Source of the DNA: Schizochytrium sp. TIO01
Taxonomy: Eukaryota > Protista > Bigyra: Labyrinthulomycetes
Direction of reading: 5' to 3'
NCBI GenBank assembly: GCA_004764695.1
Contig: SMSO01000006.1
Coordinates: 635,859 to 699,858 of the forward strand
Length of the DNA stretch: 64,000 bases
The notes under the pieces were generated by a model. The model searched no databases, had not been told where the DNA came from, and saw nothing but the letters and a program-made list of their open reading frames with translations. Positions 1-64,000 of the stretch are shown in pieces. The position numbers and the translations under genes were made by a program. Position 1 is the first letter of the stretch. Each line of letters opens with the position of its first letter.

Positions 1-177
1 CTTGAGGATAACCAGGGAATTATTGGATCCACAAACTCTGCTTCTGTGGAAACTAACAAAGATGTCGATGCTGGCTCCACATCCCTTGCCAAAACCGATG
101 TTGACGGGGTTGAGCTCGAAGCCACGGATGCAACTATGACAGAGAACAGCCAGCAGCGTGCGATGGCACAAGTGTAA
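1..177 (+). CDS. 3' end of a gene entering from the left edge (unknown product)
   Basis: Frame 1 is open from base 1 (LEDNQGIIGSTNSASVETNKDVDAGS...QQRAMAQV) to TAA at 175-177, with coding-like codon usage, followed by AT-richer UTR-like sequence. Confidence 0.6.
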   Translation, partial: LEDNQGIIGSTNSASVETNKDVDAGSTSLAKTDVDGVELEATDATMTENSQQRAMAQV

Positions 178-317
178 TTGAAGACATCAATTATCCATGT
201 TGTTTTCTCATCCATCCGATTCTATACTCTTGTGAGTTCAAGTGTGGTAAAAATTCGTCTGTCAATATAATTAGATTGGCCGCAAGTATGTCACCCGACA
301 ATCGTTTCTCACAACTC

Positions 318-324
<7 letters not shown>

Positions 325-352
<28 letters not shown>
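325..352 (+). repeat. poly(A) tract (A28)
   Basis: Uninterrupted A run about 150 nt after the stop at 177. Confidence 0.9.
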
Positions 353-353
<1 letters not shown>

Positions 354-1551
354 ATCAGCGATGCTGTTCTCGTGAGACATCCAAAACAATACGGCGCTTG
401 TCTCCACCCGAACCTTGCAGTATCTATCTGGAGCATATATATATTTCCGTGCGTTGCATCACCCGATCGCTACACATTGCCTTCTAAGCTCGAGTTCATC
501 ACTTCACACGTTGTTTGACATGAGCCTGCCTCGCAAACTCACGCATAATGAGTTTAGGCTTTGAACACAATCTTCAGTAAAACAAAAGCGGTGCGAGCTT
601 GTGATTGCTATGCTTCATGATTCGGATTTAGCTTAGAGTCTTTTGGAGCGTAGACAAGTGGTGAAGTTTGTCTGACCATCCATGCATACAGAAACTTGTG
701 TGGTGTGGAACGAAGGCAACTGGGATAGGTTCACAATGAATTTATTTGTATTTGCTTGCGAGGGTACCATTCAGGAGTTTTTCGCATCACAGATAACCCG
801 TTTGTTAATGATTAACACCTCTTTTTCAGAATAAATTAATAACGAACTGAACACAGTACTTTAATGAAGTTTGAAAGTATACCATATGTTTCAGATATAT
901 ACACTTGTCCTTAAAATGGACATTGCATCGTTTGGGTTAACGCGGCACTCATGATTGGAAAGAGAGAATTCCAAAAATTTAGGTTGTTAGGTGTTTCCCA
1001 TAAAATTGAACTTGCAACAAATTCAGGGTAGTAAAGATTTGCTGCTGGTTCAATTAGGAAGTTGCATATAAAACATAAAAGAAGTTGCAGCCTCAAACAA
1101 TTTTACTTTGTTACATATATTGCTAAGTTAGAGTGTAGTGCAAGAGTTGGATTTACTATAGTAACAATATTAATAGTTAATGCATTATCTTGTGAATATT
1201 GCCACTTATAAATGGCAGCCTCATATAATGTCAAATCAACATTGCTTATGACGATTGTGAAGACTGACACGTTTCTGAACTCAGAAGATCAAAATCATCA
1301 ACTGGTCTCACAACTCACTAGGAACTGTGCAGCCTCGCGCATATTTTTCGTTTAACAACACATAGAAAATGTAAAGCGATTACAATGATACAATCATGGC
1401 GAGGGAGGATATTTCCAATTCGCTTTGTAACATGTTTCATCAAAAGTGGCTCTTCTCTTGAATGTTGCTACCGAGGAATATCTGAAGTGGGTTGTAAGAT
1501 ATTGAAAAACAACTACTATATCTAAGCAATTATGCGGGCATCAAGAATTTG

Positions 1552-3444
1552 CTATTTGATGTATGAAAAAAAGTCGGAGTGGGCTTGAGAGGTTTGCACT
1601 TGTAAGCGACTAATTGAGTCTTGAACGAGTTCACCATCAAGCACTAGTCGGCCTGGAATAGAGCCTTTTGATTGTGGTGCCTCCATCCGAAAGGCCTTCG
1701 CACGAATTCTTTCCCAACCAGGTACTTCGAACTGTTGCCCACTTTCAAGTGCAAGCAAGCCCCTAGTAAAATTGATGCGGTTGATATCTCGGACAAGCAC
1801 AATTTCAATACATCCGTTGTCTGGTTGCGCGTCGTGTATGAGATGCTGGTCTGAAGCAGGGTGGCTTGTGTTCATCGCCCACATCAACAAAAAGGTTCCA
1901 GACATGGTTTGCCAGGATTCTGGCGTCTCATCTTTTACATCTAACCCGGCATCGTAATAATCTCCTGAAGAAGTCAAGTGCTCGCTACTATCATTATGGG
2001 TCGTTCCGCGATCTGAATCGTGAAGACTATGAGAGGATAGCTCTACATTTCGGCTTTGGGTATCCTCATCATCATAAGGGAGGTAAGACAATGTACATTC
2101 ATATTTGCGAAAGCGAAGCAAATTCACTACAGCTTGGACGGTAAAGCGCCCTCCACCAAGGAAACGGAAAGCTTCTGATTCAATATCCGTATCAGATACA
2201 AAAGCCCAAGATACAGAAAGACTGACATAGGAAGGCTCGATGACGTTTCCTTCATGATCAAGCATATCCACGCGCCATAGATCGAGAGCTTGTACTCTTC
2301 CTCGGGCAATGCCAACTGCAGCAGTGACAGGGTCGTTGATGGGTTCATTTACAGCATGATGCAAAGAAGCGGCAATTCCATTGCCAGAGCCAGCAGGAAT
2401 GACTCCAAGAGGGATAGGGAGGCGTTCGTCTGCCGAAACAAGGCGTTTTAGTCCTTGAACAATTTCGTAGACAATGCCATCGCCACCTACTGCAATCACC
2501 CCATCATAATCTGCAATTTCTGCACGGTAGTCTAATATGATTCGTGTTGCGTCCATTCGACCCTTTGTTATTACTACTTCACAGTTAATTCTAGAGGCTT
2601 GAAGAATTGGCCTCACTTGGGACTCAAACACCTCTTCGGCGCGGCCCTGGCCGCTTTCCGGGGAGACGATGACAAGCATTTTTTTTGCTTTACTCACGCA
2701 AAGATCCGGGAAACCTTTTCCCGACACGGCTCCAACAATTGCGTACTCCCAGTGGTGCAATATAGCAGGGGTCTCAGCACTGAGCACAATCTTTTCGATT
2801 TCATCGCGAACAAGGCGGCTTCCACAACACGAACAGCAGCAGCACGAGCAGCAGCACAATGAGAATACCGAACACGGGCTACATTTTCGTTCTGCGCAGA
2901 GTGGGAACGACACAATCACAATTTCTGCGTCGTCCTGATCGGTGAGTTCTTCTTCCGCTTCATGCTCTTGTGTACTCATTGGCGATGACACACCCTGGTA
3001 GTGATACTGCTTGCGCCGCAGGTAGATGGCTGTAATATCTTGGAGCCATACTTCCCTTGCTACGTGTCCTGACGCGGTATCGACGATCTGGAGCACATCC
3101 TCAGAAAGTGTTACAGTTATAGGTCCGTCGATTCCCCTGCAGCGAAGGTCAGAAGGCCCAGATTCGAGCATATACTCTAAATCTGCTCCAAGCTGCCGTT
3201 CACCTTCAGCATGTGAAGACACGCCTCCATAATTTACAACATTCGAATCCGCTTGCATGGCGTTTGAATTTGAGACTCCGTGGCGTGAGGAGTTTCTCGA
3301 AGACGAAGTTAGCGAGGACAGTGATGATGATGAGGAGGAGGAGTTGCCAAATCTCCCATTGCTGGCGGTCCCGTTGTCAGAGTCTCCCTGAAGAAGAGGA
3401 GTCGAGTACTCCCGCTCTGTTACATCGCGGCTATGGCGAATCAT
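1552..3444 (-). CDS. SPHK: Sphingosine/long-chain-base kinase (DAGK-type catalytic domain), 630 aa, intronless
   Basis: Motifs VIVSPESGQG (NPxSG-like), VGGDGIVYE, PLGVIPAGSGNGIAASL, SDTDIESEAFRFLGGGRF and LVLDGE; Ser-rich N-terminus. Confidence 0.9.
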   Translation of the reverse strand: MIRHSRDVTEREYSTPLLQGDSDNGTASNGRFGNSSSSSSSLSSLTSSSRNSSRHGVSNSNAMQADSNVVNYGGVSSHAEGERQLGADLEYMLESGPSDLRCRGIDGPITVTLSEDVLQIVDTASGHVAREVWLQDITAIYLRRKQYHYQGVSSPMSTQEHEAEEELTDQDDAEIVIVSFPLCAERKCSPCSVFSLCCCSCCCCSCCGSRLVRDEIEKIVLSAETPAILHHWEYAIVGAVSGKGFPDLCVSKAKKMLVIVSPESGQGRAEEVFESQVRPILQASRINCEVVITKGRMDATRIILDYRAEIADYDGVIAVGGDGIVYEIVQGLKRLVSADERLPIPLGVIPAGSGNGIAASLHHAVNEPINDPVTAAVGIARGRVQALDLWRVDMLDHEGNVIEPSYVSLSVSWAFVSDTDIESEAFRFLGGGRFTVQAVVNLLRFRKYECTLSYLPYDDEDTQSRNVELSSHSLHDSDRGTTHNDSSEHLTSSGDYYDAGLDVKDETPESWQTMSGTFLLMWAMNTSHPASDQHLIHDAQPDNGCIEIVLVRDINRINFTRGLLALESGQQFEVPGWERIRAKAFRMEAPQSKGSIPGRLVLDGELVQDSISRLQVQTSQAHSDFFSYIK

Positions 3445-6178
3445 AGTGTCCCAGTCACCTCGGTGCTTTGAAGCCTAGATATTCCTTTGACCAGGTCTGC
3501 ACGATACTCTCCCTCACGATGTGCTCTCCCGCAATCGCTTTGCTGCAGCCTTTGCACGGCAAAAGGTATCTTACTTATTTCATCATTCGTTCATTATTTG
3601 CTCGGACAGTGGCTGCTTATTCCCTGATGATGGAAAAGTAGAGAAGAAAAGAGTACTAGACTAGAGAAAATTATTATTACATAGAGGTACGTAGTAGTCC
3701 ACTACGTATCTACTACTGAACAACGAAAGTATCTTTTTCTTGTGGGTCCCGCTGATAGGTACAAAGCTTGGTCCCTATTACTTAGACTCTCAAGGGCTTT
3801 CCAGGTTCAACAATGGCATCATGGTCGTTTGTGAAGAGCATATGGTTTTATGTAGATAGGTAGCAGCGATGGAGAAGCAAGCACAATAAGGGACTGCTTT
3901 TATCTTGGGGGTTTGCTTTCGAGATTAGGTCTAGGATAGTTTGTAAAGCAGCTGTGGTGCTGTGTATAGTTAGTTGAATATCTACAATTCATTTGTAGAG
4001 TAGTTTCGGATGGTAATCCTTCAGAACCAAATCACCAGTACTCAAATGCAGGGAAAATCTTGCATGCGAACTTCCAGTCGCGACTTCCAAGATACCTCTG
4101 AAGAATTTCAATGTTAAGAGCAGGAAAACTACGTGAAACTGATTCATTGGATCTGGAATGCACTTCACAAATTTCAATAATCAAAAATCATTGTACATAC
4201 CTGAGGGAACCTAAGTTTGATGTCATAATTTATGCTACCTGCCTGAGCTCTAGTGCATAACTACAACAGCTTTCTAATAAAAGCTTAACAGTTATTTTAT
4301 GAAATAGAACTATAATGTCTGATTTTAATTCTGAAAATCAGAATATCACGGGTTCAAATGATAAAACGAGTCATTAAGCATAAGCGGCTCTCACAAAAGC
4401 ATGCATATCGCAGGTACTTTTACAATTAAAAATAAAACACTAAAAAGTTTTAATATTAATGGCGCATGCGGAGAACAAGTTTTTATGAGTTTTAGATTTG
4501 TTTTGGTTTCCCTGTTCCTCGTTCAAAAGGATAATTTCGAGTTGTATTCAAAATCCATCACATGTAGTATGTCGCCTTCGGCCTATCTCAGTAGACAAAC
4601 TCTTGATCCTCTGCTATTTAAATTGTTAATTGCATGACCAAAAATCTTCAGTTAGTCTGCGTAGTACAGCTCGTTAGGCAAGTTCTAAAACATCGGAAAG
4701 CAAGTCTACATGTGGTATGGTAGTGAGTTTCAAGATAAACTCTATTTCTCATGATATCAGTTCATAGTTTTACCATCCGCTATCTTCCGGTCTGTTGCAA
4801 TATGGAGAAGCAGAGAGTGCCCCCCCCCCTCAATCTATGGGCAGGTAGGTCTTATTTTCAAGGAGGGCTCGTCATGTTCATCTTTTGCATCCGCCCGTCT
4901 CAGATCTTACCTGAGTTCGATTTGAACGCGTGGCAAGATTATTGGAACGGATTGACCTTTCAATGACAAAGGATTTTTCATTAGAAAATAAAATAAATAA
5001 ATCAATAAATAAATAGATCCATGAAAACCGATTCCCTGTACGATATTTTAAGCAGGGTCAAGTAACTTTTGCGTACTTGCTTCCTCTATGGCAATAGCAT
5101 TTGCGGAGTTGTCTTCGAAGCACATGAGTTTGCATTAATATAGGTGAAATATTCACTCAGAACTTGATCTAGTCAGCTATAAAAAGCTCCGCGACACATA
5201 CTTTGGAGAGAGACAGAAGAGCTAATGATAAAACTTTGATGCAAAGATGGATCGCTTTCCTTTTACGTATTTTGGATCCGTCGAACTCTGCATACAACAC
5301 CGTAAAATCGAAAACAGAAATCATAAAAGTTTTTTTTTTTTTTTTTTTTAATTCTTCATATTAATGGAAAAGAACAGAAAAGAAAAGAAAAGAAGAAGAG
5401 TATTTTATTTAAAAAAAAAAAAAAAAAAAGGTCAGATAGATAATACACACTGTCATAGACTTACTACTTTTTAAAAGCATGTTAAAATTCCAAATCCAAA
5501 AACGTCGGAACAAAAGAAAAACATAATAATCATTTTCAACATAAGTAGCAAAATAGCAGTATTACTAAGGGACTAAGGGACTAATCTTAGAAACTAATGT
5601 TGAATTTTGGAGAAACGTAATGAATTTAATAAACCTCAGAATGGGTGATGTACCGGCCCACCGACGGCTACAAAGTATGTTTGGCGATTATATAGAGATA
5701 AGGGTTGCAAATACAGTTCGACATGAGCATGCAAAAGGTGCATGACCATCCGCAGATAAGGATCAGGACTTACACTACAATAGCATAAGGCAACAACTTC
5801 AGTTATAGCGGTTGAGCAATTCTGGGATACTCAATATTATCATGATATGTTAGAGAAACCAGCTGGCACTAGTTGACTGTAATAATTAGTTGATAGGATG
5901 TTACTTCTTCAAATTTTCTCTTTAGTGATTTGCATATGTCCCACAGATGTGAAACCCATCTACTTGCCCAAGTCAAACTAGCTCTTTCCAAGTTCATAGA
6001 CTAGCCCAGGAACTTGTATCTTACGCGCAGAGATCAACGTTATCATTTACATGGCGCTAGTAGACCCTACTAAGCATTAGTTGTACAGCAGTATAATATC
6101 AGATAAGGTCAAAGTCAGTCACGTGTTAGCTAGTAGCAGTGTGCAGTTCTGGATGTTTCTGTGTGAAGTAATGCTATG

Positions 6179-6250
6179 CAGAGCTTAGTCCAGTTAGTAA
6201 AAACGAGATTGGTGGCATACGCACGAAAGGTGGCATACGTATGCCACCAA
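6179..6250. repeat. Direct/inverted repeat cluster with a perfect 20-bp palindrome GGTGGCATACGTATGCCACC
   Basis: TTGGTGGCATACG (6209-6221) is the inverted partner of CGTATGCCACCAA (6238-6250). The palindrome spans 6229-6248. CAGAGCTT at 6179 resembles a DNA-transposon terminus. Confidence 0.7.
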
Positions 6251-7841
6251 ATTCAAAAATATTATAAAATAAATCATAAAATAAAAACAAAAGAATGATT
6301 TTTGCAACGGGATTAATCCTGGCAACTGTTCGCCAAGTCAAACAAGATTGATCACCTTGAACCCAGGCAAAATGTAAAAACTTACTCGGAAGCAATAACT
6401 CTCTGTTACTTTGTGAGACTCAATCCTTGTTGTTAATTTTGCAACGTATCATTCATGCTTGGGTTGTTGTTCCTGCTCGCATCTCAGCTTTTTCCAAATT
6501 GGTCTGGTCTAATTATTGAATGCATAATCATTCCTCGATGATTTCATTTTTCTTGGGAGGCAGCAACTCTTAGGAACATTTAGAAAATTCCAAAGTCTTA
6601 TGGGAACTCTCTTACGCAACTAAATTAACATGTTGACTTTGTCAAATTCTGTCCAAACTTACCAACAATGCTAACGAGAGTCTCAATTGCCCTTGTGATT
6701 CATTCACGATAGCTTCAAAAACTTGTTGGTCATTGCCCAGTTTCCATCAATAAGCAAGGCAAAGCAACATTATTGTTGTTTCCACAGATTACAGCCGACT
6801 GTCGTTGCAACGATCTCTGCTCTGACTGTGGCTATGGTGGTAGATTTGCCATTTGGTTCGTCAGCTCTTGAACCTTGGTCTTCTTCTACAGCAAGACTCA
6901 TGAATATTGTGCCGTGGTGCCGCCATTAGCCCGGCAATCTCCTTTGCAGCTCGGCGTCATTGCCTGGACTTAAATTGGCCATGGTTCTTGCTTCCCACTT
7001 GTTGGGTGATTCTCTGAACGCCCGTGGCCAGAGTTTATACTCCCCTATACCTCTATAAGCACGTATACGACAAATAGAAACAAAAAGGCATGTTTCGTCC
7101 GTACCGAGCAGTCGCTTTGAAAATCAGTGTAATTGAATTTCCTTCAGAAACTGCTGAATTTTGCCGTCGCATGTGCGAGTGAGGCCCCATGTAATCAATC
7201 ACATCTCCTGGCGAAAACGCGATCGATTTTCAGCACGGCGAGCAGAGCCGCGTCAGTTAGTTTTGTGAGTCGCCACACTTTCCCCGTTGACGAGCCCTGT
7301 TGTAGCTGCCAAGAGGCGCACTCCCAATCATTGTTCAGATGAAAGTTTTACTCTCCTCGTGCAAAAAAGGAGTGTACCCAGTCATAGTATTCAACTTGTG
7401 TAGTATTAGAATGCAGACGGGCGGCTTTCAAGGCAGGAAAATCAGCGAGTCTAATGGCAGGTGGAGGGAGCTCTCTCGCAATAAAAGGTAGTCTGGTGGA
7501 TCTTGGGGGCTATAAGCTCTTTCATGGCTGGATGCGTGGTGTTTGTTCTTCAGGTTTTCGCAACCCGTGGAGGAGCTAAAAGCAAGTGTAAGCAGGAACA
7601 GCAGGTGCCACGATCACGCATGTCTTTGCAGTGTTCACACGAGGCGTTTCTTAGAAGCATGTTTGTTTCTAGCCAATTCTTAAGAGGCCCAGGGGTGTCA
7701 CCACCTGTGCTGCCTGGCTCTGGCTTTCGTTGTTGCTCTGAAAGTGGCAAGTGTTTTCTTAAAGTTGAAAGAAAGATCTTCCTATACACTAATTAATATA
7801 GCAATATAATTATAAAAAAAACTTGGAAAAAAAAAAAAAGT

Positions 7842-7874
7842 AGAAGAAGAAGAAGAAGAAGAAGAAGAAGAAGA
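7842..7874. repeat. (AGA)n microsatellite
   Basis: Seen directly. Confidence 0.9.
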
Positions 7875-8175
7875 AAGTCAAAGTAAAAAGTTGCTGTTTC
7901 TATGCTTGAGCCGGTCTTCGTTCGCTCGCGCCAAATTGAACCGCAGATAAGACATTGATGCATTATCTACCTGAGGAAAGAGTGGGTGATAGGAATACTA
8001 ACCTGTGTACTGACTTTAACTCGCTCGCAACATATCACATTTCGAAGTAGTTTCCGCTAATTCTATTCCCTCGAACTCCACCGCAGTGATCTTCAGCTCC
8101 GTCCCTTTTTCTACGTATGAGACTAAGCGCAAAACAAGGTAAGGCAAAATAGCTCAATCAGTCAAATGACTGAGC

Positions 8176-8216
8176 GAATGAATGAATGAATGAATGAATG
8201 AATGAATGAATGAATG
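8176..8216. repeat. (GAAT)n microsatellite
   Basis: Seen directly. Confidence 0.9.
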
Positions 8217-9277
8217 AGCGAACGAATAGATTAAATTCATTGAAGGCGTGCCGCGAAACTCGCAGCCTGACAATCAGCGGCAGCAGAAGAAGAAGGAAAT
8301 AAGCATCACGTATATATTACTTTTGGTTGTTTCGCAACCTGCAGGTGTTCGCTCAGACCTGTGGCTCTTAGCTGGACTATTTTTTTCAGCCGCTGAGAAA
8401 AGAGGCGCTAACCGTGTCTTTCTTTCCGCTAATCATCAAACTTTGAAGAACTGGCAGTAAAGGAGGAAACTGGAGCATCATTCGGAAGGGTGGCATACGC
8501 GCGTCACTGCCAACTTCCAACTGCGAGCCTCTCATACGCACCGCTGTAATGCCAACAACGTTCTATTCCAAATGATCTTTTCACTTTTCACTTCTTAAAA
8601 ACAAATATTTTTTTTTTTAAAATTAAGAAAGCATGACGGATATGAAAAAAGGTCGTGCGCGGAAACTGAGCTCTATCCTCTGCAATTGTGGTGCTTCAAG
8701 CAGGGCAAATACGAGGGCAAGTCGCCTCTCCCGTGTTCAACTCTCCGCGAATCTCTGCTCAGTCTGTCAATCACTGCACGCCGCTCGAAGCGATTCTCGC
8801 TCTTATGCTTCTCCATAATTTATCCGACAAGAACAAGACTAAAAAGTAAAAGTACTTATTTATTTTAATCAAGTAATCAGAACTACTGAAAAATAGGAAC
8901 AACTTCGTAATGATAAGCTCATCCCTCAGATTTCAAATTTCGAGAAACTAGGGCGCCTACTACGCACTACACTAGGAGACCGCGGCCTTCATTCCCGCCC
9001 CTGCTCTTAGCAAGACGCCTTTCGCTTCGCCCTCTTTGTTGTATCTACGCGCGCCTCCTTTCCAAGCTACCTCGACGACCTTTCTCCATGCATGAGTGCA
9101 TCAGCCCATGCATGCGTGGATGCGTGGCTGCGGCGTTCTCGGGTGCTCTCAGGCCGTCCGCTCGAGCGTCTGCCACGCCTCCTCTTCGAGCCGCTCTCTG
9201 CAACGTCACGCTTGAAGCAAAGCTCGCTCACGCCTGCATAGTCTTTGCAGCGCATTCAAAGACGTGGATGGATGGCT

Positions 9278-9317
9278 AGATAAGATAGATGGATAGATAG
9301 ATAGATAGATAGATAGA
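9278..9317. repeat. (GATA)n microsatellite
   Basis: Seen directly, slightly imperfect. Confidence 0.85.
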
Positions 9318-12300
9318 CAAATGAAAGAAAGGCGAAGCTGTGAAATTGAGCGCCCATCTCCTTCGAAGTGCCCTCCGTTCGAGCTTCTTTCTTCAAGTTT
9401 TCTCTTTCTTTCTTCAAGTTTTCTCTTTCTTGGAGAACTAACCTGTCTGCCGCAACCCCCCACGATCAGAACTCTGCGAACAAGCAACGGCAATGGCGGC
9501 GCCGCTCCAATAAGCGCCGCAGCGCTTTCAGGCGGCGTACGGACGCATACGCAGCACACTTTTGGCGCTCCCTGAATGAGAAAAGGGCGCTGGGATCGTG
9601 AGAAGAGCAGGCGAGAGAACAGAACAACTCTATCTCTCCTTCTCGCTTTGTTCTTGTTATCGCCGGCCTAGATTTATTTTCTATTATATAACAGGCTACT
9701 ATCATATACTTCAAGTTTGCGTTATTTTTCATTTATCAAACGTGTTTGTTTTTGTATTGATTTATTTCTTCATTAAAAAATAAATAAATTAAAAAATAAA
9801 ATATATATATTTGAAATATTTGAAATAATTTAAAAAAAAAAGAGTAACAGGTAGGTAGAGAGAGAGAGAAGAAGTAACAATTCCAAGTTTGGAAAACCCT
9901 TTCCATTTGCATGTCTGACGCGGCGCCTCGATCGACACAAATCGCGGCTGCTGTTGAATTAGTTCTCAGCAACTGGACGCCGCAATTTCCAGGCCACGGT
10001 AAGCACGTCTCTTCCGGAGGATCTTCGTCGAGCTTTCTGCCTCTCTCGCCCGGAAGAGCTCTCGAATCGAGCCGCCACACGGCCCATCCGCCCTCTCTCT
10101 CTCTGCGTGCGCAGATTTTCAAATTTCACAGACATCCTTCAATTGCAGCTCTTTCTTTCTTGTTCTGTTCTGCTTATTTACAGCCGTGGCTATTATAGTT
10201 AGTTAGTATGCGCTCCCTCCTCCGTTCTCTTCTCTCGTTTTGTCTCGCCGTTCTCTGCCCGCCAGGGACTTCTAGGAGATAACGCTAGCAACCCCGCATA
10301 AGAGGTGCTCGAAGAAAGTGCTTTCGCGCCATCCCGAAACCGAAAGAACGAGGCTTTGGAACGGGAGGCCTATCTGGGCGCTAAGCACTGCTAGCCTACC
10401 TAGTTCTCAAATTCAAATTCTTCAGGGTGTCATTCGACCGATATACAGAGAGGGTGGAGCGTGAAGAACCCAAATTCGACGCAAGGGAACGCACGGGATT
10501 TCAATTCCTGCTCAAAGCCGGGCGTCGTGTGTGGAATTCGGCCGCGGCACGAGGCGCTTTGGAGGCGGTTTTGTCCGCTGCGGAGAAGAATCGATCCATT
10601 TCACAATTACAGAACCAGCGAATCGATCTGCGGCAGGGACTGCTTCTTCTTCGCTGCCGCCTACCTACTATAAACACAGAAGGCGGTGACGAGCCCTCCA
10701 GATCGAGCACTTTCGAGGTCTTCCGTTCTCTGCGCTGCCGTGCTTTCTTCCTTTCAAGCGGCAGATAGCAGTAGGTAGCTGACACCTACGGCCTGCTCGT
10801 CACTACCACTTTTAGTTTCATTTTAAACGGAGAATATATATATAGTTATAAAAACAAAAACAAATGTAAGAACAAGCAAGAAAGAGGATTCAAAGGCAAG
10901 AGCCAAACGCAATACCGACTAAGAGTGATTGCTGTAGGAAGCACCTTTGGGAAAGGTTTTGGTTCATTTCATGTGACAACCAATCTTTGTTTTGCTTTAT
11001 ATTATTTTATTATATTTTATGTTATTTTGTTTAAAAAAAATAGGTTATAACAAATGAAGCACTAAGAAGAGAGAACACGCATCGTTCGAGCGCTTCGCAG
11101 ATTCTGAGCAGCTTGCCATGATCATGCGCGGCCCAGAGAACGGCACGGAGGTGGCAGCCGTTCTCCGTATAACACTGGCAAGTGACGATCCAACGGCGTG
11201 AGCTCTGCTTCTGAGGATACCGACGCCACGGCTTCACTAGTCCATCCGGTGACTTCTCTCGTATTTCCATCAATCGATCTCTGCAGTTGAAAAAATCCTC
11301 ACAACTTGAAGTCGGTACTGTAAATATCTTCTTTTGATAATTTCCGACAACTCCAACGCACATCGCAGTTGGAAAAAATTGCGCAGGCTTGGGCTCCGTT
11401 TGGTGAGGAGTTGCTTCACCATCGTGGCATCCATACGAGCAGGATGAGCGAAGATCGCCCACCGTCGAAACAAGGATTGCTCCCCTGTAAAAAGCGAGAG
11501 CCGCATCCAAAATGGCCTCGCCGTTAAAACACGACGTTCTGACGTACCTACCTACCTACCCATGTGCCTGATGTTAACCAGCTGCGATAGAATAAATTGT
11601 ACGAGTGGCATACGTACGCGCGGAGTCGCATACCTCTGCATTTAGGTGTCATGAATCTCGCGAATCGAGAACTCCGCCCAAGTCAACGTAGATTTATTTC
11701 TCCAACGGAACTGGACTTGGACTTGGATTTAGGCTGGACTTGAGCCTTAACTTTTAGTTTGCGCTAGGCGGGCAATCGATCTGCCGCGGCATTTCAAGTC
11801 CGCATTCGGCATCATGTTCTTCAAAACCTGTAGCCTGATGATTGATTGATTTCCTTGCTCAATTAATTTCTATTTTATTTCTTTAATTTAAAAAAAAAAA
11901 AAAAAGAGAAGAAAAAAGTAAAAGTAAATTAGTCAATAAAAAATTCTTTCGAAGTAGGTACCAATTTCCGATTTCTCGTAAGTTTCTAGCTACGATAAAC
12001 TCTTCCGAAGCTTGCGACTCTCTTCCAGCATGATGGAGGAGGGCTCGTCAGAGCAGCTGGGTCCTTGAGGCCAATCTGATTTATGCCGCTGCTTTTGGCT
12101 TATCAGGGCTCTCAGACTTGCACCCCTCCCGCAGAGACGGCTGAAGACTGTACCTACTCCATTAGTAGGCAGAACGGGGCTTGCTTCTTTCTAGAGGCGG
12201 ATCTAACTCTCTATGTATCTATGGCTTCAAAATGTTCTGTGGAAATCAGGCCTGACTCGATCACTCAGCCATTCATTGAAAACTCGAGGACGTGGCACCT

Positions 12301-13684
12301 CGCTGCAAAAGTAGGCATGTGCTCAGGGCCGACGAGTTGAGCTTTGGAAAGCAGTACAGAATCACCGCTATCATGCGGACTTGCTCAAGAACTTCCGAGC
12401 GGAATTCTTGAAGCCTTGAAGAATTTCATGAGCGAAGGAGAAAGAACTTGAAGAGAACCTTTTCTCTTTAATTTGCTTTTTATAAATTTGTTTTTAAATT
12501 GCCACGGGGAAGAAATATGAATATTGAAAACACACACTCCAGGGGCAGATCCAACATTCGCCACGTATGTCTCTCACCCTTTGGTAACTAACTAACTAAC
12601 TAAGTAACTAACTAACCAGGAGCTGTCACTTACTTTTGGTTTCCGCCTCGAACTAGTCACTCCGTGCAATCGTGCGTGTGATGCTAAGAAAAGGCCCCTC
12701 TTATTTGCTGCCCTTCTCCATCGCATTTCATGAACCGCGCCGCGTATCAGAGTTCTTGAATTCTGCCTGCATCGTCAGCAGAAGATTTAGAAAGCTGCTC
12801 ATTTTTTCCCTACTTGAAAACATTGCTTTGAAAATAGTAAACCAAGCAAGAAGAAGACAGTACTACAAACATATGATTTCCAAACTTTAATAATATTTAA
12901 TGATAAATAAAATTATGTCATATGTATACAGTATATAAAGAAAAGGGATGTCTTAGAGGGTAGTAATGATAAATTGTATGTATGACTAGGAGAAAGAAAG
13001 AACAGCAGCCCACTCTGTCAGTCAGTCAGTCCTCCCTCGATCCTCATTGGATACGGAATGGCTGTGGCTGCGGCCCCAATCCAAACCTATCCAAGCCGAG
13101 CCAAGGCATCTCGCAGCAGCGCCTTCTGCGCCCTGGAGTGGGCTTCTCCCGCCTCTTCCACAGCTTTCGACCGTTTTGGCTAAACTCATCAACGGAGCTG
13201 GCTAGCTAGCTAGCTAGCTATTCGATTGTTCTTCTTTTTTAATTCTTAACTTTTGTTCGAAATCCCAGTCAAAACTAATCGCAATGCTCTCGTGAACGCG
13301 CTCGAGGCCGGCGGCCAGCGGCCCAGGTGCTGCCTCAATACGGCAGCCGGGCTTCGCTGCCCTTGCTCCAAGTTCTGTGAGGCCGCCAACAACTTGAGCG
13401 AGAGCGAAAGCGAAAGCGAAAGCTAAAGCAGCAGTTTGCCGCTGAGAACGGAACACCACGGAAAGAACGGAACGTCGAGAGAACACGCAGAACAGTTGAA
13501 AAACCCTGACGAAGTCTGCTTTCGCCTGCCTCGAAGAAGCATGTAAACCCGGCGACCTTCTGCTGTCGGCAGCCTTTGAAGGCCGCTGCGTGCGAAGCCA
13601 GGCGAAGCCAAGCCATAAGATCTGGCAATGTGAATGAATTGAGGAACTAGCTAGCTAGAAAACAAAATGAGCGGCGCCTATCGC

Positions 13685-13759
<75 letters not shown>
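13685..13759. repeat. (TGAT)n microsatellite, about 18 units
   Basis: Seen directly; it generates the spurious SINQ-repeat ORF. Confidence 0.95.
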
Positions 13760-14892
13760 CAATATCTTTGTTTGCGTTTCGTGTGAAAGAAATAAAAGTA
13801 AATGGAAATGCGTGCAGCTAAGTAAGTGAGTGTTCTTCGTGCTGCTGATGCTTGCTTGCTTGCTTTCGGATCCCAGACTCGCCTGCCTGATGACGAGCCC
13901 TCGCGTCAAGAACTCCAATAGCGACGCCGAAAACGCGGGCTCTAGCGACGCGCCTCGCGTAGACCTCGCTTGCTTGCTTACTTAGGCGGCACGACGCGAC
14001 AGCCTCTCTCTGAGAATATGGATGGATTCCAATTCCTCCTCCAGAATTTAACTTTCTTTCTCCGTTTTCTACTATTTTCTTATTTTAAACAATAGTTTTT
14101 AAAATTAAGAATATTAATAATTAAGAATAGAAGTGCTGTTATTATCAAATCATAAGGTGAAAGATTCGAGGATGGCGTCCAACTATGGGTCCTATCTATC
14201 GACTCTATGGCGCAACAATGGGCAGATGAATAAATAATAAAAGAGTTCTACGATGATTGTGATTGTTATTTGATGCATATTTTTTTTTATAAAAAGATTT
14301 GGACAGGAGATATGATGGCAACGATCAAGCGATCGAATGAAAAGCGTGCACAAGGAAGGAAGGCCTTGTGATGGCAACTCGGCCTCTCAACAGCTGATTG
14401 ATGAAAAGAAAGCCTTTGGTGACTCGTCAAGACTTACGATCGCCAACGCCATTCCGCGCGAAGGTCGTCCTTTTTATCATAAAACGACGCAGGCGCACAG
14501 AGCACACACACAAAAAAAGTAGGAGGTATGCATGTATCTTTGTATGTGCGTGTGGATGGATGTGTGTTGCATAGGTGGCATTTTCGATTCTTGATTGATT
14601 GATTGATTGATTGATTGGTTTACTATAAAGAGGGCGCGATATTGAAGATCTAAGCAGAGATTTCGAAGACTGGAATGAAGTAATTGATTGATTGTCTGAT
14701 CAGCTTTGCTTTACAAAGCTAGAAATAGCGCCGCTGCATTGATCGTAATACGCGCAACAGATGGTTTGTTCTCTTGTTCGCAGCGATCCAGTTAAAATAA
14801 CTAGAGGGGCTTGAGACTCTGAGAGAGCGCCGAGTTCTGAAGGGACAGGCACTGACTGCTGTCGCTCGCATCGATGGGCAGTGCAGAAGAAG

Positions 14893-14922
<30 letters not shown>
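14893..14922. repeat. (GCTT)n microsatellite
   Basis: Seen directly. Confidence 0.9.
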
Positions 14923-14924
<2 letters not shown>

Positions 14925-15620
14925 TCTTTGCTGCGCTTTGTAACGGGATTTCAAAGAACAGCCTGCATGCTCTCTAGTCCCTACCTATGCGCCTGCTACC
15001 CGGCGATCTCAGTAGTAATTCTTCGAAGGAACGGAACACGGAACAGCGTCCCTTGTCTCTGGATCAGTAGAACACCGACAGGGTTTACTATGTGTTCCAA
15101 AGCTATGATCTTCACGTGCATTTGAACAGAACGAAGGAACAGCCAGCCGTGGAATTGATTGATTGATTGATTGATTGGAGTTGACTGGAGTTGACTGGAG
15201 TTGATTAAAGTGGCTGCAGCGCCTCGTCCACGGAGCGATAGGAAGCGGAGTCGAGGCTTCAGCGCAGAGCCTAAGGCGACGCGAAGGGATGATTGTGAAG
15301 TCTGGAGGCCAGTTTTTGGCTGCTCGAAAGGACTGAGATGCAGAGGCACCTGTAATCCCGGTTTCTTTCTTTTCTCATAATTCTTAGTCAATTATAATTT
15401 TAATCAAGTTAAAAGAAGGAGAAAGGAGGCTTCTAGGATTTGTTGAATCAAATCAAAACTATTTTTAAAAGATGAAAATGAAATGAAAATGAAAATGAAA
15501 ATCGATGGGACTTACTGAGAGCGTGCGTGCGATGCCTCGTCACCGTCCCCGATCTTCTCTCCTTTTCTCTCTTTCTTTCGTTGGGCGATAAAGAAATCTT
15601 TTATTCTTAGACACAAAACA

Positions 15621-15655
<35 letters not shown>

Positions 15656-16842
15656 CTCTCTCGCTTAGTGGAAAGCGAGGAAGGAAGGAAGGAAAGAAAG
15701 GAGGAAGGCGCGCCTAGAACCCTCAGCCTGGAAGAAAGAGACGCGGCTTTGCCTTGTTTATTCCTTAGAGCGCGTGTTTTGGGGCGATCGATTCGGCCAT
15801 TCTGCAGGAAAAAACAAACACACAAGCGAGAGGAGGAGGAGGAGGAGGATCGATTGCTCTTGTTCTTTCATCTCCCATGATTTCAATTTTGGAATTTTTA
15901 AAATTACACAGATAGATGATATACATTCTTCATTTCGCTGTTCTCTGTACTCTGCAGACTGGTTTGCGAAGTTTACATTTATAATTTAATTAATTTAATT
16001 TAATCTTTAAGTAACAACAATAATAACAATAATAACAATAATAATAATCAAAGCTGGAGATTTTTTAAATTAATTTTTTGTGGATTTATCCAGTGGAACC
16101 AGACAGTTTCGATTATTAAAAGGCCGTCGGGGCTTCGAGCACTCGGGCCGCTTGCGTTTGCGAGGGCGTCAATAAGGGGGCGAGTGAGGCGCCTCGCGTG
16201 TAACAAGGCTTAGGTAGTGGCGGTGAGCACTAAAATCATGAGCTCTAGCCATCATTCAAGGAAAGCATTTTTTTTAATATTTTTTTTTTAATATATTTGA
16301 TTTTATAAAAATAATAATTGAATTTAAATAAACTTTACGAAGCAGTAGGAATATAAATGTTTGGAAAAAGAGTGAAAGAAACGAAATGTTATTTCTGTTT
16401 TTCCCATCACTTCTATCTACTCTAAGGCTACTGAGGAGAAAGTTAGTTTGAACACTATGTATCACTCACTTCCTATTAGTGCTATGCATTAGCAGAGCTA
16501 GAGAAAGAAATCCAAAAGAAAAGAAAAGGAAGGAAGGATTCACTTTGAACAAGAACAACTTGAGAAGAAAACCGCATAACGCCTAGTGTTTTAGGTATAT
16601 AGAGCTTAGAAGCGGCTCAGTTGAAAGCTTGCAAAATGCAGAATAAGGAGCAGAAGTCGAGCTGCGAAAGCAGCAGACCCGAAACTCGTTTCGAAGAAGA
16701 TCAACCAAACCCGAAACCTCTATTTGCCAGCCGACTTGCTTGCAGTTGGCCTGTAGACTCTGAGTCGTCGACGTTGCACCGTCGCCGTATCTTCTTTATC
16801 TATCTATTTTTATCTATCTAATCTATATCTATCCGTCGCAAG

Positions 16843-18357
16843 ATGACCAAGTACGTGGGCAGCATCGACCAGGGTACCACGAGTACCCGCTTCATCATCT
16901 TCAACGATGAGGGCAACATCGTGAGCGATGCTCAGTACGAGCATGAGCAGATCATGCCTCAGGAGGGTTGGGTTGAGCACAACCCCATGGAAATCTGGGA
17001 GAACACTGTTAAGTGCATTCAGGAGTCCCTCGAAAAGGCCAATCTTCAGGGCTCTGATTTGGCCTCGATCGGTATCACCAACCAGCGTGAGACCACTGTG
17101 GTCTGGAGCAAGTCCACCGGTAAGCCTCTGCACAATGCCATCGTCTGGATGGACATGCGTTCCCAGACTTTCTGTGACAAGCTCTCTGCCAAGGTCGGCG
17201 GCCGCGACGCCCTCCAGGAGAAGACTGGTCTCCCGATCGTCCCTTACTTTGCCGGCACCAAGCTCAAGTGGCTCATCAACAACGTCGAGGTCGTTGGCCA
17301 GGCTGTCAAGGATGGTGATGCTCTCTTCGGTACCATCGACACCTGGCTCCTCTGGAACCTTTCTGGAGGCACTCAGCACCTCACTGATGTCACCAACGCC
17401 TCCAGAACTCTGCTCATGGACATCAAGACTCTCCAGTGGGACGAGGAGCTTCTCGAGATCTTTGAGCTCCCCCGCGCTGTCCTCCCTGACATCGTCCCTT
17501 CCTCTGGCAAGATGTTCGACGTAGCCGAGCCCGAGATCATCAAGGGCGTGCCCGTCGCAGGTGTTCTTGGAGACCAGCAGGCTGCCCTCTTTGGACAGAC
17601 TTGCTTTCGCCCTGGTGACGCCAAGAATACCTACGGTACTGGATGCTTTCTGCTCCTCAACACCGGAGAGCAGCCTGTTCTCTCCACCCACGGTCTTCTT
17701 ACCACTGTCGGATACCAGATTGAGGGCCAGGCTCCTATCTACGCCCTTGAGGGATCCGTCGCCATTGGTGGAGCTCTTGTCCAGTGGCTCCGCGACAACC
17801 TCTGCCTTATCAAGAACGCTCCTGAAGTCGAGGAGCTCGCAAACTCTGTGCCCAACTCTGGTGGCATCTACTTCGTGCCTGCCTTTTCTGGACTCTACGC
17901 CCCGTACTGGCGCGATGATGCCCGTGGTGTCATTGTCGGTATGACCCGTTTCACCAACAGAGGTCACTTGGCCCGTGCCACTCTTGAGGCTGTCTCCTAC
18001 CAGTCATGCGACATGTTCGAGGCCATGGAGAAGGACTCCAAGGTCAAGCTCAAGAGCCTCCGCGTCGATGGTGGCATGGTTGAGAACGGAACCCTCATGC
18101 AGTTCCAGGCTGACATGCTCGATACCCCTGTCGTCCGTCCCAAGATCTCTGAGACCACCGCTCTCGGAGCTGCCTATGCTGCCGGTCTTGCCGTTGGCGT
18201 GTGGCCCAGCCTCGAGGCCCTTCAGGAGAAGTGGGCTGTTGAGAAGTCATGGGAGCCCAAGATGACCAAGGAGGTTCGCGAGCAGAAGATGCTCGGCTGG
18301 AGCAAGGCCATCCAGCGCACCTACGGCTGGATCGACGACGACAACCAGCAGCAGTAA
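16843..18357 (+). CDS. GK: Glycerol kinase (FGGY family), 504 aa, intronless, strong codon bias
   Basis: IDQGTTSTR, GITNQRETTVVW, GDQQAALFGQ, AKNTYGTGCF, YALEGS, YFVPAFSGLYAPYW, LRVDGG and ETTALGAA. Heavily C/G-ending codons suggest high expression. Confidence 0.97.
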   Translation: MTKYVGSIDQGTTSTRFIIFNDEGNIVSDAQYEHEQIMPQEGWVEHNPMEIWENTVKCIQESLEKANLQGSDLASIGITNQRETTVVWSKSTGKPLHNAIVWMDMRSQTFCDKLSAKVGGRDALQEKTGLPIVPYFAGTKLKWLINNVEVVGQAVKDGDALFGTIDTWLLWNLSGGTQHLTDVTNASRTLLMDIKTLQWDEELLEIFELPRAVLPDIVPSSGKMFDVAEPEIIKGVPVAGVLGDQQAALFGQTCFRPGDAKNTYGTGCFLLLNTGEQPVLSTHGLLTTVGYQIEGQAPIYALEGSVAIGGALVQWLRDNLCLIKNAPEVEELANSVPNSGGIYFVPAFSGLYAPYWRDDARGVIVGMTRFTNRGHLARATLEAVSYQSCDMFEAMEKDSKVKLKSLRVDGGMVENGTLMQFQADMLDTPVVRPKISETTALGAAYAAGLAVGVWPSLEALQEKWAVEKSWEPKMTKEVREQKMLGWSKAIQRTYGWIDDDNQQQ

Positions 18358-19568
18358 GTTGTGGCGATGTACAACTCCGATAGCGACAAGAGTTCTCGCG
18401 TCGGCAAAACGCCGACGTGAGTTGTTATGTTTACTCTCGCTGTCACTTTTTCTATCTTCAATATCTTCATTTATCTCACTTCATCATTTATCTAAACTTT
18501 CAATGCCTAATTTTATTTCTTTATCGACACAGTGATCATCGTGACGCCCCCGTGGATGTTGACCTCAGCTCTGAGATCTAGACCTACACGATCCAGTAAT
18601 TCCTCAACTCTTTTTACGCAGTTCGCTACTGGTACTCTTTATAAATGAGTCTGTCTTATTACCATCAATTTGTAGCGTGCAACAACAGGGGCTATATCCT
18701 TTTCTGGATTTCTTTTTCTCGGAAGGCGGAAAGAGGCTTGTCTTGCTTTCCAGTGAGCACCTCTTTGGTTCTGTCAACCTCTAGAGGCTGCCGGCCTTCT
18801 TTCTTTTTGATTGTTAAAGGGGCTGGGATTTGGGTAGTGTTCCCACAGAAGTTTCGTTTTTTTCCTTTGCTTCTTCGAAATGAGCGCTTGTTCTGACTAG
18901 CAGAACAACTGTTCCCTTTTCTTGAGTTTCGGGTTTTAGAGCCGTAATTCGCCCAGTATCTATGCCTTCTTTGGTGTAGCCATGGTACTGGCACCCACAT
19001 AAAATGATGCCACCTTCTTCTTCAGATTTACATTTGGTCTTTTAGAAAATAAAGTGCAAAATAATAAATCTAGTTCATGACTTTCTCTCTCTATATATAT
19101 ATACATAAACCCTCCCACATAGATTACGCATCCTCAGTCTCAACTTTTTGTAAATGCTTTCCTGTGCATCATGTTTCTTTCACGCCTAGCCCGCCTTCTG
19201 AGATTACGTAAAGCCCTATATCACATTCTCAAGCCAAGGATAAGCACGGTGGTAGGTTAATCCCGGTCTTAACTCTGTATAGGTATAGGTACATACAATT
19301 TTACATCAGAGTAGTATCGTCAGCAAATTCTATTCAACTTCTAGGAAATGTCACTCATAGTAGAAATCTGATACATTATCAATCATAATCGGTTGATCTA
19401 AAAGCGTGATTGAAAAAAAGGAAGGATTTTCGATCCCGACAGCCTCAGCATTGAGATACAAAACCCACTCTCAACCCACCGCAGTCGGGCCATCTCCACC
19501 TCGCGGAGGTAGACTTAGCCTTCGAGGACGAGTAGTGAAGGTTCCTCAGCTGGTCTCCTGCCGTCGTC

Positions 19569-22500
19569 ATGGAAGGACTCGCTCAAGCTCGTCGAGCGTT
19601 GGAACAGCGGCGGCATGCTCGGGATGCCGCAGAAGGCGCCGTTGAAGAGCTGTGCGTGAAGGCGCTTTCAAGACGTTGCGCACAACTTCAAGAACAACTC
19701 CGCGTGGAACATGCCAAAATAAAAAAAGATGCCGCATCTGCTGCCTCTGCACTATCTGCGAAGGCGCAATCGAAGCAACAGCAAGCCTCACCAAATCATG
19801 CAAAACAGCAAAAACAACAACAGAACCGTATATCGGAACCCTTAAGCTCTGTACGCGAGAAGCTCATTGCCTTTTACAAACAAAGAAATGCTGCCAAAGT
19901 CAAGGATGTAGATACGGTGCTTGAGCACTTTGAAGGAAGGCTTGAGGCGTTGAATGAAGCACTTATTCTGCAGTATGGCGAGGGCCTTCATCTTCAGGCC
20001 GATGTGGCTCCAGATGTTGCGGCTTCTGAGGAAATCCGCAATGATATCGCATCAGGACACGATGGACCTCGGTCAATACTTGAAAAACTTGTCACTCGCA
20101 GTGAAGATCTTTTTCGAGCCGCGGCTGAGGAAATGTACCTGCCGAGACACAAATTTCATTTTCGATCTTCCTCGGGGAACTCTATGGTTGGCCTTGAGGA
20201 CTTCTGGATTGAGGAAATTGCAGGCTCTATTCGCGCTGATCTCTGTCTCAAAACACGGCATGCCCACCACAAACCCAGCACACCGTCGGGATCGGGATCG
20301 GGATCATCGGCACATCAGAAACAAAAGCAACATTCCACTGAGCATGACGCCTCTACTACGCACGTTGTCATCCCCGAGCTTGGACTTCGCACGATTAAGC
20401 CCATCATTGTGAAGTGTAGGACAGATCAAATCAAAATTATGGATAAAGTAGTTCCATCAAACCCGCCCGAAAGCGGCATCGGTAGCACATACACACTTGA
20501 TAGTTTAGATATTGAATGCGAGGTGGATTTCGCACTGGTTTTTGAATATCGCCACTCCGCTTCACTTAAAAGACGCTGCTGGCGTGCAGCACCCACGTAT
20601 AGTTTTGAGGTCTCCAAACTCAAGACCCAACGCCCGGTAGTCGACTCCTTATTGCGCACTGTCATTAATTCGGCACTCCCAGCTGCCATTCGTCGGGTTT
20701 GTGAGAAGAATCTTGTGCACGAAATTGGCACGCTTATGCTTGATCCGCGTACACGATCAGAAAATGAGACAAACCCTATGGGATTTGCAATTCTATGTGA
20801 AATCCTCGTCCGGGGTTGGCCCCCGCGGCGAGCATTCAAAGTGGATCTTTGTCGATCGCTCAAGACTAACGAACAGAAACTTGCGGCGGAAGTCCTCCGC
20901 AAGCTCAATATCACAGCCGACCAAATAAACTCGTTGCGGCTTTTGAACGATCATTTTCTAAAGCTGGAGCAAAAGCAAAAGGCGGCTGCGAAAGATGGGA
21001 ATGGTAATGGCTCATCAAGTTCTGGAATCATGAGTTGGGTAAATATGCCTGGAGCCCTTGGCACGTCTAGTAAGGAAAGCAAGTCGACTCCAGTCTGGGC
21101 ACTGGGCCTTTTCCCCTTAAAAGCTATAACATTGGAAGAGCTCATCAATCTGCGAAACGGACTTTTCGTTGCTGACTTGGTTGCAACACCTGATGAAGAC
21201 CTTGAATCTGACGAAGAAGGACATGGTACAACGGACGATGAACTCTTCACAGCTAGTGAGGATAGCGATGATGATGATGAAGGTACAGCACACGAAGATA
21301 ATGGGGATGAGAGCCATGGGCATGCAAATGGAACCGATGATGAAGACGAAACAAGCGTTGTTGGCGAGGATGGCGAGGCGAATAAGGATAGAACGAATAG
21401 CGATGCAAAAGAAAGCCAGACATCAGGTCCTTCTAGCTACTCGCGTGTTTATCTGAGTGAGTTCAAGTCGCGAGAGGCAAGCACAGAGTTTGCTCAGGAG
21501 TACAATGAAGTTGTGGCCCACGCAGCTCGGGCACAAGCTGTTGCCCAAGATATTTTGGACGAGATCTGTGACAAGCACAGTATTGCCCGTTGGAGGCTTG
21601 CTCGTCTGATCCAACGTCTTGAACGTCATGTGCTAGCAAAACCACTTTCGGCCGAGCTTCATGTCCATGCTGTGGACTGTCGCTTGGATGCCGATGTGAC
21701 TGTAGAAATTCTCCAATCTCTATTGTGGAAAGAACTTAAGCTTGCCCGTCCAATGGTCGGAGAGGTAGTGTATCAGCGTCGTCTCCAAGCGTTGCATCAA
21801 ATCTCAACCTCGCTAAAATTGGCGTTTATTGCTATCAAGTCTCTAGCTGGTAATCTTCGCTTCACATTTACTGGAGCTGTTACTGGCGGAAACCTTCCGG
21901 CTTTTGAGCTCTCCATGAAAGACCTAACATCCGAGGGAGTTGTAGACTTACAGTTGAGCAATTTGCGCCTTGGCGGAAATTTTAAGGAATTCATTGTATG
22001 GTTCCTCTCATTTGTCAAGCAAATGCGGAGCCGTAGTGCTATGTCACGTGATCAAAAGAAGAAGTCTACACAAGCAATCCATGTCCTCGAACGCGATGTA
22101 CTGAAACATGTTGAGCTGTTGCAATGCTTCTTGGACCTTGAGCTTGGAATGTTCCATCATCAGTCGGATGTTTCTCTCATCTGTGGTGTAACAGCGCAGA
22201 AAGAAAATCCTCGCCCAGCACTTAGTTGTCATGTTGCAGGTGACCTCTGGAATATATTACCTCATGACACACGTGAGTTTCCATTTTCTTACGAGGCGCG
22301 CAAGCTGGCTCGTAAGATGCCAAATGTGGAGAAGGGTTCTGTCTCAGGAGCAAAACTTGCTGCTGCTCTGAGCGTTGACCTTCCTCAAGAAGTTACAGAG
22401 CTGGCTCGCTCAATGCTTGCCGATGATGGATTTCGTATGCGTGACATGAGTGCGCAAGATGCATACTACGTCGCCGGGTTTACCACATTACTTCTGGCTA

Positions 22501-22670
22501 GTGTAGATGGCAAGAAGTTTGCTCGCTCTTTGCTGAAGAAAAAAGAAGCCCAGGATGATGACACACATACCGCTCCAGATGAGGAAGACTTTGGTGAAGA
22601 CGACTTGAACACTGCACATGCAGAAGAAGCTGATGATGAATTTGATGAGGAAGAACACCATTCGCTTTAA
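19569..22670 (+). CDS. Hypothetical protein, 1033 aa (N-terminal coiled coil, FY...YG helical module, acidic low-complexity tracts)
   Basis: 3.1-kb uninterrupted ATG-initiated ORF. It shares a ~43-aa module with the 59516 gene. No catalytic motif recognised. Confidence 0.85.
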   Translation: MEGLAQARRALEQRRHARDAAEGAVEELCVKALSRRCAQLQEQLRVEHAKIKKDAASAASALSAKAQSKQQQASPNHAKQQKQQQNRISEPLSSVREKLIAFYKQRNAAKVKDVDTVLEHFEGRLEALNEALILQYGEGLHLQADVAPDVAASEEIRNDIASGHDGPRSILEKLVTRSEDLFRAAAEEMYLPRHKFHFRSSSGNSMVGLEDFWIEEIAGSIRADLCLKTRHAHHKPSTPSGSGSGSSAHQKQKQHSTEHDASTTHVVIPELGLRTIKPIIVKCRTDQIKIMDKVVPSNPPESGIGSTYTLDSLDIECEVDFALVFEYRHSASLKRRCWRAAPTYSFEVSKLKTQRPVVDSLLRTVINSALPAAIRRVCEKNLVHEIGTLMLDPRTRSENETNPMGFAILCEILVRGWPPRRAFKVDLCRSLKTNEQKLAAEVLRKLNITADQINSLRLLNDHFLKLEQKQKAAAKDGNGNGSSSSGIMSWVNMPGALGTSSKESKSTPVWALGLFPLKAITLEELINLRNGLFVADLVATPDEDLESDEEGHGTTDDELFTASEDSDDDDEGTAHEDNGDESHGHANGTDDEDETSVVGEDGEANKDRTNSDAKESQTSGPSSYSRVYLSEFKSREASTEFAQEYNEVVAHAARAQAVAQDILDEICDKHSIARWRLARLIQRLERHVLAKPLSAELHVHAVDCRLDADVTVEILQSLLWKELKLARPMVGEVVYQRRLQALHQISTSLKLAFIAIKSLAGNLRFTFTGAVTGGNLPAFELSMKDLTSEGVVDLQLSNLRLGGNFKEFIVWFLSFVKQMRSRSAMSRDQKKKSTQAIHVLERDVLKHVELLQCFLDLELGMFHHQSDVSLICGVTAQKENPRPALSCHVAGDLWNILPHDTREFPFSYEARKLARKMPNVEKGSVSGAKLAAALSVDLPQEVTELARSMLADDGFRMRDMSAQDAYYVAGFTTLLLASVDGKKFARSLLKKKEAQDDDTHTAPDEEDFGEDDLNTAHAEEADDEFDEEEHHSL

Positions 22671-23002
22671 CTGGTTTATATGCTTTCTGTGTGTTTGAAC
22701 TAAAACTTCAGCAGACAAGATATCGTTATGCTATTCTTCATTAATAGTATTACTGCTTGGTATAGCTTTTTTCATTTTCTCATTTTAATCTAAACATACA
22801 TTTTTTCGTTTACATATCGAGAGAATGCCCAAGAAGTCAACAGATTCTCGTAACAGGCGTTGATATACTTTATTTACCGGTATGAACTTTTGTAAAACTA
22901 TGTCCTGAAAGTACTTTCATCCTAAATTTACAAAGGATGAATTGAAAAACAAAAAGAAAATCCAAAGGAGAGATGAATGAGCGACGCTGTACCTTCACCT
23001 AG

Positions 23003-25116
23003 TTACGGTTCGGGAACTCGGATAGCATATGTCTCAATGACCTTGGCCACAGGGATTGCATCGACATCTTTGCCAGGAAGACCATTGAGTCGCCGCTTTC
23101 GAAATCGGTGAATTCCATAACCAAAGACTCCCAAAAATGCAGCAGCACCCACGGCACTTGGAGCGGCGATAATGGCAATCGACTTGGTCGATGCTGCAAC
23201 TACAGAGGCTGTTGGATTAATCGTAGGACTCTCCGTGGATAAAAATGGGCTTGGGGCGCTTGTTGTTGCTACTGGGGCTGAGGTAGATGTGGGCGCAGGC
23301 GTGGAGACAGGAGCTTCTGTTGAAGTTGGGGCTGTAGAAGGAGCTCCCGTCATGGTCGGCGCCTCTGTCGTAGGTGCTCCTGTCGTTGGAACTGTTGTAG
23401 GGGCAGATGTGGTAGGACACGATCCGCTGTTCCCAGGTAAGTGCTGATCACTAATCCATGAGAGATTAGGTTGCTCTCCACATAATGGATTGCCTGTTGC
23501 CCAGCTTTTATATTTAAGAGGCACTCAGCCCGAGCATATTCGTTCAAAGTTAGTTTTCATTATTATCATTTGGCTAATGTTTCAACTTACAATGTGTTAA
23601 GGTTTGTCAAGGCAGTCAGTCCCATAGGTAAAGATTGAATGTTATTGTCGCTGATATTCCTGTGATCACTCAAGATTGTATTATTCCGAAAATGGTATAA
23701 ATAAACTTTGTTAGTCGTAAGTTCCTCGCTCTGTTGCTCTGTTGTATCAGATGCGATACTTAAACTTACAACCATGTCAATGCCTCGAAATCTAGCACCA
23801 CACTAGGAAAGGTATAAAATTCATTCTGGTCGAGAGCCCTGTGAAATATAATAGAGAGTATAATATGTTAACACGCGTTTTTCCAATCAATAGATAAGCT
23901 TTCTCTTTCAATCATTTGTCGTAACGTACAACAAAGTAGGATCAAGTAATGACCACGCAGATGGGAGAGAAGAAAGGGAGTTCTTGCTCAGGTAGCTGTG
24001 AGACGCGAAAAAAAAAAACCAAAAAAAACATATGAGTAATGAAGCAAATGCAGAGCGATAATTAAAGGATAAGAACGTACAGTTGATCAAGGGTAGTGAT
24101 TGCACCCAATACATCCGGGAGGCTAGTAAATTCATTTGAGGCGAGGTCACTATGGATTGCATCATGACATACGTTAGAAACATATTCCCTACATATGTTT
24201 GGACATGACAAATTTGATGCGTGGAAGCATTGAATACACTTACAGAATTTCAAGACTCGTAAGGCCGTCAAGTGTTGAGGGAAGGGAGTCCAGCTGGTTC
24301 GATGATACATTGCTGTTTTTAGTAGTGGCAGGGACATGTGAGCTTTAGTTCTGGATGAGATTGTCATGATACCAACTTACAGCATTGTCAAAGCTGCCAA
24401 GCTCCCTAAGCTTATAGGCAATTCAGCTAGCAGATTATTTTCCATCCGACTATGTCATGCGATACCAAAATAGAAGAATAAAGGGTGCTATATTAGTACT
24501 TTTGCATAATGGATTATCAAAAAAAATTCTTCAATCTTTGCAAACTTACAATGTTTTTAAAGCATTTAAAGTGCTTATTTCGTCAGTAATAGTCTCCAAA
24601 GCATTGTCAGCAATTACACTGTGGAATCATTGAAATTAATGTATGCAGGTTAGCGATATTTACTTGAAGCTACAGAGCTACTCTGTATTATAGTTTCACG
24701 GAGTACTTACAGTGTTGTGAGTTTGGTTAGAGACGAAATTGTCGATGGTATACTGCTGATACTTCCCTTGATCTCACTAAAGGTTGACAGTATAAAGTGT
24801 TGTTAGGAATTGCTTCTTCATAATTGTGCAAGAGTGAAACAATCTTGCTATTTGGGGCAACTTACAGGTACTGCAAATTCACCGCTTCGGCCGTTCCTGT
24901 TGGGAAGTCTGTGCATTCCAGGCAAGTCAACGTCGTCAATGTAGTTAAGAGGCTTAAGACTGCACTGCAGCTACTTCCATTGCATTCACTTGTTCCGCAG
25001 GCACCGTTTGATGTGCATGGGTCTGCGCCGTGAAGAACGTGTGCCTGATCAAGCAGGATGCTCAGTATTACCAATACCATTAGAGACCTTTCACGACCCC
25101 ATTTGAACAGATCCAT
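23003..25116 (-). CDS. Leucine-rich-repeat receptor-like type I membrane protein, 10 exons, 432 aa
   Basis: Manually spliced exons in transcript order: 25116-24866, 24776-24711, 24618-24550, 24449-24381, 24312-24244, 24149-24081, 23995-23930, 23838-23770, 23659-23591, 23504-23003 (1299 nt, in frame). All donors are GTAAGT/GTACGT and all acceptors end in AG. Product: signal peptide, Cys cap, LxxLxLxxNxLxxLP repeats, GNPLC cap, T/S/P/A stalk, TM helix, RFRKRR and a short tail. Confidence 0.88.
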
Positions 25117-28100
25117 AGTGGACCAGGACCTCCTCTTGTGCAGCTATCTCTTAAGCTGCGTGCCAACTACCCAGTGCTGCTTTTGGTGTTTGATCAGCCC
25201 AAAACGAGCAGGAATCGTTCAACCTGGCCTCCGTTACGTGCACTCGAAGTTGTTGGGCAAGTCTATATCTGTAGCACTTTTGGGTCTCCTGAGTCTTTGC
25301 AATCGACTCGCCAGATCCTTTGAGAGGTCAGCCCCCAAAGACTACTGCTCCACCTTTATAAGCGCTAGTCTCCACGATTTCTACTGCAAGCGACCGCAAT
25401 TGTCCACTAGGTTTTGGTTTGCTCAACTCGCTCTCTAATATTGGTTTAGGCCTAGTCGATTTTATTTGCATTTTGCATCCCGAAGTTTTCATTCTTCATT
25501 GCCCCCCTATTCTTGTATGGCCCATTAGCCGTCTTTCAATCACTCCTAATGTTTAGAATAGGAGCGCCTTAGTATTCTTCCCCCCACACAAGTGACCATG
25601 ACTTCCCTTGCACGTGCCGCCTCTCCAGCTCTCAAAAGGTTTCCTGACTTACGAAGATGCTATAGTTAGTTTTCTCAGTTCGAGGGCTGGCGTGTAGACT
25701 AAAGAGATTAGCGTCTCGTTTCGTCCTTAGGATGGCAGCAGCCCCTCCCCCCCCCCCCCCTGGCGCGCCCTCAGGCTGCAAGTCTGGAATGGATCCTCGA
25801 CGACCTCTGGAACTATGAACGTAATTGACCGCGATGAATTCGTAAATACTATATAGTAGTAGATAGGTACTATCTACTGCGCACTTTTCAATTCTTATCA
25901 ATAGTAACAAGAAAAAGAAGGCAGTAGGCAGTCCCTAGTCGTGCCTTAGCAGTGCTGACTAGCAGTGAATTTACAACTCACTTCAGAACCGTGCTCGAGA
26001 AGCCTGGACTTTGCATAATTCGTCGTTTCTCTCAGCTACTTAAGATCGTCTGTCGCCGACTTGTCTGCTCCGCCCTTGACGCGCGACGAAGGCCTGGCAA
26101 CAACTGTGAGGTGCATCATTTTTCTCCACTGGCTGGCCTCATGAGAAAGCTTAGGGCTATGGAAATACAAGACTGAGATTTGTTGTGCAAGGTTTTCAGA
26201 GCAATGTTAGTATGTCTGGAAACCTTGAGGTCGAGGGGAACTTTGTTAGACGTACACGCATAGGAAGGGGGGCACAGGCAAATGGGGCTCCACAACTTCT
26301 AGCTGATATGTGCTTGTTCTTCAAGACTTATTAACTGGCTCGGCCTCTCGTTTTTCTATTCTACGAAGAAGCTGTGGCAAAGGTTCTAATGCCGTTTGGC
26401 ACCATGTGCAACATTGCACAAACCAAGGAAGTAACATTTTATAAGCCTGGAATACAGTAGTGCTCACTCACTATCAATATTAGTGGAACATGGGGTACTC
26501 ATCGGTGCAAGGTATATAACATTACAACTTGGAGATTGGGCAGTCAGAAGTAGCTGTGCTTGCGCTCAAGTATGAAACTCTGTAGGTACTACTCGTATGA
26601 ATACCCTTCAGTTCAGCCCTCACGTATTGCACAAAAGTTTTACGAGCAAAGCTTGTCCGGAGGCTTTTGACCTTTGCTTTGAAGACGGTTTCATATTCGA
26701 ATTGAAATGTTAGGGGCGATGCATGAAGGAAAGCTTGCTTATAAGGCTGGTGCAGAGATAACATGATGGGATGGAACTAATAAGCCAGTGATATGGATGA
26801 ACAATAGCAGCTCCAGAAGACGCTCGAATAAAAGGCTTGAAGAACATCTCGGGAGATACTAAGCAAACAAATCCTCGAAGAAGCGAGGGTAGTGGGGTTT
26901 GTCTGTTGGGTAAATTTAGACTCATTGGCGTTTTCGGTCTCTACTACTGCTTTCAAGTTGAGGCCTCAACTTTGTTAACCATGTTGCAAAAATAAGGTCA
27001 TTGAACTGGTTGAGTTAGTTCGTTCGTGAATGCACGTACGGCATGATTCCTGTCGGCTTGCTTGAGGAATTGGTCTCAGATCCCAGGGTTTGTCATAAAT
27101 ATTCCCACTAGCTGAAGCCTTCGCACTTGATAAGACTACTTAACCAAAACAATAAGAGATATGGAATCAAGAGGTGTGAACCCTCGCAAACTTGGATTTA
27201 ATCTCGGCTCTCATCGCACAGCCCAAGAACTTCCTCCGAGCCATTGCGGAACATACTACACCTGTGCAAAATCGCGTCACAAGAGCAGTTTCCCAGCACC
27301 TCGCAAGTGCCATTGAGTCCTCTTCTTTAGCATCACTTGCTGCCTATATCTAGAAATCAAGATTTCTATTCATAAACAGTGTTTAATCTCAAATGTTACT
27401 TCGACTACCTACCTCATAAACAGGAATGTAGGCAGGCACACACCTACGATCGCAAGTAGGTTACTACTACTGCTACTACTAGTACCCCTTATGATGCCCT
27501 TCTTGTGTCGGAACACCGGAGCTGCATATTCGTCTTCGTAACAGCTGCCCATATCGTATGTGCCACGTCTGCTATGGAAGGTTCGCGCCAAGCGTAAAGG
27601 ATTTCATTTGTGGCGAGCCACATCTAAGCAATCCTTCACTCGGTCGATGAATTCCGATTGAGCGTATAGCGCTACTTTGCAATTCAGAGCAGATGTAGTG
27701 GCAGATCCCTACTGTTTTCGTTAGACAGGGTGTAGATTTCGTTTGGTTAGGAGCCTGCTACCTTCTCGGTAGCAACTCCAGGAAGAAACAATCGACCATT
27801 TGCCAAGTGATACTACTTGATTAGCAGGCAGTAGGCACAGTATGTCCCTGTTTTATAGGGCTGACTGACTATTCCGATTAAAGGCGGCTTTGGGATTATG
27901 CATGTATTTTTTAAGTTAATTAATTAGAAATTCTTAATTAAAAGAAGAAGAAAAGTACTTTCTTTTGGGGGTACATAGGGACTAGTAGATATAACTATGC
28001 AGCCGCTAGCGAGAACTATTTGATTGACCCGATGCGACTGCCTGAGATGACCATACATACAAGAACAGATGGTACCTCGCCACTGCCGCTTGAGCATCAG

Positions 28101-28859
28101 GGTTTACTGCGTAGGCTGTGGCTAGCTGCCTAGCAGGCGACTTCAGGGTTGGCTTAGGCAGCCTCGCGTTTGTTTGTTGGGGTGTGCGGAGCCCATTGGT
28201 TTACATCATTTTTTTTGTTTGTTTTGTTTGTTTTGTTTGTTTTGTTTGTTTTCTGTTTATTTTTGTTGATTTGTTTTAAAATTAAAAAATAATTGTTAGG
28301 CTTCTGCGTAACTACTTCAGGAGGGAAGAGGCGAATCCTCACGTTTGAAGCTGCATCTAGATGGCCAGAAGATGGAGAGCGAGCGTGCCGAGATATACAG
28401 AACCTCGAAGGAAATATTTAGCATAATCTAAAGCTGGTTATACCCATAGTGCATGCTCTATCGATTCATTCGTACTGATTTTTTATAATTTCTATGGAAC
28501 TGTACGTACAAATATTGTTTTCTCTTTTCGTTGGCGGTGTCGTTGTCGTTTTACGATTGCAGTTGAAATCGAGTTGCCACAGCGCGAGGCTTGCGTAGCA
28601 ACTTGTCGCTAAGCAAATCTGATCGATGTAGACGTCTAATTGAAGAACGGTGGTTCTCAATTGTTTTCAGTATGCTGAGAAAGCGAATGGAAAATTACTT
28701 ATCAATGATAAGAAGAGCGAAGCCAGAAACAGCGTCTAAGCCCTACAATCTTCGTTGCGCCTGGTTTGCGAGCGTCGTCACGCATCGTTGAAGTAGAAAA
28801 ATATAATAAAATTTGTCGTTAGTTTTCTTATTATTGTTTTCAAAATGAATTGGATGGAT

Positions 28860-28883
28860 GCTAGCTAGCTAGCTAGCTAGCTA
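28860..28883. repeat. (GCTA)n self-complementary microsatellite
   Basis: Seen directly; similar tracts at about 13200 and 13648. Confidence 0.85.
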
Positions 28884-30120
28884 TAGTAGCTACTCAGCGG
28901 GTTCTGATGGAGTTGAGGCTTGCATGAACTACATCAACAAGCTTTTTTGGAGTTTTTTTTTATTTTTTTTCCAGGACGCAAAGCTTCAGACGGATAATCT
29001 CATTATCTGGAGCTTGATAAAGTACTTACATATGCGAAGACACAACTCAGCTTAACTGCTAATCCTTGCTGTACTGGCCATAATTCCATGCTTTGTGCCT
29101 GAATGTGGCCTCTGTCATAACAAGGGTCTGTCCACCCATTCGGAAAAAGGTTAAAGTCTTCTTCTTCTAGCCTAATGCACAATCCGCCTCGTAACCTTAC
29201 AAAATCCACGAATCCTGTTAAAAAAAGAAGAAGAAGACAAAGACGGAAAATGAGCACGATTTTTAGATAAAGGAACGTTACTCGGAGCTTCCCATCTTTA
29301 TGAGGATTTTGCAAACATCATCTCTACATTGCTGGCTGGTACTGGTATTTATTCCACAATGGTTTCCATTCCGCCACGATGGTTTGGCTATTCTGAGTAG
29401 CTCTTTTGATGAAACTCCCAATTGTTGCCACATCCAGTTTTTGCCTCACTGTTGCAGCGTTTTGGTGGTATTGCGAGGCACCATACCCTTCGTGGCTAGC
29501 CAACCAGCTAGGTAGCAAGTTGATTTGCTGCAATTTGAACCCTTCCGTAGTTCGAGGCAAAGAAACGAACGTTTTCTCAAACTCAGATTTACAGATGATA
29601 CAAAGGCACGCGAGGAAGGCTCAAATTACTTCAGGTATCCGCAAGTACAACACTGTTGACTCAATGCCTTCTCCATAGGCCAGGCTTTCTGGACCCCTCA
29701 CGAGCCAAGGGAAACTCAGCCTCGCCTAAACAGCATTTTCTGACGAATTACCCAGCTAACAAGCAAGCAGTCAAAGCCAATCACTCCAAGGACCTACGAG
29801 CACAGGATCTCTCATGGTCTCAACATTGCCAGCAGCTGCCTTCTCTACAGTCACCGCATCGATCTCCTTCGCTTTCACAAAGTTAGCTTGCAGTTACTCA
29901 GCTGAGCTGCCTCGATACTCACAGCCTTTCAGCTCATTGCAGGGTTGTGCCTGAGGTTTTAGGATACCGACAATTTTCAGGATATCCAGCGGTGTCTTCA
30001 GGCGGTCCAGGCCTCCCAAAGCCCCGGCGTGGGCGCGAATTGCAGCATGAGGGCCCTTCGAGCCTCGCGATGCAATGCGCCAAATTACGAGAGCCCAACG
30101 GAGAAGAATCCTCAATCATA

Positions 30121-30172
30121 TTCATTCAATTATTCATTCATTCATTCATTCATTCATTCATTCATTCATTCA
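30121..30172. repeat. (CATT)n microsatellite
   Basis: Seen directly, imperfect at its start. Confidence 0.85.
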
Positions 30173-30845
30173 TCGCTATTAATCACTGCTTCCGCAGCAG
30201 AAAAAGAGAAGAAAAAAGATTGCTCTCCAGGCAGCGTAGAAAGCTGTCTTCGAGGCCATCTCTGCGTGGCCGTGCCCTCCAGCCGCGCTTGTGCATCCTC
30301 TGAAGGGTCTCCCGGTTGCTCTCGTGCACCGCCGGTGCTCTATCTCCAACAGAAGGCCATCCTCACGAAGACATCGATGTAATCTTTATGTGTTTCTGCA
30401 CTACATTCGATCGATCTATCAGCAACATCATCATTTTTTTATTTTACTTTTTACTGACATTATTAAAAGTTTACAACTTGAACACGATTAATTGTCTTTA
30501 TCATTATAATGATGATTTTGGTTGATTTTAGAGATGATAAAAAAGAAGAAGATAAATAGAGTGATACTATGACATCACGAATGCCAAAGTACCATTTCTT
30601 ACAGGTGAGTGAATTGGTAAACTCCGCTCGCCACTCGAGAAGATGCAGGCCGTTGCCAGGCCGTAGCTGCGGCAGGCGGGCCGAGCGGGGTCTTCTGGGC
30701 GCGGCACAGGCGTCCGCAGAGGGGCCCTGGCAGGCTTGGAGAGGCTCTGGAGCGGCGCGGCCCTTTTATGACAGGCCTTGAGTGGATTGTTGCTGTGACT
30801 GATTGTTGATTCACTCACTCAATCACTCACCATCGTAAGGAATGC

Positions 30846-30847
<2 letters not shown>

Positions 30848-30880
<33 letters not shown>
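30848..30880. repeat. (ATT)n microsatellite
   Basis: Seen directly. Confidence 0.9.
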
Positions 30881-31474
30881 GCTATCATTGATTTTTAATT
30901 AAACTCATCGGCATAAAGGACCTCTCTCTCTCTCTCTTTCTCTCTCTCTCTTTCTGGCCAGGGCTATGCGCATCTACGGATAACGCTAAGGCGCGACTCT
31001 GTAAAGACCCATTCTTAAATCAGTTTTCACTCATTTAGAACTTTCAATTGCGTCTCTCTCCTAGGCGCCCCTAGGCACTGCTAGCCCTTCAAAAGGTACG
31101 CAACTGCTCCTAGCGGCTTGAGGGTACTCTTATACAATTCGGTAGCTATGGGCATCGTGATAAGAAGCCTTCCATTTATTTATTAATTAATTAATTAATT
31201 TATTAATTAATTTATTTATTCCAATTCTTTTACGCGGTACCGGTTAGCACTATCTAATGCCTCCGTAGCCCTTGTTTATTCACTTTATTCTTTTAAGTGT
31301 AGTAGTTAAAAAAACAAAATTAAAATAAAAAGCTCTAAACGAAAAGCTCTTGAAGTTTATTATTATTGCTATTACCATTAATATATGATACCTCACGCTG
31401 ATAAAGAAGCTGAGCGCATTTGGTATCAATACTGAGCATCATAAGGCACTTACATGCTTCTATTTTACCCATCT

Positions 31475-31560
31475 AAATCAAATCAAATCAAATCAAATCA
31501 AATCAAATCAAATCAAATCAAATTAAATCAAATCAAATCAAATCAAATCAAATCAAATCA
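31475..31560. repeat. (AAATC)n pentanucleotide microsatellite, about 17 units
   Basis: Seen directly, with one AAATT variant. Confidence 0.95.
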
Positions 31561-33222
31561 ACAAACAACATTGAATGTCCATTCTAATTAATTGATGCCT
31601 ATCTCTCTATATAACAAACATTTCTATAAAATTAAAAATAAAATAAGCATTCATGGGATTGACAGATAAACAAACAATAAACAAACAAACAATAAACAAA
31701 CAAATGCCCAGAATCGGCCGAAGCATTACGGGGTTGCGCGGCGCCGCTCGCGACGGGCCCTGCCTTCGGGCGGCCTGGGGGGCGGTCTGCGGCGCCTCCC
31801 TCGCCCCGGCGCCTCCTCCTGCCGGCCCCGCCCTGCGCCACCTCGAGGAACTCCGCGTGGACCTGTAAGTAGGCGAGGCGAGGCAGCCGTAAGCAGCAGC
31901 AGCAGCAGCCGCGCGATTTTCCCGCTCGAGCTGTCCTATGCTTTTATCTATGTAGGCACTAGGAATCGGGCGGTGCTTCGTAAAGGCGGGTTTCCTGCCG
32001 CCGTGCCTGAGCGGCCTCGTGGCGCCGCAGGCGGATAAGGGCCCGGGCGCGGCGAGGGAGGGGAGAGGGACCCCTGAGGCGGCCTCCGCAGGCCCACGCG
32101 GCCGGCGGAGGCGGCGGCGGCCCAATCCACGCGGTGCAGTGCGAGGAATGTACGGATGAAAGAACTTATGAGACGCACATTAGAGTTTTACTTTAGTGCT
32201 TTCGCCTTAAAAGGTTTTTACATTGAATTTAATAAGAATGAAATGAAATGGAAAGTAATAAGGATAATAATAAAATAATAAGAAAATAGCAATCAAAAGT
32301 TCGCTCAGCTTGCTTGAGATGGCCGAAGAAGAAACAAACAAACAAATAAATAACCAACCAGCAAATTGCTATCTATACGCCCGTCCTGCTTGGCCTCACG
32401 TGCGAAGGCGTTGTCAAGAGGCCTTCACGCGGTTCGACTGCTTAAGAATGAGCGGATCATGCTTTTACGCACCTCTGTGTTTTTGAGGAAGGAAGAGATG
32501 AATCGAAGAATTAATCATTTCTTTTTCTTTTCTTTTTCTTTTTCTTTTTCTTTTTCTTTTTTCCTTCTCCTTCTTGTAAAGTAAATGAATAAAATGTATT
32601 TTTAATGAATGAATGAATGAATGAATTAGTTGAAAATTGTTTCTTTTAAGCTCCATGAGGATTGACCGCTTCTGCTTTAGAGTGAAGAATGCGAATAAGC
32701 GTTGAGGCGGAATGCCGCCGTGGGGATCCTGCGAAGGGGGGCCTGGAAGCCGCACAGCGAGGCGACGAAGAGCGCGACGTGGACCCGTAAGGAGCCCATC
32801 GCCGCGGCGGAGGCTTCCTCTCCGCTCCCTTGACACAATGGTTTTCACAGGCGGCCTCTGTACAGAGTTCTTTCTACCTAGGGATTACAGTGGGCGGGGT
32901 GCTAGCTGGGTAGCTAGGTAAACCCTTAGCAAAAAAGAAAGTATTTTTCTCCATCTTAGGCCTTATCAGCGCTAAAGAAAGAAAGAAAGAAAGAAAGAAA
33001 GAAGAAAGAAAAAGTCGTAGATGTATTATATATATATATATATATACATACGTAGATGCTTCTTGCACTTTTCATCACTATTCTTGAAAGAAAGGGTTTA
33101 CAACACCCGAAAGTGAGAAGAGTGAATAGCCCATTACGAGAAAGCTTGCAAGTGGAGTATAGGCAGGGCGTACTGTAGAGCGTTTGCAATAGCCGATAGT
33201 GCTGTGTAAAGTAAACAAGAAC

Positions 33223-33360
33223 AAACCACACTAAAGTAAAAGAGAAAAAATTATAAAGACCTACAGTCGGGCAAATGGCTATACCCTACTGTAGTGTGGT
33301 TTTTGACAACAAGGTTATAGAATTAACAAGTGAGTTATAGGAACAACAAGTAGGTTATAG
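33223..33360. repeat. Inverted repeats plus three 20-bp-phased direct repeats upstream of the THAP ORF (putative transposon end)
   Basis: AAACCACACTAAAGTA (33223-33238) matches the reverse complement of TACTGTAGTGTGGTTT (33287-33302) at 15/16. ACAAG..GTTATAG units end at 33320, 33340 and 33360. Confidence 0.65.
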
Positions 33361-33891
33361 CGAAAAAGGCGGGGCTGGCGCTCGCTCACGCGTAGTCGTC
33401 GCGGCTGCAGTATAAAGCGCCGTAGCAGTGCCAATTAGCAGCGACGCGCAGCCTCGAATCCGCTCGGAGCCGGGAAAGGCTTGTTCTCGGTGCGTTTGGA
33501 GGCCTGGGAGGTCGTGGAAACCTCACCTCTTACCCACGAACCGCTCGCTGCGAGGTAACGCGCGTGATCGCGGCATCGGCTTAGGCTGGCTGCCTCTCCT
33601 TTTCCCTCTTTTATTGGCGGCGATTCCTTTCTAACCTCGACATCAATAAGTTTAACCTCGTTGCGACTCCGCTCGTCCGCGCGACACCGGCCAACACGAG
33701 GTTAGCCATTCGGGCCGTTCCCTTCTAGACGGCTCTGCTGCTTGGATTCGCGATCAAAAGGCTCACGCGACGGTGGTTTTCTACGCTGCGTATTGGTTTA
33801 TAAAGACGCGAGTTTTGTAAGTCCTGAAAGGAAATCAAAGGCCAATTTGAAGATAACTCTTGCCAGAGAACTGCTTTGAAATCTTGATACC

Positions 33892-35277
33892 ATGAGGACC
33901 TTGCGCAGAAGATCCACGGAAGGTAAACCCGGAAGATTGTCCGCAATCAGAGCCGAACCCCAGAAGAAGATCCAGACCTCAGTACCGGAAAATTCGGACC
34001 AGTCGCTTCCGCCATGCTTATGTGAGCGCGTGAACGCCAAGCACGCTGGACGCTGCAGGGAGATTGAGGCTCTCCATGGCCCTAACCATGTTCTTTACGG
34101 TCTTCGTATCCACCTGCCCAAACCCGAGAGTTTGTATCACGATAAGAACCGCCGCGAAAGATGGTTAGCTCATCTCGGTATCACCGAAGATGATATTGGA
34201 AACCTTTGCGCTAAAAATACTGTCGTATGCTACACGCACTTCAGACCTGAGTGCTTCGAGCACGTGAGCAAAGATGCACAACGTCGTAAGGTCAAGAAAG
34301 TCATCGCCCCCATCGCTACCACGCAACCCGAAGATCGCATTAAAATTCGTGTTAAAGGAGGTCGAGGAAGGACTCAAGAAGCGGCTTTAGTTGTGCCTGA
34401 CGTCGACTTTGGCCTCCTTGACCCTGCAGAAGCAGCCGCAGCTTCAGCAGCTGCTGCTGCAGCGGCGGCAATCCAAGCGGGAACCGCGGTTCAAACCCCG
34501 CCCCCGAGATCTGCGGCAGCCGCAAGAACTAGAGCCGCAGCATCTTCAAAGGCATCTCCTACAAATAAAATCTCGCAAAAACATACAGTGATGCAGAAAA
34601 TGATTCAAGATATGCACGATGACCCGGAAATTACTGTGCTGGAACTCCTCAGGCTCGGCCAAGAAAATCCGTCGGAAGACTACCTCCGTCGCAAACCCGT
34701 GACGGCTGTAAAGCAGTCACTTTCACCTGCACCTACACCCACAGCTGCATCTACCCCCTCTTTTGCACGCAAGCCTTCTTCTGAAAACAACCAAGACCAT
34801 GACGAGGAAGACGAGAGAAACCAGGGATATGAGCAAAGAATCGAGGACCTCAAAGACCTCCAGCAAGATCTTACGGACATTATCGCACGCAGCAATGCTA
34901 AGCCCTCCCGCGAGCACATTGAGCTCAACGAGAAATTTTCGCGAATCATTGAGGTTTATGAGTCAATGAGGCGATTGCGGGCCGAGGCTGCACGTTGTTC
35001 CAAGGTCTCTCTTGCCGGGATGGACCAGCACACTGATCTGAAAAAATTCTGTACTTTACCCTGGAAAGTGATGGGTGACCTGAAGAAACAGACTGATGAA
35101 GTCATGGCTTCCTGGGCCCCGGAACTCGATGCTCTTGAAGAAGATTATCTCACCGAACTTAAGTTTGCCCAAGATAACGAACAAGTCACTAGGCGTGCTT
35201 CGCTCAAGCGTGCTCCATTCACCTCAGCTGCTGTTAATGCAAGAATGCGCAAGAGACGCTACCCAACAAGATCCTAA
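33892..35277 (+). mobile_element. THAP zinc-finger ORF (461 aa), probable truncated THAP-type DNA transposase or a domesticated derivative
   Basis: THAP hallmarks: N-terminal Cys residues, LPKP...RRERWLAHL...VVCYTHFRPECF...IAP; then an Ala-rich linker, a coiled coil and DLKKFCTLP. No DDE domain before the stop. Confidence 0.6.
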
Positions 35278-35771
35278 GCCTAAACACATCCCATGTTGTT
35301 ATTACTCACATGGCATACTCCCACAGAACTATGATGGAATCGTTCTGTAAGGCATGATATATGATACTCAGGAGAAAATTTAACAAAGTTAACCAAAGAT
35401 CTGCTTTCATCTTTTTAAACACTTCCCGTGCTTTTGTTTTCGTTTGGATTTTCATTTTCATCTGTTGAAGATTAAGCTTAAAAGACTATGCCAGCGCTAG
35501 TGGTGGTACGTTTCGCAACTGAGGCAGCTACTTCTTCATGAATTGAGAACCCTCAGAGGAGAAGTATCGGGAAATTCATTTGAGATATATCTGTGCTTTA
35601 ACTCAACTCTAGCCCTACCTTTCAGCGCAAAATAGAGTAATTCTTATGTTTTTAATCACAACCAGCGCTCGAATCTTCGAAGATGTAAATGCAAAACAAA
35701 GCCAAAAGAGCTTTATGGAAAGAAAAGCAAATTGAAAATAGCATTTTATGTTTCTTGATCAAACAAAATCT

Positions 35772-37679
35772 CTAGTAGCCAATGGCGAGGCCATCTGCCC
35801 GTCCATCAGAACCGCCACAGAGAACACCTGTTTTTCTGTCCCTGGTGATAATCTGCGCACGACCAAAGAGCATGCGGTGGAATCCAGAAATCGTATATCC
35901 CCCCCGTGGTTTGAACACCTTGTGCCCCATTCGCTCAAGCTGCTCAATAACCTTCGGGTCAAACCCATCCTCAAAAGCAACTTCGCCGTTCGCCTCGCCA
36001 TCGCATATTACAAAACGAGGCATGTCTATTGCAGTTTGAGGATCGAAACCATAGTCGAGCATGTTAACCATAAGCTGCACATGAGCCGGTGCTTGAGCAA
36101 AGCCACCCATGTTGGTAAAAGAGCAAAAGAGCTCTTTAGTGTCATGATGCAGCGCCAAAGCAGGGATGATAGTGTGGTATGGACGCTTGCGAGGAGCCGC
36201 AGCGTTTGGGTGGCCAGGTTCTAAAGAAAAATTCCCTCCTCGGTTTTGTAGAGTAAAACCACAACCTTTAGGAACAATTCCACTTCCAAAACCTTCATAG
36301 TTCGAGTTGACCATTGAAACAGCGTTACCCATTCCGTCAATGACCTCTGTGTGTTTACGCGTTAACCATTCACCTCGTATCATAATAGTCATAGTTATAG
36401 TAATAGCAACAGCGATATAAATGTCGATTAAATAAAAATACCAAAGCAAAGCGAAACCCAAAACGGTCATGTTAGTTATCCGCTCCACTAGTACAGAGCT
36501 TGTCATAGGAAAAGAAACAATGCAAAAATTTCAAGACAGAACATGTGTACACGTACGGAAGGAAACAGTATCACAGCTTGAGACTGGTGTACCATACTTG
36601 ACATCCGCAACTGGAATATCCGGGTTGAAAGCACTCATACGAATATCAGCATAGTTAGACTCAATAAGCTCCTGTGTAGGAACATCCACTACATCAGGGT
36701 CAGCAACAAACTGGCGAGCATCAGCAAATGCAAATCGCATACTTTCAACAAGTAAATGAAGGTGGTCTTTAGAACCGTGTGGCATTGTTGTGGGGTCTAC
36801 TCCACAGCCGCGTCGTTTTGCAGCGCTGAGCAGGTTAAGACCCATGAGAGCAGCAATTCCTTGACCACTGGGAGGGACCTCAAGAATGTCCATGTCCCCA
36901 TACCTCACACAAATTGGCTCAGGGAACGTGCTGAAGTGCTCTGCAAGATCATCCTCAGTAATCGTAGATCCCATTTCGTGTAAGATCTCGCAAATTGCTT
37001 TCCCTGCTCGTCCTTTATAGAAAGCGTCCTTGCCACCAGCTCCCAGTTCCCGCATTGTCTTTGCCAAGCCAGGATTTCTGAAGATCTCCCCAGCTCGGGG
37101 TGGGCGCGCCTCTCCAGAGATCTCGTCTTGCACAAGCATTTCCCCACGTGTTTCCTGAGGCCTGAGCTGACCCTGAAGATGGGCCCATTGCATTGCTGTG
37201 AGACCAGACACTGGAAACCCCTCCTCAGCAAGCTTGGCAGCAGGCTCTAACACATCTGAGAGACTCAGTGAGCCCCATTTCTCCATAGCATCAGCCCACC
37301 CAGCAGCTGTCCCAGGTACAGTGACACAGTGTACGCTTTCGTGTGGTAGGTATTTAGATCCTGCAGGTGCTGCTTCAATGGCCTTTTCAAGTGTCAGCCC
37401 TGATGGAGACCTTCCGGATCCATTTAAGGCATGCACTTTTTTCGAAGAGGCTTCGAAAAATAGTAAAAAGCAGTCTCCACCGAGCCCTGTCGAGCAGGGC
37501 TCAGTCACGTTGAGTGCAGCTGCGATTGCAATCGCGGCGTCGACAGCATTGCCACCATCCCTTAACACCTGGAGGCCCACGGAGCTTGCCAGCGGCTGCG
37601 AACTGGCGACCATGCCATGGCGAGCATATACAGCAGACCTTCGCGAGCGAAAGTGGACGTCGGGGGTCATAGATGTCAT
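35772..37679 (-). CDS. GGT: Gamma-glutamyltranspeptidase family (Ntn hydrolase, YwrD-like), 2 exons, 565 aa
   Basis: Exon 1 is 37679-36557; a 210-nt GTACGT...ACAG intron spans 36556-36347; exon 2 is 36346-35772. The splice restores DTVSFQVIDGMGNAVSMVNSNYEGFGSG (nucleophile Thr). Other motifs: GGNAVDAAIA, EPCSTGLGGD, RKRPYHTIIP, GSDGRADG. Confidence 0.92.
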
Positions 37680-40383
37680 TCGGGTGCAAATTTGAAGCAG
37701 TCCTTCCGGTCAAGTTCGAGTTATGAATAATTCTGAAAGATCGCCTTTTTGAAAAAATTTCATTTGTTAATTTAATTATTATTTTTAATAATATATATAT
37801 ATATACATGTGCCACATAGTTTAATTTTATTTTTAATAAAAATCATTGCTCTCTTTTTTTAAATAGTCTACTACGGCACTCTTGCTACCTACATTGTAAT
37901 TTACAAAAGGTGTATGCCAAACCATCTGGCGATGTGAATTCGTGATTCTCCAAGTTGATGTTCCTTTGAATTTAAAAAATAAATAAAAATCTCGAGAAGC
38001 GTAGTTTTCATTTCCATTCAATCTTTTGCAATACTACAATTATGTAGTACTAGTACAGAACTTCTAGTTTCCAACTTTTGTTACTTTTCACCTTCATAGT
38101 ATCTAGATACCTATCTATCCTCCTTCTAAAGCTCAGATTCGCTTTCAACAGAAACTGCGCAATCTGCTGCCAGAATGGCGAATTTTAGGCAATCTCGGCC
38201 GATGCTAGGAAGCGAGTTGAACCAGACTTAGATGGAACTGATAGCAACCAAATCATAGGGAAGCTGGCAGCATTCAATACTTTAAAAACTAGTAAATTTC
38301 GTAAGCGTAGGTAGGTAGTTTTTAAAGAAGGTTCTAGGGAACACCAAACCTCCCAGGTCAGAACGGCTGAAGACATTCTTGCTTATTAACATCATATCGG
38401 GATTCTGCAGTCTCCGCACATGAAGAACACTAAATGGCGCTCTGGACGCCGATGCGTACTACGTCGCAGTTCATCCTTTGCCCTCGAAATCGGGGTATCG
38501 GGTAGTGCAGACTATTTTCAAGAATAATGCTGTCCTGTGATCAATCTTCTCCTTTAACAAAAGGCAGATTAGTTTCGTGAGTGGATCCAAATGCACCATT
38601 CAGTTGCGTCATGGCATTTTAAGATAAAGATTGAGTTCTGATGGAAGCACGTATGGGGGTCTTAACAGCTTACTTAGTCACATAGTTGCTTTCACGTGGA
38701 TTGAGTAGAGAAAGTGAATGTATAACTACACCTGATTGATTCAGCCTCAGCCGAAGCGCACGGATGCTGCGAATCGATTTATGAATGAGTCTGATGCATT
38801 CATACCTGACACTTATAGATATTATGAAGAATGCTTTGATTTGATGCTTCTTCTCTGTAGACAGCAAATGAAACCAGGACTCTCGAAGCAAAGCATTCTG
38901 AAAAGCAACCTACAGTCATCGGTTTAAAAGTTCTCTCCTTATACAGAAGCAATGACTTCGGGAAATTGCCAAAGTCGGATTGTCTAGAATGAACAAGTAC
39001 CGTCATCATGGGGATTTAGGAATGGAACGCGTTTAGCAGACCAACACTACCCAATATTCTGGTATTCGCACTAAGACCAACATCCTCGATTGATAGGCTG
39101 TATTCACTGTGGTGCGTCAAGAGATCTCCGAGACATGACACAGTGTATTGGAATACAAACTTTCATGGCAAACGCCCCAAGAAGGTGCAAATATACAGCA
39201 GTATGGACGTCTTGCCTTTGTTTATATACTCATATCTAACCATTACTCATCTCTAACCACAGGCTTCCGAGACATTTCCTAAGTATAGCATAAACAGGAA
39301 AGCCAACATATTTGCAGATATAGACCTGCAAATCGCGTCCTGCAATCCCTGTCAGTAATCTCGCTCCATTCGGTGAGGTGTCACAGATTGCTCCCATACA
39401 CGTCTCCTAATATTTAGAAGAGAAAATATAATAAAGTATAAATATTACGTAGAAACAGGTCGAACACTTTATATTATTGTAAACTCCGACCTTCTTCCTG
39501 CAAAGCTACCCTATCTAGCCAGATACCATGGGGCTTGGCTTGTACGGATTGTAGTATCTCAGGTCATCTCATGCTAGTTTGAGTCTTGCTTTGCATTTAT
39601 TGGTAGCACAGGTTCAGATTGATCCAAGATGGAGACGAGAAATAAAAAGATCCGTTGAAACCCCTGACAAAGTGCGCACGGACGAAAATGGATCAGCGAA
39701 AGAAATGAGGACCCCCCTTTTCCTTATTGAAGAGACGTCAGTGGGGATGTGCGACCATCATCAAGGCGTTCATTTGTGCAGAGCTGGGGTGCAACGAGGA
39801 GGACAGTTCCGGCTAAGCCTCTGCTGCTGCTGCACTTCGATTATTAGTGTTTTCCTAGTTGAGCAAATAGTCGTTTACTCACTCTAATGCCTTATTTAAG
39901 CAGGGCGATATAGAGAGCGCCGCTCCAGAAAGCCAAGCCATCGAGGACGCTCTTTATTTCGAGTGTGACTCTACTTGAAAGCAGTCGGCGTATATATAAT
40001 ACAAGTCGTTTGACAGGAAGTTTTATAGCGCAGCGTAGTTGGTTGCACAACCAAGTTCGCCGCATACTTCATATCTTTCGTGAATAACAGGAAGGTCTCG
40101 TCAAACTATTGAAGTGTGACTATAAATTAATGAGAGGTGCTGGTGCGTACTAGATCGAAGAGGATTTTGCGTAGTGCCAACCCAAAAACAAATCTGCTTG
40201 CTGCAAAGGCGACAGCGAAGCTCGGCAGGGCACTGAAGGCTTGTCAGGAGAGTTCCAGACGCGAACTCTTAGCAGCAAAACACGGGCACAGTAATCTTGT
40301 TGGATATTTAAGTAGAGCAAGGGTTCTTTAGACTGTAGAATAGAATCACAACTTCTGCAGCAAACCCGAAACGACGAGGCAAA

Positions 40384-41958
40384 ATGCAAAACAACAAAAA
40401 GATGAGGCGCAAATGGTCGAGTCTCTTTCGCCGGGTGGTGCACAGGCTGGGATTTGCAGATGGCCAAGAGGTCGCCGTCCCAGGGCCTGGTAAGACAGGA
40501 GCTACATTGAGCTCCAGAGCCAACCAACACAAGACAGCACAGAAAGAGAATGAGAGGGAACCCCGTTGTGAAGCAGAAAATGCTATTGAGGAACAAGAGT
40601 GTGACGCATCTGCGCATTCTGACACGATTTTGAGTGATGCCACGCCTTCTACATCTTCGTCAAAAGAAGCAGCCGTAGCTCCACCAAAGGTTGTCGATGA
40701 AAACCAACATAAACAAAAACAAAATCAACACCAGAACGATTATTCCGCAGCGGGTACACACGATTATGAAGATATGGACTCACAGTCGGGCGGGAATCAA
40801 CTTCAGGACCGCTCCCCGATTGATGCTACAATGGACCCGAGGTCTGCAATGTTTGCTCAAGAGCGACGCAATGAGCAGCTCCTCCGTAAGTTTCAGTCAA
40901 AAGGAACCTTAGAGAGCAAGTATGAAGTTCTTGATGACATTCTTGGTTCGGGCCAGTTTGCTGTGGTGAAAGCTTGTCGCGAGAGACGAACTGGGCGCTT
41001 GCGTGCAGTTAAATTTGTAGAGCGCAAGCGAACTTCTGCAGAGCGTCTTCTGCTCGAGATTGACATTCTTCTTCGTGTCAAGGGCCATCCAAACATCGTG
41101 GGCCTGTTCGATGTGTTCCTCACTGAAGATGAAGTGCAATTGGTAATGGAATACGTTCCAGGAGGCGAGCTTTTTGAACATTTAGTAAGCAATGGTCCAT
41201 ATTCTGAAGCGGAAGCTGCGCGCCATATGCGAAGAATTGCCTCTGCGGTTGAGCATCTGCATCGTCACAATATTGTGCACCGTGATTTGAAACCGGAAAA
41301 TCTTCTTCTCACTTCTCACAATCCGGTATATGCTGATGTCAAGGTGGCAGATTTTGGACTTGCACGAATGTACACGGAAAGTGCTATGCAAACGATATGC
41401 GGAACGTGGGCCTACGCAGCACCCGAAGTCCGCAATGACCCTGTAGGCTATGGTCCTAAAGTTGATGTCTGGAGCATGGGGGTTATTCTCTATGTACTTC
41501 TGGTGGCCTTCCATCCATTTGATCCGCGTGGAAACCTCTCAGAGGATGAACTGTGGCATCGTATTGAGAATGGTATGTTTGATTTTCGCGAGAAGGCATG
41601 GAAAAACATCTCCGAAGAAGCAAAGGACCTCATTGATCGCATGCTCGTTATTGACCCGAAGAAACGCCTCTCTGCAGCGGAGGTACTAGCCCACCCATGG
41701 CTTTGCGACTGTGAACAGCCACTGTTTCCTCTCTCCCCAAATATTAATACTGATTTGGCAGCCTTGCGCGCACGATATGCACGACGCAAATTCGCAGGTA
41801 CATCTAAGGCTGTTTGGGCGCACGCTGCGTTTCTTAACATCCAAACAAACTCAAAGCCAAAGCAAGATCAAACTGCCATTTGTAATGAGGAGAAGGAACA
41901 GCCCACTGCTGACCACGATGTGCTCTTGGCATTGTCTGCACGCGCACATACTACCTAA
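40384..41958 (+). CDS. Ca2+/calmodulin-dependent (CAMK group, CaMKI-like) Ser/Thr kinase, 524 aa
   Basis: LGSGQFAVV, AVK, HRDLKPEN, DFG, TICGTWAYAAPE, DVWSMG and HPW, then an ARRKFAG CaM-binding-like helix. Confidence 0.93.
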   Translation: MQNNKKMRRKWSSLFRRVVHRLGFADGQEVAVPGPGKTGATLSSRANQHKTAQKENEREPRCEAENAIEEQECDASAHSDTILSDATPSTSSSKEAAVAPPKVVDENQHKQKQNQHQNDYSAAGTHDYEDMDSQSGGNQLQDRSPIDATMDPRSAMFAQERRNEQLLRKFQSKGTLESKYEVLDDILGSGQFAVVKACRERRTGRLRAVKFVERKRTSAERLLLEIDILLRVKGHPNIVGLFDVFLTEDEVQLVMEYVPGGELFEHLVSNGPYSEAEAARHMRRIASAVEHLHRHNIVHRDLKPENLLLTSHNPVYADVKVADFGLARMYTESAMQTICGTWAYAAPEVRNDPVGYGPKVDVWSMGVILYVLLVAFHPFDPRGNLSEDELWHRIENGMFDFREKAWKNISEEAKDLIDRMLVIDPKKRLSAAEVLAHPWLCDCEQPLFPLSPNINTDLAALRARYARRKFAGTSKAVWAHAAFLNIQTNSKPKQDQTAICNEEKEQPTADHDVLLALSARAHTT

Positions 41959-42305
41959 ACAAGATAAAAAAATATATATATATTTTTAATCCATCCGATT
42001 TGTATGACGCATGCAAGTAAGCAGTCAAATGCAACAAGCAAAACTACTAACACAACAGGTATTTACTAAATATGAAATTTCTTTCCTTTCATTTTCTGCC
42101 TCTCCCTGATAAAGGACTGTTCTCTACGCTGGAAGGCTCTATATTGCTATTTGATTCTTCGAATATATTGGTCTTATTTGCTCCAATCAAATCTGATTTG
42201 GGTTCGCAGTGTTGAGCAATGAAGAAAATCACTAAAATTACAAATCGCATGTCAAATGACACGTTTTAAGAAAAAAGAATCTGAGCTACATGACCCAGAC
42301 TCAAT

Positions 42306-43448
42306 TCACGAAGACTTGGCTGTTGTAGATTGTCTCGGCGCATACTTGGGGTCTTTGCGCAACAGCTGAAGACCACCAGCAAGAATAGGTAAAAGTGCGG
42401 GAACTAGAAAGGGCATGAAGACGGCAAAGTAGTGTTCAGGAGGGTTGTAGAGCTGCGGAATAAGTGTTGGGTCAAAGAAGGCTGCCTCAGCAAGCACAAG
42501 GGCCTCTCGCGCTTGGGAGAGGCATTCGTCTGAGACACCAAGACTATATGAAACGGTGGTCTGGCACGCTTCTAGTGCTTGCTCGATAACCCGGGTCGCG
42601 TTTTCAAATGTTGCTGCCACACTTGGAACAATTGTCAAGTGCTCCGAACTTTGCACATATTCACTCAGCGAGCTAAGTGTCTCGGTCGCCGAGATAAGAT
42701 ATGCAAAAGCTCGACTTGTGCGCTCCTGTGATGTGATGGTAACCCCTGTTTTGGCACCAAGACCAAGGGCTTTGCGAATAAACTCCTCAAAAATAGTCAT
42801 GGTCTGTGCTAGATCAACAGCCGTGATAGCTTTCGTGGCCTTTGCGGATGTCTGTAAGATACTCACCCCACCCCAGCGTGGGACATAGAATGCTGTCACA
42901 AGAGTACTATCTTCGTCTTTGATGTGCATTTTATCTACTCCAGGAAGGTATGCCATCAGGTGCACAACGGATTCGCGGCCAGTTTCTAGCAATGGTTCTG
43001 CATTCCAGTCATTCGCACTCATAAAGGGCTCCAAGTCTGCAACTGTCAGCTCACTGGATTTTTGTGAGGCATTTTTTGAGATCTTGGAGAAGTACAAGAC
43101 CTGTGATGTATGTCTGATTGCAGCAAGTGGTTGAATTTGGCTCAGAAATCCATCAAGATATTCATGAAGAGCAGTTTCAAGATCCCATTCTACCACACCC
43201 GATGCACTCTCATCTACGATTAGCGCAAATGACAGAGTATATGCAGAGTCTGCCTTGGCTACTCGAACATTACGCCCCCCACGTACGTTTGCTGCTTCGG
43301 TTACGGCTTTTCGAAGTTGTTGCGCTCTTCCGTGAGCCAAATCAAAGCTTGCTGGCACTGCCAATTCTAACGCTCGTGGGCCAACGAGAACACAACCTGC
43401 TACTGCAAGGACTAGGCAGGCCAGCCTCCACCCACGCACGGAGGCCAT
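42306..43448 (-). CDS. PIGS: GPI transamidase component PIG-S (compact, about 380 aa)
   Basis: N-terminal TM, SQVLYF, FYVPRWGGV and AEAAFFDPTLIPQLYNPPEHYFAVFMPFLVPALLP followed by a C-terminal TM. First ATG at 43448 (MASVRGW). Confidence 0.85.
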   Translation of the reverse strand: MASVRGWRLACLVLAVAGCVLVGPRALELAVPASFDLAHGRAQQLRKAVTEAANVRGGRNVRVAKADSAYTLSFALIVDESASGVVEWDLETALHEYLDGFLSQIQPLAAIRHTSQVLYFSKISKNASQKSSELTVADLEPFMSANDWNAEPLLETGRESVVHLMAYLPGVDKMHIKDEDSTLVTAFYVPRWGGVSILQTSAKATKAITAVDLAQTMTIFEEFIRKALGLGAKTGVTITSQERTSRAFAYLISATETLSSLSEYVQSSEHLTIVPSVAATFENATRVIEQALEACQTTVSYSLGVSDECLSQAREALVLAEAAFFDPTLIPQLYNPPEHYFAVFMPFLVPALLPILAGGLQLLRKDPKYAPRQSTTAKSS

Positions 43449-44396
43449 CCTACAACCAATCTGCTTAGGGTCCCGCAGCAACGCGGATTCCCATTCTCGC
43501 TTTGCTTATCGTCACTTCAAGGCTTGCTCTCTAGCTAGATGTCTCGTTGAACAAATTGAACTTGAATGACTTACTATCATTATTGCCTATTTATAAATAA
43601 ATTTATAAATTTAGATGAGATATAATCAAATTAAATAATACTGTTTTACACAGACCTAAGCTGGGAGACCATAATCATAATACCCAAGGTAACTCACCTC
43701 ATGGCTAATGCCTCAAGTTAGTTTTGGTCTAAACTCTTGGCTTGGGCATAGCTTAATTCTCTTGCAATCAGAGCCTCGGGCACTCATCCGTCTAGACGCG
43801 CCAAGTAAGTTCTAGAACTGCAGGTTCTACTTGTGCGAAGAAGAGAATGATGGGAGAGTAGTTTTGTTTAGCAGTAGTAGGCCCTTTAGTAGGTAGTTTT
43901 ATTGTTTTTGAGTCAGTCAGCGAAGCCCATGAACTTCTACATTAGTTCGAGCTTTTGTATCCTTTTGCTGCAAGCAAATCCCAATCTCTCATCCGTGTCT
44001 GACGGACTGGTCGTCAGGCGGACAGAGGAATCAACGAGTAAGTATGCAAGAAGGCGAGTACGCGAGCAGGCAAGTAAAGATATACGCTAGCGAATAGAGA
44101 ATGAGCCTGATTATCTGTGCACGTTGCCTGGACGTTTTCCGATGGACCAAAGTCGTCGTGAACTTGACGTGGCGTTATCGTCATATGGTCAAAGCAATCT
44201 CCAGAGGCTCCTCGAGCTCTGTCTCTGCGGTTCCTGCGATGAAAAATTCCGATCATAATTTGGACAGAACACTGACTTTTAACCCCGCCGCTTTTTCAAA
44301 TATCACAGGAACAAAGATCGAAAAGCGATTATTCGCTACTACGCAACACCCGATTCAGGCGAAGCTCGCGTATTCTGCATATTTCAATTTTAAAAG

Positions 44397-46652
44397 ATGT
44401 CGACGTGCAAGGCCACCGATGATTTTTACCAATGGGTGAACGACTCTTGGTTGAGTGACCCCAGTGTCAAGATCCCGGACGATTATCCTCGCTGGGGCAG
44501 TTTCCTTATGCTTGTTGAAGACGGCATCCAGGGCCAAATTGGCATCCTTCAGCAACTCAGCGATGCTCTTGATAAGGATGAATCGTCATTGAGTATCGAA
44601 GAGAAGAAGCTCGCTCTTATTTGGAAGGCTTCTATGGAACGCTTCGCAGACTGGGATTCTGGCAAGGGTGACTACACTGCCGCCGAGACCGAGCTTGATG
44701 CTCTTAACAAAGCTATCGGCCCGTCTGCAGTTTCTTCCGACGATGGTTTTGTGCACAAGTTTGCAGAATACATCGCACGTTGCCAAGAACTTGGCATTGG
44801 AAGCCCTCTTGATCTTGACAAGGGCGCGAACATGGAGGCTAGTGATCATGAGATTCTCGATCTCTCTCCGAGCGGCCTCTCACTGCCTTCTCGCGCATAC
44901 TACCTCGACGATAATTTTGCCGAGCAGCGCCAATGGTATCGCGAGCATTTGGATCGTGTAAGCAAGATGATTGGTGAGGATAAGCTCCAGGACGACTTCG
45001 TGGAGCGAGTAATTCGCTTTGAGACCAAGCTTGCACAGATCTCTATGAAACGTGATCAGGCCCGTCAGTACGATCAGTACTATACCATCACCACGCTCGA
45101 CGAGGTCGCCCCCAAGCTTGATGAACTGCGCCACCTTGCAGCCAAGGAGGCCAATTATGCCGAGAACAAGGCTCTTGCCGGCGACGAGGATGTTCTTACG
45201 GAGGCTAAAGTAAGCATCTCCGATGTCGAAAAGGAGAAGATTGCTGACTTTCTCGAGACCATTGTGCAGGCTATGGGACTTCGCGAAACAATGGTGGCAA
45301 ACTACCGCAAGAACTACCCCGATGCTAGCGAAGAGGAGACTAAACTTGCTCAGTACCGCCTCACTGTGTATGACGGAGACTACTTTCGCAGGGTCTTCAA
45401 GCTCATCTTTCGCGAAGCCAACCATGACGATATTCGCGCATACATGCAATATAAGGCCATCCGTTCGGCTTCCGGATACTGCACTAAGGAACTCGACGAG
45501 GAGTTCTTTGACTTCGCGTCGCGGAAGCTTCGAGGACAGAAGGCACAGAAGACATCCGAGAAACGCACTGTGAACTTGGTGAACTCGTGGGTAGATATGC
45601 TAATGGGCAAGGTGTTTGTGGAGCACTTCTTTTCGGAGAAGGATAAGGAAATTATCTTGGATATGATCGGAGATGTGGTTAAGGTAATGGAGGCGTCGGT
45701 GAAACGCAATGACTGGCTCGCGGAGGAGACCAAGAAGCGGGCGCTTGAGAAGCTTGAGAGATTTCGAAGCATGATTGGGTACCCGGACAAATGGAAGGAT
45801 TACAGCGATCTTAACTTTGATGCAAGCGACTCTCTTTTTGAAATGCGGCAGAAGGTCATGGCGTTTGAGTACCAGGTAGAGTTCTTGGACAAGATCAATG
45901 GGCTAAAGGACAAGACCAAGTGGGAGATGCCCCCAAGCATGGTTAACGCATACTTTCACCCGCAGCAGAACGTGATTGTGTTTCCTGCTGCGATCATCCA
46001 GCCCCCATTCTATTCCCGCACTATGGACGACCTGCAATTTAGCCTCCCGGCGCGCCTTCAGGACACTAAGAGTGATGGAGAGCAGGAACTCATCCTCCGT
46101 GCTGCCAACTCAGGTGGCATCATTGCTGTCATCGCTCATGAAATTAGCCATGGTTATGATGATCAGGGCCGCAAGTTTGATGCAGATGGCAACATGAATG
46201 ACTGGTGGACGGAGAAGGATGCTGACCTCTTCACTGCCAAGACTCACATCATGTCCGAGCAGGTGGAAGAGTATGTTTTTGTGGACGGAGAAGGCTCTGA
46301 CCGTAAGGAGCACAAGATGTCGGCCGAGCTAACCATGGGCGAGAACCTTGCTGATCTTGGCGGTCTCTCTCTTGGTCTTCAGGCCTTCTTGCAGCACCTT
46401 GATGAGCAGGGCGTTACGGAGGAAGAATTGCGAATGGCGCTCTGTGATGTCTTCTTCCGCTCATGGGCCAACATCTGGAAGTCCAAGCAGAGTACCCAGT
46501 TCGCAGTTCAGGCACTTGCAACTGATCCTCACGCCCCACCCCACTTCCGCGGCAACCTCTGCAAGAACATTGATATGTTTCATGAGATCTACGGTACCAA
46601 GCCTGGTGATGGCATGTACTTGCCGCCTGAAAAGCGCCTCGTCATGTGGTAA
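44397..46652 (+). CDS. M13 family zinc metallo-endopeptidase (neprilysin/PepO-like), 751 aa
   Basis: DDFYQWVNDSWL, IGYPDKW, VNAYFHP, IVFPAAIIQPPF, HEISH zinc motif, GENLADLGG, DPHAP and terminal W. Confidence 0.95.
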   Translation: MSTCKATDDFYQWVNDSWLSDPSVKIPDDYPRWGSFLMLVEDGIQGQIGILQQLSDALDKDESSLSIEEKKLALIWKASMERFADWDSGKGDYTAAETELDALNKAIGPSAVSSDDGFVHKFAEYIARCQELGIGSPLDLDKGANMEASDHEILDLSPSGLSLPSRAYYLDDNFAEQRQWYREHLDRVSKMIGEDKLQDDFVERVIRFETKLAQISMKRDQARQYDQYYTITTLDEVAPKLDELRHLAAKEANYAENKALAGDEDVLTEAKVSISDVEKEKIADFLETIVQAMGLRETMVANYRKNYPDASEEETKLAQYRLTVYDGDYFRRVFKLIFREANHDDIRAYMQYKAIRSASGYCTKELDEEFFDFASRKLRGQKAQKTSEKRTVNLVNSWVDMLMGKVFVEHFFSEKDKEIILDMIGDVVKVMEASVKRNDWLAEETKKRALEKLERFRSMIGYPDKWKDYSDLNFDASDSLFEMRQKVMAFEYQVEFLDKINGLKDKTKWEMPPSMVNAYFHPQQNVIVFPAAIIQPPFYSRTMDDLQFSLPARLQDTKSDGEQELILRAANSGGIIAVIAHEISHGYDDQGRKFDADGNMNDWWTEKDADLFTAKTHIMSEQVEEYVFVDGEGSDRKEHKMSAELTMGENLADLGGLSLGLQAFLQHLDEQGVTEEELRMALCDVFFRSWANIWKSKQSTQFAVQALATDPHAPPHFRGNLCKNIDMFHEIYGTKPGDGMYLPPEKRLVMW

Positions 46653-46977
46653 GCAATCAGTATATACAAATATCGACAAATATTCTATTCTTCTATCGTT
46701 TAAATCATTCACTTTCCTCTCTTCTTTTTCATATCACACATGACTAGTTTCTGATGAACACATTGAATGGCCCTACTTCATATAATCTTGAAAACATACC
46801 CTGCAGTGAATAGAGCAAAGGAGCAAGCTTGCAATTGTATTGTGAAAATATGATACCTTGTCTGTTACGGACGAGCACGATAACGGTGGCAAAGAACGCC
46901 TGTCAGGTGGTACACTAGAGTCCTTGACTTTGTGCACTCTCCCCGATCTTCAATTATGTTTTGTTCATCTAAGATCT

Positions 46978-47505
46978 TTACTCTACCTTCTTCGCCATTT
47001 CACCAGGCTGCTCGAAATATGTTTGATAAACAAGAGCCGCAACCACAACCGTCCCGGTACACGCTGCGAAAAGTACGAAAACCGTAATAAAAAGGGGCAC
47101 TGCGAATGCCGAAATCATGAGCATGATGCCTACTACGCCTGAGAGCACTAAAAGAGCACTTTCAAGCACTGTCAAAAGCACAAGCCAAGAAAGCAAAGCT
47201 ACTGCCGCAGATATGCTAAAAACGCAGATCTGCGTGACTTTTCGCAACCGGGCATCCTTTTGAGATGCACTCCAAGCTTGTCCGAATAGTTCTTTCGCGA
47301 TAGCCAGAAACTTTCCACGGTCTGACCATAAACGGGCTAGAGTTTCAACAAAACCAACTTGTGGGTTTCTTGCCTGTTTCGAGTTTCGTGCATGGGAATG
47401 GACGATTTCCGCTCGGCGGAAGTCAAAGTTCTCTGCTGCAAAGGAGATCGGCAGGCCGTTAAGCCTTGGAGTAGGTTCCTGGTGCGTTGTTGCGTCGCCC
47501 TCCAT
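46978..47505 (-). CDS. Small protein (175 aa) with a 68-aa hydrophobic segment; candidate lipid-droplet/ER hairpin protein
   Basis: ATG-initiated ORF convergent with the M13 gene. Hydrophilic N-terminus, an amphipathic helix, then a long stretch containing only one charged residue. Confidence 0.7.
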   Translation of the reverse strand: MEGDATTHQEPTPRLNGLPISFAAENFDFRRAEIVHSHARNSKQARNPQVGFVETLARLWSDRGKFLAIAKELFGQAWSASQKDARLRKVTQICVFSISAAVALLSWLVLLTVLESALLVLSGVVGIMLMISAFAVPLFITVFVLFAACTGTVVVAALVYQTYFEQPGEMAKKVE

Positions 47506-49155
47506 CGTCGGCTTCGGTGGAGGAGACCTTGATGAATATGCGAATCACGAAACGGCGCTCTGATCTTCGTTACTAGCTAGTACAGATCATCATTTTTTGG
47601 TCCTGTTTCATTCTTTTTGTTTTTGTTTTACGCAAGAACAGTATTATACTCCAATTAATTTCGCCAGGGCAGGGCTATAACTGTAGGTAGGCAGGTAGTA
47701 GGTAGGTAGGGATTCATTCTTTCATGCACCAAGCCAATTCGTCACCTCTGAGCCATCATGACTTTAATCTTAGAGGTGGAAATGGCACGGATAAAACCTG
47801 GAAATGAGATCAACTGACGCAGGCCTATGGAGTGAAGGAGCTTCTGCTTTGGGCCTATATTTCATCCACGCCTTGGTCCAAGTCTCCCTCCCATATATGC
47901 TTCCAATCTACGAGCCAATCCTCCCATCGGCACACTTCGCAGACACGATTATTACTAAGTTTAATGAATAACTCGTTAGTTCTTTTGTGAAGAACTGCCT
48001 TTACCCGGGTTCGTGCTGCTCTGGTTTCCTGCTATGTGCGCAGGCACCTGCCCTGAAGCATGGTGACGAAGTTGAAGGAATGCATTTCCATCATCCAAGA
48101 CTCGGGATCCCCTCCTGAAGCTGCTTGTGGCACCCAGTAGTATTTGTTTGTACGTGCGAACGAGATGCGTAGAGTTAGTTGTTGGCGCCAAGAAAATAGC
48201 TTTTAACGCAAGCAAGCAATGCCTATTACTTGCGAGCGAGTGCCCTGATCGCATTGTCGGTGTTTCTGGCACTTTCTCCCGTGAGAGGAAGAGCCACGGG
48301 TGCCTTTGGTTGGGGCTTGAAGGGTAGGTATCTCGGCAAAAAACATTAGTGCGCCAGCCAGATAAGGCGACCGGAAGAATCCAAGAACTTGCGGTGATCT
48401 ACCTCTTGCGCTTGGATCTCGCACAAGAACTCCCAAAAGCGTCGGTCGTTCGTTTCGAAAGCACGACTGGCAGCACTTTAATTTATCCGCAAGGCAATTC
48501 CCAAATCTGGAAAACAAGACTCCACTCGGATCCAACTTAGGCCAGCTAGCTACGAGGCTTCGTTGAGACAGCACCTCGTCCGTATGGACCTTGGACCCTG
48601 CAACATCTAGGTCGACGCTGGAGCTGAGCGAGCTGGTATTTCTTTTCACTGGCGTATCTCAGGATCCGAGTTACCTGTTCTAATTGAATTGGCATTGTGC
48701 TTCAGAATCCATACGTTGACTTTCCTCAGTACCGATTCTACTCGGCGCAGAAGCAGGCCACAATAGAATAAATATAAACAGCGCGAGGCGTATTGACTAA
48801 CACGCCTTGGCAGCTTCGCCCATCGTATTGCTGAGCGTTCGCAGCTATTGCAAAGACCTTTGTATCGCAAAGGCTCCCGTCGCTGTGGGAAACGGTGTTA
48901 AAAACTGTAATTCCGCTCAGCACCACACATAACAAAATCAGTACAAGGTATTAAGTAGAAGTCGGACTCTAAAAAACGAAGCGGGGACAGCAGAGCGCGA
49001 ACTGAGGCACGCACAGCATATCGCTGCGTAGCAAGAACGTGGTTTTGGAGTAGCACTGCAAGAGAAGAAAAACTAAAGGCCATCGCTGTAAGAGGGTAGT
49101 AGAGGTACTGGAGAGACGCAGCTAAAGGCGGAGTATTCTGTCTAAGTCCACAGAG

Positions 49156-50610
49156 ATGGAGGAAGAAGGTGATAAAGTGCGGCAAGTTGATGGCATTGCC
49201 GAAGAGCCACAAATGAAGCATGTGCCAGCGTTTCGACGCAATGTACTTCTTCTTTCGGCTGCATGGTGTTTCGGAGCAGCAGCAGCTTTTATGCAACTAA
49301 GTTCAACAACTCTTGCAGTCGCCGGGTTGTATGACTCATCTGTTGCCACAATTCCGGTTGGCATACTCATGGCATCCGCTGCGTTTGGAGCAGCATGTGT
49401 GCCAATACTTACGTCCAAATATGGTAAATTGCCCATTTATGTGATTCTCAACTTATTTGGACTGGCAGCTGCCGTGGCAGAATTAGCAGTCGTCATTGTA
49501 GTTGGGAAGCGCACAGATGCAAATGGAGACGAGGTCGCGGTGGAAGACGGAAAGCTAGCTTTTCTTGTGATTGCCATTTGTTCAGTGCCACAGGGTTTTG
49601 CATATGCAGCGGCCAATAACTTTCGTCTCATCTCAATGGAGTACGCTGTTCGTCCAGAGCAGATCCCCATTGCTGTTTCAATGACAATGGCGGGAGGAAT
49701 CCTTTCGGCAGCAGTTGGGCCAACGTTGGCAATCGCAACAAAAGATTTAGGTTCCTATGAGTTTGCCGGCTCATATCTGCATTTGACAATAATCTATTGT
49801 CTCCTGCTTTTGATACTTCCCAACATCGAGTATATCAACCACTTTCAAGACAGAGCCAAGGCTGCTGCAGCGATGCAAAAAGGAGCACTAGATGACGAAC
49901 CTGCGCCTCGGTCATTCTTACAGCTTGCCTTACAAGGTGACTTCATCATTGCCAACTTTGTACAGGTCATTTCTTTCACAACAATGGGAGGCCTCATGAG
50001 TGCCACACCAGTCTCGATGCAGTCCCATGGGTTCGAGTATTCTCTCTCCACCACTACAATTGTTGTGCATCTTATGGGCATGTACCTTCCTTCATTTTGG
50101 ACAGGAAAAGTTGTTGCGCGCTTTGGAAATGTTCCCATTATGTTGCTTGGCCTTGGAGTTCTCGCTTTTGGTGCCTTTCTGTTGCTTTCGGGTGCATATC
50201 TACCTGTGTATATTATTTCTCTTTTCCTCATTGGGGTAGGCTGGAACTTGGCCTTTATTGCGTCAACCTCCCGAATCGGGCTTTTAGCAACACCTGCCGA
50301 GAAACATCGCCTACATGCACTCAATGATCCTCCGGTACTGGCTTCGCTCGGTGTGTCGTTTATTATTTCAAGTCCATTGTCCACGGCCCTAGGCTGGAAT
50401 TTTTATGCAATATTCAATGGCCTTATAGTCGTTGTTGCAATAGTGATTGTGATGATACGTGAATATATTTTCCGGCCTAAAACAAAACCCCAAGACCCTT
50501 CGATCCCTACCAATGTATCTCGAGAGGAACCTCCCCTTGACCAGCCAACAGCACCTGCAATCGATCCGCTCTCAGAGCCTGCCGAACGTCAACAAGTTGG
50601 AATCGTGTAA
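49156..50610 (+). CDS. Major facilitator superfamily transporter (RfnT-like subfamily), 484 aa
   Basis: About 12 TM segments; AGGILSAAVGP, MSATPVSM, HLMGMYLPSFWTG, LIGVGWNLAFI and PAEK...ND motifs. Confidence 0.88.
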   Translation: MEEEGDKVRQVDGIAEEPQMKHVPAFRRNVLLLSAAWCFGAAAAFMQLSSTTLAVAGLYDSSVATIPVGILMASAAFGAACVPILTSKYGKLPIYVILNLFGLAAAVAELAVVIVVGKRTDANGDEVAVEDGKLAFLVIAICSVPQGFAYAAANNFRLISMEYAVRPEQIPIAVSMTMAGGILSAAVGPTLAIATKDLGSYEFAGSYLHLTIIYCLLLLILPNIEYINHFQDRAKAAAAMQKGALDDEPAPRSFLQLALQGDFIIANFVQVISFTTMGGLMSATPVSMQSHGFEYSLSTTTIVVHLMGMYLPSFWTGKVVARFGNVPIMLLGLGVLAFGAFLLLSGAYLPVYIISLFLIGVGWNLAFIASTSRIGLLATPAEKHRLHALNDPPVLASLGVSFIISSPLSTALGWNFYAIFNGLIVVVAIVIVMIREYIFRPKTKPQDPSIPTNVSREEPPLDQPTAPAIDPLSEPAERQQVGIV

Positions 50611-52306
50611 ATCAGAACATGGCACAGAGTTCAATGCAGAAGGACGCGTCTCTCATTGCAAGATACAGCAAAGATCATCATAACCTTCATTCGAAACCTA
50701 GATTCATGTACAAGCAACGACTGTGCCGACCATTTATTTTTATATGGCGTTCTACTAAACTATATTTGGAAAATTAAATTTGGATATCACTGGTTGACAC
50801 TCCCTCGCGAAACATTTGAAGTTTGTGCCAAACAGTTCAAGGAGTATCGATGAAGAATGTGTAAAAACTTCTGTAGGATAATTAATTTATTTTTGGAGAG
50901 CAGTTTAGTTTGCACGTGCCAACAATTATGCTATAAGGGCCCTTAATGTATAGGTGCTACATTTTATACTTATAGTTTCAATGTTTCGTTTTTTAATTTT
51001 AAAAGAAGAGCAAAGGGAAACAAATAGAAGTGTAAGCGTTGCGCAGCTCTTTGTCCGCCCAAGAATGTGCATGATGCATATAATATTGCGTGGCGAGAGT
51101 TGTGGCAATAGACAAACCAGCGTCCTCCCATCGACTTAGCTGTTACAATTATAAGAAGTACCTGGAACTTGGAAGTAAGGGTACGATGGTATGAGAGAGT
51201 GATGGAATGTCTGCGATGATAAAATCTTGCTTGATGTACTGCGCTATATGAAATACTAAAAGTTTTCATTTGAGTTTCTACACAAGCTTTTATAGGACTA
51301 ATGTCTCTCCTAATGGGGGGGTGTGCCAGCCAGTGTGGTCCTCTCTAGAGAATGAACTTTATGAAATTCAGAAATTCAAGCACTAGAAGTGGGTGTACCT
51401 ACTATCTCGCTTCAGTACACAACTTTTTATTGATCAAGACTAGTACCTAGGCACGACCTACCTACCTACTTTTCATCTCCCCACAATGCTTGCGCATTTT
51501 ATTTCAGATCGCTTACTTATAGTATTACTTATATATTACTATAGTAGTCTATGTGATTCTATTGAAGGTACCAAGTTGAATAAAACATGCACGAGCCGGA
51601 TTCGATACACTCATTTCCCTCGTTTCCTTATTTAGCCACGCTTTTGCAAAAAGGCAAATTCATGTGTACTAAGAACCAAAAGTGAGTAAACGCTAAACTT
51701 GTCTCGTGGTTTCTGTGTCAGACATACAAACAAACCTATCGACCCGAAACTGGACGTCGAGTAGAAGCAAGAAGCCAATTTTATTGCGCAAAGAAAGTGT
51801 TCACACCGCGCATGTGTGGCTTTATAGTAAAAAGGGTAAAAGGTTGATGGGTAAAAAACGAATGAACTTCAAGCTCTCGATACTCTGACCCGAAGGTGCC
51901 AAGGCTTGGCTAACTGAAAACTATGATGCACATGCCATCTCTTTAGCGAACGATGAAGCTGTCTACATCCCCCATGAATGCGTCATTTCGTATTAGGTTT
52001 TTCCAGCTGATTTGTTGCTACTGATCTACCTACCAACCACTGTCACTCGGATCTCATCGCAACCTAAGTACTATTATGGACCATGAATACTTTTGATGCT
52101 TTGTTTCTCTGAAAATCATAAAGCAAATTATGTGCTGTGCCCTTCCAAAAGCTCCGGCCGACGCGACCAGGACAAATAATAGAAGCTAGTAACATATGTT
52201 TGTCTTTCTAAACACACAATTTCTCTACGGAAACCAAATCCCAAACGTGCTGTGTTGCGTTGACTGCAAAGAGGGGGGCTGTTTTGTCTCTTCTAAGAAA
52301 ATAAAA

Positions 52307-55300
52307 ATGAGAGAGGCAAATAAGGCCGTTCGCGACGACGCGGAGCGTGGAGAAGAACGTCATGACGAGTATGAAGAGCTAATCATCTCCTATTCTGGAG
52401 AACTTCGTCGGATTGAAAAAGTTTCAAGATGTTGCGTGCAGCGTCCATTAGCAATATGCGGAGGAATCTGGGTTGTCATTGCCATTATGGGACTTGTTGC
52501 TATGGTTGCAGGTTGGGCAAACATCCAAGAAACTGCAACTGAAGACTGGATAGTGCCAAGTAGTCCTGTAAGCAAAAACTCAGATGCTCTTGAAGATGCC
52601 CGTGAGCAGCTTGACTCTGCAAACACCGAAAGCAATTTACCTGTTAGATCCGAAGATGTATGGTATGCACCATTTTCCTTCATTTATGAATGGGCAGATG
52701 ATAATAGGGAAGACGAAATTTTTACAAGTGCAAACCTTCGACGCATGTGTCAATTCCAAAGCATCATCACAGCAGATTCTGCATTTCCAAAGTTTTGCAA
52801 ACCAGAAGGCGAACCAAATGGAACCAACACGATCTGTGCAGACCAGGCATATGATATTGTTTCGAAAATCTACCCAACCTTTGAGGAGCAGAAAACTTGC
52901 CCAGAACTTACTAGCGCAGAGTTTACGTCTCGGTTCCTTTCGCTTGCCGCGAATCCAGAAGACCTCTACTTTTTCTTGGAACGTCGAATCTCCAGTGCTT
53001 CTGACGTGAGATTGAAGACCAGATCTCAGCTCTCACTTTATGGTCCTCTTGGTTCTGACACAACAGGTGGCAAGCGTTATGCAGCAACGTCGGATGAGGA
53101 CACTGACGAACAGGGCCAACTCTATAAGAGTTTTACGTTTGATATGGAGAAGAAGATTTTTGCAGAGTGGGGAATGTCCACAGTGATTCCATTTAACTCC
53201 GTGTATAACGTCCATGCGTTGAGTCTTGGAGATGGTCTTCAAGTGCGCTTTTACAATAACTTTCTTGTTACTGAAGAATTTCAGCGTCTAGTAAGCTGGG
53301 ATCAACTTCTCGTTGGCGGGTCTGTGTTTTTGGTAGGGGTAGCTATGATGTTACACTTGCGAAGTCTGTTTCTAACATGTATTGGTCTCTTTGCTATCCT
53401 AGCCAGTATTCCAGTTGCACTTTTCCTATACACGGGAATCTTGCAGATTCATTACTTTAGTAGTGTTCATGTCGTGACGTTTTTTCTCATTCTTGGGATC
53501 GGAGCCGATGACTTGTTTGTTTGGGTGGATGCGTTTATGCAAAGTGAGAGATATTGGCATGGTATCCGTGGGTATGGGTCAAAGCAAGAGGCAGCGAAGG
53601 CAAACATCTATGGCACGGGAGATCTCGATAGAGAGATTCTTGTAGCGCGACTGGTTTTCACCTATCAGCGTGCAGCTGGAGCTGTTTTTAACACAAGTAT
53701 CACAACTGCTGGTGCATTTCTTGCCACTGCAGTAAGCCCCATTGCGCCGATAGCTTCGTTTGGCATCTTTGCTGCTATTACCATTATGGTCAACTTTGTT
53801 TGGACGATTGCCATGTACCCTGCAGTTTGTATTCTTTTCGAAAGGTATTTCAAAGGACGTCCCTTTTGCTTTGGGTGGTTGCGAAAAGCACCAAAAGAAC
53901 TCAGCATTGTCGATAGCACCTCTCAGCCTGATAAAGCCGAAGGCATAGAGCGACGTCAAAATGAAGATGGCAAAGATATTCTGATTCTTCCCAAACCTGA
54001 ACATATGGAGAAATGGGAGGAGAAGGCTTTCTCTAAACTCTACGTACCTTTCATAAATACCAAAATACCACTCCAGGTTGGTTCTCGTATATTGCATCTA
54101 TTCCCTGTAGTTCTTATTTGTGTAATGGGTCTATTTGCGATGATTGTGTTCATGTGTACGCATGCAATCTTACTAGATACCCCCACTGAGCCAGACCAGA
54201 ACTTCCGTGCATCTCACATGTTTACTGGCTTTGCCAATGACTATAGCAAATGGTTTTTGGGAGGCAACGACTACATGACGGTGGAGGTGACATTCGGAAT
54301 CAAAGGAGTTGATCGCAGTGGCTTTAAGTTCTTAAATCCTCAAGGGTACCGTGGATCAGCTATCTTCGACGATAGCTTCGATTTAGCTTCACGTGCAAAC
54401 CAAGAATACATGATAGAAGTTTGTGAAAGCTTTGCTAATTTGAGCTGCACTCCGGTCGGTTCTACTCAGCCTTTAGAGGGCTGTGTTGCGGATGAGGCTC
54501 ATGTTGTAACGAGCGTGGATTGTACTCTAGCAAAATTCCATACATGGTATAATGAGACATATCCAAATAGCACAAGTGCGCTTGATCTGGGAGAGGAAAA
54601 TAAAATCTTATGGACAGATCGTCTTCAGGAGTGGGCACTTGCAACAGGAAATGATAATGACGTTGGAATTATCGATGGTGAACTCAAATTCATCGTCTTC
54701 AGCTATGACTCTTCACTCAAAGTCTTGCAGCCTGTCAACATTAAGCAGCCGGTGCTCGACTTGCTTGATGCGCATCTTGATGAAATTGTTGCCAATGCTC
54801 CTACGGGCCTCCAGTCTGCTTTTCAAACATGTTTTGACATGCTGTGGATTTACAGTGAGCTTGGTATTGTATCTGGCATGTTTCAAGGTCTCGCAATTAG
54901 TATTCCTATCGCTTATGTAGTTTTGCTCGTGGCAACGTCAAATCTAATTCTCTCAACGATTGCCATCGCTGGTATTGCAAGTATCGTGGTGACTGTGTTG
55001 GGTACAGCCCAGCTTCTAGGCTGGGCCCTTGGTGTCGCTGAAGCTATCGCTGCTGTCATGGTGGTTGGCCTTTCTGTAGACTATAGTACGCTTCATGGAA
55101 CGAGCTATGCACATGCAGCAAAGGAGGGGTTTACAACACGGCTTGAACGCTTCATATATTCGTCCATTATGCTTGGTCCTACGGTTCTTGCAGGAGCTCT
55201 CACAACCGGGGGTTCCGCGGCTGTTATGTTTGCTGGACAGCTCGCATTCTTCAATAAAATGGCTATCCTCTTGACATCTACGATTGGGTACAGTTTACTC

Positions 55301-55420
55301 ATTACTGAGTTCTTTGTCATGCCATTATTCCGAGTCATTGGTCCCCAGGGAACGCGTGGCAACTGGGTTCTATTTTGGAAGGCTCGCCACAACCAATGTT
55401 TAAGAAGGTCTTCAGCCTGA
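52307..55420 (+). CDS. Dispatched/Patched-family (RND, sterol-sensing domain) 12-TM protein, about 1037 aa
   Basis: LGIGADD in TM4 and VGLSVDY in TM10, two large Cys-containing lumenal loops, TSITTAGAF. Probable start is MREANK at 52307; an upstream in-frame ATG at 52196 is possible. Confidence 0.9.
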   Translation: MREANKAVRDDAERGEERHDEYEELIISYSGELRRIEKVSRCCVQRPLAICGGIWVVIAIMGLVAMVAGWANIQETATEDWIVPSSPVSKNSDALEDAREQLDSANTESNLPVRSEDVWYAPFSFIYEWADDNREDEIFTSANLRRMCQFQSIITADSAFPKFCKPEGEPNGTNTICADQAYDIVSKIYPTFEEQKTCPELTSAEFTSRFLSLAANPEDLYFFLERRISSASDVRLKTRSQLSLYGPLGSDTTGGKRYAATSDEDTDEQGQLYKSFTFDMEKKIFAEWGMSTVIPFNSVYNVHALSLGDGLQVRFYNNFLVTEEFQRLVSWDQLLVGGSVFLVGVAMMLHLRSLFLTCIGLFAILASIPVALFLYTGILQIHYFSSVHVVTFFLILGIGADDLFVWVDAFMQSERYWHGIRGYGSKQEAAKANIYGTGDLDREILVARLVFTYQRAAGAVFNTSITTAGAFLATAVSPIAPIASFGIFAAITIMVNFVWTIAMYPAVCILFERYFKGRPFCFGWLRKAPKELSIVDSTSQPDKAEGIERRQNEDGKDILILPKPEHMEKWEEKAFSKLYVPFINTKIPLQVGSRILHLFPVVLICVMGLFAMIVFMCTHAILLDTPTEPDQNFRASHMFTGFANDYSKWFLGGNDYMTVEVTFGIKGVDRSGFKFLNPQGYRGSAIFDDSFDLASRANQEYMIEVCESFANLSCTPVGSTQPLEGCVADEAHVVTSVDCTLAKFHTWYNETYPNSTSALDLGEENKILWTDRLQEWALATGNDNDVGIIDGELKFIVFSYDSSLKVLQPVNIKQPVLDLLDAHLDEIVANAPTGLQSAFQTCFDMLWIYSELGIVSGMFQGLAISIPIAYVVLLVATSNLILSTIAIAGIASIVVTVLGTAQLLGWALGVAEAIAAVMVVGLSVDYSTLHGTSYAHAAKEGFTTRLERFIYSSIMLGPTVLAGALTTGGSAAVMFAGQLAFFNKMAILLTSTIGYSLLITEFFVMPLFRVIGPQGTRGNWVLFWKARHNQCLRRSSA

Positions 55421-55976
55421 AAAAGGACCGGGCTAGCAGATTGAGCATAGAAAAGCTCAGTATTTCGATTAAAACAAAAAATGATTTTCCTGATTTGTAT
55501 ATTATTTCTTTCGCTCTTTGAACTTCATCTGGAGTTTAGTGTGACACGCAGACAACATGCAACAAGCAAGCGATTAAGTTAGTGTTGACCTCAGAGAGAC
55601 CATGAGCTTCCGGGGAATGATGCCTTCTATAGCAGCAGCCCCCCCCAGTCAGGATCTTTTCTTTATGCAAGTGTTTGCGTAACGCAATTTGTCTTTGTTC
55701 CTGTTGTCTCCCTTTTTAATCTTTAATTTTAATTTTTTTTCAACTAGCCCTGTCACAGTGGTCAAACGGCTATTTTCTTTTACAGTAACTTGACATTCTC
55801 TCCAAAGGCCCCTTAGCTAGAAGTGGCCAAGCCCAAGCGCAGTCCAGAGAACTGCAGTCTCAGCCCAGGAGTTTGCCCGTGAGGGCAGCACATACTTTCT
55901 TTGGTTTCACCAGCTTTTATCCTAAACCCGAAGGGAACACGAGCAGCTGAGGTTGTTGATTTGCTCACTTCGAACA

Positions 55977-57518
55977 ATGTCGAGCACTCTAAGGGCCTTG
56001 AAGGCTAAGAGCGCCTCGCAAGCAATTCAAGAGAAGCGACAGCTTGACCGACGCCGTGAGCTGCTATGCCTGACTCACCAGTTTCTGCTCGATCAGGGAT
56101 TTATTACAGCAGCAGAGCAACTTCAGGCGGATGCTGGAATTTCATTGAGTAAGTTCGAAGTTGCTGATAATATTGATCTACCGATTGTCTTTCAGCACTT
56201 TTTAGAGTACTACGAGATGCGCTTTGGGAAGCTACCAAAAATCATGCGTAAACTTGACGCCACTGAGGCACAAGCAAAGAAGTTGGCTCTTCGTGGTGGA
56301 GGCAATAGTCTGCCAACACAGGCCCCAATAAGTAACAACCATATTTCAAAGCGCCCCTCGGCCCATCTTGGTCCAACAACAAAAATAGAGAAAACAAGTT
56401 CTAGTGGTAGCAAGACCTTGAACCACTCAAATCCAGAGTCTGAGGCTGTTACCTCCAACAGCAGAGAAGAGATTTCAGTGTCAGGTCACGCCGTTCACCA
56501 AGAGGGTGGAAATCAAGCCTTGGAGGTTTGTGGCGTCGAAGAGAAATCCTCACCTGCTGATCGATTGTTAAAGCCATTGTCACAATTTTTGCACGGATCA
56601 ACAAGTGACACTCGGGAACTAGCATTGACTATTTCGCGAGACATTTTTACAGAAAACCCCCAAGTACGCTGGGAGGATGTTGTTGGACTGGAAGACGCAA
56701 AAAGGCTATTACAAGAGGCTGTGGTGATGCCTGCTCGTTTTCCAGAACTCTTTCAAGGAGGCCTTGTTTCACCTTGGAAAGGCGTACTACTTTTTGGTCC
56801 CCCAGGAACTGGCAAAACGATGCTTGCCAAAGCAGTTGCTACGGAATGCCGGACTACATTCTTCAACATATCCGCGTCGTCAATTGTCAGTAGGTATCGT
56901 GGGGATTCAGAAAAGCTTATTCGCATCTTGTTTGACCTGGCAAGGTACCATGCTCCAAGTACCATCTTTCTAGATGAGATTGATTCGATCATGGGTCAAC
57001 GTGGAGGCAGTGGTGGTAGTGGCGGAGGGGAGCATGAGGCAAGTAGACGTATGAAAACGGAACTTTTAATTCAAATGGATGGTCTGGCTCGTGCAGAAGA
57101 TGCCGGCATATTTGTTTTGGCAGCAAGTAATTTGCCCTGGGAATTAGATCACGCGCTTTTGCGACGTCTGGAAAAACGTGTCCGCGTCCGCCTTCCATGC
57201 GCAGCTGGCAGACAGAGTATCCTCGAGAAACTTCTTCCACCAGACCATCGCACAAAGAATATTGACTATGCTATACTTGCGGAGAAAACAGAAGGTTACT
57301 CGTGTGCGGACATTACGTTATTGTGCAAGGAAGCAGCAATGTACCCAATTCGTCGTGCTATGACAAATCTTAGCCTGACTTCAGCTCAAGGTGGGCCACA
57401 AGTCGGACCTGTTCTTCAGGATGACGCCTTAGCAGCATTACAAGCTACGCGACCTTCTGCTCATGCAACTTCGGAGCAAGCATACGAGCGTTGGCACGAT
57501 AATCATGGGTCAAGCTGA
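55977..57518 (+). CDS. KATNAL2: Katanin p60 subunit A-like 2 (LisH + AAA ATPase)
   Basis: N-terminal LisH (RRRELLCLTHQFLLDQGF...FEVADNIDL); Walker A GPPGTGKT, Walker B IFLDEID, EHEASRRMKTELLIQMDG, SNLPWELD and RRLEKR. First ATG at 55977. Confidence 0.92.
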   Translation: MSSTLRALKAKSASQAIQEKRQLDRRRELLCLTHQFLLDQGFITAAEQLQADAGISLSKFEVADNIDLPIVFQHFLEYYEMRFGKLPKIMRKLDATEAQAKKLALRGGGNSLPTQAPISNNHISKRPSAHLGPTTKIEKTSSSGSKTLNHSNPESEAVTSNSREEISVSGHAVHQEGGNQALEVCGVEEKSSPADRLLKPLSQFLHGSTSDTRELALTISRDIFTENPQVRWEDVVGLEDAKRLLQEAVVMPARFPELFQGGLVSPWKGVLLFGPPGTGKTMLAKAVATECRTTFFNISASSIVSRYRGDSEKLIRILFDLARYHAPSTIFLDEIDSIMGQRGGSGGSGGGEHEASRRMKTELLIQMDGLARAEDAGIFVLAASNLPWELDHALLRRLEKRVRVRLPCAAGRQSILEKLLPPDHRTKNIDYAILAEKTEGYSCADITLLCKEAAMYPIRRAMTNLSLTSAQGGPQVGPVLQDDALAALQATRPSAHATSEQAYERWHDNHGSS

Positions 57519-59515
57519 AACCAACTTTACGATAATTCATTTTGTTTCTTGCGTTTGCCAAAATGAAAATCCTCGAGACCAAACTAGACCAAATTTATGA
57601 AATGACATTGTGTTGCATAATTATTATAACAGGACCTAGCTCATACAAGAAGTTTACATACCTTGCTTAATGTATCCTCTCAAGCGCCAGCTGCCTTGTA
57701 CTTAATCCCAGCTCGAAAGGTGGGATTGTCACATTTGGCATGTCGTTCTGCTATTTCCTTTTTCTTTTTCTTTGTTTTTTTAAACTCAATATTGCGTCAG
57801 TCGTCGTACGTAACACATTTGACGTCCGGGCCATACTTAAATCTTCCACTCGTCGTTCAAGTCATTGAGGCCCTCATATACTTGACATTGAAAAGGTGCT
57901 TTGTACTATTAGACTAGTAGGGAAACAACTGGAATACTTGCCCTCTGCCCCTTTGTCTCATGCTCGAGTTCAGTTGCTTGAAGATCGATCACTGCTAGAC
58001 TCACTTATGCTGGAGTACCTCAGGATTCTATACTAGAGTTCTTGCTAATGAAAGCCTTATCTATTGTGCACACCTTTCATGGCCCTGAGACCACAAACAC
58101 TTACTAAGTGCCAATTCATATTATTACAAGTAAGTCTGCCCGTGCTCGTTTCCGAGCGTGCGCCTGGTAAAGTGTTGTACTCAGCAAGTGCTGCTAGCTT
58201 TCAGTTAAGTTGCCAATACAGCACCTAGTAGGATTGCAAAGATTTCGGGCTGGCATATTCTACTATTTTGTTACCTTCCTCGCACCTGTGCAAAATTGGC
58301 GTGGCTACCTGCTGCGTGTGAGCTGTTCTAAGGTTGTAGTCTCGCCATGGTAGTGCATGTTTGCTCCTTTACATCCAGGTGCTCTTGTTGGGCTCAGGGT
58401 TGATATCTCTCTCTGCTTCTTATCGAAGCCACGGAATTGTGAGTTTGGCAAGGTAGTCCTCGAGCTCTCCATATATATTTGTTTATATTTATAGTATGCT
58501 AGCTTGCGACCTTCGTGTATTTGTCTCTTTGTGTGGAGTCTGATCATATAATACCTTCCTATTTTAAACCCTGAGACTCCACGATTCCCATTGTGCACGC
58601 GATTCGCCAATCTCGAGATTTAGAACCCCTGAAATAATAATAAGAGTTTATACCAAGTCGCACCTTCTTGCATTCTCCAGGTCTCCCGGAAAGCACCAGT
58701 GAAATTGAAACTATTTGCTCTATCATAGCCTACACCTGGTTGATGCCTTACCACCTAAACCCTTTCGTACTTTATGACCAGATACAAGCTACACATCGAT
58801 CCATAGCTCTCTTGCAGGTTTTCGCGATACTATTGCTATACATGCATAACATTAGTTTTCGCGATGGGAAGCAGGCGCATGCACAAGTCGCGGCGCGTGC
58901 CAACTTTTTCTGCATAAAATGCAGCAAAATCCGGAGCCAGCAGGAAGCAGTATTTTCTTTCAATACAGTTTGCAGGTAGGTACCCTAGATAGGTATGTAA
59001 CTACTATGTCTGTTATAGGAGGCTGCGTGGAATGAACACATGGTGTGATCCTGCAAGGCTAAGGATTAGCATAGGAGGGCATTACACCATTGCTCTTTTA
59101 GTGAACTGTAACTTTCGCTGGGAAAGGAAGAAGAAAACAATAATAGCAAGAGCGAGCGAGCGAGCAAACCACGAACCGAGGCCGCATAAGGTCAGTCTCG
59201 ATCGATCTTTGAGACAGGCTCTGTTAGCAAACAAGTCTGCTTGATCCGGGCGCAGGCATAGTTGGCATAGGACTTGTGAGCTGGCAAGAGCGTTTAAGGG
59301 ACCGTTTGGGGGTCCTGTGCTTTGGTTAGCTGCACGTGCAATCATTTCGATTCTTCACTCTTTCACTCACGCAACAGAGTAAACTAAGAGATACACCGAT
59401 CGATCCACTCGCTGGAAAAACGAAGTTGGTGGGAGGCAACGAGCTACAAAACCTTAAACGATTCGACCTCTGGTGGTGATCCTGATTGAACTCGAGTCGT
59501 ACTTTGCAGTTCAAG

Positions 59516-61345
59516 ATGGCGGCCAAGATGGACGCCTCGCGAATTCGCGAACTTCTGCTCGATTTTTATCAGACAAATGACCCAGAGCGATTGGCAATGG
59601 GTCTTGATATCTTCTCTATGGTAATTTGGACTCAAAAGCATGGCATCGAAAGCTTGAATGAATTATTGGAGGATCAATATGGCGTTGGAATTGACCCGGA
59701 CAAAAATCTTGGTGGCTCAAAACAGGATTTCAAGCGTTTTAGCACATTGGTAGCAGGCGGTGGAAACCCATTGGAGGCGGCCAAAAGGTTACATATTCGC
59801 GAGAAAGTACAAAGCTTTTATGAAGATCACGACCCAAGCAAACTCAATCGCCTTGATGACTTTGTTCAGTATATTATGCTTCACGGCGCTGATGCGTTCA
59901 ATCGTAAACTGTACAACAAGTATGGCGAAAGCATTGATCTTGACGATGTAGATGTGCCGGCGCAATCTACAAAATCAGTTCGTAAACCACCACCTGCTCC
60001 GCCAAAGAAAGCCCCGCCTCCGCCACCTCCAAAGCGCCGTTCGTCAGGATCTAGTCGGCGCCGATCCCGGAGAAGTGATCTCTCTGGACAACAGGATCAT
60101 GACAACCATGACTCTGATATGAATAGCTTCGGAGAAGCTATTGAGGAGGAACCTCATGAGGATGATATTGACCTCCCCCCTCCTCCCCCTCCTACTGCCT
60201 CAATGGTACGCAGCGAAGGTATCGATGAGACGCGCGCAAAGCTCCGCGAAAAACTTGAAGCCTTTTACTTGGATCACGATCCAGCCAAGCTTACACATCT
60301 GGATGCTATTGTTGATTGGGGAATGGGCATTGGCGAAATACAGCTTGAGGAGAAACTTATCCAGTTGTACGGTTCCGGCTTTGATTCGCCCCCTGGCCGA
60401 AAGGGCAGCAGCGTGTCTGATACTGTACGCCGTTCTCTTCAATCTGTGGCCTCTGCAGCAAGCCGTCTGCGCAAACCAAAGCCCCCTAAGCCTCCTGTTT
60501 TCCACAGGCAGAAACCCACCCCCCCACAAAAGCCAACGCCCCCGCAAAAGCCAACGCCCCCTCAAATGCCAACACCCCCGCAAAAACCTGTGATACAAAC
60601 CCGGCAGAAACCTACACCACCACAGCCTCCTGTGTTTCATAAGCAAGCTGATCCAAACCCTACTCCGATGGTAAGCAGCCCTGGTTTGTGGGGTACCTCA
60701 CCGCCTACATCCCCAGTGTCTAAACCTCCAGCTCCACGCAAGAAACCTACGCCTCCTAAAGCACCTTGGGGAGCCGTGGACCCAAGCTCGAGACCAACGC
60801 CTGCAGTTCGCGCTGAAGAAGATTTGAGGCAAGATACGCCTTGCAACTTTTATGAGCTTGATCTTACAGGTGCCAGCTTTGGTATGTGCAAGTGTGGCTT
60901 CTCTCGGCTGGCCCATGTCAAGGGTTCACCAGAGTACCGCAAAGCCACAGAGGATCGCCAATTTAGAGCCCAGGTTCAGGAAGACAGCGTACGGGGGCGT
61001 GCATCTGTATTTGGTGATGTGGTTGAACACCCTGCAACACCAACACGAACCAACACCCCTCTTGGCACGGAGCCCACCCGTTTTGTGGGTTCATTTTTAT
61101 CGAAAACGACAAAAGATGCAACGCAGGAGCAACCACGCGCCGATGTACGCGCGCATGGAGGCGAAAAGGGCGGTGATGGTCCCTGTGATAACTTCAAGCT
61201 TGATATGTATGGACAATCCTACGGTGTATGTGAGTGTGGATTTCCCCGTGACCAGCACAAGATGTCATATGCGCCGCCTGCGGAGTCAAAATCTCGGGTT
61301 CTGGGAAGCTTTGTAAATCGCTTTTCTCGCCGTGGAACTCGCTAA
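59516..61345 (+). CDS. Proline-rich hypothetical protein with three FY..DP.KL..YG modules and two C-x14-C-x-C-x6-H motifs
   Basis: 1.8-kb ORF with first ATG at 59516; internal repeats are visible in the translation. Confidence 0.85.
   Translation: MAAKMDASRIRELLLDFYQTNDPERLAMGLDIFSMVIWTQKHGIESLNELLEDQYGVGIDPDKNLGGSKQDFKRFSTLVAGGGNPLEAAKRLHIREKVQSFYEDHDPSKLNRLDDFVQYIMLHGADAFNRKLYNKYGESIDLDDVDVPAQSTKSVRKPPPAPPKKAPPPPPPKRRSSGSSRRRSRRSDLSGQQDHDNHDSDMNSFGEAIEEEPHEDDIDLPPPPPPTASMVRSEGIDETRAKLREKLEAFYLDHDPAKLTHLDAIVDWGMGIGEIQLEEKLIQLYGSGFDSPPGRKGSSVSDTVRRSLQSVASAASRLRKPKPPKPPVFHRQKPTPPQKPTPPQKPTPPQMPTPPQKPVIQTRQKPTPPQPPVFHKQADPNPTPMVSSPGLWGTSPPTSPVSKPPAPRKKPTPPKAPWGAVDPSSRPTPAVRAEEDLRQDTPCNFYELDLTGASFGMCKCGFSRLAHVKGSPEYRKATEDRQFRAQVQEDSVRGRASVFGDVVEHPATPTRTNTPLGTEPTRFVGSFLSKTTKDATQEQPRADVRAHGGEKGGDGPCDNFKLDMYGQSYGVCECGFPRDQHKMSYAPPAESKSRVLGSFVNRFSRRGTR
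60509..60589 (+). repeat. 18-bp coding tandem repeat (QKPTPP)x4.5
   Basis: CA(G/A)AA(A/G)CCNACNCCCCCN-type units, one with Met in place of Lys. Confidence 0.85.
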
Positions 61346-62167
61346 AAGTCTCTGGCTTTTTGTTTTCTGGTTTAGCGCTCGGCAAATATATGCCAGTTTT
61401 ATTGGGCTTTCTTTGATTCTGATTTTTTTCTCTGATTCTCTTTTCTGATTTTCACCCTATATTGTCAAGCGTTTGGAGGGACCAACTGATTATTGATTGA
61501 ATTCGTACGTAATATGGAAAACGGGTAAATCGCAAATGTCGTTAGAATATGTTTGTTGTGCCAAGAAGGATGACAACAAAGCTCAATTGGTACGCTTTTG
61601 CTATTCCGCAGACCATGTGCGAACCTCTTTGAAAATTTTAGCTTATTTCTATAATGTTTAAAGTTTGTTTTTGTTATAGCAATTTAAAAATTAATGTATT
61701 GGACTTGAACAATTACTGCGATAATACTCTATGTGGAGTGATCCACGAAAGGGCCGGTAGCAAAAGAGAAATAGGGTTTGTAAATGAAAGATCTTAAGAT
61801 TAATTTTTTTTTTCTTGTTTTTTGTGTGACTTTCTGTAAGAGTGTGATCAATAATAAATTACATATTGAGGATACGATAAAAGACCGCCTGTATATGAGC
61901 TTTTGAGTCCTTTAAATTTCCATTGAAAATTCACAACATCCATCGTTTTGCATCGTCTGCATCGTTTGTGCTAGACTAAACTATGAACCCTCCTTATTGT
62001 AACAGAAGAAGAAGCAGAAGAAGATATGGGCATGCCCATTAGGTGAAGTATTATTCGTACACTTTACATGTGATACATTTCTTGTCTACATGAACCCACG
62101 CTCGCTTTCGTCCAATTCAACCGTACGCAGACAAGCATAGAGAAGATTGTTGTAATTCCATGAGACC

Positions 62168-62521
62168 TTAGAGCTTAGAACGCAGTATAGTTTTGTGTAC
62201 ACGCTTAACAGCTTCTATCCATTGTGGTTGCGCCTGCGTTAATTCTCGTACATACACATCTTTGGCCTCTTTGGAAGGCATATCCCCAAGGTCCTTCCAA
62301 GCCTTCCACTTAAGGTGTTTAACAAAGTTAATCTTTGATGGTGCTGTTTCTTCGCACGGGCCCTGCGTTGCCTGCTTGAATAGTCCATAAAGCCTCAATT
62401 GCAGTGCCGTATCGTTTGCCACATCCTTTGTCTGGTCAGATGCAACCTTGCCGCTCGCATATGCCACCGCTAGCTCAAACTTTGCAGCGAGCATTTGCTC
62501 CGGACTGGGTTTAGAAGACAT
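62168..62521 (-). CDS. ACBP: Acyl-CoA-binding protein (ACBP domain), about 117 aa
   Basis: FELAVAY...LQLRLYGLFKQATQGPC...P...KWKAWKDLGDMPSKEAKDVYV. First ATG at 62521. Ends in SKL. Confidence 0.92.
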   Translation of the reverse strand: MSSKPSPEQMLAAKFELAVAYASGKVASDQTKDVANDTALQLRLYGLFKQATQGPCEETAPSKINFVKHLKWKAWKDLGDMPSKEAKDVYVRELTQAQPQWIEAVKRVHKTILRSKL

Positions 62522-63206
62522 CCTCAGTCTTCGCGAGTGATTTCGAAGCAAGCCTCGATTCTCGTCCTGCGCAAGTCTACTTCGAGTGATGTAGCAAACG
62601 AACGGTGAGTTTCCTGAGGAGTATCTTCGGCCAGCTTTGTCTGGAGTCGTTGCTCTAGTTCTGCTCGGTCTGATTTGGTTTTGTTGTTAGTAGGTAAAGT
62701 TTTGATTACCTACGGCACGAAAAGGGCAAAAGAGCCTTTAGGATTCTATAGCTAGTTATAAATTCCCAAAGCGAATGGATACCTCGTATGGATTTTCTCC
62801 ATCATGAAGTGATCCTGGCTGACTTTCGAGCCCTTCTTCGTCGATTTTTTTGGACAATCTAAAATACGTGTCAACCGCACTTCGACAATCCCACTGGGTG
62901 CGATTTCTCAACTTCGAGGAGAAGCTGGAGCAAGGAGGACCGCCTCCCGGATCACTTAATACTAAATTCACAATATGAACGGATTGGCGGAGTTATTGAG
63001 GGGGTCCAAAGTGACGGCCCGAAGGCACTCACTCTCCTCTCTGCTTTGCAGCTTTTCAGAATAAGAAAAGTTGAAAGAGATAATGGTGAAAGAACGAAAA
63101 TGAATAACAATTTTCATGAAAAGCTAATGAATCATGAAAAGCTAATAATCTCATGATTCTGCAAATTTAGAACTGAGAACTGTGACGTCTCGGTGCAGCA
63201 GTGGCC

Positions 63207-64000
63207 ATGGAGAGACTCGAGGTGAGCCCGGATGCCATCTATAGGCCAGTGTTAAGAGACTTTGAGGTCAGGCCCGAGGATGCCCAGCAACGTTTCGAGA
63301 AGTGGCTGCATCGGAACAAGATTGCGGTTTCGAACGTGCGTCAAAAGTCCTCGTTTTTGCCATTTTTATGTTTTCGCGGAGACCTCGAAGTGCGGTTGGA
63401 TGGCGCAATCGGTTATACTGTACACTACATGGTTCGAAAACGTCAAATGGAGCGCACCGATTGGTATGTGCGCCAGAAAATCCTGCTCAACAAGCTGCAC
63501 CTGCCTGACACCTCACCTTTAACTCAGGTTCTCGGATCGTTTGCACAGCCGCGAAATATCGTCAACATGGCTATGTTGCAGACTGACACATCTCGTGGCG
63601 TACGAGACTTTGCAAGTATAGACCAGGCAGGCCCACACGAGGTGCAGGAGGTCATGGCAAGGCCTAATTTTGGTCTTTTCAAGATCCTCACGAAGCTAGA
63701 GCGCCAGGCTGAGGAGCACGCCATGGATTACTTGCTGGAAAACCCAACCGGACATTTTGTAGAGGTTCGCGAAGGCTTTTTCGCACGGGAAGGAGGCGCT
63801 GGAATACATCCTGAGATGCATGAGCGTCGGCCAGATAAGGCGAGAATTCGACACTTGTTTACCCATTTCCACAACCCCACACTTACTCGTCTCGTCTACC
63901 TTCCAGCATATCTTTTTGATTACCAGGTAGCAGGACAACCATTCTTGGCAGTAGTAAATGGTGTTGATGGCCGTTTGGCCGGGGTACGTGGACTTGGGAT
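63207..64000 (+). CDS. 5' part of a hypothetical protein running off the right edge (absent from the ORF track)
   Basis: ATG at 63207 in GCCATGG context; frame open to the window end: MERLEVSPDAIYRPVLRDFEVRPEDAQQRFEKWL...FLPFLCF...RLVYLPAYLFDYQVAGQPFLAVVNGVDGRLAGVRGLG. Confidence 0.85.
   Translation, partial: MERLEVSPDAIYRPVLRDFEVRPEDAQQRFEKWLHRNKIAVSNVRQKSSFLPFLCFRGDLEVRLDGAIGYTVHYMVRKRQMERTDWYVRQKILLNKLHLPDTSPLTQVLGSFAQPRNIVNMAMLQTDTSRGVRDFASIDQAGPHEVQEVMARPNFGLFKILTKLERQAEEHAMDYLLENPTGHFVEVREGFFAREGGAGIHPEMHERRPDKARIRHLFTHFHNPTLTRLVYLPAYLFDYQVAGQPFLAVVNGVDGRLAGVRGLG

Follow-up and report, generated by a model that had tools for sequence, protein, structure and literature searches.

A leucine-rich repeat gene with one repeat per phase-2 exon in an intron-poor thraustochytrid genome

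Described genes with one repeat per exon

Genes in which each leucine-rich repeat (LRR) has a phase-2 exon to itself are known from brown algae and ciliates, and in vertebrates from hormone receptors. In brown-algal ROCO genes each LRR occupies an exon of 72 nt bounded by phase-2 introns, and exon shuffling, positive selection and alternative transcripts have been described (PMC3341825, PMC11378527); in Ectocarpus the alternative transcripts concern the LRR exons themselves (PMC11378527). In the ectodomains of the LH, FSH and TSH receptors, as cited in PMC11378527, every LRR is encoded by a separate exon of ~70 nt and every intron is phase 2, a layout that has been taken as evidence of growth from one prototype exon. 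An origin by duplication of such a unit is the interpretation given for the published one-LRR-per-exon cases.

Here we report an RNA-confirmed gene model with nine introns for a predicted LRR surface protein of a heterotrophic, intron-poor stramenopile. The gene lies within a stretch of 64,000 nucleotides, the whole of which is called the window below, and it extends the one-LRR-per-phase-2-exon design to a small family with an intron site of its own. With the LRR-ROCO genes of the brown algae Ectocarpus and Saccharina it shares a stramenopile host, one LRR per small symmetric exon, introns that are all phase 2, and LP-type LRRs of a similar 23-24 residues (PMC3341825, PMC11378527). However, the ROCO exons measure 72 nt and are bounded after NxLx (GxxPxxL...LxxLxLxxNxLx), whereas those of the window gene measure 69 or 66 nt and are bounded within the fourth-position Leu. 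Furthermore, the ROCO products are cytoplasmic ROC-COR GTPases, whereas the window protein lacks ROC-COR and combines a leader and caps with a stalk and a membrane helix. The brown-algal genes also stand out by shuffled exons that are nearly identical, by positive selection and by alternative transcripts, none of which was seen in the window gene.

The LRR genes of Tetrahymena offer a further comparison, as they too belong to a unicellular eukaryote and show arrays of equal-length LRR exons with a phase-2 bias. Their exons are exactly 90 nt long and number tens of thousands, spread over thousands of young genes that cluster near centromeres and telomeres, whereas the window gene is single-copy, lies in the chromosome interior and has eight old, diverged exons of 66/69 nt; set side by side in this way, the two have the phase-2 bias alone in common. 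In the glycoprotein-hormone receptors of animals the LRRs are fused to a seven-helix receptor, unlike in the window protein, and the resemblance is one of design, with no homology claimed.

Exon-intron structure and transcripts

GT-AG parsing of the minus strand resolved ten exons and nine introns (Table 1). All nine introns are phase 2, with GTAAGT as donor in seven and GTACGT in two, and with CAG, TAG or AAG as acceptor. Each exon has YT (CT or TT) at its 3′ end, and the common intron site is the fourth-position Leu/Phe codon of LxxLxLxxN, so that the split codon is read as Leu or Phe regardless of which exon follows. The earlier note, made from the letters of the window, had described nine introns of 68-110 nt, all in phase 2 and all cutting the same Leu codon, and eight internal exons of 66 or 69 nt with a single LRR each and CT/TT ends. 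The parsing returned both descriptions exactly.

Table 1. Features of the LRR gene and related loci of the same genome (positions refer to the window unless a contig is named)
Feature	Position	Strand	Properties	Basis
LRR gene	25116..23003	-	10 exons, 9 introns	GT-AG parsing
Start codon ATG	25116-25114	-		parsing
Exon 1	24866..25116	-	251 nt; start codon, hydrophobic leader (~aa 1-30), Cys-rich N-terminal cap, start of LRR 1; ends CT|GTAAGT	parsing
Intron 1	24777..24865	-	89 nt, phase 2, GTAAGT..TAG	parsing, RNA contigs
Exon 2	24711..24776	-	66 nt, 1 LRR, Gly replacing the usual Asn	parsing, RNA contigs, exon alignment
Intron 2	24619..24710	-	92 nt, phase 2	parsing, RNA contigs
Exon 3	24550..24618	-	69 nt, 1 LRR	parsing, RNA contigs, exon alignment
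Intron 3	24450..24549	-	100 nt, phase 2	parsing, RNA contigs
Exon 4	24381..24449	-	69 nt, 1 LRR	parsing, RNA contigs, exon alignment
Intron 4	24313..24380	-	68 nt, phase 2	parsing, RNA contigs
Exon 5	24244..24312	-	69 nt, 1 LRR	parsing, RNA contigs, exon alignment
Intron 5	24150..24243	-	94 nt, phase 2	parsing, RNA contigs
Exon 6	24081..24149	-	69 nt, 1 LRR	parsing, RNA contigs, exon alignment
Intron 6	23996..24080	-	85 nt, phase 2, GTACGT donor; T-run length differs among strains	parsing, contigs
Exon 7	23930..23995	-	66 nt, 1 LRR	parsing, RNA contigs, exon alignment
Intron 7	23839..23929	-	91 nt, phase 2, GTACGT donor	parsing, RNA contigs
Exon 8	23770..23838	-	69 nt, 1 LRR	parsing, RNA contigs, exon alignment
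Intron 8	23660..23769	-	110 nt, phase 2; retained in small low-depth X4 and X7 contigs	parsing, contigs
Exon 9	23591..23659	-	69 nt, last full LRR	parsing, RNA contigs, exon alignment
Intron 9	23505..23590	-	86 nt, phase 2	parsing, RNA contigs
Exon 10	23003..23504	-	502 nt; C-terminal cap, stalk, membrane helix, tail, TAA stop	parsing
C-terminal cap GNPLCG..C	~23417-23503	-		inspection of translation
T/S/P/A-rich stalk	~23183-23416	-	~78 residues	inspection of translation
Transmembrane helix	~23111-23182	-	24 hydrophobic residues	inspection of translation
Stop codon TAA	23005-23003	-		parsing
Twin gene	C13:4564972-4567067		8 exons: 224 nt, six of 69 nt, 586 nt; seven phase-2 introns	
C13 cluster	C13:4527-4545 kb		at least 3 genes	
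C24 gene	~C24:4781-4783 kb		one or two LRRs per exon, mixed	
Chromosome-end LRR units	C5:1794-1798 kb and 1825-1830 kb		~385-bp near-identical units beside rDNA	

Four public sequencing runs were compared with positions 22800-25300 of the window: X1, which is DNA-like, and X4, X7 and X8, which come from three studies and are presumed to be RNA. All nine junctions occur base-exact in spliced contigs from the three independent studies, and a 5042-nt contig of X8 holds the complete chain of nine. The first junction (24866/24776), for example, is found in spliced contigs of X7 and X8 and in a loose end of X4. Two junctions are unlisted in X4, where they are covered by loose ends running into the canonical neighbouring exon, and every loose end of the RNA contigs is consistent with a canonical junction. 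The DNA-like run X1 contains the unspliced form of the gene, and a single DNA-level copy was found in the 64.07-Mb genome; hence, the joined contigs stem from mRNA. The gene is real and expressed. Intron 8 or 9 is kept in a few short contigs of low depth, which fits pre-mRNA or trace DNA.

The same runs bear on the proposal of the earlier note that the gene diversifies its product by splicing. The eight symmetric LRR exons would then be skipped or combined in the manner suggested for ROCO genes of brown algae or for DSCAM of insects. The exon structure would allow this, since with 2-2 symmetry and a YT end in every internal exon any skip keeps the frame and yields Leu or Phe at the joint, and the alternative LRR-exon transcripts of Ectocarpus ROCO genes provide a precedent (PMC11378527). 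However, neither an exon-skipped nor an exon-swapped junction was present in the contigs of the three RNA-like runs, keeping in mind that assembled contigs drop rare isoforms, and the three RNA assemblies contain the nine canonical junctions only, one of them as a full chain. Furthermore, the splice sites are of strong consensus throughout, and the few exons all differ from one another, which sets them apart from an array of interchangeable alternatives. A splicing-based generator of diversity is thus very improbable. What the contigs show is a dominant constitutive isoform, next to which low-level or condition-specific skipping is possible, since contigs lose rare variants. The junction check suggested by the earlier note accordingly upheld the introns and returned no exon-skipped isoform from the assembled contigs, and diversification by splicing is unsupported.

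The surroundings of the gene differ sharply in intron content. The coding strand of the 2.1-kb gene contains the motif GTAAGT seven times, vs 26 times on both strands of the remaining 62 kb, the latter being about the random expectation. The neighbouring genes consist of one long ORF each and match Pfam domains over their full length, in agreement with the near-intronless neighbours that had been noticed at the outset; among them are a glycerol kinase, a protein kinase, an M13 peptidase and a Patched-like protein. The glycerol kinase has at least 90% identity to a peptide of the marine-protist transcriptome sample MMETSP0958. Genome-wide, a six-frame search with the Pfam model LRR_8 gave 141 matches, nearly all in long uninterrupted frames, and one intron per repeat is therefore unusual in this genome, also among its LRR genes. 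The window gene itself is absent from these matches. For annotation this means that genes of its kind escape intron-blind ORF and domain scans, as the LRR_8 search shows.

Architecture of the predicted protein

Conceptual splicing of the ten exons from their window coordinates gives a product of 432 aa. By inspection it consists, in this order, of a hydrophobic leader (an N-terminal hydrophobic run after basic residues), a Cys-rich cap, nine LxxLxLxxN motifs, a GNPLCG..C cap, a T/S/P/A-rich stalk, a hydrophobic helix and a tail of 35 aa, which follows the helix directly and has a basic start (HRFRKRR). This is the architecture given in the earlier note, where the tail had been put at ~30 aa. 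The nine LRR cores are consecutive with a period of 22-23 residues, eight of them being encoded one per internal exon, and Cys clusters flank them on both sides. Alignment of the eight exon peptides yields the consensus xxxxNxLxSLPSxLxxLTxLTx.

Exon by exon, Pfam reported LRR_4 only, at 15.7 bits vs a cut-off of 27, single exons of 22 aa being too short for the profile. A profile built from the eight exon peptides does match LRR_8-certified arrays of the same genome, for example at C33:3097386-3097451 (E=1.5e-4). In the last exon Pfam gave no domain, enzymatic or other. An exhaustive protein search with exon 1 retrieved its own ORF as present in another strain, together with a repetitive protein that is a spurious match, and thus the N-terminus is without detectable relatives.

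In plant receptor-like proteins (RLPs) and in animal LRR-only membrane proteins, a leader and Cys caps around an LRR solenoid are combined with a single membrane helix and a short, kinase-free tail. Proteins of this kind usually function in adhesion or together with a co-receptor. The predicted layout of the window protein matches this architecture. It differs from the RLPs in its LRR class, a 23-residue LP type as against the 24-residue plant-specific type, and in adding a mucin-like stalk. We consider it probable that the product is a type I membrane protein located at the cell surface, with leader, membrane helix and glycosylation called by eye. Given an LRR ectodomain and a 35-aa tail without catalytic domain, it is most likely a surface protein of binding, adhesion or co-receptor type. 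The nine LxxLxLxxN motifs would form a solenoid as its outer part, which the caps would seal by disulphides and the stalk, probably O-glycosylated, would raise off the membrane.

Age of the repeats, related loci and origin of the array

The run X1 represents a strain diverged by ~1%, in which a single contig spans the whole stretch compared and is collinear with it, indels being confined to introns 3 and 6. Pooled over the strains, the differences amount to 6 synonymous changes in 325 sites and 7 nonsynonymous changes in 971 sites (pN/pS ~0.39); in X1 alone, the most divergent strain, there are 6 synonymous and 3 nonsynonymous changes (ratio ~0.17), and its synonymous divergence of ~2% equals that of its introns (~2%). 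Nonsynonymous changes affect three of the repeats, in convex or loop parts, as well as the leader, the stalk and the membrane helix, and among the listed strain variants there is none at the x positions of the concave face. Amino acid change is not in excess, and the counts, small as they are, point to purifying selection on the gene.

The repeats themselves are old. Compared in register, the 69-nt exons have 30-46% nucleotide identity and the eight exon peptides 19-45% amino acid identity, while similarity among the nine introns is no higher than that of shuffled sequence; comparison of exons and introns gave no sign of recent copying or homogenisation within the gene. A scan of the gene for LRR exons picked up nothing beyond the annotated exons and versions of these that are shortened or extended at the acceptor, so that its introns contain no orphan LRR exon. 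In a genome search the introns matched the gene itself alone, and they resemble nothing elsewhere in the gene or genome.

This last result is relevant to the idea that the introns were gained independently, by an introner-like or site-specific process, at a recurring Leu codon context and not by duplication of a unit. The identical position and phase in every repeat, within an otherwise intron-poor region, would be expected of such a process. However, the introns match nothing else in the gene or genome, which makes an introner-like origin unlikely and speaks against a recent mobile source, and in the related C13 cluster described below introns demonstrably travel with duplicated modules. Taken together, independent gain appears exceedingly improbable.

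Related loci were sought with the eight-exon profile against six frames, with LRR_8 and with donor-anchored scans, and the counts obtained are lower bounds. The profile matched a few LRR genes free of introns, along with several loci of short open frames, the latter sharing a common intron site, YT|GTAAGT in phase 2 at the fourth-position Leu of LxxLxLxxN. At least three further loci carry the intron site of the window gene, making at least four in all, and the number of LRRs varies among them, with eight single-LRR exons in the window gene, six in its twin on C13 and four per module in the C13 cluster. The twin encodes a leader, a short cap, LRRs, a GNSLCGSQP cap, an S/T stalk, a membrane helix and a Cys-rich tail. 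Its first LRR exon is identical to exon 2 of the window gene in 12 of 21 residues, and other exon pairs of the two genes in at most 11 of 22.

Two genes of the C13 cluster are chains of ~800-bp modules, each made of an N-cap, four LRRs in two exons, a C-cap and a linker, with a terminal membrane helix. The modules exceed the period limit of 500 in Tandem Repeats Finder and were seen by repeat search. With 44-47% identity, their C-caps resemble that of the window gene. Segments of the cluster at a distance of 5.3 kb match at 96-99% with their introns included, from which it follows that exon-intron copying took place in the family; evidently, intron-containing units were copied in the C13 cluster during family evolution. 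These duplications are recent and exemplify the mode of growth proposed below for the array. Judged by eye, the beta-strand residues are conserved among the copies, which differ elsewhere.

Such findings could also be read in terms of a recognition repertoire built from germline cassettes that evolve under diversifying pressure. The window gene would then belong to a family whose LRR exons continue to be duplicated, lost and exchanged among paralogues and strains, with selection for change of the binding face. The existence of at least four loci with a common intron site and differing LRR numbers, the near-identity of the C13 modules with their introns, and the presence of a separate one-LRR-per-exon family at a chromosome end would all agree with it. 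On the other hand, the exons of the window gene are without a close match anywhere in the genome and its introns are dissimilar; another strain has a collinear allele in which, per site, synonymous change exceeds nonsynonymous change; and the C13-cluster copies, conserved in their beta strands, do not follow the pattern of a hypervariable binding face. We therefore regard this reading as unlikely. The exon-modular family put forward in the earlier note thus exists insofar as at least three further loci have the same intron site, but close exon matches between the window gene and its paralogues are lacking (best 12 of 21-22 residues). Copying of exon-intron modules is seen in the C13 cluster; the window gene, with its old exons, unrelated introns and introns free of orphan exons, shows no recent shuffling. 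For the family, diversification is supported in a weak, evolutionary sense only.

The reading that we prefer, and hold to be probable as a whole, is that the same-phase, repeat-aligned introns are a historical footprint of unit duplication. An ancestral LRR unit would have borne a phase-2 intron in its fourth-position Leu codon, and the array would have grown long ago by tandem copying of the LRR exon together with its intron, every copy inheriting the intron at the same Leu codon. The family members would then have diverged, some with intron loss, leaving a small family in the genome that inherited the intron site. From the window gene a single constitutive mRNA would be produced. The observations that the earlier note had named as marks of an ordinary gene were largely made, namely that only one isoform was seen, that the gene has a single copy in the DNA, that its exons are collinear in another strain and that amino acid change is not in excess; its other concern, a gene model at odds with RNA, did not materialize, as RNA upheld the model. 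The window gene looks like an ordinary LRR gene with a single observed isoform and a small family, and it serves as a comparison point for the growth of repeat arrays, with no evidence of a new diversification mechanism. A more ambitious reading would make the small 69-nt phase-2 family, with the window gene, its C13 twin, the C24 gene and the C13 cluster as members, a repertoire for surface recognition in thraustochytrids, in which exon skipping is regulated under infection or on contact with prey or substrate and gives receptor variants unseen in the culture transcriptomes examined. It seems to us very improbable.

The chromosome-end LRR genes lie on the same contig as the window gene, ~1.1 Mb away from it. 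They resemble it in belonging to the same genome and in having one LRR per exon and phase-2 introns. However, their exons are 84 nt long, their LRRs are of an RI-like 28-residue class, the intron is placed one codon downstream and the units are near-identical, whereas the window gene has 69-nt exons, LRRs of the LP class, unrelated introns and a chromosome-internal position. The chromosome-end genes are a different family.

LRR genes elsewhere in the genome

Besides the window gene, the genome of Schizochytrium sp. TIO01 carries a twin of it, alike in build, on contig C13. The twin has eight exons (224 nt, six of 69 nt and 586 nt), and all seven of its introns are in phase 2 and lie in the same Leu codon as those of the window gene. 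Its product of 407 aa has a leader and two caps, one short and one with the sequence GNSLCGSQP, as well as an S/T stalk, a membrane helix and a tail of ~100 aa that is rich in Cys (CCGCC). The N-terminal part (SCTGLSRFP) of a further LRR gene on contig C24, which shares the phase-2 intron site of the window gene and mixes exons of one LRR with exons of two, is similar to that of the twin.

At least three genes for LRR membrane proteins also lie clustered on contig C13. Two of them are chains of ~800-bp modules, each running from an N-cap through four LRRs in two exons to a C-cap and a TQ/PT linker, an arrangement rather similar to that of Slit, in which capped LRR domains are repeated. Within the cluster, segments 5.3 kb apart are 96–99% identical, introns included. 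Near the end of C5, the window's own contig, each of the ~385-bp tandem units contains an 84-nt LRR exon of the RI-like class (..IGSEGAKAVAAALKENRSLTSL), with a GTAAGT donor in phase 2 after it.

Positions of the loci discussed (bare positions refer to the window; G000, this genome; C5, C13 and C24, its contigs; L033 to L041, stretches cut from it)
Feature	Position	Strand
Twin of window gene	G000:C13:4564972-4567067 = L041:4973-7068	+
LRR gene cluster	G000:C13:4527000-4545000 = L033 + L034	-
Near-identical pair in cluster	L033 3765-4064 vs 9077-9376	
Near-identical pair in cluster	L033 4127-4307 vs 9439-9619	
C24 LRR gene	G000:C24:~4781000-4783000 = L035	-
~385-bp tandem units	G000:C5:1794000-1798000 = L037 and 1825000-1830000 = L040	+
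Convergent ORF, 1033 aa	19569-22670	+
Gamma-glutamyltranspeptidase gene	35772-37679	-

Neighbours of the window gene

The convergent ORF, for which no Pfam match was found, ends 333 nt from the stop of the window gene (gap 22671-23002). A 5042-nt RNA contig from X8, an RNA-like run, spans both genes, which may abut or overlap at their 3′ ends. The gamma-glutamyltranspeptidase gene consists of two ORFs (382 and 244 aa) with a candidate intron of 58 nt between them (GTA[AC]GT..AG, at about 36556), which is probably the sole intron that the earlier note counted among the neighbours.

Variation in intron 6

The most variable spot of the locus is a homopolymer run in intron 6 of the window gene (23996-24080). 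Strains differ in its length by five bases, and in the contig from X1, a DNA-like run of a strain ~1% divergent, a group of several substitutions surrounds it.
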